64,000 bases of DNA from an uncultured cyanobacterium. GTDB lineage: Bacteria > Cyanobacteriota > Cyanobacteriia > CAKZMO01. Where the stretch lies: contig CAVRCJ010000017.1 of the NCBI GenBank assembly GCA_963719515.1, positions 88,455 to 152,454 on the forward strand, read 5' to 3'. Positions 1-64,000 of this stretch are shown piece by piece. The position numbers and the translations under genes were made by a program. Within the stretch, counting starts at the first letter, position 1. Each line of letters begins with the position of its first letter. The notes beneath the pieces are model-generated. The model saw only the letters and a list, made by a program, of their open reading frames with translations, made no database searches and had not been told where the DNA came from.

Positions 1-204
1 TCCTCGGCAGACACGACCCACCGATCGGCTCCATTGAGCGGTTTCCGCGGGGCTGAGGCGGCGTCTGGGCGCTGAAGGACGCAGCGATATGCGGAAGGCG
101 GTCAGGCGCTGGAGACCCGTCGCAACGACAAAGGGCCGCGCTAGGGCGATCGCGGCCATGGCTAGAAGCAGGCCTGCCAGCCCAAGGGCAATTCGCGCAG
201 TCAT
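1..204 (-). CDS. Partial hypothetical protein running off the window start; hydrophobic N-terminus
   Basis: ATG at 204 with an open frame to position 1 (MTARIALGLAGLLLAMAAIALARPFV...); directly downstream of and co-oriented with the acetyltransferase gene. Confidence 0.45.
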   Translation of the reverse strand, partial: MTARIALGLAGLLLAMAAIALARPFVVATGLQRLTAFRISLRPSAPRRRLSPAETAQWSRSVGRVCRG

Positions 205-241
205 CAGTCTCACAGCAATACTTTCCCCAAGGCCAACGTTA

Positions 242-871
242 TCATCTGCATGCCAGAAGGGCATGAATGTCACCACCGCAGATCGCGCCCAGATTGCGAG
301 TAATTTTCTCGATGTCCCAGTGCCACCACTGAACAGCTAATAGGGTGGTGATAGTGTCTTCATCAAATCGCTTGCGAATCTCCTTTGCCGGGTTACCGCC
401 GACAATCGAGTAAGGCTGCACCGACTGGGTCACCACCGACTTTGAGGCTACGATTGCCCCGTCGCCAACCTCGACCCCTGGCATTAACGTTGCCCCGTAG
501 CCAATCCAAACGTCATTGCCAACGACAGTATTGCCCTTATTGGGCCAATCCTCAGGCATCGCCGCTTCCCAGCCCTGGCCAAAGACCGGGAAGGGATAAT
601 TGGTGAACCAGTCGGTGCGGTGATTGCCGCCGTTCATAATGAATTTAACACCGGAGGCAATACAGCAGAACTTGCCGATAATCAGCTTATCGCCGACAAA
701 GTCGAAGTGGTAGAGGACGTTGCGTTCGAAGTCTTCTGGACGATCGGCATCGTCGTAGTAGGTGTAGTCTCCGACAGTAATATTGGGGTTGGTGACAACT
801 GCTTTTAGATAGACGAGCCGCGTTTGGCCGGCTATCGGGTGCTTGGTTTCTGGAGAAGGACCGTAAGCCAT
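242..871 (-). CDS. Vat/CatB-family xenobiotic O-acetyltransferase (hexapeptide repeat)
   Basis: NITVGDYTYYDD, LIIGKFCCIASGVKFIMNGGNH, VGNDVWIG, IVGGNPAKEIRKRF and WWHWDIEKI motifs. Confidence 0.9.
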   Translation of the reverse strand: MAYGPSPETKHPIAGQTRLVYLKAVVTNPNITVGDYTYYDDADRPEDFERNVLYHFDFVGDKLIIGKFCCIASGVKFIMNGGNHRTDWFTNYPFPVFGQGWEAAMPEDWPNKGNTVVGNDVWIGYGATLMPGVEVGDGAIVASKSVVTQSVQPYSIVGGNPAKEIRKRFDEDTITTLLAVQWWHWDIEKITRNLGAICGGDIHALLACR

Positions 872-1014
872 AGGATATCTCTCGCTGCGATCGCGCCAGG
901 CTTGTATTTACAGCTTTGGCCGCATTGCCTAGGACAATATCGTGGGCTCAAACCTCTACATCGCATAGGCAATGCGGCGCGCAAATGACCTAACGCTTAA
1001 TCTGCTCATAGCGC

Positions 1015-1047
1015 AAAAAAAAGTGGGAGATTGAATCTCCCACTTTT
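1015..1047 (-). terminator. Rho-independent terminator of clpC (possibly bidirectional)
   Basis: Inverted repeat AAAAGTGGGAGATT-G-AATCTCCCACTTTT with an 8-nt U tract on the minus strand, ~60 bp past the clpC stop. Confidence 0.85.
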
Positions 1048-1105
1048 CACTGTATTGAGGTTACAGCATTGAGGCTGCGCTAGCCAAAGCTAGTAGAAGC
1101 CGGCG

Positions 1106-3598
1106 CTATTCAGACCCTTGAGGAAGCAGCTCGCGCTCTTCACCCTGCTGAATTGTCACCTTGCCGTCCTCATCCACATCAACAACGGCGGCATCGCCAT
1201 CGCCAACGCGGCCCGACAGGATTTCCTCGGCCAGGGAGTCTTCTAGCAGCCGCATGATGGCACGGCGCAGCGGTCGGGCTCCGTAGCTGGGATTGTAGCC
1301 TTCCTCCACCAGACGGTCCTTGAACCGCTCGGTGACCTCCAGCTGAATGCCCTGCTCCAGCAGCCGATTGAAGACTTCCTTGAGCAAGATGTCCGAAATC
1401 TCCTTGACCTCGTCCTTCGTCAGCTGACGGAAGACAATGATCTCGTCGATTCGGTTCAAGAACTCAGGGCGGAAGTATTGCTTCAGCTCTTCGTTCACCA
1501 GGGAGCGGATGCGGGTGTATTGGGCATCGGCCTGGTTCTCAGAACCAAACTCGAAGCCAAGACCCGTGCCGCCTTTCTCAATCACCTTCGAACCGATGTT
1601 CGAGGTCATGATTAAGAGGGTGTTCTTGAAGTCCACCGTCCGGCCCTTGGCGTCGGTCAGGCGACCGTCTTCAAGGATCTGCAACAGCATGTTGAAGATG
1701 TCGGGGTGAGCCTTCTCAATCTCATCAAACAGGACCACGGTATAGGGGCGACGACGCACGGCTTCGGTAAGCTGTCCGCCCTCGTTGTAGCCCACATATC
1801 CCGGCGGTGAGCCGATGAGCTTGGAGACCGTGTGACGCTCCATATACTCCGACATGTCGAGGCGAATCATCGCATCTTCAGAGCCGAAGAAGTAGGAGGC
1901 CAGGGCCTTGGTCAACTCTGTCTTACCGACGCCTGTAGGGCCGGAGAAGATGAAGCTGGCGATAGGCCGGTTGGGGTTTTTGAGGCCAACGCGGGCCCGG
2001 CGGATGGCGCGAGACACGGCCTTGACCGCCTCGTCCTGGCCGATAAGCCGCGTGTGGAGGGTATCCTCCATGTGGAGCAGCTTCTCGGACTCGGACTCGG
2101 TGAGCTTGTTCACCGGGACACCGGTCCAGGACGCCACAATGTGGGCAATATCCTCTTCGGTGACCACAGGAGACGTATCGCTGCTCCCTTTCTCCCCTTC
2201 AGCCGCCTCGACCTCTGCCTTGCGGCTTTGGGCGATCGCCCGAATCTCAGCCTTGATCTCCATCTCCCGATCGCGCAGTTCTCCGGCGCGGTCGAAGTCC
2301 TGAGAGCGAACGGCCTCGTCCTTGTCTTTGAGGACCTGACGCAGCTCCTTGTCGAGCTCCTTCGCCGCCGGGGGCAGCTGAGAGTTGATCAGACGCACGC
2401 GGGAGCCCGCCTCGTCGATCAGGTCAATGGCTTTGTCGGGCAGGAAGCGGTCGGAGATGTAGCGATCGCTAAGTTTCGCCGCCGCGTCTAGAGCCTCGTC
2501 AGAGATGCGCAGCTTGTGGTGCTGCTCGTAGCGGTCCCGCAGGCCGTGGAGAATTTCGATGGTTTCATCCACCGAAGGCTCGCCCACCATCACCGGCTGG
2601 AAGCGCCGCTCTAGGGCTGCGTCCCGCTCGATGTGCTTGCGGTACTCGTCGAGGGTGGTGGCCCCGATACACTGCAGCTCTCCCCGCGCCAGCGCGGGCT
2701 TGAGAATGTTAGCAGCGTCAATGGCCCCTTCTGCAGCCCCCGCGCCGATGAGGGTGTGCACCTCGTCGATTACCAGAATGACGTTCGCCGCCTGGCGAAT
2801 TTCATCCATGATTTTCTTGAGGCGCTCCTCAAACTCACCGCGATACTTGGTGCCTGCTACCAGCAGACCGATATCGAGGGTGACAACGCGCTTCTCCTCG
2901 AGAATGTCGGGGATGTCGTTGTTGGAGATTCGCTGAGCTAAACCCTCGGCGATCGCGGTCTTACCCACACCCGGCTCACCGATGAGAACAGGGTTGTTCT
3001 TAGTCCGGCGACCCAGAATCTGGATAACGCGCTCAATCTCTTTTTGACGGCCCACCACTGGGTCAAGCTTGCCCTCAGCGGCCATCTGGGTGAGGTTGGA
3101 ACCAAACTCATCCAGCGTAGGGGTCTTAGTTCGACCCTGTCCGCCGCCTGCAGAGACTTCAGCCGTCTCGCCCAGCATGCGGATTACCTGGGTGCGGACC
3201 TTGGAGAGGTCAACGCCCAAATTCTCCAGAACCCTCGCGGCGACGCCCTCGCCCTCGCGAATTAGGCCCAAGAGCAGGTGCTCTGTACCAATGTAGTTGT
3301 GACCAAGCTGCCGGGCCTCCTCTAAAGACAGCTCTAAAACTCGTTTTGCCCTGGGGGTGAAGGGGATTTCAACCGCAACAAACCCAGAACCACGTCCGAT
3401 AATTTTCTCAACCTCGATGCGAGCGTCCTTAAGATTGACCCCCATCGATTTCAAGACTTTGGCGGCGACTCCGGTACCTTCTCCAATCAGACCCAAGAGA
3501 ATCTGCTCGGTACCTACAAAGTTGTGCCCGAGGCGACGTGCTTCCTCTTGGGCGAGCATGATCACCTTAATGGCTTTTTCTGTAAAGCGTTCAAACAT
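1106..3598 (-). CDS. clpC: ATP-dependent Clp protease ATP-binding subunit ClpC
   Basis: [31 protein letters not shown] start; two Walker A motifs ([16 protein letters not shown]); UVR-type middle domain; GARPLRR. Confidence 0.98.
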
Positions 3599-3956
3599 GG
3601 TGTTCCTTCATCACCTGCTGCAGTGCGGCATGCTGATTCTAGCATAGGCAAAAGTCTCTGGCTGCTGCTCTGAGCCACCAGACGTCACAAAATGTAGATA
3701 GATACACCCCAAAAAGATCTTTGTCCGGCTTAATTCACCCTTAGCGTCTACATAACAATTAAAAAAGGTTTGGCATCAACCTTCCCGAAGGAAATATTGG
3801 AGAGGAACGCCGGCCAAGTCAAGAGATATTGGTAATGCTGATGAATGCAGGCGACTAAGCTTATGGGTTGAGCTTATAGGTCGACGCCTAGGGCCTTGAC
3901 GCAGCTAAGCCAGCTTAAAAGGGGCGCAGGAAGCCAGTTTCCTCTAGCTCTTTAGA

Positions 3957-4586
3957 TCAGACGTACTCGGATGAATCAGGGGATGATGTAGTCGTTCTAG
4001 GCGATCGCAAACGCCACTCACCCTGCCTCAATCGAGATAATGTCTGCTGATGCGAGCGATCTAAAATGGCTTCAAACTCCGGCGTCTGCAATCCCTTTCG
4101 CCATAGGATAAGGGCGTCCTCCCCGGTATGGGGATAATACCGCCGCCGCCGGCCTAAGGCCTGAAATTCAAAGGCGTCGTATAGACTAATCGCGGCAGAG
4201 TTGCTGGCCCGCACCTCTAGGGTCGCCCACTCCTGGCCGCGCTGTCGCGCCCACTCCAGCATCCCGCCCAGCACGGCCTGCCCAAAACCCTGGCGACGAT
4301 ACTGGGGATGGACAGCCAGGATAGTGATGTGGGCTTCCTCACAGATGGCCCAGAGACAGCCAACGGCGAGGAGTTTGGGAATATTGGACGCCGAACCTGC
4401 CGCTAGCTCGCTTGGCGCGGGTTCTGTGGGTCCTTGGTCGACCAAGCCCACAAGAATACTGTTGGGACTATCGATCTCGCGCTCGTAGGCATCTTGAGAC
4501 CACAGTCCGCCAAAGCACTGCTCGTCTAGCTGGAGAATCTCGGGTAGAAAATCGCAAGTTAACGGCGTAAGCTGAAGAAATCTCAT
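3957..4586 (-). CDS. rimI: Ribosomal-protein-alanine N-acetyltransferase (GNAT)
   Basis: EAHITILAVHPQYRRQGFG, TLEVRASN, RRRYY...EDALI; typical cyanobacterial position between clpC and lysA. Confidence 0.9.
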   Translation of the reverse strand: MRFLQLTPLTCDFLPEILQLDEQCFGGLWSQDAYEREIDSPNSILVGLVDQGPTEPAPSELAAGSASNIPKLLAVGCLWAICEEAHITILAVHPQYRRQGFGQAVLGGMLEWARQRGQEWATLEVRASNSAAISLYDAFEFQALGRRRRYYPHTGEDALILWRKGLQTPEFEAILDRSHQQTLSRLRQGEWRLRSPRTTTSSPDSSEYV

Positions 4587-4713
4587 ACCTGCGATTTACG
4601 CTCTCGATTGCGGCACAATCCTGTTACGATGCATTGTTTGACTACGGTGCATTAAGTCCGCGAACTTTGTAGCCAATACCCTCACAAGCCAACGTATCTG
4701 CAGCCCACGCCCT

Positions 4714-6105
4714 ATGGTATCCACTCCAACCGTATCCCTCCAGTCTGGCCTCGACTATCTATCTGAACCCTTCACCAGCGCCTCTGTCAATCGCTCTTTG
4801 CTCCCCCTTACGGCCCGCCGCAATCAGTCCGATCGCTTAGAAGTTGGCGGCTGCGACGTGGTGGAGCTAGTGAAATCGTTTGGGTCACCCCTCTACATTT
4901 TGGATGAGGTGACGCTGAGGCGGGCCTGTCAGCAGTACCGCAACGCCTTCCAGTCGCACTACGCAGGTGAGTCCCTCGTGATCTATGCCTCAAAGGCGTG
5001 GAACTGCTTGGGGGTCTGCGCCATTGTGGCGAGCGAAGGTCTAGGGATCGACGTCGTTTCGGGCGGAGAACTGTTTACGGCCCTGGAGAGCGGTTTTGAG
5101 GCCGACAAAGTTTATTTTCACGGCAATAATAAGTCTCAAGAAGAAATTGAGCTTGCCCTGCGCGCTGGCGTTACCCTCGTGGTAGATAACTGGCTGGAGC
5201 TCAAGGCGATCGCGATCCTCGCCGAGGCCAGCGACCCGGTGCGCGTCCTGCTGCGCATGACCCCCGGCATCGAATGCCACACCCACGAATATATTCAGAC
5301 GGGGCACATAGACAGTAAATTTGGCTTTGACCCGACCCAGCTAGACGACCTGCTGGCGTACTTTGAGACCACGCCTCAGGTCGACTGCATCGGCCTTCAC
5401 GCCCACATCGGCTCCCAGATCTTCGAGCTGCAGCCCCACCGAGACTTGCCCGAGGTAATGGTGCAGTGGATGGTTGAGGCGGCTCAGCGCGGCCTGCCCG
5501 TGAGAGAGCTAGATATCGGCGGGGGCCTAGGCATTCGCTACACCGAATCCGATGACCCACCCACCATTGAAGAGTGGGTAGAAACCGTGAGCAAGGCGGT
5601 AACCGCAGCCTGCAGCGCCCACGGCTTTCCGCTGCCTAAGCTGATCTCAGAACCGGGGCGATCGCTCATTGGCACGGCCTGCATCACCGCCTACACCGTT
5701 GGCAGCCAGAAGGAAGTCCCCGGTACCCGTACCTATATCACTGTGGACGGGGGCATGTCCGATAATCCCCGACCCATCACCTACCAGTCCGCCTACTGCG
5801 CTCTGCTAGCTAACAAACTGTCACACCCCTACACCGAGACCGTCACCATTGCGGGCAAGCACTGCGAGTCGGGAGACGTGCTGATTCGAGACGCCGCCCT
5901 CCCGCCGTCCAGCAGCGGTGATATTCTAGTGGTGATGGGTACAGGGGCATATAACTACAGCATGGCCTCTAATTACAACCGAATCCCGCGGCCTGCCGCA
6001 GTTTTGGTGTGTGATGGCACTGCCGAGCTGATTTTGCAAAGAGAAACCTACCAAGATCTCGTTCGGCAAGACCGCCTGCCGTCAAGGCTAAAGCGTGGGA
6101 ACTAG
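4714..6105 (+). CDS. lysA: Diaminopimelate decarboxylase
   Basis: YASKA PLP lysine, SKFG, HAHIGSQI, EPGRS, GKHCESGD, GAYNYSMASNYN. Confidence 0.97.
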   Translation: MVSTPTVSLQSGLDYLSEPFTSASVNRSLLPLTARRNQSDRLEVGGCDVVELVKSFGSPLYILDEVTLRRACQQYRNAFQSHYAGESLVIYASKAWNCLGVCAIVASEGLGIDVVSGGELFTALESGFEADKVYFHGNNKSQEEIELALRAGVTLVVDNWLELKAIAILAEASDPVRVLLRMTPGIECHTHEYIQTGHIDSKFGFDPTQLDDLLAYFETTPQVDCIGLHAHIGSQIFELQPHRDLPEVMVQWMVEAAQRGLPVRELDIGGGLGIRYTESDDPPTIEEWVETVSKAVTAACSAHGFPLPKLISEPGRSLIGTACITAYTVGSQKEVPGTRTYITVDGGMSDNPRPITYQSAYCALLANKLSHPYTETVTIAGKHCESGDVLIRDAALPPSSSGDILVVMGTGAYNYSMASNYNRIPRPAAVLVCDGTAELILQRETYQDLVRQDRLPSRLKRGN

Positions 6106-6180
6106 CGACAGACCAGCGACAAACCGTTGACGGATATGTCATAGTTTCCGCAACGGAGCGGAATTATTCAAGCATTCTCC

Positions 6181-7128
6181 ATGGGAGCATTCTTAAAGCA
6201 ATGGCTAGCAAACCTTGGCTGGACTCAGGCCTTGCTTATCCATGCGCTTGATATTGGGCTAGTTTTGGTACTGGCCTACATGGTGCTGGTCGTTATTGGG
6301 GAGCGACGAACGCTGTGGATGGTGCGGGGCTTGATCGTACTGATGTTGTCAGCGGCCCTCAGTGAAGCCGCTGGGTTCGAACTCCTAAGCTTCGTCTTAG
6401 AGAAACTGGTGATTGGCTCCGCTGTTGCCATGGCGTTTATCTTCCAGGCTGAGTTTCGTCGCCTGCTCGAACAGCTAGGGCGGGGTGAACTGCTGCAGCT
6501 GTTTCATCCGGTGCGCGAGGTGATCTCTAAGCCGGACGACGTCATTGATGAGATTGTGGAGGCGGTCAAAAACTTATCCCAAAATCGTATCGGGGCGCTG
6601 CTGATTATGGAGACTAACCGTCCCATTGACGAGAGCGATTTCTCTGTCTCCGGCGTCCGGCTCAACGCTGAAGTCTCCCGCGAGCTGCTGCAAACGATTT
6701 TTCAGACGTCTACGCTGCTGCACGACGGTGCCGTTTTGATTCGCGACTCCCGCGTCATCGCAGCCAGCGTTATCTTGCCGATTTCTGAGCGGGACGCCTC
6801 CCGGCAGTTGGGCACTCGCCACCGGGCGGCAATGGGCATTACGGAGCGGGTTGAGCACTGCCTCTGTGTGGTGGTGTCTGAGGAAACCGGCTCAATTTCT
6901 ATCGCCGAAGGGGGAGCCTTGAACCGTCCCCTCACCAGCAGCCGGCTCAAGGAGCTTCTGCGCGAGCGATTTACGCAGACTACGGAGCGAGAGGTCGTGT
7001 CGCCCCAGCTGCGGAGTTTGGGTCGCCGGCTGGGAAACCAGCTCCGCGGTCTACTGTCGCGGGGAATTCGCTTATTGTCTCAGCCCCAGCCTCGGGGACG
7101 GAGTAAGCGAAAATCAAAGCGAGGCTAA
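6181..7128 (+). CDS. cdaA: Diadenylate cyclase (c-di-AMP synthase)
   Basis: Three N-terminal TM segments; LHDGA and GTRHRAA catalytic motifs; VVSEETG; lysA-cdaA-uppS order. Confidence 0.93.
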   Translation: MGAFLKQWLANLGWTQALLIHALDIGLVLVLAYMVLVVIGERRTLWMVRGLIVLMLSAALSEAAGFELLSFVLEKLVIGSAVAMAFIFQAEFRRLLEQLGRGELLQLFHPVREVISKPDDVIDEIVEAVKNLSQNRIGALLIMETNRPIDESDFSVSGVRLNAEVSRELLQTIFQTSTLLHDGAVLIRDSRVIAASVILPISERDASRQLGTRHRAAMGITERVEHCLCVVVSEETGSISIAEGGALNRPLTSSRLKELLRERFTQTTEREVVSPQLRSLGRRLGNQLRGLLSRGIRLLSQPQPRGRSKRKSKRG

Positions 7129-7228
7129 CATTGGGTGTGAAGGAATCTTCAAGATCGGCGTATTTTGAGGAAACGGGCCAAATCCACTTGTTAAGTTAGA
7201 GCGGGAATAGCGATTCTTGGGAGATATC

Positions 7229-7984
7229 ATGACGGCAAAGCAGGCGGCTTTATTAAATCTACCAGCGGATTTGAAGCGAGAGCGCTTACCGAAGCATGTG
7301 GCCGTCATCATGGACGGTAATGGGCGGTGGGCGAGCCGTCGAGGGATGCCCCGCAGTATGGGACATCGCCGAGGCGTAGATACGCTCAAGGAGATGCTGC
7401 GCTGCTGCCACGACTGGGGTATCGACGCGCTAACGGCCTATTCCTTTTCAACCGAGAACTGGAGCCGCCCTTTAGAGGAGGTTGAGTTCTTGATGGCCCT
7501 ATTCGAGCGGGTACTCCGTCAGGAACTAGCAGAGCTTGTGCAGGAAAACGTCAAGATTCGATTTGCCGGCAATCTAGACGAGCTGCCGCCTTCACTGCGC
7601 CTTGAGATTGAGCAGTCTATGGTGGCGACCCAAGACAACAAGGGCATTCAGTTCACAATCGCCAAAAATTACGGTGGGCGTCAAGAAATCGTCCAGGCTT
7701 GTCGAGCCGTTGCGCGCCAGGTGGCTCAGGGGAAGATGTCCCCAGAAGATATCGATGAGGCGACTTTTGAACAGCATCTCTATACGGCGGGCACTCGCCA
7801 CCCCGATCTGCTGATTCGCACCAGCGGCGAGATGCGCCTCAGCAATTTTCTTTTATGGCAGACCGCCTACGCCGAGCTGTATATCACCGACACCCTATGG
7901 CCAGACTTTAACCGAACGGAGTTTCACCAGGCATTGCGGGACTATCAAAAGCGCGATCGCCGCTTTGGCGGCGTCAAAGCCTAG
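7229..7984 (+). CDS. uppS: Isoprenyl transferase (undecaprenyl diphosphate synthase family)
   Basis: [50 protein letters not shown]. Confidence 0.96.
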
Positions 7985-8129
7985 CCGGCACTCCCTCTCC
8001 CGAAAGAATCCCAAATAGGCGGCCCTGCTGTAGAGTACAGACTGTTAAAACTAAGCTGGGGAAGTGAATTTCCTTTCATTTGAAAGGCTCCATTTCCCAA
8101 CTGCAAACGCCAAACGGGACTTTTTAGGG

Positions 8130-9095
8130 ATGGAAACGCGACTTCTTGGTTCGTCAGACGTCACAGTGACGCCCATCATTTTGGGCACCTGGCAGGCTGG
8201 AAAGACCCATTGGGTAGGCATTGAAGACAGCGAAACCACAAAGGCTATCCGGACGGCATTTGACGCCGGCATCACGACATTCGATACGGCGGAGGTCTAC
8301 GGTAGCGGTCACTCTGAGGAGATTGTAGGGCAGGCGCTCGCCCCCATTCGCGACCAAGTCGTGATTGCAACCAAAGTTTTTCCCAATCATCTGCAATACC
8401 CAGAGGTGATCCGCGCCTGCGAGAATTCCCTCAAGCGCCTGCAGACGGACTACATCGACCTCTATCAAATTCACTGGCCCGCTGGTCGCTTCAATAGCGA
8501 AGCGGTGCCCATTGAAGAGACCATGCGGGCCCTCGACGCCCTGAAAACCGCGGGGCAGGTTCGCGCGATTGGGGTATCGAACTTCTCAGAGGAGCAGATT
8601 GCCGAGGCGGCGCAGTATGGCCTGATCGACAGCCTGCAGCCTCCCTACTCGCTGTTCTGGCGGCAGGTGGAGGAAGATGCCATGCCCTATTGCGTCGAGC
8701 ACAACATCGCTATTCTGGCTTACTCCTCCCTGGCTCAAGGGCTATTGACGGGTAAGTTTGGCCCCGACCACCAGTTTGAAGAGGGAGACATTCGCCGTAA
8801 GAACAAGCTGTTTAAGGGGGAGGTCTACCAGCGGGCCCAAGCCGCCTTAGACGAGCTTCGCCCCATCGCCGATCGCTACGGCTGCTCTCTAGCCCAGCTG
8901 GCGATCGCTTGGCTGATTCGGCAGCCGCAGACTAGCGCCATTGTCGGGGCTCGTAACGCCGAGCAGGCTGTCCAAAATGCTCAGGCCGCTGAAGTCTCGC
9001 TCTCAGACGAAGACGTCAGCGCTATCGACCGCATTGGCCAGCAGGTTACCGGCCTCTTGGACCCTGACCCAGTAATGTGGGATTTCGCGGCCTAG
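8130..9095 (+). CDS. Aldo/keto reductase
   Basis: FDTAEVYG, LQTDYIDLYQIHWP, IGVSNF, YSSLAQGLLTGK. Confidence 0.92.
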   Translation: METRLLGSSDVTVTPIILGTWQAGKTHWVGIEDSETTKAIRTAFDAGITTFDTAEVYGSGHSEEIVGQALAPIRDQVVIATKVFPNHLQYPEVIRACENSLKRLQTDYIDLYQIHWPAGRFNSEAVPIEETMRALDALKTAGQVRAIGVSNFSEEQIAEAAQYGLIDSLQPPYSLFWRQVEEDAMPYCVEHNIAILAYSSLAQGLLTGKFGPDHQFEEGDIRRKNKLFKGEVYQRAQAALDELRPIADRYGCSLAQLAIAWLIRQPQTSAIVGARNAEQAVQNAQAAEVSLSDEDVSAIDRIGQQVTGLLDPDPVMWDFAA

Positions 9096-9312
9096 TCACG
9101 CTTCAGCGCTGCTTCTCGGCGGCAAACCCCACAGCAGCATTACGGTTCGCCCCCCTGCACGTCACTGGGGCCCTGCCTAAACTAAGAACATAAGGATTAT
9201 GCAGTAGCGGCTCGCGATTCAAGCGATCGCTTCACTAAAAGCCGGTCTTAAACCCGTTTTGGTTGAGACCGTTGACCGTAAGGGCCAGCCAGGTCAAACC
9301 GTCCAGTCTGTG

Positions 9313-9328
9313 GTTCGGTAACCCCTCC
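9313..9328 (+). promoter_or_regulatory. Putative K-box upstream of dnaK
   Basis: GTTCGGTAACCCCTCC matches the cyanobacterial K-box consensus GTTCGG-NNAN-CCNNAC with one mismatch, ~130 bp upstream of the dnaK start. Confidence 0.6.
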
Positions 9329-9456
9329 TTCAATAGATAGAGCTGCAAACGCAGTATAGAGGGAGGTCTCCCCAGCTGGGAGAGGTGCAAAGCCCGTGAG
9401 TTATTGGTTGCTAAGTCCAAATTTGATTAATCGCAGTAGACCGGAGTATTGATTGT

Positions 9457-11376
9457 ATGGCAAAAGTTGTTGGCATTGACCTAGGAACAACCAATTCCTG
9501 CGTGGCCGTGATGGAAGGCGGTAAGCCGACTGTAATCGCTAACGCAGAAGGATTTCGCACGACCCCCTCTGTTGTCGCCTACACAAAGAATGGCGATCGC
9601 TTAGTAGGGCAGATTGCGAAGCGTCAGGCCGTCATGAACCCTGAGAACACTTTCTACTCAGTGAAGCGGTTTATTGGTCGTCGCTTTGACGAAGTTTCCA
9701 ACGAGATGTCCGAGGTGACCTACCAGGTCAAAAACGTTAGCGGAAACGTCAAAATTGAAAGTTCAGCCAAAGGTACAGAGTTTGCGCCAGAGCAAATTTC
9801 TGCTGAGGTGCTGAGAAAGCTCAAAGAAGACGCCAGTAAGTACCTGGGAGAGGACGTAACCCAAGCGGTAATTACCGTTCCGGCTTATTTCAACGACTCT
9901 CAGCGTCAGGCCACTAAAGATGCAGGAAAGATTGCGGGTCTTGACGTCCTGCGGATCATCAACGAGCCCACGGCAGCCTCGCTGGCCTACGGCCTCGATA
10001 AAAAGAGCAACGAGACCGTGCTGGTATTTGACCTAGGCGGCGGTACCTTCGACGTTTCCATCCTTGAGGTGGGCGACGGCGTCTTTGAGGTTCTCTCTAC
10101 TTCAGGCGACACGCACCTAGGGGGTGACGACTTTGACAAGAAAATCGTTGACTTCTTGGCTGCAGAGTTTCAAAGCAACGAAGGCATCGACCTGAGGAAG
10201 GACAAGCAGGCCCTACAGCGGCTAACGGAAGCGGCTGAGAAGGCAAAAATCGAGCTGTCCAGCGTGACTCAGACCGAAATCAACCTGCCTTTTATCACCG
10301 CGACTCAAGACGGTCCTAAGCACCTCGACATGACGCTGACCCGCGCCAAGTTTGAGGAACTTGCCTCTGACCTGATCGATCGCTGCGGCATCCCCGTTGA
10401 GAATGCTCTGCGCGACGCCAAGTTGAGCAAGAGCGATATCGACGAAGTGGTCATGGTGGGGGGTTCCACACGCATTCCTGCAGTCCAGGGTCTCGTCAAG
10501 AAGATTCTAGACAAAGACCCCAACCAGTCGGTCAACCCAGACGAGGTTGTGGCCGTAGGTGCCGCCATTCAGGCCGGTGTGCTGGCGGGCGAGGTCAAAG
10601 ACATTCTTCTGCTAGATGTGACCCCCCTGTCTCTTGGGGTGGAAACTCTAGGCGGCGTCATGACCAAGATCATCCCGCGCAACACCACCATTCCCACCAA
10701 GAAGTCTGAGGTCTTCTCCACCGCAGCCGATGGCCAGACTAACGTCGAGATTCACGTCCTACAGGGCGAGCGCGAGATGTCGTCTGACAACAAGAGCTTG
10801 GGAACCTTCCGTCTAGACGGGATTCCTGCTGCGCCTCGAGGCGTGCCTCAAATTGAGGTAACCTTCGACATTGATGCCAACGGTATTCTCAACGTTCGTG
10901 CGTCTGACAAAGGCACCGGCAAAGAGCAGTCCATCAGCATCACAGGCGCATCCACCCTGCCACAGGATGAAGTGGAGCGTATGGTGAAGGACGCGGAGTC
11001 GAACGCATCAGCTGACCAAGAGCGGCGTGAGCGGATCGACCTCAGAAACCAGGCTGATTCTCTGGCTTACCAGACCGAGAAGCAGATGAGCGAGCTGGGT
11101 GACAAGGTTCCGGCAGACGATAAGACCAAGCTGGAGGGCATGATCAAAGACCTCCGTGAAGCGGTTGCCAGCGAAAACTACGACCAGATCAAGGCGCTGA
11201 CCACGGAGCTTCAGCAGGCGTTCTACAGCGTCAGCAGCAGCCTGTATCAGCAAAGCGCGGCGAGCGAAGCGGGTGAGCCTGATGCGCCTAGCGCAGAGGC
11301 CACTGATGCGGATGCTGGTTCCTCTGAAGGGGGAGACGAGGTGATTGACGCTGAGTTCTCTGAGACCGATAAGTAA
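9457..11376 (+). CDS. dnaK: Molecular chaperone DnaK (DnaK2-type)
   Basis: [38 protein letters not shown]-terminal VIDAEFSE. Confidence 0.98.
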
Positions 11377-11459
11377 GCTCTGCTAGAAAGAGGCTGGCTC
11401 TACGGGGGCATACGAAGTTATGCCTCTGTGGATGAGCAAATGTTTGACAAGTGATCTAG

Positions 11460-11487
11460 AGGAAGGGGCGCAGTGCCCCTTTTTTCT
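11460..11487 (+). terminator. Rho-independent terminator after dnaK
   Basis: AAGGGGC-GCAGT-GCCCCTT followed by a T run. Confidence 0.75.
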
Positions 11488-11503
11488 TGGGAATTTTTGT
11501 TGG

Positions 11504-11911
11504 CTAGACTAAGCGCTGCCTGAGATTGGCCGAAACCATATCGATGATGGCAACGGTCACGCTCAGGATAATCATGATGGTGCAGACTTCTTGGTACTCA
11601 AAAGCGCGAAAGTTCTGGTAGAGGGAAACGCCGATGCCCCCAGCGCCGACAATCCCTAAGACTGCGGCGGAGCGAACGTTTGATTCAAACCGATAGAGAG
11701 TGAACGAGGTCCACAGAGGGACAACTTGAGGGATTACGCCAAAGGCAATTTCCTGCACCTTGCTGGCTCCCGTCGCCCGGATGCCCTCCACCGGGCCAAC
11801 TTCGATGGCCTCAATGGCTTCCGAAAAAAGCTTTGCCAGAATGCCTGCTGTATGAACAAACAGCGCTAACACTCCGGCAAATGGTCCAAGTCCGACGGCC
11901 ACAACAAAAAT
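11504..11911 (-). pseudogene. phnE: 5'-truncated phosphonate ABC transporter permease (C-terminal half of PhnE)
   Basis: [46 protein letters not shown] are present; the N-terminal half is absent and there are no phnC/phnD neighbours. Confidence 0.75.
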
Positions 11912-11959
11912 TGGGCAGTCCTAGAGAGACCTCGTTGGGGCGACGTTTCTGCTACGGGC

Positions 11960-13045
11960 CTACCGCTTGCTCAATTCTTTCTCAGAGGCGATCGCCCTTT
12001 GAGTTCTTAGGTCCTTGGCAGTCGCGACGCTAGCCGGGGCTGCCAAGGGCTCCCGAGATACCCTGCCTTTAACTGCGTTTAAGAAACGATGCATCAGCGC
12101 CTTCAAGTTGGGCCTAGCAAACGCAAACGGCAGGGTCGTGAGCGATGGGTGCCCTCGCATCAGCCGGTACCAGGTCGCCCATCGCTGAGGCACGTCAAGC
12201 CAAGTGGCGTTTCCTCCCAGCTCAGACCGAAACCGCTGCGACGCACAGGCGTAGGGAGAGAGAGATTGGTATATCTGATGGGCAGCCTCAGGCAACCAAG
12301 GTTTACGCCCTATAGCGTGGATCAAAGGTGGGACTCCCCACCAGAGGCTCATTAGCCGCTGAAGGGGGCCGTAGTGACTTGGCGTGGGACATTGAGCGAT
12401 GTCTCGCCCCATTTTGAGTAAATGGATCGGAATCGCTCGGTACGTTTTAGACCCCAACATGGCGTGAAGCACCGCGTCGCTGCCAAGCATATGGGTGGGA
12501 CGCTGCTTGCGCGGCTGAGTTTGACAGTGGCGATAGTCTGGACTGTCAAGCAGGGCTTTCCAGTGGTGCAAAAAGCTTCGGTGGGACGGCGTCACCCGGA
12601 AGCAGCAGGCTGAAGGATTTACGGGAAACTTGCGGCCTAGCTCAAACCCCCAGGGCGTTACACAAGAAGCGGTTTGGAACGTCCGGGAGATTTCGGCTGC
12701 GACCATGACTTCAGCCGGCTGGTTGAGCAGCAGTTGAGGCAAAGGATGGGTCAAAATAATGTCGTCGTCGAGCCAGATGGCCTGCTGATAGCCCCGCTCA
12801 AGCGCCCAAAGTAGGGCATCTGGTTTGACGTTAAATCCAGAAGAATTTCCAGGAGACCAGTAGTGGCCGTTGACAGGGCGATCGCTTATCCACTGGCGAA
12901 AGTCGGGGGTGGCGTTGGGGGCAAAGATGTGGACGTCTACGTCAGAGGCGTAGACCAAGAGACTAGTGGTCAGGAGCTTGAGTCCAACCTCATAGCGCGG
13001 CCTGTCCTCATAGATGACGAGGGCCGTTGAGCGATCTTTGAGCAT
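11960..13045 (-). CDS. Putative GT-A fold glycosyltransferase (nucleotide-diphospho-sugar transferase-like); start uncertain
   Basis: NVKPDALL, AIWLDDDI (DxD) and HAIGRKPW (HxxGxKPW, as in GT8-like enzymes). Confidence 0.55.
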   Translation of the reverse strand: MLKDRSTALVIYEDRPRYEVGLKLLTTSLLVYASDVDVHIFAPNATPDFRQWISDRPVNGHYWSPGNSSGFNVKPDALLWALERGYQQAIWLDDDIILTHPLPQLLLNQPAEVMVAAEISRTFQTASCVTPWGFELGRKFPVNPSACCFRVTPSHRSFLHHWKALLDSPDYRHCQTQPRKQRPTHMLGSDAVLHAMLGSKTYRAIPIHLLKMGRDIAQCPTPSHYGPLQRLMSLWWGVPPLIHAIGRKPWLPEAAHQIYQSLSPYACASQRFRSELGGNATWLDVPQRWATWYRLMRGHPSLTTLPFAFARPNLKALMHRFLNAVKGRVSREPLAAPASVATAKDLRTQRAIASEKELSKR

Positions 13046-13460
13046 GATAGTAGTCTCTATCCGATAGGTAAATGCTGGCCACCCGACAGTGCTAACCGTC
13101 TTGTTGTCGACGCGCCGCCTAATCTCACCTAAGTTGGTTCGATTGAGCACAGTCATTCGCTGATCTGCGAGAATGCTGGTTTGCAAGAATACTTATCAAA
13201 AGTGCTCGCGCACAGCTTAACTCGGACGCCGCTGGTCTCTACGAGGGAATTTACTGGGATTATGTTCCCGAATTGCTCTTAATTGTGGTGTTTTTTTTAA
13301 TATGCTCAAGACCAGGATAATCGCGTCCCTTTCGCCGTATCTCTCTCCGGGGTATTAGAATCAGATATGAATTGGGGTCTACGCCGCTGAAACCCTCAGT
13401 TGATGAGGGAACATCAGCGAGATGACTCTGAAGCAAGTTAAGGATTGAGGGCGAGTTCCT

Positions 13461-15188
13461 ATGGCGCTACCGGAAGGCGATGAGCAGCAGTCAGACCGCT
13501 CAACGTCAGGTCAGACCTCTGACTCGACAGCGGAGCTGAGTCAAATTCGTGAAAACCTGAACGCGTTTCAGCGCGACATCGTGTCTCAGCTCACGGAGGA
13601 TGTAGGCCGCCTGCAGCAGGAGAAGACGGAACTGGTGCAGACCAACCGTCAGCTCCGCGATCAGCAGCAGGATCTACAAAAGCAGCAGCAGCTTACCTCT
13701 CAACAGCAGCTTGCCCAGCAGCAGCAGTGGGCAAAGCAGTTTGCCCAAGCCTTAGCCAATCGACTCTATGCCCTGCTCGTTCAAAAAATGGAGGCCAATC
13801 AGCTAGGCCAGAGTGATCTACCTTCAGACCCCGCCCAGGCCATTGCCTCCAAAAACCGGGAGCTCTCTCCAGACAGGCTGCAGAACGTCATTCAGGAGCT
13901 AAACCGGCACGAAGGCTCTGTGGCGGAGCGCCTGAAACGCTTACAGCAGATGGAGCAGCGCGGAGAGGCCTTGCTAGATGCCCTTGCTCGCCGAGCTGAC
14001 CTGCAGCCCCCCGCAGTCGAATCCTCTGGGCAATCTACTTTATCGCTGCAAAAGGCGGACGACTCCGACCAGTCGTCTGCAGCGTTGCCCAATCTATCGA
14101 CGACTGGAGCGACCTCCCAGAGCGCTGTGCCCTCTCAGGTCTCCGCCCCTCCCCCGCAGCCCGCCCCGCCAGCCGGCCAAGGGCGATCGCCTTTCCAGGT
14201 CGGCCTACTGCTGATCTTGCTTTCCACGGTGGCGCTTTCGCTCCACAACGTCATCGTTGGCATCATTGGCGCGCCCAGCCGCGTGTTTAATATTTGGCAA
14301 GTGGGGGGCTTTATCGAGCTCAAGAGCCTGGATAGCTCTCTGCTGCTGCTGTGGCTACGGATGATCATCGTTATGCCCCTGATGGCGGCTGTGGCAAGCT
14401 TTATCTATCCAGCGGCCTGGCGCGACATTCGCTCGTTTGCCTCCTCCCGCGATCGTAGGCTGCTGAGAAACGTCTGCGGCAGTGGGGTGTTCTTGTTTTT
14501 GTCCCAGGTGCTGATTTATATCTCCATTGGGCAAATTGGTCCCGGTATTGCGGTAACTATTCTATTCATGTACCCAATCATTACGGTACCGCTAGCCTGG
14601 CTGCTGTTTGGCGATCGCCCGACAATTGTGCGAATAGGGGTGATGATAGCAATTTCCATCGGCATTGTTTTGGCCGCTCTGCCCAATCTGACCGCCGCCG
14701 GAAGCGTCTCGTTTCTTGGGGTGAGTACGGCGGTGCTGGCAGGCGTTGCCTTTGCCTTTTATCTGATCTCGATGCAGCTTAGCTTTCGTCGCCTCCACCC
14801 GGTCCCCGTGAGCATCGTTCAGTTTTTTACAATTTTCCTGCTGACCAATCTCATCTTGCTGTTTCGCCCCGTGCAAATCGAGCCCTTTAACCCCTTGGGG
14901 CTTGTGGTGGGGGGCTTTGTTCTAGGTACGTTGACGCTGCTAGGCTATCTGCTCAACAACTTTGGCGTGCGCATGATGGGAGCAGCCCGGGCGTCCATTG
15001 TGGCGTCAAGTGGTCCTGTACTCACGGCGCTGCTGGCGTTCGTGGTCACGCCGGGGTCGCGGACGGTGCTCAACGGCATTCAGATCCTTGGTATCTTGAT
15101 TGTGACCTTAGGCGTCACAGCGTTAGCGTTTGAGCGCCTGCTGTCGCAGCAGGCCAAACGCCGACAGAGAGCGGCTGCTCAACAATAA
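13461..15188 (+). CDS. SepJ/FraG-like protein: coiled-coil N-terminus, Pro/Ser linker, EamA/DMT permease
   Basis: Gln/Leu heptad-rich N-terminal ~180 aa, P/S/A-rich linker, ~10 TM segments with IGPGIAVTILFMYP and GAARASIVASSGP. Confidence 0.75.
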   Translation: MALPEGDEQQSDRSTSGQTSDSTAELSQIRENLNAFQRDIVSQLTEDVGRLQQEKTELVQTNRQLRDQQQDLQKQQQLTSQQQLAQQQQWAKQFAQALANRLYALLVQKMEANQLGQSDLPSDPAQAIASKNRELSPDRLQNVIQELNRHEGSVAERLKRLQQMEQRGEALLDALARRADLQPPAVESSGQSTLSLQKADDSDQSSAALPNLSTTGATSQSAVPSQVSAPPPQPAPPAGQGRSPFQVGLLLILLSTVALSLHNVIVGIIGAPSRVFNIWQVGGFIELKSLDSSLLLLWLRMIIVMPLMAAVASFIYPAAWRDIRSFASSRDRRLLRNVCGSGVFLFLSQVLIYISIGQIGPGIAVTILFMYPIITVPLAWLLFGDRPTIVRIGVMIAISIGIVLAALPNLTAAGSVSFLGVSTAVLAGVAFAFYLISMQLSFRRLHPVPVSIVQFFTIFLLTNLILLFRPVQIEPFNPLGLVVGGFVLGTLTLLGYLLNNFGVRMMGAARASIVASSGPVLTALLAFVVTPGSRTVLNGIQILGILIVTLGVTALAFERLLSQQAKRRQRAAAQQ

Positions 15189-15198
15189 TATAGGAGTA

Positions 15199-15999
15199 AT
15201 GCATACCTTTATCCCCCCCCAGCGCTTTTTTCCCTACCTCACTTGGACAGACATTGAGGCCATGGACGACAAGGCCAACACCGTCATCGTTCAACCTATG
15301 GGCGCAATCGAGCAGCATGGCCCCCACCTGCCGCTGATTGTCGATGCGGCGATCGCCACCGCAGTCATTGGCCAAGCCTTAGAGAAGCTAGAGCCCGAGG
15401 TGCCGGTGTACGTTCTCCCCACGCTGCACTACGGCAAGTCCAACGAGCATTGGGGCTTTCCCGGCACCATTACCCTCAGCGCAGCGACCTTAGGCGCAAC
15501 CCTCACTGAAGTAGCCCAGAGCCTCTACCGAGCCGGATTTCGCAAACTAGTTTTGCTCAACGGCCACGGCGGCCAGCCCCAGGTTCTCGAAATCGTGGCC
15601 CGAGACCTGCACCAAAAACACGCAGATTTTCTCCTGTTTCCTCTATTTGTGTGGAACGCCCCCCATGCGGCAGCAGAGTTGCTCACGCCCAAAGAGAGGG
15701 CCTTGGGCATTCATGCGGGGGACGCTGAAACCAGCGTCTTGCTCTCTCTGCTGCCTGACCAAGTGCATATGGACCGGGCCGTGACGGAGTATCCCCCCCT
15801 GCAGGAAGATGGCCTGCTGAGCATGGAGGGTAAGCTGCCCTTCGCCTGGACCACCCGCGACCTCAGCCGCAGCGGGGTAGTGGGTGATGCCACTGCGGCC
15901 ACCCGTGAGAAGGGCGATCGCATCTTGAATTCGGTGTCGGATGGCTGGGTCAAAGTGCTGCGAGAACTGTACAGATTTCAGCAGCCTGAGCCAGATTAA
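15199..15999 (+). CDS. Creatininase family protein
   Basis: GAIEQHGPHLP, GKSNEH..FPGTI, NGHGG, HAGDAETS; AGGAG RBS before the ATG at 15199. Confidence 0.92.
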   Translation: MHTFIPPQRFFPYLTWTDIEAMDDKANTVIVQPMGAIEQHGPHLPLIVDAAIATAVIGQALEKLEPEVPVYVLPTLHYGKSNEHWGFPGTITLSAATLGATLTEVAQSLYRAGFRKLVLLNGHGGQPQVLEIVARDLHQKHADFLLFPLFVWNAPHAAAELLTPKERALGIHAGDAETSVLLSLLPDQVHMDRAVTEYPPLQEDGLLSMEGKLPFAWTTRDLSRSGVVGDATAATREKGDRILNSVSDGWVKVLRELYRFQQPEPD

Positions 16000-16086
16000 T
16001 CCCGCTCCCAACGGTTATTTAGGCTTCTCTCAGATTGGTCGCTTAAGGTTAGCTTTAGTTGTCAAGCCTGCTGAGAAAATACCCCG

Positions 16087-18309
16087 ATGGTTGCACCGAT
16101 GGCTCGCGATGGATCTTTTCGGCCTCAGCTCACGACCTTCATCTTGCTTGGGATAGCGGCGTTTGTCAGCGCAGTTACCGTTGCCTGGTTTGCAGGGAAC
16201 GGCGCTATCACCCAATCGTTTGAGCAGCTTCAAGTCGTTCAGGCTCATCCCCCCGAATGGATTATGGCTCCGGCGAGCTTGGGGAAGTCTTCCCTCTTTT
16301 GGGTTGTCGCCCCCGTAGGACTCGTGCTGGCAATCATGCACCGCTTTCCCCGGCCCACTGCCGGGTCGCGGCTGGTCATCGTCGGCATTGTGGCCACCCT
16401 CACAGTTCGCTACCTGATGTGGCGATCGCTCTCCACCCTCAACCTCAGCACGCCCCTCAACGGCGTTTTTAGTCTGGGGCTATTTTCCCTGGAGCTCTTG
16501 GCCTTAGGGACCGGCATGATTCATTTACTGCTGCTGCTGCGGATTCGAGACCGACGACCGCAGGCAGACCGGCTTGCTCCAGATGTGCTGGAGGGTCGCT
16601 TTTGCCCCACTGTGGATGTTCTAATTCCCACCTACAACGAGCCCGAATTTATCTTGAGGCGCACGGTAATTGGCTGTCAGGCTTTGAGCTATAGCCGCAA
16701 AACTATCTACCTACTCGACGACACCCGTCGCCTTTGGGTGAAGGAAATGGCCGAGGAGCTGGGCTGCGAGTATCGTACCCGCCCTGATAACCGCCACGCC
16801 AAAGCCGGAAACCTCAACTACACCATTCCTAGAACCAGCGGGGAACTGCTCGTCGTGTTCGATGCGGACTTCATCCCCACGCAGGACTTCCTCACCCGCA
16901 CCGTCGGATTTTTCCAGGACCACAAGGTGGCCTTAGTGCAGACCCCTCAGTCTTTCTACAACCCCGACCCCATCGCCCGCAATCTAGGCTTAGAAGACGT
17001 GCTGACGCCGGATGAAGAGGCCTTTTACCGGCAGATTCAATGCGTGCGGGATGGGGCGGGCAGCGTGGTTTGTGCCGGAACCTCTTTTATCGTACGGCGC
17101 ACAGCGTTAGCGTCAGTAGGGGGCTTTGTTACAGAGGCGGTAAGCGAAGACTTTTTTACCGGCATTCGTCTGGCGGCCAAGGGCTACCGGCTGATCTACC
17201 TAAACGAAAAGCTGAGCGCGGGACTGGCCGCTGAAGACATCGCTTCCTTTGCGGTGCAGCGCATCCGCTGGGCCCAGGGAACGCTGCAGGCGTTTTTCAT
17301 CAGCGCTAACCCACTCACTATCCCAGGGCTAAAGCCGATACAGCGGCTGGGCTACTTTGAGGGTCTGCTGCACTGGTTTAACAACATCGCCCGGGTGTGG
17401 TTCTTGCTTATGCCCCTGGCCTACTCCTTTTTGGGAGTAGTGCCCTTGCAGACTACCGGCGCAGAGCTGCTGTACTTTTTGGTGCCCTACTACCTGGTGC
17501 AGCTGATGACCTTTTCCTGGCTCAACTACCGCTCCCGTTCGGCCATACTCTCCGATATCTACGCCCTAGTGCTCGCCTTTCCTCTGGCCCTGACGGTAAT
17601 TCGCGTTATGCTGCACCCCTTTAAAGGCGGGTTTAAGGTGACGCCCAAAGGCAACGCTAGCGATCGCTATCGGTTCAACTGGCAGCTTGGCTGGCCTCTG
17701 ATAGCTGTGTTTGTGCTCACCGTAACTAGCCTATGGTTCAGCCTCACCCACGCCCCTCTTTTAAGCAGTTCTCAGGGGAGCTTAGATGGTGAAGGTATGC
17801 GCATCATTGGGTTTTGGAGCGTCTATAACCTGATTATGATCGGCGTTGCCCTATTGATACTCATAGATGTTCCGCGCCCTGACGTTTACGAGTGGTTTTC
17901 ACTCTCTTGCACTGCGCTGCTCACCTTGGACGGCAAACCCTGTCGGGGTGTTAGCACGATGCTCTCTGAGCATGGAGGAGAGTTTGTGTTGACAGCGGCA
18001 CCTGAGGCAGTCTCAAACGATGCCGTAGCTCAGATTGAGCTCGTAGAGGAGGGCCTCCAGCTGTCGGGCCGGGTGACTCGGACCAGGCGTCAAGGGCTGC
18101 TCAGGATCCGCGTTGCGTTTGATCCGCTGCCGCTGCCCCAAGAGCGCCGGCTCGTGAAGCTGCTGTTTTGCCGGCCTGGGCAATGGCGCAGTCGCCGCAC
18201 CCCCAGCGAGCTGCACTCCCTCTGGCTAATTCTGAAGACGCTTATGCGGCCACAGGTGCTGTTCAACCGTAACGTAGACGTTCGTCCAGTAAGCGTAGCG
18301 AAGCAGTAA
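16087..18309 (+). CDS. Cellulose synthase catalytic subunit-like processive GT2 with a C-terminal PilZ-like domain
   Basis: IPTYNE, LLDD, HAKAGN, FDAD, QTPQ, SED and QRIRW motifs with flanking TM helices. Confidence 0.9.
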   Translation: MVAPMARDGSFRPQLTTFILLGIAAFVSAVTVAWFAGNGAITQSFEQLQVVQAHPPEWIMAPASLGKSSLFWVVAPVGLVLAIMHRFPRPTAGSRLVIVGIVATLTVRYLMWRSLSTLNLSTPLNGVFSLGLFSLELLALGTGMIHLLLLLRIRDRRPQADRLAPDVLEGRFCPTVDVLIPTYNEPEFILRRTVIGCQALSYSRKTIYLLDDTRRLWVKEMAEELGCEYRTRPDNRHAKAGNLNYTIPRTSGELLVVFDADFIPTQDFLTRTVGFFQDHKVALVQTPQSFYNPDPIARNLGLEDVLTPDEEAFYRQIQCVRDGAGSVVCAGTSFIVRRTALASVGGFVTEAVSEDFFTGIRLAAKGYRLIYLNEKLSAGLAAEDIASFAVQRIRWAQGTLQAFFISANPLTIPGLKPIQRLGYFEGLLHWFNNIARVWFLLMPLAYSFLGVVPLQTTGAELLYFLVPYYLVQLMTFSWLNYRSRSAILSDIYALVLAFPLALTVIRVMLHPFKGGFKVTPKGNASDRYRFNWQLGWPLIAVFVLTVTSLWFSLTHAPLLSSSQGSLDGEGMRIIGFWSVYNLIMIGVALLILIDVPRPDVYEWFSLSCTALLTLDGKPCRGVSTMLSEHGGEFVLTAAPEAVSNDAVAQIELVEEGLQLSGRVTRTRRQGLLRIRVAFDPLPLPQERRLVKLLFCRPGQWRSRRTPSELHSLWLILKTLMRPQVLFNRNVDVRPVSVAKQ

Positions 18310-18354
18310 ACCAGAGCGTGTAGCGAAGTAGTAAACCAGAGCGTGTAGCGAAGC
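18295..18354. repeat. 25-bp tandem repeat (2.4 copies) overlapping the GT2 stop codon
   Basis: GTAGCGAAGYAGTAAACCAGAGCGT x2 followed by GTAGCGAAGC. Confidence 0.85.
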
Positions 18355-18426
18355 CGTAGGTCAAGGTATGTGGCAAAGCCTAGAGCGATCGCCCTATCGC
18401 TAGGCGTTCTAGATTTGGCGCAGAGA

Positions 18427-19242
18427 TCAGCCCTCCTTCAAATCCTTACCGTCGCTGATAATCTCGGCCATGGCCTCCGTCAGATTATCTGGGTTCATAA
18501 AGATAATCTTGGAGTTGTTGCTTTGTCCCAGCCGGTAGTTGGCGTCTACATTGCGCTGGGCAATCAAATACTGGAGAACAGCCTGGGGATTTACCTTACC
18601 CTGCAGCGCCTCTGCGATAAGCTTGGCTGACTCAACCGTCGCCTGCGCTTCTGCGATCGCCGCCTGTCGCTTTCCTTCCGCCACGAGAACAGCGGCCCGC
18701 TTTTCACTCTCTGCCGCTCGCTCTTGCTCCAGCGACTTTTGAATCGTCTCGGGCAGCTGAATGTTCTGCACCTCGACGCGAATGACTTTGACGCCCCAGG
18801 TAGCCGTGGCGTCGTCTAACTGCTCTAGCAGAATGCGGTTGATTTCCTGCCGCGAGGAGTAGGTTTCCTCCAGCTGCATCTCCCCCACCAGGGACCTGAG
18901 GCTAGTAATTACCAGATTTTGCAGCGCTTCCTCTACGTCCTCAATGGTGTAGTAGGTCTGCTGTAGTTCCAAGATACGCCAGTAGACTACCGCGTCAATC
19001 TTGAAGCTGACATTATCTGACGTAAAGGCATCTTGGGGGTCGATGTCTAGGATTTGCTCTCGCGTTGTGGCCACCCACACAATCTTGTCTAGCATCGGGA
19101 CAATGAAGTTTAGCCCCGGCGTTAGTTTGCGGTGGTAGCGCCCTACGCGCTCAACGATCGCTTCGTAGCTCTCGTTAATAACGCGAATCGATCCAACGGT
19201 GTAGCCAATAATTAAAAAGGCTAGGATAGCAAGCGCTTCCAT
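18427..19242 (-). CDS. SPFH/stomatin (band 7) family protein
   Basis: N-terminal TM; IVERVGRY, PGLNFIVP, WGVKVIRVEVQNI, AESEKRAAVLVAEG. Confidence 0.93.
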   Translation of the reverse strand: MEALAILAFLIIGYTVGSIRVINESYEAIVERVGRYHRKLTPGLNFIVPMLDKIVWVATTREQILDIDPQDAFTSDNVSFKIDAVVYWRILELQQTYYTIEDVEEALQNLVITSLRSLVGEMQLEETYSSRQEINRILLEQLDDATATWGVKVIRVEVQNIQLPETIQKSLEQERAAESEKRAAVLVAEGKRQAAIAEAQATVESAKLIAEALQGKVNPQAVLQYLIAQRNVDANYRLGQSNNSKIIFMNPDNLTEAMAEIISDGKDLKEG

Positions 19243-19303
19243 GATCGCTCAACTCCTTGCGAGATAGCTCTACTATCGCATAATCCTTACGTCACTGTGG
19301 TGC

Positions 19304-19747
19304 CTACTGAGACCCATCACCGACAGGCATAACCCAAAGAGTGTTGCCTTCGCGCCCCACAACGTGGACCAACTCTCCGATTTCAATCACCATGTCGGAC
19401 GCCTCGCAGCGAGCTTTCCAAATGGAGCCCTGGTAAGACACGTCCCCAGTGCGACTGGGATAAATTGCGCGCAGCACTTTACCATTTGTGACGGGCCTGA
19501 GATCTCCGGCTGGGCTGGGAACCAAACCCCGGAGCACAACCGTCAACGCCACGGCCAAAATTGTCCAAATCAGCAGCTGTATCGTCAGCGAGAAGACGGT
19601 GAGCGCCGCAATCGACGTGATGATGGCGGCTAGCCCTAAAGCGGCAATCACGAGCTCCCCCGTCATTACCCCCAATAGCAGGCCCCCGACCCCAGCAACT
19701 AGCCAGAGAAGGTGGGTAGACTGACCTAAAAAAAGATCCCCCAACAT
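19304..19747 (-). CDS. NfeD-like protein (short form: TM segments + OB fold)
   Basis: Hydrophobic N-half, GDVSYQGSIWKA, VVGREGNTLWV; directly upstream of the SPFH gene. Confidence 0.88.
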   Translation of the reverse strand: MLGDLFLGQSTHLLWLVAGVGGLLLGVMTGELVIAALGLAAIITSIAALTVFSLTIQLLIWTILAVALTVVLRGLVPSPAGDLRPVTNGKVLRAIYPSRTGDVSYQGSIWKARCEASDMVIEIGELVHVVGREGNTLWVMPVGDGSQ

Positions 19748-19827
19748 TGCTTTGTACCTCCAATTGCCCTGGTCACTACATTACTGCAAGATGCAGGGCA
19801 ATTGAGGTGATGGCGGTATTGCTGGCC

Positions 19828-20421
19828 CTATTTCCTGTCTAACTTGGTCCCCAGCCGCTGGAGCCCGACGATGAGCAATACCCCCGCCAGAGCTCCTCCC
19901 AAATGGGCAATGCGGTTCACCCCGTCGGCGACCCCCACCTGCTGAATCTCACTCAGCACTTGAGACACCACAAACTGCCCTAAGATAATCACCTCTACCA
20001 ACCGTCTCCAGTTCCAGGTCAACCGAATTAAAACGCTCACCGCAAACAGACCAAACACGGCTCCCGATGCCCCTAGAGAGATGATGCGGACCGGCTGCAA
20101 TACCCAGCTCAGCAGGTTGGCGGCAAACCCCGTCAGTAGATAGCTGCTCACCACACCCAGCACCCCTTCTTCCTCTTCGACCAAGCGACCGAACACATAG
20201 AGCATGAACAGGTTGCCCGACAGGTGAGTCCAGTTGGCGTGACAAAACAGGGACGTGATGAACTGGTACCACTGGGGGTTAGCGTGATTGAGATAGAGCC
20301 CCTGCAGTGGTAGACCCAGGGGGTGATCAAGCAGGTAAACCAACAGATTGATGGTGACCAGGGCGAACACGCCATTGTAGGTACGCTGGCGGGCCACTGG
20401 GGCGGTGGTGGTGTTGAGCAT
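19828..20421 (-). CDS. Rhomboid family intramembrane serine protease
   Basis: HANWTHLSGN, GASGAVFG (catalytic Ser), AHLGGALAG (catalytic His). Confidence 0.93.
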   Translation of the reverse strand: MLNTTTAPVARQRTYNGVFALVTINLLVYLLDHPLGLPLQGLYLNHANPQWYQFITSLFCHANWTHLSGNLFMLYVFGRLVEEEEGVLGVVSSYLLTGFAANLLSWVLQPVRIISLGASGAVFGLFAVSVLIRLTWNWRRLVEVIILGQFVVSQVLSEIQQVGVADGVNRIAHLGGALAGVLLIVGLQRLGTKLDRK

Positions 20422-20569
20422 GGGTGATTGTCAGCAGAATTAGACGGTGGATTAAAGGCGCAAACCGAAAGTCCTACTGCTCTAATCTAGCGTTAGGATC
20501 GGGGGCATTGGTATTGGTCGCCCAGATGGAGGCAGTGCCATGTCCCTACCGCCAACCAAACGCGATCGC

Positions 20570-22648
20570 ATGGCCTACGAACCGCTTCACCACAAATATC
20601 GTCCCCAGACCTTTGCCCAACTCGTGGGGCAAGAGGCGATCGCCGCTACCCTGACGAGCGCCCTGCGACAGTCGCGCATCGCCCCGGCCTACCTATTTTG
20701 CGGGCCGCGCGGCACCGGCAAAACCTCCAGCGCCCGCATCTTGTCCAAGTCTCTCAACTGCGTCAGCGGCGAGCAGCCTACCCCTGACCCCTGCGGCACC
20801 TGCGACATCTGTACCTCGATTGTGAAAGGAGCAGCCCTAGACGTTATCGAAATTGACGCTGCCAGCAACACGGGCGTCGACAACATTCGCGAACTGATCG
20901 AGCGGGCCCAGTTTGCCCCGGTGCAGTGTCGCTACAAGGTGTACATCATTGACGAGGTTCACATGCTGAGCACGGCGGCGTTTAATGCGCTGCTAAAAAC
21001 CTTAGAAGAGCCCCCCGACCGGGTGGTGTTTGTGCTCGCGACCACTGACCCCCAGCGGGTGCTGCCCACCATCATCTCCCGCTGCCAGCGATTTGACTTT
21101 CGCCGCATTCCGTTGGGCAGCATGGTAGCCCACCTGCAGACGATTGCTCAGCGGGAAAGCATTGCCATTGAGCCGGAGGCGATCGCCTTAGTGGCGCAGA
21201 TTTCCCAAGGGGGACTGCGGGACGCGGAAAGTCTGCTGGACCAGCTCAGCCTCAATGACGGCAGCATTACCGCTGAGACAGTATGGGAGCTGGTAGGGGC
21301 GGTGCCCGAACGGGAGCTGCTAATCCTAGCGGGGGCGATCGCCGACGATGACGGGGTGGCCGTGCTGGACCGGGCGCGTCACCTGATGGATCGAGGCCGC
21401 GAGCCGCTGATCGTGCTGCAAAACCTAGCCAGCTTTTTTCGAGATCTGCTAGTGGCCAAGACGGCCCCGGCCCGGCGAGACCTAGTGGCGGTGACGGACG
21501 AAACCTGGCAAGGCATGACCGCTTTGGTGCGGACCCTGCCCCTCACCGGTATTCTCCACGCCCAGCAGCGGCTGCGGGAAAGCGAGGTGCAGGTAAAATC
21601 GACCAGCCAGCCGCGACTGTGGCTGGAGATAACGCTATTGGGGCTGCTGCCGTCTAGTTTGGCGCTGGGGGCGGCAGCAGGTGACGAGGCCGCACCGACT
21701 GCCATAGAGCCTATCGCGCACAAGGTACCGCCGGTCAGTAGTACGCCGCAGGCTGGCGCTCCACAGGCCGGGCCGCAGGCTAGTAGTACGCCACAGGCTA
21801 TACCACAGCCCAGCACGCCACAGCCCGACGTGGCCTTAGCCGGGACGCCCCGTCCGCCTGCTCCCGCGCCGCCAGCCCGCGCCGCTGAGGCTCCGAGAGA
21901 TTTCCCTGAAGAAGCTGCCGCCTCTCAGCCAGTCCCACTAGCCGCATCACTGCCCGATAGCGGTCCGGCCCAGCCCACAGACAGTCCGGCCAATCAGCCT
22001 GCGGTCCAAGCTACGCACTCGGCAGCACCCGCAGTCCCCACAGTAGACCTAGCGCAAACCTGGAAAGACGTTCTTCAGCACCTGCGGCCCCCAGGGATTC
22101 AGGCGCTGCTGCAACAGCATGGACGCCTGCTGCGGTTTGAGGGGGGTGCGGCGCGGGTGGGGATTGTCTCCTCGCCGCTGATGAAAATAGCGGAACAGCG
22201 GGCCAAAAACGTCGAGCTCGCGTTCGAGAAAGCGCTCAATGCTCAGGTTAACGTCACCTTTCAGGTCACGGGACAGACTGCGGAGACTCCCGCACAGCCT
22301 GTCAGCGCCTCTGCGAAGGTTTCTGTGCCTAGTCCCCCTCCCGCCCCGCGGCTGCCAGCACCCGCTCCGCCGCCTGACTCAAGCGCGCCGCCACTACCGC
22401 CCGAGTCGACCTTCAACAACCCCGGTGCTCTCCCGGTAGCGGCAGCGCCTGAGCCTCCCCCATTGCCGCCTCTAGACGAAGACAGCGCGCTGCAGGCGGC
22501 CAAAAGCTTTGCCAGCATGTTTAATGGCCAGATCGTCGAGTGGACCGAGGAGCTCGACTTCTTGCCGACTCCAGATAGTGCCAACGCCAGCGCGGCCCCT
22601 CCCCTCAGTGGAGAACGGGGCGAGCCAGATATTGACGTGCCGTTCTAG
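20570..22648 (+). CDS. dnaX: DNA polymerase III subunit gamma/tau
   Basis: HKYRPQTF, GPRGTGKTS, zinc-binding Cys cluster, EIDAASN, IIDEVHML, SRCQRF; Pro/Ala-rich linker; no intein seen. Confidence 0.97.
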   Translation: MAYEPLHHKYRPQTFAQLVGQEAIAATLTSALRQSRIAPAYLFCGPRGTGKTSSARILSKSLNCVSGEQPTPDPCGTCDICTSIVKGAALDVIEIDAASNTGVDNIRELIERAQFAPVQCRYKVYIIDEVHMLSTAAFNALLKTLEEPPDRVVFVLATTDPQRVLPTIISRCQRFDFRRIPLGSMVAHLQTIAQRESIAIEPEAIALVAQISQGGLRDAESLLDQLSLNDGSITAETVWELVGAVPERELLILAGAIADDDGVAVLDRARHLMDRGREPLIVLQNLASFFRDLLVAKTAPARRDLVAVTDETWQGMTALVRTLPLTGILHAQQRLRESEVQVKSTSQPRLWLEITLLGLLPSSLALGAAAGDEAAPTAIEPIAHKVPPVSSTPQAGAPQAGPQASSTPQAIPQPSTPQPDVALAGTPRPPAPAPPARAAEAPRDFPEEAAASQPVPLAASLPDSGPAQPTDSPANQPAVQATHSAAPAVPTVDLAQTWKDVLQHLRPPGIQALLQQHGRLLRFEGGAARVGIVSSPLMKIAEQRAKNVELAFEKALNAQVNVTFQVTGQTAETPAQPVSASAKVSVPSPPPAPRLPAPAPPPDSSAPPLPPESTFNNPGALPVAAAPEPPPLPPLDEDSALQAAKSFASMFNGQIVEWTEELDFLPTPDSANASAAPPLSGERGEPDIDVPF

Positions 22649-22710
22649 GGACAATGCTCTCAATCTCAAACGTCTTGCATACCCCTAACCGTCTTGCTTC
22701 TAAGCTGCCC

Positions 22711-24348
22711 CTACTGCATTTGCTGGACCGCAGCCCTAAGCCCTCTACTAGCTAGCTGCTGCTGCATTTGATTAGCGTTCTCTACCCGCTGGTACGCCCC
22801 CGCCTGCATCACCGCTCTGCCATTAACGCGGGTAATAAATGCCCCCGGCGCGATCGCCTGCACGACTGCCTGAGCCTGGGCGCTATCGGCCTCAACAACA
22901 ACTCGATAGCGAGGGGTAAGCCGAGCGCCCCCTACAGAGGCAGCAGAAATCCTGGAGAGTCCCCCCACATAGCCGACTGGAACCTGAGCTGTGGGGACGG
23001 CCAGCAGATCGTCGCTCGGCTGGCGGCGGGGCGGTGGGCTATTGGGGCGCTGGGGCAGGGCGGCTTGTAGTGGATTTGGCTGCGGTGCCGGGGAAGAAAG
23101 CGCAGCAGCCGGGCTAGGAGATTGGGACAGCCCAGCGATCGGATTGAAGCCGGGACGAGCGGGCGGGTTTTGAGCGCGGGTCGGAGCGATAGGCGGGAGC
23201 GCCACCGGAAGGGCGATCGCCTCACCAGGCGTCTCGTCGCGGAGGGCTTCGTTGGAGGTTGTCGCGGCGGCTGGTACTAGGGTCTGAGGATGCTGGCCTG
23301 CCGATGTTGCGATCGCGCTAGGCACCGCCGCAACCACCCCGCTAAAATCGACGCGACCAGAGGTGCGGGCCACCGGCGACCCCGTTAAAAACTCGTTGCC
23401 TGCCGCCGCGATGATCTGATTTGAGGCCTGGGCATTGATGTCATACCGACCATTGCCGCTAAACTGATTGCCCCCCGGCTGGCCTTGAAGGCCTAAGTCG
23501 GGCTGCGCCTGCGCGATAGTCACAACCCCGTCCTCACGGTTACTCAAAATACGGTTTCCCCGCAGCTGCGGACGGGCCTGGGCTTGAATGAGCACTCCAG
23601 AGCGGTTGCCGCGAATATGGTTCTCCCGCAGCTGCGGAGCCGCCTGCTCACTAATGGTCAAGCCGTAGCCCGTCTCTTCAATGCGGTTGGTTTGAATGAT
23701 TGGGGCTGCCGTGCCGCCTATTGAAAGGCCGCTACCTCGATTTTGATAAAAGCGATTGTGGCGCACCGTGGGACGACTATCGCCCCCGATGGCAACGCCG
23801 TGCTGGCTGCCCCAAAACAGACAGCTGGTCACGGTAGGGGCACCCTGCTCAATCCACAGGCCATGACCCCGGTCGTTCGACAAGGTCAGACCGCTGATTA
23901 CCGCGCTTCCGGAGGCGATCGCCGCTGCATTTTGCCGTCCGGCTGTGGCACTCATAAAAGTGCCGCCACCCTGAATGATGACGCCGTCGCCGTAGTCGTC
24001 GGGGCTACCCTGCAGCGTTACCCCATCTAGGATCTGGAGCGGAAACTGCTCGCCGCCGTCGCGGCTGTAGCGTCCCGGAGCGAGCACAATTGTGGTGCCG
24101 GGGGAGGCTAGTAGCAGCGCCTGGGTGATAGTCTGCAGCGGCGCGTCTTCGGCTCCGGTGGCGCGATCGCTCCCCTGAAGCGGATGGACAAACAGTCGGG
24201 TGATCTCAGTAGGACTGATTTCGGCCTGGGCAATCGCGTAGGGTTTGGACATTGCGGGTGCAGACGCCGATGCGAGGGTCAAAGCTCCACCTTGAAGCAC
24301 AACTGCCGCAAACGTAAGGCCGAACCGTAGCCAAGACACTCGTCCCAT
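22711..24348 (-). CDS. Secreted DUF1565/right-handed beta-helix protein with a C-terminal SPOR-like domain
   Basis: Signal peptide, PLQTITQAL...PGRYS...EQFPL, parallel beta-helix repeats, C-terminal MQAGAY..ENA. Confidence 0.75.
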   Translation of the reverse strand: MGRVSWLRFGLTFAAVVLQGGALTLASASAPAMSKPYAIAQAEISPTEITRLFVHPLQGSDRATGAEDAPLQTITQALLLASPGTTIVLAPGRYSRDGGEQFPLQILDGVTLQGSPDDYGDGVIIQGGGTFMSATAGRQNAAAIASGSAVISGLTLSNDRGHGLWIEQGAPTVTSCLFWGSQHGVAIGGDSRPTVRHNRFYQNRGSGLSIGGTAAPIIQTNRIEETGYGLTISEQAAPQLRENHIRGNRSGVLIQAQARPQLRGNRILSNREDGVVTIAQAQPDLGLQGQPGGNQFSGNGRYDINAQASNQIIAAAGNEFLTGSPVARTSGRVDFSGVVAAVPSAIATSAGQHPQTLVPAAATTSNEALRDETPGEAIALPVALPPIAPTRAQNPPARPGFNPIAGLSQSPSPAAALSSPAPQPNPLQAALPQRPNSPPPRRQPSDDLLAVPTAQVPVGYVGGLSRISAASVGGARLTPRYRVVVEADSAQAQAVVQAIAPGAFITRVNGRAVMQAGAYQRVENANQMQQQLASRGLRAAVQQMQ

Positions 24349-24523
24349 AGAATCCCCGCATCAAAGCGATTTTCGGGGATTGTCTCACACCTTTTCCGTG
24401 AGGGGAACGAATTATTCTGAAGATTAGTTGCGTTATGTGAACTAGGCCGTGTTGACGTTGGTGCTGGAGAGGGTCACGCCTCCCTGACACAATGCATCCA
24501 AACCGGTGAACTGACCGTATAAG

Positions 24524-24551
24524 TTGTGAGCGCTGATATCAGCGCTCACAA
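24524..24551. repeat. Perfect 28-bp palindrome
   Basis: TTGTGAGCGCTGATATCAGCGCTCACAA equals its own reverse complement. Confidence 0.95.
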
Positions 24552-24592
24552 AGTAACATTCACCATTCCATTGAAGAAGTTCCTATGCGCAG

Positions 24593-24808
24593 CCTCACAT
24601 TCATCAAGGTGACCCTGTTGAGAATGGCCCTTTTCAGTACGCTCTTGACGTCACTCTAGATGACACAGGTCGGGGTGGCAGTGCAGCCGGAGAATACAGT
24701 CTCACGCCTGAGCAGATTCAGGCGTGAGCTGACGGACGCCTTTATGTAGACATCCATACTACCCAGAACCGTGGTGGTGAGTTGCGGGCGATCTTGATGC
24801 CCTACTAG
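24593..24808 (+). pseudogene. CHRD-domain gene remnant (5' truncated, internal stop)
   Basis: Manual translation PHIHQGDPVENGPFQYAL...LTPEQIQA*ADGRLYVDIHTTQNRGGELRAILMPY* has the CHRD HIH / LYVxxHT / GELR motifs; TGA at 24725-24727. Confidence 0.8.
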
Positions 24809-24907
24809 GCCCTGTTAGCGGTTTTATGCGATCTACTGATGCCGTTAATAGAGATAAGGGCGGCGGGTAGCGGGGAATCCTGATGCTGTTGAGCTAGGAC
24901 GCTTGCT

Positions 24908-25168
24908 ATGACTCATGCTACTGCAGATGTCGCACAGACCCCGAGACGCTGGTATCACCGCAACTGGCTGATTGTGGCGCTGTTGGTGGGGCTACCAATT
25001 GTTGGTGTACCGCTGACCTGGACAGCCCGCTGGTCTCTCTGGGGCAGGGCGACGGGAACCGTGCTAGGAAGCCTGTGGCTGCTGACGCTGATCCAGGTGA
25101 CGGCGGCGGAGACGGCAAGGCTGAGCTGTCCTGGAATGGGATGCGATGTGGTAGCGCTGAGTGAGTAG
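24908..25168 (+). CDS. Small hypothetical membrane protein
   Basis: 86-aa ORF, RWYHRNWLIVALLV..P..G with two hydrophobic segments. Confidence 0.55.
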   Translation: MTHATADVAQTPRRWYHRNWLIVALLVGLPIVGVPLTWTARWSLWGRATGTVLGSLWLLTLIQVTAAETARLSCPGMGCDVVALSE

Positions 25169-25555
25169 CCGCAGATTGTGGCCCTGCATTGGCGTGGAAG
25201 GAGATGACGAACTGCTGCAGTGAGCGGCCCCTTTGAGGCGACGTTAAGCCTGGCCTCTGCTGGCGGAAACGGTGCCTTGAATGAGCAGGGCAACCCTGAA
25301 ACCCAATACAGCACGGGATAGGCCCAGAGCAGTTGCCCCAATCATCAAGGCGCTGATGTAGTCACTGGTGATTTGGAGGTGGGTTAGTCCATAGAGTAGC
25401 GGCAATAGGGCGGTGGAAAGCAGGACCGACAGCGCCTCGAACCTGATTATCTTTTTGCAGTTATTCTGCACGAAAGTACTGCCGTGGCGTGACCTAAACC
25501 GACAGGCGATCGCCACTGGCAGTTTACCGATGTCCCTTAAACTTTAGCTACTAGA

Positions 25556-25939
25556 CAGGAAGCCCCGCGCTCTACCCGTCAGGGTGTGCGTCGGGATGAG
25601 AGTCGCGCTAGCCGAAGTGCGCCCGCAAAATGATGCACAGCCGATAGTGCGCTCAGCGCTGAGGCTAGCAGTTGGTATGATAGAGATAGCAAGGTGATAC
25701 ACCCCGCAAAGAGCGTGACGGGCCCGTAGGCGAAAGCTGCAAGTCACCCGTTCCTCAGTTTGCAAATGTATCTGCGACACATAGTGCGTATCCTCCCTCG
25801 CGGAGATGAAAATTCAAAACTCTGCCGTGGGGCATCAGGCGGAGTATAAACCTATCTCAGGATATGTCTCGGCAATAGCTGGGAGTCACTGAGGAAGCCC
25901 GCGCTGTACAGCTTGCTGTCAGCGTCGGGAGGATGTCAC
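25556..25939 (+). mobile_element. Non-autonomous IS200/IS605-like element (no tnpA/tnpB ORF)
   Basis: Two directly oriented imperfect hairpins GGAAGCCC(C)GCGCT...GCGTCGGGA at 25558-25596 and 25893-25930; the second is followed by GGATGTCAC, resembling IS605-family right ends. Confidence 0.65.
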
Positions 25940-25968
25940 TAGTCAGCCTATGGCCTGAAGGGCTCAGT

Positions 25969-26190
25969 TCATCTTTCGCCGGTCGAGGTAGCTGACTGGC
26001 CTAGCTCAGGCAGCAGGGTGAGGCCTTCTGGCGGGATGGCCAGGAGCTTGGTCCAGAGCAGCTGCTCTGAGTAGTTGATGATGTGGAGCATATGGATGGT
26101 TTCGCGGACGCCTGCGGGGGAGCCGATGACGATGTGGCAGACGCGCTCTGAACCGGGATTGGGGTTGGGGATATCGGTACGAGAATTCAG
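25969..26190 (-). pseudogene. Small cyanobacterial hypothetical protein lacking a canonical start (frame not in the ORF track)
   Basis: Manual translation ERVCHIVIGSPAGVRETIHMLHIINYSEQLLWTKLLAIPPEG resembles a recurrent H(I/L)xIGSP..V..TIH.LH family I recall from filamentous cyanobacteria. Confidence 0.4.
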
Positions 26191-26327
26191 GATATTTGGG
26201 GACGGATGGCAAGAGGGGCTTTATGCAAAGGCTGCTTTGTGACTTCTTTCCGTTGGCTGGGAAGCCTAGCGATTGCAGACCTACAAACAAACCTGGGTCA
26301 GCGATTGAACTATTGATATGATTAGAT

Positions 26328-26606
26328 ATGACATTTGAGTGGGACCCCTCAAAGGCATCCACCAACATAGAGAAGCATGGCATCAGCTTTAAAGAGGCTA
26401 AAACCGTATTTGCCAATCCCCTAGCTGCTATCTTCGATGACGAAGCGTATTCTGAAGGCGAGTTTCGAGAGATTATCATTGGACATTCTCGCCAAAATCG
26501 CTTACTTCTAGTTGTTTTCGTGGAGCGATCGCAAAGTATCCGCATCATTAGTGCCCGCCCGGCCACCCGTAAGGAGCGTAATGAATATGAGCGAAATGCC
26601 TTCTGA
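26328..26606 (+). CDS. BrnT family ribonuclease toxin
   Basis: FEWDPSKASTNIEKHGISFKEAKTVF, LLLVVFVER, IRIISARPATRKERNEY. Confidence 0.92.
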   Translation: MTFEWDPSKASTNIEKHGISFKEAKTVFANPLAAIFDDEAYSEGEFREIIIGHSRQNRLLLVVFVERSQSIRIISARPATRKERNEYERNAF

Positions 26607-26820
26607 CAATTCCCAATATTCCGAAGACGACATGCTAGACGAGTACAATTTCGATTATAAAAAGGCAAAGCCCAATCGATTTGCTGCTCATAGCGACGCG
26701 GAGAGGTTGACCGTTGTAGTTTTGGATGAAGATGTCTCTCAGGTTTTTACAACCTCTGAGGCAGTCAACAAAGTACTGCGATCGCTCATTGAAGCTATGC
26801 CGCAGGGCGCCCGCAAATAA
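26587..26820 (+). CDS. Putative antitoxin (BrnA-like) of the BrnT toxin
   Basis: Overlaps the toxin 3' end; DDMLDEYNFDYKKAKPNRFA, VVLDEDVSQVF..SEAVNKVLRSLI. Confidence 0.8.
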   Translation: MSEMPSDNSQYSEDDMLDEYNFDYKKAKPNRFAAHSDAERLTVVVLDEDVSQVFTTSEAVNKVLRSLIEAMPQGARK

Positions 26821-26843
26821 GCTATCGGCGGGCTAGGAAGCGG

Positions 26844-29800
26844 TTACGGCCACTGTTTGCAGACTTCTCGCATTGCTGCGAGGCACTTGGGCAAGGTTTC
26901 CTCGCCGCCTAAATGGGTCAGCGCCGGATGGAGTTTTGGAACGTTGTCGATCAGGCTGTCACGCTTTTGGTAAGCGAACGCTTCTAGAATGTCGAGGAAT
27001 TGCTCAAAGCTGGGGACGAATTCATTGGGTCGATGGAGCAGACCTTGCCACACGTTGGCGCAGTAGTATTTATTTTTGAACGCGCTGATTGAATCTAAGA
27101 CCTCAGGGAGCAGGCTAACGGGCAAATGCTTAGCCAGTTCTCCTAATGCCTTAGACCGTTCCGATTCATCTTGAAGTGCTTGGGCGATCTCCAGCGCCTC
27201 TGGCAATAGCTCGGGGGGTAGCTGCTTTGCCAACTCCCTCAGCGCCCTGGAGCGGTAGTACTCATATTGAATCTGCCGAGTGACCTCCAGCGCCTCAGGC
27301 AACAGCTCGGGTGGTAGGTGCTTTGCCAACTCGCTCAGCGCCCTGGAGCGGTCGGACTCATCTTGAATCTGCCGAGTGACCTCCAGCGCCTCAGGCAACA
27401 GCTCGGGTAGTTGCTTTGCCAACGTCACTCAGCGCACTGGAGCGGGAGAACTCATCTTGAATCTGCCGAGTGACCTCCAGCGCCTCAGGCAACAGCTCGG
27501 GTAGTTGCTTTGCCAACTCCCTCAACGCCCAGGAGCGGTCGGACTCATCTTGAATCTGCCGAGCGGCCTCCAGCGCCTCAGGCAACAGCTCGGGTAGCTG
27601 CTTTGCCAACGCACTTAGCGCCCTGGAGCGGTCGGACTCATCTTGAATCTGCCGAGTGACCTCCAGCGCCTCAGGCAACAGCTCGGGTGGTAGGTGCTTT
27701 GCCAACTCGCTCAGCGCCCTGGAGCGGTTGGACTCATCTTGAATCTGCCGAGCAATGTCCAGCGCCTTAGGCAACAGCTGGGGGGTAGCTGCTTTGCCAA
27801 CTCACTCAGCGACAGGGCGGTCGGTCTCGATTGAATCTGCCGAGTGACCTCCAGCGCCTCAGGCAACAGCTCGGGTAGCTGCTTTGCCAACTCACTCAGC
27901 GCCCTGGAGCGGTCGGACTCATCTTGAATCTGCTGAGCAATGCCCAGCGCCTTTGGCAGAAATTCTGCAGGCAGCTTGTCCACCAATTCAGTCAGCGCAT
28001 AGGCTCTGTAAGAAAATCCAGAGGTACTACTGTCTATGATCTGCCAAAGCGGTCCTGAATCTGACTCACGCGCCTCTAGCACCTCCGGCCAAAGCTGTGG
28101 AAACCGCTCCGCCAGCTTGCTCAGCACAAACGACCGATAGGGCATATCCGTAATCCATCCCACCGTCTTCAGCACCTCCGGCAGCAGCCCCTCTGGGATG
28201 TAGGGCACCAGCACCGCCACACATTCCGCCCGCCGCCAGGGGTCCTGCATCTGCTGCGCGTAGGCCAGCCCCTGCGCCGGTTGCCAAATCCCCACCTTCA
28301 CCAGCGCCCCCACCAGCGCCGCAGGCACATTGCTCGCCAAGCTGTTGATCGAGGTGCGAATCAGCGCATAGCGAAACAGCCGCGCCAGCGCCGTGCTGTT
28401 GTCCTGGCGGGGGTCCTGGTCCTGCTCATACTCCTCTACCGCCAGCCGCCAGCCCCGCCCCACGTCGTTCACAAACCCCGCCGGTTTCCCCAGCGCGTCG
28501 CAGGCCTCATACCAGCCGTTGCGCCCCGCGTCACTGCTCGCCGCCAGCAGCTGGTACACCTCATCCGGTTGCCGGGCCTGCTCCATGTGCCAGGTCAGCT
28601 GAGCAAAAATGTAGCCGTCGTCCGGCAGCGTATGCCACTGCCCCCCCTGCGTCTTGGCCCGGTAGCGCGCCAGCAGCTGGCCGTGCGCCGCCGCCTTCGT
28701 CAGCCCCAGCCCCGATAGGTCTCCCGCCTGCTCCGGCTTGGGTGGGTCCGTCAGCAGCCGCTGCGCCAGGTCGTGCATTAGGTCGTGCAGCCGGTAGCTG
28801 CGCTTGTTGCCCTGCTTCGTCCCCGGCAGCAGCAGCGCCTTACCGCTAAACTGCCGCAGAATTGCCCCCGCCTGCCGCGCGGTCACCTGCCACAGCGTGG
28901 TCGCCATCTCCTGGGTCAGGGTCACATCCTCCGGCACCACCCCCAGCCAGGCAAAGTAGCGCAGTTGCTCTAGCGAGAGCTGCTTCAGGCTCAGGTTGAA
29001 GCAGGCCAGCAGGCTATACTTGCGCCGCTTGGCGTCGTCGGGGATGTCCTCTTTGCCATACAGGTCCAGCGTCTCCAGCCGCCCCCGCTCCGCGCCAAAG
29101 TCTTCTAGCAGCTCCTCCCAGGTCACCCCTTCTTCAATTTGCGTTGCCGCCAGCTCTAGGGCCAGGGGCAAGTGGCCCACCTGCCGGGCAAAGTCCAGGG
29201 CCTGCTGGGTTTCCGCTTCGCTCAGCGGCTCCGGCAGCTTTTGGGTAATCAGCTCTAGCGCCTGCTCCGGGCTCATCTCGTCCAGCGGGTAGCGATAGGC
29301 ATCCGCAACCATCACCTCTCGCGTCGTCACCAGCACGCAGCACTGCGACCCCCCAACCCGAAACGGCTCCAGATGTCCCGGCTTCCAGATGTCATCCACC
29401 ACCAGCAGCACCTTCTTGTCGTACAGCAAGGTGCGCAGATGGGCCGAGGCCGGTTCTACGGCGGTGGGTTTATAGTCGTGGTCCCCCAACGCCTGAATCC
29501 AGCCGCTCAGCAGCGGCAGCAGGTCTGGGTTTTGACCCAGCGTCGCCCACAAAACTCCGTCGGAGAAGCGGGCTTGAACTTCCTTGTCGTGGGCCAGCTT
29601 TGAGGCCAGCACCGATTTACCGATGCCCCCCAGCCCGTGGATAGCGCTGACTACCAGGGTGCCAAAAACTTTGGGGTCTTCTGAGAGCAGCCGCGCTTTG
29701 ACGGCCTGCTGGTGGCTGGGCCGTTCCACAAAGTGCTCTGGCAGCGGCGGCAGCTGCAGCGGGATGTCCCAGCGCTGGCGAGGCGGGGCGGCAGGGAGTG

Positions 29801-30536
29801 GTTCGGGTCTGACAGTACCGCCAAACGTTAGCAGTATTGGGGTTCCCTTGCTCTCGCAGAGGCTCCGCTGAGTTTGCCCTTTCATGGCCTGCTCTAGATG
29901 AGCAGTCAGAGAAGCAGTAGTCACCTCCCCGGTCTCAGTATTGTTTGGGTCAAGCCCATCCAATATCGCCTTAGTCAGTACGCCGTAGGGCGACATCAAA
30001 TCATTGTAGGATGCCTCAAAATCCCGGGATGAGGTGAGAAAGTGGCGAGCATGGCCCTTTCGACCTGCTGACGTCAGTCCATCAAAGTTGAGAAAACTGC
30101 CGCTGTTGCAGCAGTCCAGCCAAACAACCTGTTCCGGCACGTTGCTGCGCTCCAACACTCCGCGCAGCCACATAAAATCAACCCCCCAATCTTCATGTGG
30201 TTTAGCATCGCCGGAGGCAAGGTAGCCACACTTATTGCTAGTCCACCCATGGCCAGAGAAGTACAGCAGCGCCGTGGTTGGAGCTTGAGTCTCAGTGTCG
30301 GGCTCAAAGAGATGGGCGATCGCATCCATCAGTTGCTTTCGCTTGACGATGCGATCTGTCCCAACCTGGCCTGCTTTACCCGTGGGTACTTCAGGCAGCC
30401 GGGTCACATTAAAACCGCCGTAATTCTCAAGAATTTGAGCGATCGCCTCTGCATCTCTAGCTGACGACGGCAAATCATCTAGCCCACTGTTCTGGCGATA
30501 GCGGTTGATTCCGACAACTAAAGCATCCCGACCCAT
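26844..30536 (-). CDS. NLR/APAF1-like STAND protein: caspase (C14) + NB-ARC + helical domain + 31/32-aa repeats; split into three ORFs by frameshifts in the repeats
   Basis: ALVVGIN, YFSGHG and LDCCNSG (His/Cys dyad); GLGGIGKS Walker A; LLVVDDIW Walker B; VLVTTRE; GHLPLAL; LHDLMHD; LPDDGY..LTWH; ORFs 27711-30542, 27391-27774 and 26844-27428 share the same repeat. Confidence 0.88.
27100..27960 (-). repeat. Nine coding tandem repeats of 93/96 nt within the NLR-like gene
   Basis: Unit EALEVTRQIQDESDRSRALSELAK(Q/H)LP(P)ELLP; equivalent positions at 27281, 27377, 27471, 27564, 27657, 27753, 27845 and 27938. Confidence 0.95.
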
Positions 30537-30689
30537 GGACAAACTTTCGAGCGGCAGGTAATACAGTTTAGTATCGCCCTTAATTTAAGCGATCGCCAGA
30601 TTTCCCCGTCGCTGTTTCCTCAGCGGCCCCTATCTAAGCCGATGCCACAAAGTCCACATCCACCAGCGTCACCCGCTCTTTCGAAATGC

Positions 30690-30730
30690 GGAAACCCCGG
30701 CTCTCTAGACTATAGAGGCCGGGGGATAAC
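30690..30730. repeat. GC-rich hairpin resembling a solitary IS200/IS605 end or REP
   Basis: GGAAACCCCGGCTCTCTAGACTATAGAGGCCGGGGG. Confidence 0.45.
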
Positions 30731-30894
30731 TGGACTGTGGTGCCGGGAGAGGTCAGCGTCATCGCCCGGTTAATGGTTTTCAAGGGCGCGTTCTTGCTAC
30801 CGTTAGCGCGATCGCTGCTCTGGGTGGAGTGAGCAAACAGCAGGCCACGATTCGGCAGATTAGCTACGGCTAAAGGTAAGCCACAGCAATAGGT

Positions 30895-32142
30895 TTAAAT
30901 TCCCAAGTCGCTAAAGAAGTCGATCGCCTCTTTAAGCGACGCGATGAAGACGTCCACCTCCTCTCGGGTGTTGTAGAAGTAGAGGCTGGCGCGGGCGGTG
31001 GATTGGGCCTTCAGCAGGCGGTGCAGGGGCTGGGTGCAGTGGTGCCCGGCGCGAATGGCTACACCCTGCTGGTCGAGAATGGTGGACAGGTCGTGGGGGT
31101 GGACTGACCCGGTGGTAAAGGACGCCAGCGCTGCTCGCTCTTGGGTCTTGGGCCCGTAGACCCGCACCTCTGGCAGCGCGGTAACCTGCGCCATGAGGTA
31201 GGTGGCCAGCTCCTGCTCGTAGGCGTGGATGGTGTCCATGCCAATGTCGCTCAGGTAGTCCACGGCGGCACCGAGGGCGATCGCCTCGGCAATGGCGGGG
31301 GTACCGGCCTCAAAGCGGTGGGGAATGTCGGCGTAGGTGGCGTGGTCTAAGAACACGTCGGCAATCATCTCGCCGCCGCCCAGGAAGGGGGGCATGGCTC
31401 GCAGCACATCCTGCTTACCGTACAAAAAGCCAATGCCGCTGGGGGCGCACATCTTGTGGCCTGAGGCCACTAGCCAGTCGCAGCCCATGGCCTGCACGTC
31501 CACCGACATGTGGGGGACGCTCTGGCAGGCGTCGATCAGCACCTTGGCGCCGCGCTCGTGGGCTAGGTCGATAATCTCCCGCACTGGGTTGACGCAGCCC
31601 AAGGTGTTGGAAACGTGGGACACCGCTACGATCTTGGTCTTGTCTGTGAGCAGGGTGCGGTAGTGGTCTAGGTCAAAGGTTTCTTCTTCCGTCAGCTGCA
31701 CAAACTTCAGCGCCACGCCCTGACGCTGGGCCAGCAGCTGCCAAGGGATCAAGTTGCTGTGGTGCTCCATCACCGACAGAATCACTTCGTCCCCCGGCTC
31801 CAGCAGCGACCCCTGGGCATAGGCCACCAGATTAATCGCCTCGCTGGCGTTGCGGGTGTAGATGATTTCTTCGCGGTGGGCAGCGTTGACGAAGCGGGCC
31901 ACCTTATCGCGAGCGCCCTCATAGGCATCGGTGGCGCGGGCGCTGAGGGTGTGGACGCCACGATGCACGTTGGCGTTGTCCTGGCGGTAGTAGTTCTCTA
32001 TGGCCTCCAGTACGGCCAAAGGCTTCTGAGAGGTGGCCGCGTTGTCCAGATAAACCAGCGGCTTGCCGTTGATCTGCTGGTTCAGAATGGGGAAGTCGGG
32101 GCGGAACTTAGCGGCCAGCGTTCTTTCTTGGGTAGCAGTCAT
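30895..32142 (-). CDS. sufS: Cysteine desulfurase SufS
   Basis: [25 protein letters not shown] lysine, RAGHHC. Confidence 0.97.
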
Positions 32143-32178
32143 GGCGGGTGAGGAGTGAGGATGGGTGATCTTAAAGCC

Positions 32179-32255
32179 GTGGTTGGGTTGGATCGACAGC
32201 GTAACCCAACGGAACCTCTGTCGGTGTTGGGCTTCCTCGCGTCAACCCAACCTAC
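32179..32255. repeat. REP/REPIN-like double-hairpin element between sufD and sufS
   Basis: GGTTGGGTTG...AACCCAAC spacer GTTGGG...CAACCCAACCTAC, with terminal inverted repeats. Confidence 0.7.
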
Positions 32256-32277
32256 ATAGGGATACTCAGTCAGTCAG

Positions 32278-33594
32278 TTAGGAGGCAAGGGCGGCAACGC
32301 AGACGATAATCTGCGATCGCACCGCTTCAACGGGCAGCGCGTCGATAATTTCCCCGGCAAAGGCGCGAATCAGTAGAGTCTGGGCCTTTGCGGCGTCGAT
32401 GCCCCGGCTCTGGAAGTAGAACACCTCCGCCGGGTCGAGCTGGCTCACCGTTGCGCCGTGGGTACATTTGACGTTGTCCGCCACGATTTCCAGTTGGGGC
32501 TTGGTGTCTATGCGGGCCTTGGGGGACAGCAGCAGGTTGCGGTTGAGCTGTCCGGCGTCGGTCATCTGCGCCGCCTGGGGCACCATCACCTTGCCGTTGA
32601 ACACCACATGGGCCTGGTCGCTGGCGATGCACTTGTGCAGCTGGCGGCTGCTGCCGTGGGGGTGGGCGTAGCGAATCAGGCTGTGGGTGTCGGAAAGCTG
32701 CTCGCCCGTGGCCAGGGTGAGGCCGTTGAGCACCGTCTCGGTCTGTTCACCCTGCTGAAAAACTTCTAGGTTGTGGCGCGCGAGCTTGGCTCCCAGGCTG
32801 ATGAAGTGACAGGCGTAGCGGGAATCGCGCTGCTGAGACACCGCCGTTTTACCGAGGTGATAGGCGCTGTGGGCGTCGCGCTGCAGCCGCAGGTGGGTCA
32901 CCTGGGCATTCTCGGCCAGGTACAGCTCAGTGACGCTGTTGGTAACGTAGGTGCCGCCCCCTATGCCGACGTAGTCTTCAATCAGGGTGAGGCGGCTGTG
33001 GGGGCCCGCCACCACCAGGCAGCGGGGATGGGTCAGGTAGGCTTTGCCAGAGGTAGAGACAAACAGCAGGTGAACCGGCTGAGCCGGGGCAGCCTCTGAA
33101 TCTAGCCAAATCACCGCCCCGTCGCTAAAGCTGGCGGCGTTGAGCTGGGTGAAGGTTTGCTCTAGGGCCTGCTGCTGGGCCAGATAGGGCTGCAGGTCGG
33201 AGCCGCTCCACTGAGTCAAGGCACCCACGGTGAGGCCCTGCGCTGCGGCGTCAGAAGAGAGGGCCGGGGCGTAGCGTCCGTCGACAAAGACGAGCTGCAG
33301 AGCGTCTGGGATGCGATAGGCCGTTAGGTCATCAGCAGAGACGGCGTCTCGCGTGTCCTCTGGGGACTGCAGCGGTAGGTCGACCAGAGGCGTGACGTCC
33401 GTAAACCGCCATTCCTCATCTCGCGTAGTGGGCAGCGATCGCTTCGCCAAAGCACCCACAGCGGCGTCTCGCCGCTCGCCCAGCCAGCGGTACAGCTCTG
33501 GGCTGGTGCTGGGTAAAGGCGACCTCAGCGCCAGCAAATCAGCCAAATCGGTGCGCGTAATCGGCGTCATCCCGGTATTGGAAGCTAAGGTCAT
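32278..33594 (-). CDS. sufD: Fe-S cluster assembly protein SufD
   Basis: [43 protein letters not shown]. Confidence 0.96.
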
Positions 33595-34358
33595 GCGGTT
33601 ACTCCCGCCTCCTCAACCACCCAGTCGTAGCCCCGTCCCTCTAGCTCGTGGGCCAGCTCTTTCCCCCCCGTACGAATGATCCGTCCTGCTGACATCACAT
33701 GAACATAGTCCGGAACGATGTAGTTGAGCAGGCGCTGGTAATGGGTAATTAAGACGGTAGCATTTTCGGGGCCAGCGATCTGATTGACGCCTTCCGACAC
33801 CGTCTTCAGCGCATCGATGTCGAGACCCGAATCGGTCTCATCCAAAATTGCTAGCGTCGGCTCTAGGATGGCCATCTGCAGAATTTCGTTGCGCTTCTTC
33901 TCTCCGCCGGAGAAGCCTTCATTGACGCTGCGGCTGAGAAACTCGGGCTTCATCTTGACGACGTCTAGCTTGTCCTGCACCAGCTCGTCAAAATCAAAGG
34001 CGTCCAGCTCTTCTTCCCCGTTATGCTTGCGCTTGGCGTTGTAGGCCACCCGCAAAAAGTCCACGTTCGATACCCCCGGAATCTCTAGGGGATATTGAAA
34101 CGCCAGGAACACCCCGGCCCGCGCCCGCTCTTCCGGCTCTAGGGCCAGCAGGTCCCTCCCCTGGAAGGTGGCCGTGCCGCCGGTCACCTCGTAGTCGGGG
34201 TGACCGCTCAGCACTTTAGAAAAAGTGCTTTTCCCGGACCCGTTAGGCCCCATAATGGCGTGGATTTCTCCCGCCTTCACCGTGAGGTTCAGCCCCTTCA
34301 AGATCTGGGTGCCGTCGACGTTTGCCGTCAGGTTTTCTACAGTCAGAATCGGTGCCAC
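33591..34358 (-). CDS. sufC: Fe-S cluster assembly ATPase SufC
   Basis: [41 protein letters not shown]. Confidence 0.98.
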
Positions 34359-34421
34359 TTAGCCCTGTCTCCACAAATCTCGTTTTTTTCGTAGCAGCAC
34401 GTACGCGCTGCTGCAAGATAT

Positions 34422-35858
34422 CTATCCCACGCTGCCTTCTAGCTTCAGCGCCAGCAGTCGGTCCGCCTCCACCGCAAACTCCATGGGCAGCTGGCTGAAC
34501 ACATCCTTGCAGAAACCGCTGATAATCATGGAGATGGCGTCCTCCATGGAGATGCCCCGCTGCATAAAGTAGAACAGCTGGTCCTCGCCGATCTTAGAAG
34601 TCGATGCCTCATGCTCAATGTTGGCGGTGTTTTCCTGCACCTGGATGTAGGGGAAGGTATTGGCCTCAGCGCGATCGCCAATCAGCATTGAGTCGCACTG
34701 GGAGTAGTTGCGGGCTCCCTTCGCCTTCGGACCTACCTTCACCAAACCGCGATAGCTGTTCTTCGAACGCCCTGCCGAGATCCCCTTGGAGATAATCGTG
34801 CTGCGGGTATTTTTGCCGATATGCACCATCTTGGTGCCGGTGTCGGCCTGCTGCATGTTGTTGGTGAGCGCCACGGAGTAAAATTCGCCCACCGAGTTGT
34901 CGCCTACTAGCAGGCAGCTGGGATACTTCCAGGTAATGGCCGAGCCGGTCTCCACCTGGGTCCAGGAGATTTTGGAGTTGACCCCCTGGCACAAGCCCCG
35001 CTTGGTGACGAAGTTGTAAATGCCGCCGACGCCTTCCTCATTACCGGCGTACCAGTTTTGCACCGTAGAGTACTTAATCTCAGCGTTGTCCAAGGCAACC
35101 AGCTCCACCACCGCCGCGTGCAGCTGGTTGGTGTCGAACATGGGGGCAGTGCAGCCCTCCAGATAGGTCACCGAGCTGCCCTCCTCCGCCACAATCAGCG
35201 TCCGCTCGAACTGACCGGAATCGCCGTTGTTGATGCGGAAGTAGGTGGACAAGTCCATGGGGCATTTGACGCCCTTGGGAATGTAGACGAATGAGCCGTC
35301 GCTAAACACCGCAGAGTTGAGGGCGGCGAAGTAGTTATCGCCAGGAGAGACGACGCTGCCCAGGTACTTCTCGATCAGCTCCGGGTGCTCCTTTACCGCC
35401 TCGGCGATGGAGCAAAAGACGATGCCGTCTTCTGCAAGCTGCGCTTTGAACGTGGTCGCCACCGAGACGCTATCAAACACCGCGTCTACCGCTACGTTGC
35501 TGAGCCGCTTTTGCTCAGAGATAGGGATGCCCAGCTTTTCAAAGGTTTCCAGCAGGGTGGGGTCTACCTCGTCCAGGCTGCCCAGCTTCTCGTTCTTCTT
35601 GGGCGCAGAGTAGTAGATGATGTCCTGATAGTTGATGGGCGGATAGGACACATGGGGCCAGTTAGGCTCCGCCATCTTTTGCCAGCGGCGAAACGCCTTC
35701 AGCCGAAACTGGAGCAGGAAGTCCGGCTCGTTCTTCTTGGCAGAAATCAGCCGCACTACATCCTCACTCAGTCCAGGCGGAAGCGTATCTGACTCAATGT
35801 CTGTAACGAAACCGTACTTGTAGGGCTGATTTACTAGGGATTTAACCGTGGCAGTCAT
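34422..35858 (-). CDS. sufB: Fe-S cluster assembly protein SufB
   Basis: [47 protein letters not shown]; no intein seen. Confidence 0.98.
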
Positions 35859-35902
35859 AATTCGTTGGGGTATCGGCAGGATGGGACTGGAGGTTGGAGA
35901 GT

Positions 35903-36268
35903 CTAATACTGATTCGTCGCTTCCCGAATCTCATCAAAGGCGATCTCTTGCTTTTCGCCAGCGAAATCATTGTCTTCCGTTAGAAACAGCATGCAGTGGC
36001 ACTCTTTGCGCTCGCGCATGGGCACGCAGGGGCAGTTCCAGTAGGCTGCCGCCGCTTCCGCTTGTTTATCTTCATAGTGGCGGCAGGGACACAGCGGCGC
36101 GCCAAGGTCGTCTTTGTGCTTCGCCAGCCCTTCAATCACGACCGCCGTTACGCCAGGATCGACGCAGAAGTATGTACCCGTGCGCTGGGCGTAGGTCTCG
36201 GAGAAGTGGCGCATAGCCTCCAGGCTCTTGTCGGTGGCCTGTTCGGTCTTGGTCTGAGGTGATGTCAT
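35903..36268 (-). CDS. ftrC: Ferredoxin-thioredoxin reductase catalytic subunit
   Basis: [25 protein letters not shown]. Confidence 0.96.
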
Positions 36269-36305
36269 GAGAGAAGCGATAGGCTAACAACTGCGGCTAT
36301 AATTA

Positions 36306-36325
36306 AAGCAACGATTAAGTTGCTT
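36306..36325. promoter_or_regulatory. SufR operator (perfect)
   Basis: AAGCAAC-GATTAA-GTTGCTT fits CAAC-N6-GTTG in the sufR / ftrC-sufBCDS divergent region. Confidence 0.85.
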
Positions 36326-36357
36326 AACTCTATTATATTTATCGATCTTAATCTAAG

Positions 36358-36381
36358 TTTAGCAACATTTAGGTTTCTAAA
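36358..36381. promoter_or_regulatory. Second, imperfect SufR operator
   Basis: TTTAGCAAC-ATTTAG-GTTTCTAAA (CAAC-N6-GTTT). Confidence 0.6.
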
Positions 36382-36448
36382 CTATTTCTCTAGGCGACAA
36401 ATCTTCCGAATCTAGTTTATAGACAACAGACGTAAAGCGGATATCCAG

Positions 36449-37105
36449 TTGCGGACGATGACGGCAACTCACCAACCTTCTAGCAAGGAAGAAATCTTGC
36501 AGTATTTGGCGAAGCAGGGGCGCTCAAGTGCTCAGGACTTGGCGGCCTATCTTGATATCAGTCCGCAGGCGACGCGGCGCCACCTCAAAGCGCTAGAAGC
36601 CGAAGGCCTGATCGAGCACCAGACGGTCCAGGCGGGTATTGGGCGACCCCAGCATCAGTACGGCTTGAGCGCGAGGGGGCGCGATCGCCTCCCCGACCAG
36701 TATGACGATTTTGCACTGTCCCTCCTCAATACCCTAGCGGAAACCGTTGGCCCCGAGGAAGTGGGCTCAATTTTGCACAGGCAGTGGATGCGCAAGGCGC
36801 TTGACTACCGCGATCGCATCGGGTTTGGACAGCTAGAAGAGCGGGTGAAGCGGCTGGTGGCCCTGCGCCAGGCGGAGGGCTATATGGCGGAGTGTCATGC
36901 GGCGCAGCAGGATGACGCCAGCGACCCGAAGTTTGTCGTCACCGAATACAACTGCGCTATTTCCCACGTGGCCCGCTCGTTTCCGAGCGTTTGCGGCCAC
37001 GAGCTAGAGATGTTTCAGGTGGCCTTAGGCGATGCTAGGGTAGAGCGCACCCACTGGCTGGCGGATGGGGAGCACCAGTGTGGCTATCTCATTTGCGAGC
37101 AGTAA
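36449..37105 (+). CDS. sufR: Fe-S cluster biosynthesis transcriptional regulator SufR
   Basis: N-terminal HTH, GRPQHQY, EYNCAI...VCGHELEMF...CGY; divergent from the suf operon. Confidence 0.96.
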   Translation: MRTMTATHQPSSKEEILQYLAKQGRSSAQDLAAYLDISPQATRRHLKALEAEGLIEHQTVQAGIGRPQHQYGLSARGRDRLPDQYDDFALSLLNTLAETVGPEEVGSILHRQWMRKALDYRDRIGFGQLEERVKRLVALRQAEGYMAECHAAQQDDASDPKFVVTEYNCAISHVARSFPSVCGHELEMFQVALGDARVERTHWLADGEHQCGYLICEQ

Positions 37106-37146
37106 TCTTTCGTAAGCAGCTCGTGAACAGTAACCTTTCGTAAGCA
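37100..37146. repeat. 19-bp direct repeat (period 28) at the sufR stop codon
   Basis: CAGTAATCTTTCGTAAGCA at 37100 and CAGTAACCTTTCGTAAGCA at 37128. Confidence 0.8.
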
Positions 37147-37191
37147 TCAACCCTTCTGTGCTCCAGGCCCAGATGTGACGCAACAACCAAT

Positions 37192-37587
37192 ATGACCAAC
37201 TCCCCAGCAGATTTTCTAACCGTCGAAGAATCGATGGCCGTGGACCAAGCGATGATGACCGCCAGCGATCGCTTCTCCACTCGGGCAGCGATCTACTCTT
37301 TACGGGTGCTCAAGCAGATTGCCCAACACGAGGACGTGGGGGTAGAGCAAGTGAGCGACGCTCAGGTGGCGAACTGGGTAGACCGAGAGGCCGCCTCCCA
37401 GGTGGAGGCGCAGGGGTTAGAGACAGGGGAAGCGTTTACGCCGTTTTTTGTACAGCTAGTGCTGTCGTCCCGAAAGCCCTTGAGCAAAGCGGCTGAGGCG
37501 AGCAGCGTGGAGATTGGGACGCTGACGCTAGAGCAGGTGATAGGCTGGTTTGAGGCGCAGGCGAAGCGACGGGTCGAGCAGGGATAG
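37192..37587 (+). CDS. Hypothetical protein
   Basis: 131-aa ATG-initiated ORF co-oriented with its neighbours. Confidence 0.75.
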   Translation: MTNSPADFLTVEESMAVDQAMMTASDRFSTRAAIYSLRVLKQIAQHEDVGVEQVSDAQVANWVDREAASQVEAQGLETGEAFTPFFVQLVLSSRKPLSKAAEASSVEIGTLTLEQVIGWFEAQAKRRVEQG

Positions 37588-37714
37588 GTCTGCCGTAGCC
37601 TACTCAAAGGCGATTGGCTGACGCCTATCCGACCGGCTGAAGTAAAGCGAACCGAACACCGCCTCAATAATTCACTCTCTATACTGGTAGATAAGTATTG
37701 AACTGTTGACACCT

Positions 37715-39037
37715 ATGGTTAACCCAAGGGTTATTGAAGCTGTTGAGACGCTAAACTACCGCGTCACCATCGGGGATGTCGCATCCCAAGCCGGTATAGA
37801 GATTCGAGCTGCTGAGCAAGGACTGCTAGCGCTGGCCTCTGAAGCGGGGGGGCATCTTCAGGTAGCAGAATCTGGAGAAATCGCCTATCAGTTTCCCAAG
37901 AACCTGCGCGGCGTACTGCGCAACAAGTATCTCCGGCTGCGGCTGCAGGCTTGGGCCGAGCGCGTTGGTCGGGCGCTGTTCTACCTGCTGCGCATTTCCT
38001 TTGGCATTCTGCTCGTTTTGTCGATTGTGGTGATTGTCTGCGCCATATTCGCCATTGTCATGGCGCTCAATGCCTCCCAAGGAGACGATCGCGATGGCGG
38101 CGGCTTTGGTGGCGGCATGATGATGCCCCGCGTCTGGTTTGGCCCTGACCTGTTCTGGATTTTCTACCCCAACTATTACGAGCGGCGCAGCTACTCCCGC
38201 CGCCAGCCTTCCCGCCCTAACCACCGGGGGCAGCGGGGCAGTGACCAGATGAATTTTCTCGAAGCCATTTTTTCCTTCCTGTTTGGAGACGGCAACCCCA
38301 ACGCCGACTTAGAGGAGCGCCGCTGGCAAACCGTTGCCGCCCTGATTCGCAAGCGCAATGGGGCGATCGCCGCCGATGAGGTAGCCCCCTATCTAGACGG
38401 GGTCAGCGAGCGGACCTTGGAAGAGGAAGACTACGTGCTTCCCGTGCTTTCCCGCTTCAACGGTCGGCCCGAGGTCAGCCCCGAGGGAGACATCGTCTAT
38501 CATTTCCCAGAGCTACAGATCACGGCTGCCCGTCAGCTGGGCCGCTCCATCCCTGACTATTTGCAGGAGCTGCCCCGACGCTTTAGCGAAGCCTCCTCCG
38601 GCCAGCTGATGCTGGCAGGCGGGTTAGGGGTATTTAACATTGTGGGAGCGCTTTACCTCGGTAGTCTGCTGCAGCAGGTCACGTTTGATTTGGCTCAAGC
38701 AGGGTTTGTTGGTTTTGTGTCCAGCATCTACGGGTTGCTGCTGCTCTACGCCGTCGGCTTTGTGACTGTCCCGCTGGTGCGCTATCTGTGGGTTCGCTGG
38801 CGCAATACCCGCATTGAGGCGCGCAATCGGCAGCGATTGTCTCTAGTAGAGCGGCTCAAGCGCCCGGCGGCTGAGCTGCAGCGGAAGATGGCCTACGCCC
38901 AGCAGTTTGCGGCCCAAACCGTGATCTCGGCGGAGGACTTGGCCTACACCACCGAGACAGGCTTGACCGAGCAGGAGATCGCCCAGTCCGACAAGATCGA
39001 TGAGGAGTGGCGGCGACGGCTTGAGCAGTCCCGGTAG
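37715..39037 (+). CDS. Conserved cyanobacterial/plastid membrane protein of unknown function
   Basis: VTIGDVASQAG..ALASEAGGHLQVAESGEIAYQFP, FLEAIFSFLFGDGNPN, RFNGRPEVS..GDIVYHFPELQ; three TM segments. Confidence 0.8.
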   Translation: MVNPRVIEAVETLNYRVTIGDVASQAGIEIRAAEQGLLALASEAGGHLQVAESGEIAYQFPKNLRGVLRNKYLRLRLQAWAERVGRALFYLLRISFGILLVLSIVVIVCAIFAIVMALNASQGDDRDGGGFGGGMMMPRVWFGPDLFWIFYPNYYERRSYSRRQPSRPNHRGQRGSDQMNFLEAIFSFLFGDGNPNADLEERRWQTVAALIRKRNGAIAADEVAPYLDGVSERTLEEEDYVLPVLSRFNGRPEVSPEGDIVYHFPELQITAARQLGRSIPDYLQELPRRFSEASSGQLMLAGGLGVFNIVGALYLGSLLQQVTFDLAQAGFVGFVSSIYGLLLLYAVGFVTVPLVRYLWVRWRNTRIEARNRQRLSLVERLKRPAAELQRKMAYAQQFAAQTVISAEDLAYTTETGLTEQEIAQSDKIDEEWRRRLEQSR

Positions 39038-39060
39038 CAGGGCAAAGCGCATTTGGGGTG

Positions 39061-40587
39061 TCAGAGCTGAGCTAGCGCCTCGTACAGCGGTCTCACCTGC
39101 GTCAGCAGCTTGTCGTATAAGGGCAAAATTTCTCGATACCGCTGCGCTGCCTCTCCCTCGGGTGGATGGCTTTTCGCCTCTGCCACCAGCGCCGTCCCCG
39201 CCTCTAGGCTCTCTAAGTAGCCCAGCGCATAGAGCCCCAGCAGCGCGGCCCCAAAGCAAGAACTCTCAAACGTCTCCGGAATCATAATCTCGTGGTCAAA
39301 CACGTCCGCTAACATCTGCCGCCACAGCGCCGAGCGAACTAGTCCCCCCGTGGCGTGAATGCCTTTGGTTTCGCCGACCACCCCTTCAACTGCGCCTAAA
39401 ATCGCGTTGAGGTTGTAGACCATGCCCTCTAAAACGGCGCGAATTAGGTGGGCCTTGGTGTGGTGGAGGGCTAGGCCGAGAAAGCTGCCTCGGGCGTTGG
39501 CGTCCCACAGCGGCGCTCGCTCCCCGGCGAGGTAAGGGTGAAAGATTAGCCCCTCTGAACCGGCGGGCACCGTGGCCGCAATGTCCATCAAAATATTGTA
39601 GGGATCGGTCTGCAGCAGTTTGGCGGTGTCTACTTCCGAATCCGCTAGGTGGTCGCGTACCCAGCGCAGCACGATGCCGCCGTTGTTGGTCGCCCCGCCA
39701 ATCACCCAGCGCTCTTCCGTCAGAGCATAGCAAAACAGCCGCTCCTTGGGGTCAGTTTGAGGATGGTCTACCGAGGCCCGCACCGCACCGCTGGTTCCCA
39801 CGGTCACCGTCACTTCCCCTGGGGCGATCGCCCCCACCCCTAGGTTCGCCAAGGCCCCATCGCTGGCCCCCACTACCACCGGGGTATCCACAGACAGGCC
39901 CATGGTGGTGGCTGCCGCTTTATTCAGACCTCTCAGCACCCGGGTTGTGGGCACTAGCTCAGAGAGGCGATCGCTGCCAACATCCGCGATCGCCAGCGCT
40001 TCGTCATCCCACTCTAGGGTATGGATATTGAATAGGCCGGTGGCGTTGGCGATGGAATAGTCGACGACAAACCGGCTGAACCAGCGATAGAGAATATACT
40101 CTTTGATAGAGATAAACCTGGCCGCCTGCTCAAACACCTGCGCCCGCTCCGCCCTGAGCCACAGCAGCTTTACCAAAGGCAGCATCGGGTGGAGGGGCAC
40201 CCCCGTACGGCTATACAAGGCGTGGGCATCGCACTGCTGCCGAATCTCATTCACCCAGGGAGCGCTGCGGCGGTCGGCCCAGGTGATGCTGCGGGTGAGG
40301 GGCCGGCCCTGACTATCGACGGCGATTAGGGTATGCATAGCCGTACTAAAGGAAATCCCCACGAGGCGATCGCCGCCCGCCTGCTGAATGATGGCGCGAA
40401 CGCCATTGGTCACAGCGTCGTAGATTTCCTCGGGATCTTGCTCTTGTATCTCAGGTTTTGGTGACAATAGCGGGTAGTTCGTGGTGCGTTGGGCCACTAC
40501 TTTGCCGTCGCCAGTAAACAGAATTGTTTTAGTGCTGGTGGTCCCGATATCAATACCGAGGATGTGGAGCGGTGTTGGGGTCGTCAT
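39061..40587 (-). CDS. gntK: Gluconokinase (FGGY carbohydrate kinase family)
   Basis: GIDIGTTSTK, ITWADRRS, GASDGALAN, GTSGA, PYLAGERAP. Confidence 0.85.
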   Translation of the reverse strand: MTTPTPLHILGIDIGTTSTKTILFTGDGKVVAQRTTNYPLLSPKPEIQEQDPEEIYDAVTNGVRAIIQQAGGDRLVGISFSTAMHTLIAVDSQGRPLTRSITWADRRSAPWVNEIRQQCDAHALYSRTGVPLHPMLPLVKLLWLRAERAQVFEQAARFISIKEYILYRWFSRFVVDYSIANATGLFNIHTLEWDDEALAIADVGSDRLSELVPTTRVLRGLNKAAATTMGLSVDTPVVVGASDGALANLGVGAIAPGEVTVTVGTSGAVRASVDHPQTDPKERLFCYALTEERWVIGGATNNGGIVLRWVRDHLADSEVDTAKLLQTDPYNILMDIAATVPAGSEGLIFHPYLAGERAPLWDANARGSFLGLALHHTKAHLIRAVLEGMVYNLNAILGAVEGVVGETKGIHATGGLVRSALWRQMLADVFDHEIMIPETFESSCFGAALLGLYALGYLESLEAGTALVAEAKSHPPEGEAAQRYREILPLYDKLLTQVRPLYEALAQL

Positions 40588-40612
40588 GGGTCAAGTTGGG
40601 ATCATGTCACAG

Positions 40613-42043
40613 CTACTCTAAAAAAGCCCTCACCTGTCCATCGCGCCTGAGCAGCAAGCGGATGGGCGGCGAAGGAGACTCAGCCGGAGCGCTGACGGGC
40701 TCTCCGACCTGCAGCGCCGCAATGTTGGGGAGATAAATGCTGGCGGTATCCCCGATGGGTACAACGCGCTGCAGCCTGCCATCTGCCCCGACGGTGACGC
40801 GGTACTCCAAAGATCGCCGTAGACCGTCAGGAGGCTGCCAGCGAGACTGCACCGCTTCTTGGACGCGGCGAGCGGTTTCACTAGGACGCACTGACGCCGG
40901 GGCCCGAGGGGCTGTGGGGGCCGTCGCGCTGTCTGACGACCCTCTAGCGCGAGTCGCCTGACTAGGAACGTCTTCAGTTCGCAGCGGCCCGCTGAGACGG
41001 GTCTCATCTAGATTGGCCTCACCCGAACTGCCCGCACCCGAATCAGCCTCGCCTAGAGCGGACTCAATCGGCGGAATCGCGCTCAGCTCCGGCGGAATGC
41101 TCTCGGGGCCAGTTTCTGCTGAATTGGGCGCTGCTGGGCCTGCTGCCGGATTGGGGCCTGAGGGCGCGGGCGGGGTAGGCTGGGGGACACTGCCTGGAGC
41201 AGTGCTACTAGGGGCAGCTTGAGGGGGTGAGGACGCCGATGGCGGGGGGGCGGGTCGCGGGGGGGGAAGGCGATCGCTTGAAGTAATCTCGGGCAGGTTG
41301 GCCGCTGTGTCATTGGCGTCCAGTCTAGCGGGCGTTCTGGGAATGGAGGATCTCGTCTGCTGCCCCGCGACTCCTGCGATGCCCCCTGCGGACTCTTGGG
41401 CAACGTTGACGTCATCTGACTGCCGCGCCATTTGCAGCGCCGCCGTGCCGAGCCCCGTGGTCACCCCCACCACCAAGACGGCAGCGGCGGCATTGCGCAG
41501 CCAAGGGCTTTGCGTTGGAGGAGCAGAAATGGCGATCGCCCCTTCCCGCTCGTAGGTTTCCAAGGCGTCCGCTAGGTCCAATAGCTCCGTGGTTGACACC
41601 TCGATTCGCGCGGGATGACCATCTAGGGTAATCTGCAGCTGATGGCCAAGCTGCTGGAGCGGCTTTAGGCGGGCTACTGGCGCAGGCGCGGACCATTCAG
41701 GCCTCTGGGAGTCGATGTCTTGTTCCGCCGTCAAAGTGGGGCTGGTGGAGTCTGTAGCAGAGCCGGCGATCGCGGGCTGTAGCTGATATGAGAATTGCTG
41801 GACCGTGCGGGTCAGCATCTGCTGCACATAGCTGCGCACGGCTTCGGCCAACGCCTCTAGCTGATCATGGTTTCCCTGCACCGACAGGCGAGCTTCATTG
41901 GGCCGGTGGGGGCCGTCAAAACTGAGGCGAAAAGTGGCCTCTCGCCACACCGGGCGCTGAGTCCAGCGCGATAGGGGCGAGGTGCGGGCCAGCAGCTCCA
42001 GGGTGCAGGTGGGTGAACTGTAGCGGCGAATAGCAGAGACCAT
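40613..42043 (-). CDS. DUF4335-domain membrane protein with a Pro-rich linker
   Basis: RRYSSPTCTLE..SPLSRW N-terminus, one TM, C-terminal WQPP..LEYRV; follows the DUF3038-like gene. Confidence 0.7.
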   Translation of the reverse strand: MVSAIRRYSSPTCTLELLARTSPLSRWTQRPVWREATFRLSFDGPHRPNEARLSVQGNHDQLEALAEAVRSYVQQMLTRTVQQFSYQLQPAIAGSATDSTSPTLTAEQDIDSQRPEWSAPAPVARLKPLQQLGHQLQITLDGHPARIEVSTTELLDLADALETYEREGAIAISAPPTQSPWLRNAAAAVLVVGVTTGLGTAALQMARQSDDVNVAQESAGGIAGVAGQQTRSSIPRTPARLDANDTAANLPEITSSDRLPPPRPAPPPSASSPPQAAPSSTAPGSVPQPTPPAPSGPNPAAGPAAPNSAETGPESIPPELSAIPPIESALGEADSGAGSSGEANLDETRLSGPLRTEDVPSQATRARGSSDSATAPTAPRAPASVRPSETARRVQEAVQSRWQPPDGLRRSLEYRVTVGADGRLQRVVPIGDTASIYLPNIAALQVGEPVSAPAESPSPPIRLLLRRDGQVRAFLE

Positions 42044-42155
42044 AGTCAGGAGTTTACAGGACGGTGCATCGCACAATACATGACGTAGGCGGGGTCATCC
42101 CCGGCCTGTCGCGCTAGAATCGTCGCGTCAAGATCATCATGCTCAGATTATCGCG

Positions 42156-42719
42156 TTAAGCCGCGCGCTCCAGGAGCGCTAGCCATAATCGGCGGGCTCC
42201 GGAGGGTGTGCTGTAGAACAGAAGGTCGATCAGCAGCTTGAGGGCTAGATGGCTGAGATGCTCAGGCGTCGCGTCGTCAGAGGGCTGCATCCGCTCTTGG
42301 TAAAGATTGCTAAAGTTGTCGAGGTAGTCCCCGAGCAGCGCCGTGTGGTGGGGGGGCTTGTTTTGCTGGGTCAGCTGCTCTAGAAGGGTCACCGCCCGTC
42401 GAATCAGTTCTCCGTGCTCTGCCGCTAAGTAGCAGGTAATCAGCACGAGCGATCGCGCCTCTTCTACATCGAGACGCTTACGGCCCTGTCCCTTGCGCAG
42501 CGGACTAGACTGCCGCAGCCGCCATAGGCTCACGCGATCCCCCATCACCTGAGGCAGGTTCAGCGCCGCAGCCGCCTGCAGCATAGCCTCTGAACCTAGC
42601 CCTGCCAACGCCTCCAGCGCCAAGAGAATTAGATCCAGCTGCGCTTTGATGTTGTGCAGCTGGTCAGGACTAGGTTCAGCAGGCAGCGACGCGACAGATA
42701 GGGCTGAAGACGATGACAT
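42156..42719 (-). CDS. DUF3038-domain protein
   Basis: LDLILLALEAL, RVSLWRLRQSSPLR, LLIDLLFYS...RLWLAL. Confidence 0.78.
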   Translation of the reverse strand: MSSSSALSVASLPAEPSPDQLHNIKAQLDLILLALEALAGLGSEAMLQAAAALNLPQVMGDRVSLWRLRQSSPLRKGQGRKRLDVEEARSLVLITCYLAAEHGELIRRAVTLLEQLTQQNKPPHHTALLGDYLDNFSNLYQERMQPSDDATPEHLSHLALKLLIDLLFYSTPSGARRLWLALLERAA

Positions 42720-42966
42720 AGCTCTAGCCTAAGATAATCAAAATCATAGCCGGTTTAAGTTACCGATTTTGAAACGAGTTAGGGCTTTGCCGTCACGCTT
42801 TGCCCTAGGCCCTCTTTCATAGTGGCGGTCACAAATATTTGTATTTAGCATTCGTCTCGCATTTATATCTACGCACAATTGCTGACTCGCGTTTCACTCG
42901 CGCTCAACTCACGCAATAAACAGTATTCGTACTACAGTCTTAAAGCATAGTGACAGGAACCGGGGC

Positions 42967-43596
42967 ATGAGCCAGGACACTTTTCAAATTTTTGAGCGCG
43001 ACTTGTCGGAGACCGCGCTGCAGCGCTACCAGCAGGCCAGCGCCATCGCGGTCGATACCGAAACTATGGGGCTGATTCCCCAGCGCGATCGCCTGTGCCT
43101 GGTGCAGCTGTGCGACCCAGAGGGAAACGCCTGCGCTATCCGCATTGCCCTCGGTCAATCGGAAGCGCCCCATCTAAAGCAGCTGATGGAACAGCCTGAA
43201 GTCGTCAAGATTTTTCACTTCGCCCGGTTTGACGTGGCCACCCTTAAGCACCACCTAGCCATTCAGGTCGCTCCTTTATTTTGCACCAAGGTTTCCAGTA
43301 AGCTAGCCCGCACCTATAGCCCGCGTCACGGGCTCAAAGAGCTGGTGAACGAGATTGCAGGGGTAGAGTTGGACAAGCGGGCCCAAAGTTCCGACTGGGG
43401 CAATGCGGCCAACCTTTCAGAGGCACAGCTGGCCTATGCGGCCAACGACGTGCGCTATTTACACACCCTGCGGCAGCAGCTGACCGATATGCTGCAGCGA
43501 GAGCAGCGGTGGGAGCTGGCCCAGGCTTGTTTCGACTGTATTCCGACCTTTGTCGATCTCGACTTGCTTCACTATCACAATATCTTTGAGCATTAG
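42967..43596 (+). CDS. Ribonuclease D-like 3'-5' exonuclease
   Basis: AVDTETMGL, RDRLCLVQL, FHFARFD, QSSDW, YAANDV. Confidence 0.9.
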   Translation: MSQDTFQIFERDLSETALQRYQQASAIAVDTETMGLIPQRDRLCLVQLCDPEGNACAIRIALGQSEAPHLKQLMEQPEVVKIFHFARFDVATLKHHLAIQVAPLFCTKVSSKLARTYSPRHGLKELVNEIAGVELDKRAQSSDWGNAANLSEAQLAYAANDVRYLHTLRQQLTDMLQREQRWELAQACFDCIPTFVDLDLLHYHNIFEH

Positions 43597-43702
43597 CCCA
43601 TTGCCCCTGATTCTGGAACGTTGCTCGACGCTGACGCCCTTCAAGTAAGGCAAAAACGTCCGGTTGAGCCTGTCTTTTAATGCATAAGTGTTTGTATAGC
43701 CT

Positions 43703-44824
43703 ATGCCGAATGGCGACGACACCCACATGCAGGCCGCTTACTCCTCTTCGCTAACGCGCAGTCAGCTCGCGCAACTTCCCCAGCTCAAGATTTCGCAGCC
43801 GCCACAGGAGGCTTTGCTCACACCGTGGAACGCCGGGCAAATTGGGCCAACAGCACCCTCCTGGAAGCCGGCAGTATTGATGGGGACCGCTACCGTCGTG
43901 ACGACAGCTGTGCTGTCTCTACAGGCCTCCCCTCAGCAGACCGTCCAACAGGCCTCTACTCCGCTCCAAGCGCAAGCGCAAGCGCCCGTGCTGTCGGATG
44001 GCGACTGCTCAGCCGTCTGCCGCGACCTACAGCATACTCAGACTCAGATGGACAGGGTTCGAAGCCACATCGCTCAACGTCAGGTCGCCCTCCAAGCCCT
44101 GCAGACCCAGTCTGGCGTTGACCAGAGCCAAAGTCCAATCCAGGCGATCGCCCGCCGCCTCCAAGCTGCCGAGACCCAAGAGCAGCGGCTAGAGTGGGAA
44201 GCAAATCAGCTTCGGCGTGAGCTACAGCAGATTAATCAACAGCTTGGTCTCGAACCCCAAGCCTCGCCGCTCGATCTCTTACGGGGAAGGCCTGAGTATA
44301 GCCAGCTGCTACAGCAGTGGCAGCAGGTTGACCAACAGCTGGCGGAGGTGTCGAATGCGGCTGCGATTGAGGGACCTACGTGGGATCCGAGAGAGCATGA
44401 CTTTCCGATGCCGACTGCGTCAAGGCAGGCCCTTCTCGCTCAACATCAGGCGATCTCGAGCCAGCTGGAGAATCAGCTAGAGAACCTCTACTCCCATCCC
44501 ATCCAGGCTCTTGTGCCCGAGCTAGAGCAGGCGATCGCCGAGGACCCCCTGCGGCTGGCCTACGTCAGACCCTGGCTCACCAAGACCCATCGCCTGCAGC
44601 TGGTGGAGAGCCGTCAGCAGACGGTGCGCTATTTGGCGAGCCGACTCAATCAGCAGCAGCAAATTTGGCAGCGGATGGACCAGCGCCAGAACTTTTTAGA
44701 GGCCGACATCGCCCGCGCCCAAGAAACGTTAGACCTCTATAAGGTTCAAGCTCAGCGTCTACAGAACTACCTGCATGCTGAACAACAGGCGGTCTCTTCC
44801 CCAGATCTAATTTCTACAAAGTGA
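43703..44824 (+). CDS. Gln-rich coiled-coil hypothetical protein (weak resemblance to the GumC/Wzc periplasmic region)
   Basis: One hydrophobic segment followed by long heptad-rich helices. Confidence 0.6.
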   Translation: MPNGDDTHMQAAYSSSLTRSQLAQLPQLKISQPPQEALLTPWNAGQIGPTAPSWKPAVLMGTATVVTTAVLSLQASPQQTVQQASTPLQAQAQAPVLSDGDCSAVCRDLQHTQTQMDRVRSHIAQRQVALQALQTQSGVDQSQSPIQAIARRLQAAETQEQRLEWEANQLRRELQQINQQLGLEPQASPLDLLRGRPEYSQLLQQWQQVDQQLAEVSNAAAIEGPTWDPREHDFPMPTASRQALLAQHQAISSQLENQLENLYSHPIQALVPELEQAIAEDPLRLAYVRPWLTKTHRLQLVESRQQTVRYLASRLNQQQQIWQRMDQRQNFLEADIARAQETLDLYKVQAQRLQNYLHAEQQAVSSPDLISTK

Positions 44825-44877
44825 ATCTTGGTTAGACTCAATTTCTGAACCCTAGAGTCCACCGGCTAGCTTTGCCT

Positions 44878-45489
44878 TTACTCAATCAAGCCGCAGCCCA
44901 CGCGCCCGCCTGCGTTGCCGGTAGGCTGACTAAAGTCGTCGCGATCGGCATGAAGAATGACGGCAAGGCCACTGATAGAAGGATCGCCGCCGGTGAGGTA
45001 CAGTCCAGAGACGGTTTCGTTGAGGGTACCGCTACCGCTGGACGAGATGAATATGCTGCCCAGGTCGCCCGCATGGGCATTCTCAAGACCATCGGCAGGA
45101 AGCCAACCATGCTTGACGTCCATCGGGTTGTAGTGCCCGCCCGCAGACTTCCCGCCATCGCTGCAGCTGCCGCTTTCGTGGATGTGAAAGCCGTGGTAGC
45201 CGGCAGAAACGCCGCTGAGAGAAACCGCCACCTCTAAGCCGTCACCTGTCTCGGTGAACGTCGCTTCTCCCAACACCTGGTCGGGATCGGCAGTGCTTTT
45301 GACCACCGCCCGGGCCATATTCGCTTGGATCGTGTTCGATTGGGCGATGTCGGCGGAGGGAGAAGCCGCTGCCGTAAAGTTGCTGAGCGATATCGCGACT
45401 GCAAAAGCCGTTGCCACCAAGCTGAGGGTCGGAAAACGCAGGCTGCAGGCGAAGCGCATAGCAATAAAGTTCCAGTTTAGCTGTGCCAT
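44878..45489 (-). CDS. sodC: Exported Cu/Zn superoxide dismutase
   Basis: Signal peptide; HGFHIHE, GGHYNP, KHG, HAGDLG, ILHADRDD, GNAGGRVGCG. Confidence 0.93.
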   Translation of the reverse strand: MAQLNWNFIAMRFACSLRFPTLSLVATAFAVAISLSNFTAAASPSADIAQSNTIQANMARAVVKSTADPDQVLGEATFTETGDGLEVAVSLSGVSAGYHGFHIHESGSCSDGGKSAGGHYNPMDVKHGWLPADGLENAHAGDLGSIFISSSGSGTLNETVSGLYLTGGDPSISGLAVILHADRDDFSQPTGNAGGRVGCGLIE

Positions 45490-45519
45490 ATCTTAGCATC
45501 AAGTCGCGCTTAGCTTCTG

Positions 45520-47001
45520 TTACGGCATTGAAAGAACAGCAGCGATCGCCTGCAGCTTCATGTTGACCTCCTGCCACTCTTTTTCGGGCACGGAGCCCTT
45601 CACCACCCCAGCGCCAGCATAGAGGCGAATCCGCTCATCTCCCACGAGAGCCGAGCGAATTGCGACAACAAAAGTGCTGTTTTTCTGCCGGTCGATCCAG
45701 CCTATTGGACCTGCATAAAGCGATCGCTCAAACGCTTCATGTTGAGCAATCATCTCGCAGGCTGCCCGCTGAGGAAAGCCGGCTACGGCTGGGGTCGGGT
45801 GCAGCTTGGCCACAATCTGTAGAGGATGAATATTAGCCGGAACCTGAGCGGTGATGGGGGTATGAAGATGCTGAATGTTGGCCAAGGTCAACAGCTGGGG
45901 CTGGGAGGACCAAGAAGGCTGTAGCCCTAGCTGGCGCAGCCTGCCAACGATGAAGTCGGCCACAATACGGTGCTCGTGCAACTCTTTGGAGCTGCGCTGC
46001 AGGACTGCGCTCAGCTGCTGGTCGATAGCGACAGTTGCCCCCCGAGGCGCTGACCCAGCGATTGCATCGGTTGATAACCGCTGTCGCCGGAGGTGAAACA
46101 GCCGCTCTGGGCTAGCGCCCAAAAAGGTGCGGCTGCCGCAGCGAACGGCAAAGACGTGACACCCACTGTGGCTGTGGCGCAGCAGCCGTAGCGCCGTCAC
46201 GGTGGGGAAGGGAGCGCAGATATCGAGATCTAATGCGCTGGCGAGCACCGCCTTGGTGAGCTGCCGCCGCTCAATGCCCTGCAGCACCGCTGCTACGCCG
46301 TCAAGAAACTGCCGACGGCGCTTTGAGGAGATAGGAACTGTGGGCGGGGGAGAGGGCCGCAGCCACTGCCCTAACGCCGGCAGCGCTGACTGCTGGAGGC
46401 GGAGATAGCGCTGCCATATCGCGCTGCAGGCGGCTTTAATCGATTTAGAGTTTAGGCTGCTCAAGTGGAGATTGGCCGTGAACTGGCAGGCCTCGGCTCG
46501 GCGGGTGACCTGCCAGCGGGGAATGATCAAGCTAGCCGCTGGCACTTGCAGTCCTTGAGGAATCTTGCGGCAGCTATGCTCAAAAGTGAACCGGCATAAA
46601 ACGCGAACCGCTGGCGGAGCGAGGGGCGAGACTTCCGAGGTCGGGAGGATTCGGAAATCATCAGCCCCTATTTCGTAGATATGGTCAAACCAGGTCTGGG
46701 CGACCTGCTGTGCCCGCTCAAAGCGATCGCTTCCCGACCCGGTCCATTGAGCGAGGCATCCCGATGCCACTAGCCCTTCTGAGGCGGCAGACTGTTCGCA
46801 ATAGAATTCATGTCCGTCGGTCTGCAGGTCGGAGAAGACAGCCAGCAGGTCTACTGGAGGAAGGGGCAGGGAAAGGCTGACGATCTGAGAGACTCTTTGA
46901 CTTGAGCTGCTTGATCCCTGGGAAAGCTTGCCTACAGCCGCAGCGATCGCGTTGAAGACGTCGGTTTCAGTGGGAGCGAGGGGTCGGGGCGCAACAACCA
47001 T
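45520..47001 (-). CDS. menF: Isochorismate synthase
   Basis: FLGASPERL, KELHEH.IV, LHPTPAVAG, YAGPIGW, YAGAGVV..S...EWQE. Confidence 0.9.
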   Translation of the reverse strand: MVVAPRPLAPTETDVFNAIAAAVGKLSQGSSSSSQRVSQIVSLSLPLPPVDLLAVFSDLQTDGHEFYCEQSAASEGLVASGCLAQWTGSGSDRFERAQQVAQTWFDHIYEIGADDFRILPTSEVSPLAPPAVRVLCRFTFEHSCRKIPQGLQVPAASLIIPRWQVTRRAEACQFTANLHLSSLNSKSIKAACSAIWQRYLRLQQSALPALGQWLRPSPPPTVPISSKRRRQFLDGVAAVLQGIERRQLTKAVLASALDLDICAPFPTVTALRLLRHSHSGCHVFAVRCGSRTFLGASPERLFHLRRQRLSTDAIAGSAPRGATVAIDQQLSAVLQRSSKELHEHRIVADFIVGRLRQLGLQPSWSSQPQLLTLANIQHLHTPITAQVPANIHPLQIVAKLHPTPAVAGFPQRAACEMIAQHEAFERSLYAGPIGWIDRQKNSTFVVAIRSALVGDERIRLYAGAGVVKGSVPEKEWQEVNMKLQAIAAVLSMP

Positions 47002-47417
47002 GGAATGCTACTCGTGCTGGTGGACAAGCCGCTGCCGCACTAAGCCGCTAACTGCCTGTATCTCAATAAATCCATCTAGATTTCACGGAGCCTTATTTTG
47101 CAAGTGATGCTCAATGATCTGCAATGTAGACGTTACAAAAAGGGCGATCCGTTCACAATTCTTCAGATGCAGGCGGCCCAATTTGCTGTGGTCGCGCAGT
47201 CTGGGCTGCGCAGTCCTGACTGTGTGAGCGAGAATATTGCTCCCTTGCCGCCCCTTGCGTTTTGCGATCGTACTCGATGCTACCGCAGTATTCCATCAAA
47301 AAATTCTGGGTTACCGTACCTCCCCTTTTCCCCCTTCCTGCAATAAGATTGTGAGCGGCGCTGCTGCCGAACCGACTTAACCACGTTGCACATCATTTAC
47401 GTTGTTGGGGGATTCTG

Positions 47418-47714
47418 ATGGGCGATCGCATTCAGTCTGTCTATCAACCTTGGCTCCGGGCTCAGCTTTCATCGGTGACGTCAATAGGGCTGTGGCTCGC
47501 TGCGATCGCCGCGCTGCAGGAGATGCTGGTGGAAGATTTTGAGTTCTATGCGATCTATGAATCGAGCTATAGCGACCTAGCGCTGAGCTTTTTGACCTTT
47601 AAACCGATCGAATACCTCTGCGAAGTGGTTGCCCTGTTTGCCATACTGCAGGGGCGATCGCTACTTCAACTGGGCGTGGCCCGCGTCAGAGGTCAGTTAA
47701 GCGCGGCGCTGTAA
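47418..47714 (+). CDS. Small hypothetical membrane protein
   Basis: 98-aa ORF with GGGGA before the ATG and two hydrophobic stretches. Confidence 0.45.
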   Translation: MGDRIQSVYQPWLRAQLSSVTSIGLWLAAIAALQEMLVEDFEFYAIYESSYSDLALSFLTFKPIEYLCEVVALFAILQGRSLLQLGVARVRGQLSAAL

Positions 47715-47798
47715 TGCATATGTGTAGAGCTTAGGGAATTCTCAGGGTTCTGGCGTATTCTCTTGGCGTACTCTCAAGCCGGTTGCTTACAGGTCGTC

Positions 47799-49202
47799 AT
47801 GCTTCAAGTCAGCGCCAGTGGCTCCCCTCAGACCAAGCCGAGATGGCAAATCGCCTTGAGCGCTATCCTGCTGATCCTCGGCAGCGTTCAGGCCAGCGCC
47901 CACGGCAGCTTTCATATTCCCGGAACAGTTCCCCCGTTTTGGGCAGGAATTGCGGTTATGGGGGCGGGCTATGCCCTGAGCTGGCGGCTGGACCAAAAGA
48001 TATCAATACTCTGGTTTTGGGGCGTTGCTGCGATCGCCCGCCTTATATTTTTGGTGGCGTACCCAGGAGACGACATTTGGCGGTATCTCTGGGAAGGCTC
48101 GATTCAGCTGCAGGGCTTTAGTCCCTACGAACTAGCGCCAAACGCGCCTGAGCTACTGGCTTACCGCAGCGATTGGTGGGCGCAGATCAACCACCCCGAC
48201 GTCTCTGCCATCTACCCCCCCGTCACCCAGCTCGGGTTTCGCACGCTGGCCGCCATCGCACCCAGCGTGCTGCTGTTTAAGCTGGCTTTTACGGCGGCGG
48301 ACGTTGCGGTCTGCGCGATGCTGTGGCGGCGGTTTGGCCCTCAGGCGATTCTCTACGCCTGGAACCCCCTGGTGATTTACTCCTTTGCGGGAGGAGGGCA
48401 TTACGACAGCTGGTTTGTGCTGCCGCTGGCGATGGCCTGGCTGTCCCCGTTTGCAGCCTCTAAAACCGCTGGGCTTAGGAAATCAGACGGTGAGGCGGAG
48501 GGCCCCAAGACAAGTCGAGTGCTTATTAGAGCCCTCTTCGTTGGCATCAGCATTAGCGTCAAGTGGATCTCGCTACCCGTCCTAGCATTTCTAAGCTGGC
48601 AGGTGCTTTTCGGGAAACCGGCGTCGACGGGGCGATCGCGCTGGCAAGTCGCCATGCTAGCGGGCGTGGTGGGGCTGTTGCCTATTGCGCTTTCGGCTTT
48701 GGCGTATTGTGACGCGGTGAGCTGCTCTCTCATTCCCACCAGCTCTACGTTTGTCTCCCACGGCCGCAGCGCTGAGTTTTTGCCCTTCATCGCCAAGTAC
48801 GTTTGGGCGTCCTCTCTAGAGAGCAACCGCTGGTTTGCGCCGCCGCTGGCGCTCGTAACGCTAGTCCTGCTGCTTCGGTGTCAATCCCTGGGCCGGTTTA
48901 TCCTCAACTATCTGATTGCGCTGATGATGCTCTCCCCCATCGTCCACGCCTGGTATTTCACCTGGATGATTCCGTTTGTGGTGGGGTCTGTCGAAGGCGA
49001 GAGCGATCGCCCTCGCAACTGGGGGCCAATTTGGGGGAGCTTATCGGTGTTTGTCTATTTCGCGCTGCTGGAGCGGCAGGCCATAGGCGTAGACACCTGG
49101 TTTCTAGAGCCGGCGGAGCGATCGCTGCTCTGGCTGCCGTTTGTGGCGGGGTGCTTGTGGACATATCGGGGGCGGGGCGATCCTTCTTCGCTGGCCCCCT
49201 AA
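47799..49202 (+). CDS. GT-C fold membrane glycosyltransferase (GT87/DUF2029-like)
   Basis: DDIWRYLWEG, INHP..SAIYPP, YAWNPL, GHYDS, VHAWY; multiple TM segments. Confidence 0.8.
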   Translation: MLQVSASGSPQTKPRWQIALSAILLILGSVQASAHGSFHIPGTVPPFWAGIAVMGAGYALSWRLDQKISILWFWGVAAIARLIFLVAYPGDDIWRYLWEGSIQLQGFSPYELAPNAPELLAYRSDWWAQINHPDVSAIYPPVTQLGFRTLAAIAPSVLLFKLAFTAADVAVCAMLWRRFGPQAILYAWNPLVIYSFAGGGHYDSWFVLPLAMAWLSPFAASKTAGLRKSDGEAEGPKTSRVLIRALFVGISISVKWISLPVLAFLSWQVLFGKPASTGRSRWQVAMLAGVVGLLPIALSALAYCDAVSCSLIPTSSTFVSHGRSAEFLPFIAKYVWASSLESNRWFAPPLALVTLVLLLRCQSLGRFILNYLIALMMLSPIVHAWYFTWMIPFVVGSVEGESDRPRNWGPIWGSLSVFVYFALLERQAIGVDTWFLEPAERSLLWLPFVAGCLWTYRGRGDPSSLAP

Positions 49203-49291
49203 CGGATAGACCCGACGGCAGCATTCGGCTCTATCCGGGTTTGAAAGCGGTCCGCGGCCAAAATTCACGGCCATCGGCAGCGACCTAGCTC

Positions 49292-50491
49292 CTAAGACTC
49301 TCCGCCCTTACGAACGTCCTTGAACCGCTGCTTCGCCTCTGCGAACGCCTCCGCCATCACGGCCTGAATACGCTCCGGGTCGGGCGTTTTGCCCCCCATA
49401 ATGTCGCCAAAGTAGACGCAGGCTCCCTCCCCCAGCGCCCAGGTATAGGCCGCCGCCCAAGAGGCCGCAATCACGCTGCCCAGCCCCGGAATTAGCTTAA
49501 TTAGCTCTCGTCCCACCGCCTGGGCCAAAAAGCCACCGGCAATGGTGCTGACAAGGCTACCCGCCTGCGATCGCGTCAGAGTTTGGCCATAGAGCTGTCC
49601 CAGCAGCCCCACCATAGACACCTGCAGGGCCGTGAGCACGGGCATGGTGGCGAAGGGTAGGGGCACGGCGGCTAGGGTAGCCGACATGATGCAAAACGGG
49701 GTAATGTAGCGCCGAGCGGCGTTGCGATACAGCAGCCCAATTTCTTCCCCAGCTCCGCCTTCTAGCAGCTGGGCGATCGCCCTTGCTTCGGCCTCTGGCA
49801 GCAGGTCGGCCAGACTATCGCGCAGCGCCTCTATGCCATAGAACACCGGGCTGTAGCCGTCTTCCTCTAGGGTGAAGTCAATCAAAACCGAGCGGTCCCA
49901 TAGCGTCACCAGCGTTTCCCGGTGTTCGGTTTCGGCCCGCTGCACTGCTTCAAAGGTGGGCGGATAAGGGGGGTGGTCTGCTTGGTCGGGGTAGATTTCG
50001 TGCAGACAGGTGATGGCCAGCAGGCAGGGAATTTCGGGGTGCTGCTGTCTCAGCCCAGACACGATTTGCCGCAGCGTCTCGGTGGCAAAGTCTGTGGCCT
50101 TGACCGTCATCACGAAAATGCGAGCGCGCTGGGTGGGCTGCTGTAGGTCGGCAACGAGTTCTTGCACGACGTCCTCTGCGGACTGGTTGATGTCTCCTAG
50201 ACCCACAGTGTCGGTGAAGATCAGCAGCGGCAGGTCGGTTGAGGGATAGACATAGCGCTCGGTGTGCTGGGTATGGGGACGGAATCCCTGACCCACGATA
50301 TCTGCTGAGACGCCCGTCAGCCCCCGGACGATAGAGCTTTTCCCGGCCTGGGGTTTGCCGATCAGCAGCACTTCGGTGGTGGGGAGCTGCGATCGCACCG
50401 ATGTCAAAATCTCGGACATTTTGGCATCGCTAACGCGGAACCAGCTGCGGACGGTTTGCGCAATTCGATTGATGGGAGGAAATTTGCTCAC
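49292..50491 (-). CDS. GTPase + DUF697 (YcjF-like) protein
   Basis: GKPQAGKSS P-loop, DTVG, C-terminal amphipathic KLIPGLGSVIAA region. Confidence 0.8.
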   Translation of the reverse strand: MSKFPPINRIAQTVRSWFRVSDAKMSEILTSVRSQLPTTEVLLIGKPQAGKSSIVRGLTGVSADIVGQGFRPHTQHTERYVYPSTDLPLLIFTDTVGLGDINQSAEDVVQELVADLQQPTQRARIFVMTVKATDFATETLRQIVSGLRQQHPEIPCLLAITCLHEIYPDQADHPPYPPTFEAVQRAETEHRETLVTLWDRSVLIDFTLEEDGYSPVFYGIEALRDSLADLLPEAEARAIAQLLEGGAGEEIGLLYRNAARRYITPFCIMSATLAAVPLPFATMPVLTALQVSMVGLLGQLYGQTLTRSQAGSLVSTIAGGFLAQAVGRELIKLIPGLGSVIAASWAAAYTWALGEGACVYFGDIMGGKTPDPERIQAVMAEAFAEAKQRFKDVRKGGES

Positions 50492-50725
50492 GGGGGCTGC
50501 TCACTCCTGGGGCTGGCTCACTGGGGCTGGCTGGGGCTTGCTCAAGGGGCTATTTTCTTTGACTTGTCGCAAGTCTTCGCGCCTTTTTGCCCGACCTAAT
50601 TATGTTTCTTAATGCTGACGCGATATAACTTGAGGACGACTGAATGCGTGCGCTAGTGGTTTAGCATATCTTTGCATACGATCGCATCCGACTATCTTAG
50701 GAGACCGGCCCCGGAGAATTCTACA

Positions 50726-53700
50726 ATGCCACCCATTTCGTTCCCTCAGTCAGCAACAATAGCCCTCTGTCTTCTACTGACCGCTCCCTCTACTATTGCG
50801 GCCGTTTCTACATCTGCTCTTGCTCAGTCGCCGGATGCCGCGAGCTTTGAGCTGCCTGAGTCTGTAGCCGACAGTACGGTCGTTCGTATCGATGGCTCCG
50901 ACAGCATGAGGCGCATTAATCAAGCGCTGCAGCAGGGATTCGAAGCGGCTTACTCCGGCACGGAGGTCCAGGTCGCCTATTCCGGTACGGATGCTGCCCT
51001 GTCGGCCCTGGAAGCAGGAGATATCGATCTGGCGGCAATTGGTCGTCCCTTAACCGACGAAGAAAAAGCGCGGGGGCTCAGGGAAACTGTCGTTGAGCGT
51101 CATAAAATTGCGCTAATTGTCGGACCCGATAATACTTTTGACGGCAGTCTCACGACGGCCCAGTTCGCCCAGATCTTTCGGGGTGAAATTGAGGATTGGT
51201 CAGTGGTGGGTGGGGAACCCGGTGCGATTCGCCTAGTCGATCGCCCGGAAGACAGCGACACGCGGCAGGCGTTTCGGGGCTACCCGGTGTTTAAAGAGGC
51301 TCCATTCGAAGCAGGAGCCCAGACAGATGTTCGGCCTGAAGACAGTACTCAGGCTGTCATCGCGGCGCTAGGAGAAGATGGCTTGGGGTATGCGATCGCC
51401 GAGCAGGTGATAGATAACCCTAACGTCGCCATTTTGCCCATGCACAACACCCTGCCGGATGACCCCCGGTATCCCTTCTCCCAGCCCCTCACCTACGTTT
51501 ACAGCGCGTCTCCTACCCCTGCCGCCCGGTCATTTTTAGGGTATGCCACAGCGCCTATTAACGAGTCCGCGCTGGAGGCAGCCCGCGTTGAGGGAGCTCA
51601 AGCTTCTGTAGAGGGGTCTGAAGCGGCAGCAGGGGCGGCAGCGGGCAGCGGGACGGTGGCTCCCGATGGGGAAGCACTGGTGTGGCTGTCGTCCCCGGAG
51701 CGGTTACTGACGGCGCTGACAGTGATAGTGCCGCTGGCGATGCCGACAGTGATAATCCTGATGGTGCCGTCGTCACCGAGACCATTACCGACGACGCGAC
51801 GACCACTTTCCAGGACCCGGATGTCTCTGTCGAAGTGGAAGAAGACTCAAGCTTTCCCTGGTGGCTCCTGCTTCTACTGGGGATTCCGCTGCTGCTGTGG
51901 CTGCTGCTGCGACGTCGGCCTGATGCCGTTTCCCCTGCCACTCCGGTGGAAGATGACCCGACGATCGCCCCGACCCCTGTGCCAGGGACGCCTGTTCCGG
52001 AGGCTGACCCCGTCGGGTTGACTCCAGCGACAGCGCCTATTCCTCCAGCCGCGGTCGTGCCGGACCCAGCAGCCGATTCCTCACCTCCGGCAACACCTCC
52101 TGTCGCGGGGACTGCGGCTGGGCTAACGGCGGCTGGGATTGCGGCTGGAGCAGCTGGGGTAGCGGCCTCAAGGTCTACAGCACCCGTCACCGTTCCCCCT
52201 GTTGATGCAGTCCCCGTCGATGCAGTCCCCGTCACGCCCCCTATCGATGCAGTCCCCGTCACGCCCCCTATCGACGCGCCACCCATTACGCCCCCTGTTA
52301 ACGCGACTCCTGCTGGCGCAGCTTCTGCTGGTGTCCCCCCCATTGGTCTCGCAGCAGCAGACGACGCGACAAGTCTCTCTCTTTCTCCACAGCTGTCTAA
52401 CACGATTCAGGCAGACTGGACCCTCTCGCCTCAAGACCAGGCTGAGATTACAGCCCAGTCCGGCCCGCTGCTGCTGCGGCTCCATGATGCGACGCAGGTC
52501 TCCGATGGGGTCGGTCCCCTCGTCGGCGAATACCACTGCGACAAAAATAGCCGCAACCGGCAGATTCCGGTGGCCCACGGCGATCGCGACTACGCAGCTG
52601 AGCTAGGCTATCTCTCGGCAGAAGGGCAGTGGGTGCCGCTGGCTCGCTCTACCAAAACTCGTCTCGTCTCCCCGTCAACGGATGCCGTCACGGGAACCAT
52701 ACGTCCGGGGGGTCTCGGAACAGGGACGGTCGCGGCAGCGGCAGCGGCAGCGGCCATGGGCACCGCGAGCGTTGGGGCTCCGAACACTATGGCGGCGCAG
52801 GTGCCTGAGTCTGTCGAGGCCCAGAGCCGGCTAGCGCTGGTGGCCCAATCCCCAACGATGGGCTATGCCTACTGGCAGCTCTCACCTCAAGATAAGGCGG
52901 CGGTCGGCGGCAGTGCCTTGGAGCTGCGCTTATATGACGTTACGCCACTGGCTGATGCGTCACAGACCGAGACCTCCCCAGCAGTAACGACCGGAGAACT
53001 CATCAGCGCTAGCCCCTGCGACCTTCAAGCAGGCAATCACCAGGTCACCCTTCAGCCTGGAGGCGATCACCAGGCTGAGCTAGGCTACCTCCCCAATGCT
53101 GGGGATTGGGTACCGCTGGCGCAGTCGCCCATTGTTCGCGCGCCGCTCGGAGAAGCGACGGAGCCTGCTGGTCTAGAGAGAGAGGAAGTAGAAATTAATT
53201 TGCCAAATGCTCCTGTATTAGACGCAGACACATCTGATGCAGGCGTATTAGGCACAGACGCATCAGATACAGACGCATCAGATACAGACGCATCAGATAC
53301 AGACGCATCAGATACAGATACATCAGGTGTAGAGACCTCTGGCATAGAGACCTCTGGCATAGAGACCTCTGGCGTAGGTATAGCCGGTGCAGCCCTGACC
53401 AGTGCTGCCGCTATCGGTGGCGTAGCGGCAGCGGCAGCGGCGGCGGAGAGCACCATGACCTTTGGCCTGCTCGACGGCGAGGCGGCGATCGCCCAGTGGT
53501 CTATCTCCGATGCCGATCGGCGTCGCCTAGAAGGCGCTAGTCAGCTGGAGCTGCGGGTTCACGACGTCACGGCCATCGACCTCGATCATCAGGCTCCCCA
53601 CAGCACCCAGACCTACACCCTCAATCCCATGGCCCACGAGCAGCGGGTGACGGTGCCCGTAGGCGATCGCGACTATGTTGCTGAGCTGGGCTACCTCAAC

Positions 53701-54237
53701 GCGCAGCAGGGTTGGACAACCCTAGTCCGCTCCTCCCACATGTACATTCCCAGCAGCAGCCCAGCCGTCGTTCAACTTGGCCAGGTGGAAACCGATGGCC
53801 CCAGCGAGGACGCCGGCCTGCCGCCTTTGGACGGGCTGGCTGGCGGAGCGGCGGTGGCGGTAGGACTAGGCGCGGTGGCTCCTACCACGGTTCTCAGCAA
53901 GTCTACGGCTCCCCAAGTCAGCCAAATTATTTTGGTGCCCTCCGGCCCCCAAAGGGCTTATGCCTATTGGGAAATCTCCGAGGCCCAGCGGACGCTGCTC
54001 AAGGAGCAGGGCGGTCGCAGCCTGAAGCTACGGGTGCATGACGCCACTGGACTGGATATAGACTATCAGCCGCCTCACCATACGATGGAGTTTGACTGTC
54101 AAGAGAGCGATCGCGATCGTCACGTCGTCATTTCCACAGGCGATCGCGACTACATCGCTGAAGTGGGCTACGTCACCGACAGCGGAGACTGGCTGCGCAT
54201 TATTCGCTCTTTCCACACCTGGATTCCTGCGGGCTAG
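50726..54237 (+). CDS. PstS-like periplasmic binding domain + TM + four DUF4912-like domains; frameshifted near 51680
   Basis: RIDGSDSM, IDLAAIGRPL, IFRGEIEDWS, YPFSQPL; then WWLLLLLGIPLLLWLLLRRR and four copies of W..S...LR(L/V)(H/Y)D.T...E(L/V)GY....W....S. Confidence 0.75.
53254..53373 (+). repeat. Two adjacent 15-bp coding tandem arrays (TDASD x4-5, (V/I)ETSG x3)
   Basis: ACAGACGCATCAGAT x4 plus one variant, then RTAGAGACCTCTGGC x3. Confidence 0.92.
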
Positions 54238-54270
54238 TCCGCCATCGCTTACCCAATTTGATACCTCACT

Positions 54271-54783
54271 ATGAGCCTATTCTTCGACCTGCTTTGCGCC
54301 ATCAACAGCCCCAATCAGCGGGCCAGCTTTAGCCAGATGCGGACCATCGCTGACGCCCTCGACGCCATTGCTCAGCAGCATGGAATCACCCCAAACGATT
54401 TACAGCGATCGCTCTCTGTTATCGGTCCTTACCTGAGCGCCGTGCTGCTGCAGCAGATGGGAATTTTACAGCGTCCCGCCGACGGCATTGTCCATCAGCT
54501 CGCGGAGGCTGAAACAATAGCATCGGTCCACGATATTATTCCCCCCAGCGTTTACAGCGAGATGAGCAGCGCGATCGCGGCTCAAACGGCGCTGTCGGAT
54601 GAAACCGCAAAAATTCTCTTGCCAATGCTGGTTCCCACGGTGATGCATCTGCTCGACTTGGGAGCCCAAAACGGCGTCAACAATGGCAACCTCCTGGTTT
54701 CTCGCTTTCTCAACGGCGGTGACGCAGCTCTGGGAGAGGTTGCCTATTTTGTTCGCCGTTCGGTAGATGTCCCAGCGGCGTAA
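54271..54783 (+). CDS. DUF937-like helical protein
   Basis: MSLFFDLLCAINSPNQRAS start; LLPMLVPTVMHLLDLGA..N.LVSRFL. Confidence 0.6.
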   Translation: MSLFFDLLCAINSPNQRASFSQMRTIADALDAIAQQHGITPNDLQRSLSVIGPYLSAVLLQQMGILQRPADGIVHQLAEAETIASVHDIIPPSVYSEMSSAIAAQTALSDETAKILLPMLVPTVMHLLDLGAQNGVNNGNLLVSRFLNGGDAALGEVAYFVRRSVDVPAA

Positions 54784-54811
54784 CGGTCTATCCTCTAGCT
54801 ATGCCGTTTTG

Positions 54812-57800
54812 CTATGCTGCCATCGGATCTTCGCCGACGGGGAATAAAGGTGCAACGGGCTCGGCCATCGGCGTATCGTCAAAGGGATCGCTGCCTCGCT
54901 CTGAGGTCATCGCTCCTACCGGTGATTCAAACAGTTTGACGTTGCGGAATTCGCTGGTGGCGTCCGCCACTCCGCCGTCAATGTTTAACAGCGACACGTG
55001 ATCGTAGTCCCCAGTGATGTGCTGACCCACGGCAATATCTAGGGTCTGCCAGTCACTGCCGCTCACTTGGTCTGACAGATCTTCTGCTACCGCCCAGTCT
55101 TCCGTCCCCGACAGCTTGAACATATTTGGGCGATCGCTCTCGCTGATGAACACGTCTTTGTCGAAGGCGATCGCCTGAATAGCGCCTTCGACTCCGCGCC
55201 GGAATTCGAGCTGCATCATGGTGTCGGGGGTGATGGTGTAGTCGAGGTCGATGGCCTTGAGGGTGTTGCCGCTAAGGCTGATGGGTGAACCGGTCAGCTG
55301 GACGGGGTCGGGGTTGCTAGCGGGAAGGCCGGGGTTGGGGCCAATGCCGCCACCGGTCATGTCACCCCCTGCCATATCGCCACCAGTCATGCCACCATCG
55401 GTCATGTCACCGCCTGCCACATCACCGCCGGTCATATCGCCATTCCCGGCGTTAGGTTCAGGGGTCGGGGATGCTGGGATGCTGGGGGAATCAGTCGCGT
55501 CTGGAGCTTCTGGTGCTGGAGCTTCGGGAGCCTGAGCCTCAGGAGGCTCTGGGGCAGGAGACTCCGGGCCAGGACCGTCTACCGGAGTAAACTCAACGTA
55601 GTCGACCCGAGCGTGCTCAAAGCTTTGCTCTTGACCCAGCAGCTCAAACTCATCGCCAGACTGCAGGGCAACCTCGGTCGCTACGGTGCGCTGCACCTGA
55701 TTGTTGTCGCTGACGGCGACACTGCCCAAGTTCTCCGTAAGCTGCCATGCGTCTAAAGACTCGCCGTTGACCCGTGCCTCTAGACCCGCCGCACCATCGG
55801 ACTCATCAACGTAAGAAACGACGACGTTGTAGATCCCCGTAGGGCCTTCAAAAGTTTGACGGGCTACACCGCTTTCATCTTGGGCACCGCCTACGAAGCT
55901 GATCAGCTGCTTGCCCGAAACCTGGTCATTCTCTTCGATGCGATACCCCTCTAGGGTCATCTCTTCCGCTTCGATGCGAATGGGATTTACCTGACCCTCC
56001 GGCATTAGGCCAGCATCAGAGTCGATATCAGAGCCGTCGCCATTCTGGGAAGGCTCAGCAGGGATACCTTCGCCCTCGGCGTCAAGGTCGCTCTCATCGG
56101 GTACCTCAGCGCCCATGTCTTCGGGCGTATCGTCTACCGCTTCATCCGCTGGCTTGTCCATTGCCTCGTCCGCTGCTCGTCCGCTGGTTCATCCACCGGC
56201 TCACTCGTCGGCTCATCCACCAGCTCGTCGATTGGCTCTTCTACCGGCTCATCCACCGGCTCGTCCAAAGCATCGTCGGGCGCGTCCGGTATCGGAGCAG
56301 GGTCGGCCATCGGTGGGCTCGACTCCGGCGCTACTCCGGTGGCCTCCAAGATGTCTTGAACCGCGTTGAACTTAGGGGTGCTGTCTTGGTACAGGCTTTC
56401 GCGGATGCCCCAGCTCCCGTACCGATTGGCCTTGTAGATGTCGCTGAAATTGGCGAAGACGCCATCTTCGCTGACCGCTTGCCAGTTCTCGAAGTACTGC
56501 TTGTAGGCATCGCCAATGCGAGGATCGCGGTTGGCCTTAATGAGCAGATTCGTAACCGCGCTATTGTTCTCAACGCCGCTGTGGCCGACCAGATGCTGTC
56601 CCCCTTCATAGGCCACTAGATCCAGACCTGCTTTATCGGCTAGGTTGGCGTAGTTCTGCATCCAGTCTTTTGACAGCTGCAAAGCTCCGCCCTCTGGGCC
56701 CCCGTTCAGCACGCCGCCCTGGGTAACTTCCTTAAACAGCTTTCCCAGACCTCCGTCAGCATCGCGGGTCCAGCTTTGCACTTGGGACTGATGCTGGGGG
56801 CTACCGATATAGCCGCCAAAATAAGGGGCGATCGCGATCGCATCGATGCCTAGCGCCTCGTAGGACTGGCCCGTAGACCGCAGCGCTTCTAGAGACTTCT
56901 CCGCCGTAAAGGGATTCGCGGCTTGAGCACCCAGGACGCCTACAACCCGCGCCTTGTCGTTGCCAAAGACATCGTCCCAAATCTGGGTGATCTGTCCGGT
57001 GCGCTGGCCGTGCCACTTTTGTCCCCGCTCATAATCGCTACCCGACGAGAAAGCTTTTTTGCCCTGCTCTCTGGCATAGCGGGCCTGCTCAAACTGGCCG
57101 TTCCACACCTCGTTGGAAAATTCTACGTACACCTTGCGGTCAGGGTCGAGGTTTTCCTTGACGTACTGAGCAAAGCTGCGCACGTAGTCGTCGGTGGCTT
57201 TGTGGGGCAGGGTGAACCAGGGGTCAATGCCTGTTTCGTTCGCCAGCTCCACCATCACCTCTACGGGCACCCCTTCTCCAACGTAGTCGGCGTCATCGGC
57301 TTCAGGGCGGCTCCCCCAGCGTCCCTGGTCGGAGTGATTGGTGTCCATCCAGTCCATGAACCGCAGAGTTTGGTAGCCCTCTAGGCTTTCCAGGAAGTCG
57401 GGGTTGAAGGTCTGGGAACCCGCGATCGCCTCAAATTCTTCAGGAATGACGCGAATGTTGCGCAGATAGTCACCGCTGCCGTTGGGATCAGTGTCAGTGA
57501 TTCGCAGGTTGAGACTCTCTCCTGGCTTGGTGCTAAAGACGTCGCGCCCCGGCTTAGAAGCCGCATTATCTTTGCGAGCCCCATCTAGGTATTGAATGGT
57601 GCCCTCACCTTCGTAGAGCACAACAAACCGTCGGCCTTGGTTGTCATTGGGCAACAGAGTGCCAACGCTAGTAAACTGTCCGCCGTCGAGGGACGTTACC
57701 CAGCCGTCGCCGTCAAGCTGGAGCTTGTTGCTCTCGTTTGTATTCCAGGTACTGTCGGTGTGGGTAATCCAATCGCGGGAGCTTTTGAAATAGTCGAGGA

Positions 57801-57876
57801 ATGGGTACTGCGTCGACCAGTCAGCAATGCCCGTCAGGTTAGTGCCTAGAAAAGTGCTTTGAGCTGCGGATGCCAT
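54812..57876 (-). CDS. Putative glycoside-hydrolase-like ('cellulose-binding domain') protein with an acidic linker and CBM-like modules; frameshifted near 56170
   Basis: DWSTQYPF, LRFMDW, PVEVMVELANE, VYVEFSNEVWN, AYEGGQH; DEP(V/A) repeats span the ORF junction; IRIEAEEMTLEGYRIE CBM6/35-like module; GGDMT 15-bp repeats. Confidence 0.7.
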
Positions 57877-58709
57877 GGAAGGTTGTCTCCAAAAAAGTTT
57901 AAGCGTGTCGTCAGCCTCTGTGCAGCTAGCGGGACATATCTCTGCGCCCTCGGCTTAAGGCTGATTGGATAGAAGGTAAATGACACCGTCAGCGCTGCTC
58001 ATATTGCGCAGCGCTCTGACCTAGCTCAGAATCAATGGGGGCGGCCACCGGTTTAGACGCAGGGTGGCCGCCGAGAGCTAATCGGACCTACCCGCGCCGG
58101 ATTCACAAGAATCAGACAGCGCAGGGCAGAAAAAGTCTTGCGGTTCACGCGTCTCATGGTTTGACGTGAACCAGCATGGAGTTATCGCCTCAGGGCGAAA
58201 GACAACGTCGGTAGTGCTAGTTCCGAAGGTGTGGCTGAGCTAATTGGCTATTCTGGCCCAAAATTCGCTCTCACCCCCTGACAAGAGATTTGACGGGTGC
58301 CTTTTCGTAAAGTTCCGTCCCGGTTGGCCTAGAGAAGGGCCAACTGTTAGGGTGCCGCGCCCCAAGCCAGTGAATACCGAAGGGTTTGGGCAATTTGCGC
58401 TCTAGGTCCAGGCTCCGGTCTAGGTGGCGCAACCCCAACGTTGCGGCTGAGCGGCACCATCACCATACAGCGCCAAAAGCCTCACTCAGCCTGGGTTATC
58501 GCGCCGCGAAACAGCGACTTCAGTGTCTTTGATGCACCACGAGCCTGTGGCCCGACCTCTAATTTTGTTCCCCTCACATATAAATTTTCTGCAAAGGAGA
58601 GATTTTGTTTCCTTACGTGGAAACAGCTATTCCGTAGAAGTAACCAGAAAAAAATCATAAAGATTTTCTATTGACCTCTCAATGAAAATGTCTCAAGTGG
58701 ACTCTCATC

Positions 58710-59690
58710 ATGGAAAACCCTACATTCGCCTTTATCACACCTAGCTACGCGCCAGATTTTCAAAGATGCAAGCTGCTGTGCTGGACCATCAAGAAGTTTG
58801 TGTCTCCTTCGGTAAAACACTACATCATCGTCGATAGGCAAGATGCCAAGCTCTTTCAGGCGCTGGCCGATGCTAACACAGAGATTTTGGTGAAAGAAGA
58901 GATTCTTCCGGCCTGGATTAAGCGGATTCCCTTTTCGGCAAAGAAAAACGTTTGGCTCAACCTCAAGGGTTTCAGCTCAGGCAGCTGGATCATTAGAGGC
59001 TGGCTAATTCAGCAAATTATAAAGCTGGCCGCTGCTCAGTACACCGAGGAGGATATTCTGCTATTTGTCGATTCGGACGTTGCTTTTATAGACGACTTTG
59101 ACGCCCACGAGCTGCTTAAAGCGGAGGAAGATAAGGTCCGTCTGTTCCGGGTCCGTGACGCTGCTGAAATAGAGAACAAAGTTACCCTCAAGTGGAAGAA
59201 AACTGCAAAAACTCTTTTGGGACTGCCGGCGAAAAACAGCTACCACGACAACTACATCAGCCAAATCGTAACCTGGAGACGCGACAACCTAGTTCAGCTC
59301 TACAAAACTATTGAAGAGCAGTCTGGCAAAGGCTGGATAGAAACCGTGTCTCAGGCTAAAGACCTCTCAGAGTACGTGCTCTACGGACTATTTGCGAGCT
59401 ATATTTTGCAGGATCGCTCTGGACACTACGACGATCACCAGCAGAAGGTGTGCTACTGCTACTGGGAGGAAAAAATGATGTCAGACCAGCAGCTAAGCGC
59501 ATTTTTCCAAAAGGCGATCGCCTCTCATCACAAATCCGTGATGATATCGGCAAAGAGTCCTATCGCGCTATCTATCCCTAAGTTTCAGCACCTGGTTGAG
59601 TTCTGTAGAGCTGCTCACTTACGTGGCGGCAGTATTCCCCATACTGAGGCGAGTTGCGAAACGCCTGCGATCGCGGATAGGGTTCTCTAA
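58710..59690 (+). CDS. DUF6492-like putative glycosyltransferase
   Basis: ITPSYAPDFQRC, HYIIVD, RGWLIQQIIKL, VDSDV (DxD), SEYVLYG; visibly more AT-rich than its neighbours. Confidence 0.7.
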   Translation: MENPTFAFITPSYAPDFQRCKLLCWTIKKFVSPSVKHYIIVDRQDAKLFQALADANTEILVKEEILPAWIKRIPFSAKKNVWLNLKGFSSGSWIIRGWLIQQIIKLAAAQYTEEDILLFVDSDVAFIDDFDAHELLKAEEDKVRLFRVRDAAEIENKVTLKWKKTAKTLLGLPAKNSYHDNYISQIVTWRRDNLVQLYKTIEEQSGKGWIETVSQAKDLSEYVLYGLFASYILQDRSGHYDDHQQKVCYCYWEEKMMSDQQLSAFFQKAIASHHKSVMISAKSPIALSIPKFQHLVEFCRAAHLRGGSIPHTEASCETPAIADRVL

Positions 59691-60381
59691 TCGGGATCGT
59701 AGCCACGACCCGACCCGGATTTGCCGCCATCACCACCACCCGAGTAGAGAGGTACACCGCTTCGTAGATGCTGTGGGTGACAAACAGCACCGTCCAGCGC
59801 TGCGCCTGCCACAGCTTCAGCAGCTCGTCGTTGAGCTGACTGCGGGTGATTTCATCTAGTGCCCCAAACGGCTCGTCCAGCAAAAGCACGTCGGGCTGCG
59901 TGACCAATGCTCTAGCGATCGACACCCGCATCTTCATCCCCCCCGACAGCTGCCGGGGATAGGCCCGCTCAAAGCCAGTCAAGTTGACGAGGGCGATCGC
60001 CTCACTAATGCGCTGGTTGGCGGCGTTGTGGGGCAGACGGGCCAGCTTCAGGGGCAGCCGAATGTTCTCCCAGGCGGTGAGCCAGGGCAGCAGCGAAGCA
60101 TCTTGAAACACGTAGGCCAGACGCCGGTTAGCGGGGCTGAGGGACCAGTCGACGGTGCCTGACGAGAGCGAGCTAAGGCCGGAAATCAGCTTCAGCACGG
60201 TGCTTTTACCGCAGCCGGAGGGACCTAGAAGGCTGACAAATTGAAGCTCCCCCACCGCGAGATCTAAGTCCTGTAGCGCTACGGTCCCGTTGGTATAAAC
60301 CTTGCTCACCTGCCGCAGGGCAATTGCCGCCTGCTTGGTCGACCTGTAGTTTGCCGGGGCGGGTTCAGCTGGCGTAGGCAT
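59578..60381 (-). CDS. NitT/TauT-family ABC transporter ATP-binding protein
   Basis: GPSGCGKST, VFQDASLLPW, LSGGMKMRVSIARAL, LLDEPFGALD, FVTH. Confidence 0.93.
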   Translation of the reverse strand: MPTPAEPAPANYRSTKQAAIALRQVSKVYTNGTVALQDLDLAVGELQFVSLLGPSGCGKSTVLKLISGLSSLSSGTVDWSLSPANRRLAYVFQDASLLPWLTAWENIRLPLKLARLPHNAANQRISEAIALVNLTGFERAYPRQLSGGMKMRVSIARALVTQPDVLLLDEPFGALDEITRSQLNDELLKLWQAQRWTVLFVTHSIYEAVYLSTRVVVMAANPGRVVATIPIREPYPRSQAFRNSPQYGEYCRHVSEQLYRTQPGAET

Positions 60382-61468
60382 CAGCCCCTTTATTGACGAA
60401 CTCTAGACTATAGGCTTGGGTATAGTCCGTGTCGGCGCTGAATACCCCCGTCTCTACCATCGTGTCGAAAAAGGCCTGCCAGCGCCCATCCGTCATTGCG
60501 CCGATGCCCAGAGTCTCAGCATCTCCGGAGGTGACGATGCCGTTCTCCTGCATCTTCTCAAGGCTATAGGCCAGCTGCTCGTCCGTCATCTCCGGATTGT
60601 CCTGCTTGATCAGGGCATTACCCGGCTCTGGGTTCTCAAGGTAGCTGTACCACCCGGCAATAGACGCATCGACGAACCGCTGCACTAAGTCGGGATTGCT
60701 CTCCACCCGCTCTGTCGTCGTTTCAATAGTCGTGGCGTACGCCGTGTAGCCTTCGTCTGCCAGCAGAAATACCACTGGGTCAAATCCCCCCTCGGTTTTG
60801 ATTTGCAGCGGCTCTGAGGAGAGGTAGCCCTGCTGCGCCGACTGCAGATCGGCCGAAAAATGGCCCTAGGTTGAAGTTAGGGCCGCCGTTGGTCATCTGT
60901 AAAGCCGTACTTCGCCGCTAGAAAGGGCCAGTACGTGGTGGTGGAAGCGGCAGAGACGTAGATAGGACGACCCTTCAAATCGGCTAGGGACTCGACCCCG
61001 GTGTCGGGATGGGCCACCAAAATCTGGGGATCTTTTTGAAAAATAGCGGCCACCGTCACCTTGGGAATGCCTTCTTCAACGGCCTTGATAGCCGCCGCCG
61101 TATATCCCATAAAGAAGTCAACGGCACCGCCCATCAGCAGCTGTGTGCCGTTGACCTGTGGGCCCCCCATCGCGATGGTGACCTCTAGGCCGTAGTCCTC
61201 GTAGATACCGGTGGCGATCGCCTGATAAAACCCACCGTGCTCAGCCTGGGCGTACCAGTTGGTGCCGAAGGTCAGTTTATCGAGGTCTGCGCTCGCGTTT
61301 GCCGAGCCTTCTGAACTTGTATCCTCTGAATCTGCGCCTCCTGAATCCGCATCCTCCTGGGACGGATTACAGGCCGCCAATAGTCCTGTTCCTAAAGCGA
61401 TCGCGCCGTACTTAACGAACCGGCGACGGTCAACATGTCCAGGTTTGCGGATACCAGAGCTGGGTCAT
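60365..61468 (-). CDS. NMT1/THI5-like ABC substrate-binding lipoprotein (frameshifted, probably by sequence error)
   Basis: RRRFVK Tat-like motif and LAAC lipobox, TNWYAQAEHGGFYQA, QQGYLSSEP, DEGY..YATTI, spread over several frames. Confidence 0.8.
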
Positions 61469-61524
61469 AGGGCTGTTTCACCGGAGTAGATCGTTCTCGC
61501 TAACCACCGTTATACCTCAAAGTT

Positions 61525-62503
61525 CTAGACGACAGCTGCTGCTGGCGCATGCTCAGTAACCCAGGCAATGACCTGCTGGCCGAGCTGGGTTTGGTTGAGG
61601 CGATCGGCCTCGCGAATTCCCGTAGGACTGGTAACGTTGACCTCCGTTAGATAGCCACCGATGACGTCTATCCCCACAAAAATCAGGCCGTCCTGCCGCA
61701 GGCTGGGGGCTACGATATCGCAGATTTGGCGATCGCGCTCGGTAATCTCGACCGCCGCCACCCGCCCTCCAACGGCCATGTTGCCGCGAAACTCACTTCC
61801 CGTGGGAATGCGGTTGATGGCTCCAAGGGGGGTGCCGTGCAGCATGATAATGCGCTTGTCGCCGTCTTTGGCGGCGGGCAGATATTGCTGCACCATAATC
61901 GGCAGCTGGTTGTACTGGGTGCTCACCTCCACTAGGGAGTTGAAGTTGCGATCGCCTGCCTCAATCAAGAAAATGCCTTCCCCCCCTTTACCGCCCAGCG
62001 GTTTCAGCACTGCCGTCCCGTGCCGCTCGACAAACTCGCGAATGACGGCCTTATCCTGGCTCACCAGGGTGTTAGGAATGGCGTCTGGGAACTGCAGCGC
62101 AGTACATCTTCTCGTTGGCCAGCCTCAGGCCGTTGGGATGGTTGACCAGCAGAGTTTTACCGGGATTGACGTAGTCGAGGATGTAGGTGGCGTAGAGATA
62201 GGCGGTGTCGACGGGCGGGTCGATACGCATGAACACAACGTCGAATGACTCTAGCGGCACAGCGGTGCGATCGCCCAACTGATATCAGGGCTGGGCACAA
62301 TCCAGCGCCCCTCAACTAGGGCAACCGGCGTCAGCTGCACGGCCTGTGCCTTGGCCCAGGCGCGCCCTTCGTCAACCCAAAGTCCGCCAATCTCTGTCAC
62401 AAAAACCTCATGACCCATCAGCTGCGCCGCTTCCATCAGCGCCACGGCTGTCATGTCCCGGATCAAGCCGACCTATCGGGTCGATGATAAACGCAAATTT
62501 CAC
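61525..62503 (-). CDS. gshB: Glutathione synthetase (frameshifted, probably by sequence error)
   Basis: GTG-KFAFIIDP start, VFMRIDPPVD..YLYAT, ANEKMY, KPLGGKGG, GDKRI, FRGNMAVGG, EVNVTSPTG, spread over several frames. Confidence 0.88.
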
Positions 62504-62578
62504 CCTGTTGGTCCTGTAGTTTTACGGTTCGCTCGGGCTTCTGTTTGAGAAGCGGTAGAAAACGCTCGGCTTCAAGCC

Positions 62579-62832
62579 TTAGGCTAACAGCGGATCCAGC
62601 TTACTCTGCTGTTCGAGGCGATAGATCTGGTCACAGCCGCCAATGTGCTGATCGTCGATGAAGATCTGGGGAACCGACCGCCGTCCGTTGGCCCGCTGGG
62701 CCATCTCGCTGCGCATCCCCTCATCGAATCAAGTACATCAGTATAGTCAAGATCTTTGTCATCTAACAGCGCTTTGGCACGTAGGCAAAAGGGACACATG
62801 CTCCAGGTATAAATTTCGATCTTTGCTGCCAT
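62579..62832 (-). CDS. grxC: Glutaredoxin 3 (frameshifted, probably by sequence error)
   Basis: MAAKIEIYTWSMCPFC, then in another frame SVPQIFIDDQHIGGCD..KLDPLLA*; directly upstream of gshB. Confidence 0.88.
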
Positions 62833-63056
62833 ATTGTCGTCCTCCAGTATAAAAAACTTCAGATTAGTGTAAGTGCTCACTGATTGTAATGTTTGCAACT
62901 AAGCCATGGGGTTACCGAGATCACTGTTGAATGACCTCTATCCCAAATCATCCAAATACTGCCTTAAGTATCGCGCCGAACGGAACCGTAGGCCGAAGGA
63001 CGCTTCCGAAAATTGTTCGATAGTGCTTTCGGCAGTCTTGTGGCCTTGAGCAGAGG

Positions 63057-64000
63057 CTAAATATCTAAGCGGGTCGACCAGTCTTGCCCCACTCGAATCG
63101 TCAGATCCGACTCGAGATCGCCAGTGGAGGTCGACACGACGTTCCCAACGCCGATGAGCTGCTCTAGCAGCGCGCCCCCCCGGACGTCGCCTCGCTGAGC
63201 AATAATTTAAGTCTGCGCCTGCGTCGTGGGCCAATCAGGAACGATATAGACGCGCTCAAACCCTTGGTCCCGTAAATGCTGTGCCATCTGCTGCGCGGAA
63301 TAGGGCGACTCCGATGCGTTTTGTACCGCGATGCGCATCGTCTGCTGGAGACTAACGCCATCTGGGGCGCCTGCCGCCTCAGCCCGAGTCAGCCGGTCGG
63401 TGAGGGGCCGCGAACGCGATGGGGTCACCTCGAAGTAGTCCTGCATGATGCGGCTGACGTCGCCGGTATCCGGTATCCAGTAGCTTGCGAAATATTCGTC
63501 AATCCGGCTGAACTTCCCTGGCAGCATCACCATATTCACGTCAGAGCGCTCTAGACCCAGAGCAAAGTTTGTCAACGACAAAATCTCTTCCCCATTCAAG
63601 TTGGTGTCAACATGGGTCCGGATCAGAGTAATCAGCGCCGGAATCTTCGTCAGCATAGCGGGACTAGAGAGGCGATCGCGCAGAGCTCCGAGCAGGACTT
63701 GCTGCCGCTGCACCCGGCCAATATCCCCATTGCCGTCACTGCGAAATCGAGCAAACTGCTCGGCCTGATCGCCACTGAGACGCTGCTGACCTGCCTTCAG
63801 ATCGATGTGCAGGTCTTGGGTCTGGTCGACGTAGGACATATCCTGGGGAACAAACACATCCACCCCGCCCAGGAGATCGACCAGCGCCCGAAACGCCGAG
63901 GTGTTGAAGCGCACATAGCGATCGACCTCCACGCCCTGGAGGTTGTGGCTGACGACCGCCGCCGCCAGCTTTGGCCCCCCCAGGAGATTAGCGTGGTTGA
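63057..64000 (-). CDS. LCP (LytR-CpsA-Psr) family protein, 5' partial, frameshifted near the C-terminus
   Basis: VDLLGGVDV, FARFR..GDIGRVQRQQ, MLPG; LytR_C tail STGDLESDLTIRVGQDW in another frame. Confidence 0.85.

Follow-up and report, generated by a model that had tools for sequence, protein, structure and literature searches.

The DNA analyzed here (the window, a stretch of 64,000 nt from an uncultured cyanobacterium) carries on its reverse strand a gene for a caspase-NB-ARC-repeat receptor, which lies within an accessory island. The features of the locus are as follows.

24430..30890, no strand: accessory island, about 6.5 kb long, flanked by a DUF1565 gene and sufS (from synteny)
26328..26820, forward: BrnT toxin gene (PF04365, E 4.6e-29) overlapped by a putative antitoxin gene, the pair pointing towards the receptor
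26844..30536, reverse: receptor gene, 3693 nt, from the ATG at 30536 to the end of the stop codon at 26844
26844..27179, reverse: final degenerate repeats, then a conserved C-terminal cap with CKQWP at its end (alignment of 29 C-termini)
27180..27932, reverse: array of 8 near-identical HEAT-like repeats of 31/32 aa (TRF, unit split, model)
27372-27465, reverse: repeat unit 6 of 94 nt, carrying the second frameshift (a surplus base near 27424)
27748-27839, reverse: repeat unit 2 of 92 nt, carrying the first frameshift (some four single-base gaps, scattered)
27987..28685, reverse: helical domain resembling APAF1_C (aa 618-664), then a helical adaptor up to aa 850 (PF17908, model)
28746..29738, reverse: NB-ARC module (NBD, HD1, winged helix), aa 267-597 (PF00931, invariant columns, Foldseek)
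28770-28790, reverse: LHD/MHD region (H588 invariant in 48/48)
29157-29174, reverse: HLPLAL (L456-P457-L458 invariant in 48/48)
29391-29408, reverse: Walker B (D381/D382 invariant in 48/48)
29613-29636, reverse: Walker A, aa 301-308 (invariant in 48/48)
29739..29816, reverse: Pro-rich flexible linker, aa 241-266 (pLDDT <50 at aa 241-254)
29823..30536, reverse: caspase-like (Peptidase C14) domain, aa 1-238 (PF00656, invariant residues, fold in model)
30108-30110, reverse: catalytic C143 (DCC)
30249-30251, reverse: catalytic H96 (SGHG)
30537..30894, no strand: upstream gap, occupied in relatives by a head-to-head Pepco/Trypco1 gene; here a decayed copy of the DUF1565 5' part and no Pepco

The span of the receptor corresponds to 1230 codons plus stop. 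Its first ORF of 941 aa contained Pfam matches to Peptidase_C14 (aa 5-218) and NB-ARC (aa 276-467). The caspase with an intact His/Cys dyad, proposed by an earlier sequence-only reading, was borne out by the PF00656 match (E 2.3e-10, 41 bits, cut-off 21.4) and by H96 and C143, each invariant in all 48 aligned caspase-bearing homologues. In the same alignment the acidic residue D141 was invariant (48/48) and D28 was present in at least 90%; both occur in the two caspase clades described below, K-G-paired and M-G-paired alike. An S1-pocket residue separating these clades or explaining K versus M was looked for and none was found. The receptor caspase is predicted to be specific for a basic P1 residue rather than Asp, and non-animal C14 proteases favour Arg/Lys at this position (PMC5756287). 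A search of the PDB with the caspase domain alone gave no sequence relative at useful E-values.

By its motifs and profile the receptor is assigned to the STAND proteins of the NB-ARC (AP-ATPase) class (PF00931, E 2.6e-21, 76.5 bits, cut-off 23.5). Walker A, Walker B, sensor TTR, GxP-type and MHD-type motifs were invariant or nearly so in the 48 sequences. Thus, the P-loop, Walker B and LPL motif of the module proposed before were confirmed, but the literal MHD (587-589) is not the true MHD position. The latter we take to be L583-H584-D585, from homology to Apaf-1 and plant NLRs; the family consensus here is MHD and the literal MHD comes after it. Foldseek placed Apaf-1 first (3sfz, E 3.4e-16); its alignment to 1z6t ran over 572 columns with an rmsd of 11. 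The sequence-profile search of the PDB listed AfsR first (E 7e-30) and Apaf-1 next (E 1e-19), and NCBIfam gave an AfsR match as well (E 4.5e-31, only 108 of 1430 bits). For the APAF1-like helical segment the profile was weak on its own, with PF17908 (APAF1_C) below its cut-off in the receptor (E 1e-3, 19.5 bits against 22.8). It exceeds the cut-off in several homologues, the segment is helical in the model, and the tentative assignment is backed by the two Apaf-1 matches.

The linker between caspase and NB-ARC is likely the junction where N-terminal effectors are exchanged. Homologues without a caspase aligned only from about aa 250-260, and GC3 was 0.56 ahead of the linker versus 0.81 behind it. 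On the same NB-ARC core the relatives carried caspase, trypsin, TIR, PNP, CHAT, EAD4 or AAA_35 domains; in L099 and L112 the core occurred with trypsin and Trypco2, and in L089 with an EACC1-type caspase. The NB-ARC tree intermixed the caspase clades (the split gene L126 was left out of the distance and NB-ARC analyses, and L087, L059 and L068 were ungrouped in the trees). These exchanges on a common core, together with the island location, support the earlier view of an effector-NOD-sensor receptor.

The proposed C-terminal helical repeat region was likewise found, as a tandem array of about 8 near-identical units of 93/96 nt (TRF score 1117, 87% matches) which forms an all-helical solenoid in the structure model (pLDDT 93.8). 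Structures of the alphaRep/HEAT type matched with Z 11-12; the best match, to 4xl5 (Z 12.0, rmsd 2.9, 153 aligned), falls below the level that counts as telling for helical repeats. The repeat spacing 5-9-12-16 corresponds to 19-23-26-30 of alphaRep (compared with PMC3754942). No Pfam HEAT match was obtained on the window copy, and matches of repeat fragments to Nterm_IS4, DncV_C and Rv2632c were rejected as artefacts of summed repeats. An Atlas search with the C-terminus returned solely unnamed or auto-named cyanobacterial clusters, of low recognition value. In 9 arrays with 120 units the repeats were closer to those of their own gene (79-91% identity) than to those of any other gene's array (50-86%), and the variable unit positions 3, 5, 6, 9 and 12 had a pN/pS of 1.2-1.9. 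These statistics leave out the two frameshifted units, one degenerate unit of L050 and 6 of 14 homologue arrays, which had fewer or more degenerate units. The arrays are thus homogenised within genes yet diversifying at five positions, i.e. concerted and diversifying. The array is the predicted sensor.

The genes flanking the island are only about 90 bp apart in the same-genus genomes G002 and G003. At E <= 1e-100 the receptor was present in 6 of 17 family genomes, and plasmid copies were found in 10 records. A homologue without caspase (L248) is encoded on the gamma plasmid of Nostoc PCC 7120, a genetically tractable host. Next to the receptor the island contains the BrnT gene, whose putative antitoxin ORF had no profile match. 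BrnT/BrnA was rejected as a conserved partner and considered island cargo, since one of 80 related loci (L124) has it next to the receptor. PADLOC (2023), a check suggested with the sequence-only reading, gave a match to its 'caspase' profile alone and to no defence-system profile. Rfam found nothing over 24300-31000, and scanning for promoters and terminators gave chance-level results.

Among relatives of the receptor, 24 of 30 caspase-bearing loci had a gene for Pepco/Trypco1 (called by PF19493 and NF041216) immediately upstream, in 23 cases head-to-head. The other 50 loci contained a Pepco of this clade once, as a remnant in L077. The reverse test found a caspase less than 900 bp from Pepco in 57 of 80 metagenome loci of the clade, 54 of them on the opposite strand; 8 of the remaining 23 have less than 110 bp of upstream DNA. 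According to the accessible part of 10.1101/2025.11.14.688446, Pepco is a protease-activated pore downstream of the Avs4 receptor, and is also found with cysteine proteases and in cyanobacteria. The likely substrate was overlooked by the earlier reading. Its statement that no substrate gene is adjacent holds here, but 'target unknown' is valid for the window copy only. For Pepco as well, the PDB contained no sequence relative at useful E-values.

Two caspase clades (100/100 support) pair with Pepcos having K-G versus M-G (one R-G) linkers. Among 107 further loci, K/R-G was found beside 56 of 63 clade-A caspases and M/Y-G beside 4 of 4 clade-B caspases. Pepco distances tracked the caspase (r 0.89, partial 0.86) more than the NB-ARC (0.50, partial 0.19; n=22), with related loci that are not independent of one another. 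Caspase clade and Pepco linker motif thus change together; Pepco and caspase are physically linked, so that a common history is possible without cleavage. The predicted complex of two copies of the sister caspase with its Pepco scored 0.00, the fold of the partner being uncertain.

The C-terminal tails of these Pepcos are short, and their acidic linker contains a conserved K/R-G that becomes M/Y-G next to the second caspase clade. The motif column of the Pepco alignment contained K/R in 106/106 and G in 102/106, and K/R-G occurred in 71 of 80 linkers (absent from 9) against 23.6 +/- 3.7 after shuffling, counts that are inflated since the sets were collected with a K-G-bearing query. Tails extended 2-13 aa past the ECSF-type end in 100 of 103 scored Pepcos, which argues for a cut site other than the C-terminal tail. 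In the published case a serine protease makes a C-terminal cut (10.1101/2025.11.14.688446, accessible part). We predict the K/R-G linker as a new cut site. Literature on the caspase-Trypco1/Pepco pairing and its cut site yielded nothing beyond the accessible part of that preprint and related papers, within a search that covered subscription papers thinly.

At the window locus itself the upstream gap contains a decayed DUF1565 copy (over 89 nt, 74% identical in DNA to window 24091-24177), and a contig of run X1 covers 30206-30740 with one difference. Pepco searches found no cognate Pepco in 30537-30894, nearby or anywhere in the assembly, and no small gene, EACC1 or other, was present upstream of the receptor. 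Sites syntenic to stand-alone Pepco genes had no recognisable Pepco ORF in the source genome. Its only Trypco1 (contig C1) sits in a trypsin-MoxR-vWA operon and was rejected as the cognate partner, being trypsin-linked, without K-G site and with a poor clade-profile score. The adjacent Pepco gene of the window copy was most likely lost.

Several known systems resemble this family. SsPepco-SsAvs4 of Streptomyces, as described in the accessible part of 10.1101/2025.11.14.688446, likewise has a STAND protein with N-terminal protease, encoded just downstream of a small Pepco gene, and the receptor core studied here occurs with trypsin and Trypco2 too. In contrast, it combines trypsin and Avs4 instead of caspase, NB-ARC and HEAT-like repeats, and is activated by removal of a C-terminal tail of about 2 kDa after Ile97, whereas an internal K/R-G cut in a short-tailed Trypco1 is predicted here. 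Furthermore, the present family is arranged head-to-head and the partner is absent in the window copy. EACC1-caspase two-gene systems (PMC7159879 and KrAvs12-EACC1 of 10.1101/2025.11.14.688446, accessible parts) share the caspase, variable sensors and a small pore-forming partner upstream; however, the window caspase scored 81.7 against the cut-off of 140 for NF047832 (EACC1-type caspase) and the partner of its family is Trypco1. The animal Apaf-1/caspase-9 apoptosome is similar in that the NB-ARC and helical domains match Apaf-1 best in structure, but here the protease is in cis, CARD and WD40 are lacking and the predicted specificity is basic, not Asp.

The term 'one-gene apoptosome' used before has to be qualified, since the family normally comprises two genes and the fusion is not new. 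As far as the accessible part of PMC13581612 goes, caspase-fused bacterial Apaf-1 orthologues exist, the closest Apaf-1 homologues are cyanobacterial, and a fusion of caspase and Apaf-1-like ATPase, with the N-terminal caspase replacing CARD, is already published for cyanobacteria. These orthologues have WD40 propeller sensors, unlike the helical repeat array found here, and no substrate is given for them in that part. Six homologue accessions were absent from 7 files of PMC13581612, the clade and sensor tables not being among these files. Fungal NLRs of the HET-D/E type (10.1101/2020.01.06.895854, accessible part) also have units 80-90% identical within a gene and variable positions, and the same regime is proposed there for bacterial WD/TPR NLRs; the 31/32-aa HEAT-like units and the caspase effector are different. 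On diversifying bacterial NLR repeats this source was the only one found, with subscription papers thinly covered.

Taken together, we regard as probable an immune receptor with a ligand-triggered caspase, in which Pepco cleavage across the family leads to a pore and cell death, and of which the window copy is an orphan. A foreign, probably phage, protein would bind to the repeat array, and the bound receptor would oligomerise in an ATP-dependent manner. The oligomer would switch on the caspase, presumably by proximity, and the active caspase would cut the small Pepco/Trypco1 after the K/R of K/R-G (K42 of the sister Pepco). Removal of about 42 N-terminal residues would allow Pepco to open a membrane pore, by which the infected cell is killed. 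Since it has neither an adjacent nor an assembly-wide cognate Pepco, the window copy would either have a different substrate or stay inactive. It could instead be a working stand-alone defence caspase that cuts host or phage proteins directly with Pepco optional, which we consider possible but rather doubtful. The source genome has four caspases of the receptor's family, 0/4 beside Pepco and without a cognate Pepco in the genome, so such caspases are retained without partner. Among five evaluable Pepco-less relatives (L048, L055, L057, L058, L059) long intact ORFs are kept by L055 (1385 aa) and L057 (1709 aa), and this state arose more than once (single clade rejected, p-AU 0.00014). Caspase dN, taken against a common third sequence, is 0.31 for the window copy and 0.29 for the sister, and a partner-less caspase guards E. 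coli against phages (10.1101/2025.11.14.688446, accessible part). However, all five Pepco-less genomes carry a related Pepco elsewhere, in three without adjacent protease, which fits use in trans, and the active-site loops of the window copy match those of the Pepco-linked clade. Non-immune STAND signalling (AfsR/MalT-like, or developmental cell death) with repeats binding a host ligand seems improbable: the top profile match to AfsR and the lack of a defence-system profile would suit it, but the receptor has no DNA-binding domain, and patchy presence, island site, plasmid copies, defence-type effector swaps and diversifying repeat positions argue for immunity.

The state of the window copy depends on the two net frameshifts, which lie within 750 bp of the array and are both most likely sequencing or polishing errors. 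One independent contig (run X4, depth 3) lacks the extra base at 27424; in the contig comparison none of the listed differences concerns the first of the two shifts, and the array is not bridged by any contig. The scattered gaps of the first frameshift lie within 60 bp and would resemble an unpolished read rather than a single mutation. A decaying pseudogene, with loss of Pepco followed by real frameshifts through repeat slippage, is therefore unlikely, although 149 control orthologues (56.6 k aa) included 2 that looked frameshifted and 2 with stops, compared with two frameshifts in this one gene, the partner gene is missing and a paralogue on C3 is broken twice as well. In addition, every catalytic motif is intact, and strain variants in the receptor gene were 18 synonymous versus 6 non-synonymous (24 non-repeat coding variants among 40 listed of 120 found). 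Even less probable, and indeed remote, is a real reversible switch in which slippage silences the receptor or alters its specificity in part of the population. The number of repeats differs widely between homologues, contigs differ by 3 nt at 27591 and 27872, and the genes of L069 and L126 are split too, though outside the array. But the majority of full-length homologues keep an open frame, the gaps are dispersed with no shared slippery site, and the 3-nt differences may reflect other repeats placed on the wrong unit. As the window copy is orphaned and broken in the assembly, intact relatives are the better test objects. Cultured strains offer intact pairs of caspase and Pepco in L060 (P0003 with P0126) and L050 (P0009 with its Pepco).

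Caspase homologues of cyanobacteria have long been associated with cell death. The pairing of caspase and Trypco1 points to a candidate substrate for them, together with a predicted cut site and mode of killing, and the K-G and M-G clades represent a built-in specificity swap. A 2017 review (PMC5756287) counted a single cyanobacterial caspase homologue as biochemically characterised. The repeat array represents, in bacteria, the fungal-type concerted, diversifying sensor and bears on the rewriting of receptor specificity. Tentatively, and with slightly less than even confidence, filamentous cyanobacteria may possess an inflammasome-like pathway, in which caspase-STAND sensors converge on a Trypco1 pore unlocked at K/R-G, the M/Y-G clade has co-evolved and stand-alone Pepcos serve several sensors in trans. 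The sensors would be NB-ARC proteins with self-diversifying HEAT-like arrays, or nSTAND1. If this is true, an internal K/R-G cut that frees an N-terminal inhibitory segment would be a second mode of Pepco activation, and Trypco1 would be a natural substrate of cyanobacterial orthocaspases.

The source assembly of the window is cyanobacterial and 5.28 Mb in size, the window being part of its contig C17. The analyzed gene was:

30536 to 26844, minus strand: caspase-NB-ARC-repeat gene, first ORF of 941 aa

Within this ORF the Peptidase_C14 and NB-ARC domains exceeded the Pfam cut-offs, and an alignment with 47 caspase-bearing homologues showed complete conservation of H96, D141 and C143, of the LPL motif and of the residues of Walker A and Walker B. 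Apaf-1 was the top PDB match (E 3e-16) of the predicted structure (mean pLDDT 84). These results confirmed the caspase with intact His/Cys dyad and the NB-ARC module of the sequence-only reading. For its APAF1-like segment the APAF1_C profile gave a match below the Pfam threshold, backed by the structural match, while the proposed C-terminal helical repeats were recovered as an array of approximately eight units modelled as a helical solenoid. PADLOC returned a generic 'caspase' profile as sole match and no NCBIfam family reached its cut-off. The closest homologues in the homology search carried names of filamentous Leptolyngbya-, Nodosilinea- and Leptothoe-type strains.

The GC3 was 0.56 in the caspase part versus 0.81-0.86 in the ATPase part, which fits a mosaic gene. 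In relatives the same NB-ARC core was joined to TIR, EAD4, AAA_35, CHAT, PNP, trypsin or EACC1-type caspase N-termini. The loci L089 and L098 carried an EACC1-type caspase with a small upstream gene, or a PNP domain; in L099 and L112 the receptor was fused to trypsin and preceded by Trypco2. Effector-less core members (L074, L090, L123 and L248:4545-4961, the latter a copy on the Nostoc PCC 7120 gamma plasmid) were immediately preceded or followed by a small helical gene.

Among the best 80 genome loci, 30 had a caspase detectable with that of the window. Trypco1/Pepco was located directly upstream in 24 of these 30, in 23 head-to-head; five evaluable loci lacked it and one further locus was cut too short. 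The same Pepco clade was found only once in the other 50 loci, as a remnant (L077), and L071 carried a different Trypco1 beside a separate trypsin-like gene. The reverse search from Pepco identified a caspase within 900 bp in 57 of 80 metagenome loci, most of these fused to an nSTAND1-like domain, and no trypsin beside the 80 Pepcos in a single-query test. Pepco distances tracked the caspase (r 0.89) above the ATPase (0.50, n=22), and the ATPase tree intermixed the caspase clades. Physical linkage by itself could account for part of this co-variation. Stand-alone K-G-type Pepcos (L132, L135, L178, L193, L196, L201, L209, L217, L219) were found amid housekeeping genes, often adjoining one recurrent small gene and without a protease in the vicinity; they are candidates for a shared executioner.

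Pepco C-termini extended 2-13 residues past the last strand in 100 of 103 scored proteins. The variable acidic linker contained K/R in all 106 aligned homologues, followed by G in 102, and K/R-G was present in 71 of 80 metagenome linkers versus 23.6 +/- 3.7 after shuffling; because a K-G query was used to collect both sets, these values are maximum estimates. Two caspase clades were separated in the tree (100/100), one accompanied by K-G linkers and the other by M-G (7/8, the remaining one R-G). In a further 107 loci, two of them repeats of earlier ones, clade A neighbours carried K/R-G in 56/63 and clade B neighbours M/Y-G in 4/4; trypsin neighbours matched in 2/7, both off the motif position. 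From these alignments the linker K/R-G is predicted to be the caspase cut site. According to the available text of PMC5756287 and PMC8283722, non-animal C14 proteases prefer basic residues. This would fit K/R at P1, yet the M/Y clade retains the same two aspartates (D28, D141).

In the tree, the window caspase grouped as sister (99/91) with L047, a Pepco-linked copy from a genome of the same genus, and the two share the same active-site loops. The first 200 bp upstream of the gene, where relatives carry Pepco, were confirmed by a contig of run X1. A single clade of the five Pepco-less rows tested was rejected (p-AU 0.00014), so repeated loss of Pepco is the simplest reading. A related Pepco was present elsewhere in all five genomes of the Pepco-less relatives, in three of them with no protease next to it, which makes action in trans plausible for those relatives. 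In the window's own assembly (21 contigs, marker completeness 100%) no Trypco2 and a single Trypco1 were found, together with four caspases of the window family:

L128, G000:C1:231471-236333: Trypco1-trypsin-MoxR-vWA operon, with the only Trypco1
L129 (G000:C3:563849-566598), L130 and L131: the three other family caspases, which are joined to nSTAND1-like, NB-ARC-TPR and WD40 modules and have no Pepco beside them

Small EACC1-like genes precede the two caspase-FGE-like genes L246 and L247, in divergent orientation at one locus and co-directionally at the other. At L246 the caspase exceeded the EACC1-type cut-off, and a profile search with the small gene gave no match.

In two same-genus genomes ~90 bp lie between sufS and the DUF1565 gene. 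In the window these two genes flank 6.5 kb that hold the receptor along with a BrnT pair and a MITE, which thus represent an insertion. The core was present in 6 of 17 family genomes, several of them incomplete, and in 10 plasmid records. Further features of the island were:

25543-25939: non-coding element of 397 bp, present genome-wide in 53 near-full-length copies
26019-26150: short stretch matched at 70-90% in many places of the genome
30746-30832: decayed duplicate, at the sufS end, of a 5' portion of the DUF1565 gene (24091-24177)

The 397-bp element is presumably IS200/IS605-like. Its ends also occur elsewhere spaced ~1.4-1.5 kb, which suggests larger parent elements, and run X4 contained an opposite-strand joint 25493/25939. 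The short stretch resembles a piece of some gene family present in many copies. Together with 24091-24177, the decayed duplicate places related copies at both ends of the island. Sediment-run pieces diverged from the window by 4-5% over 28350-29680 (ATPase and helical part) and by 0-0.5% over 29760-30740 (caspase part and flanks), a contrast that may reflect core recombination or other family members.

The 3' part of the gene consists of approximately eight 93/96-nt units. Unit 2 (92 nt) lacks single bases at about four scattered positions, and unit 6 has one base too many near 27424; full-length homologues (1200-1700 aa) have open frames. A control set of 149 ordinary orthologues (56.6 k aa, target included), taken from two genomes of the genus, contained two frameshift-like and two stop-bearing genes, so the breaks are concentrated in the array. 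Such clustering would be expected under mis-polishing and under real slippage alike. The paralogue L129 is likewise broken, twice. One X4 contig (depth 3) lacked the base added at 27424, and 18 of the 24 strain differences listed for the non-repeat coding part were synonymous. We consider assembly error the probable cause of the frameshifts, the contig evidence concerning the shift in unit 6 and not that in unit 2.

The C-terminal solenoid model (pLDDT 93.8) matched HEAT proteins and alphaRep scaffolds best, with Z scores of 11-12.3 that are not decisive for helical repeats. Across 9 arrays (120 units) repeat identity was 79-91% within versus 50-86% between genes. Against a pooled synonymous rate, from uncorrected pairwise counts that ignore recombination, pN/pS was 1.2-1.9 at repeat positions 3, 5, 6, 9 and 12 and at most 0.71 elsewhere. 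Repeat positions 5-9-12-16 are spaced exactly like the binding positions 19-23-26-30 of alphaRep in the available text of PMC3754942. The repeats follow the same regime as those of fungal NLRs, which was proposed for bacterial NLRs too in the accessible part of 10.1101/2020.01.06.895854.

In the available text of 10.1101/2025.11.14.688446, Streptomyces Pepco is a pre-formed barrel that becomes toxic once an Avs4-fused trypsin removes a 2-kDa tail; cysteine-protease partners are mentioned, no cut site is given there, and a caspase without partner gives phage protection. As far as the accessible parts of these papers go, Trypco1/2 were defined beside trypsins (PMC7159879), Trypco was regarded as an adapter (PMC10907252), caspase-NB-ARC fusions were described in Chloroflexus in 2012 (PMC3501461), and PMC13581612 reports bacterial Apaf-1 orthologues with fused caspase and WD40 sensors, the nearest Apaf-1 homologues being cyanobacterial. 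Six homologue accessions and our search terms were absent from seven files of the latter, which did not comprise its clade tables. Thus, caspase-NB-ARC and caspase-Apaf-1 fusions are already known. In our literature searches, neither the pairing of this NB-ARC receptor family with a head-to-head caspase-Trypco1 cassette nor the internal K/R-G site of Pepco nor the diversifying HEAT-like array was found described. We regard the window gene as a real NLR-type receptor with a testable predicted substrate.
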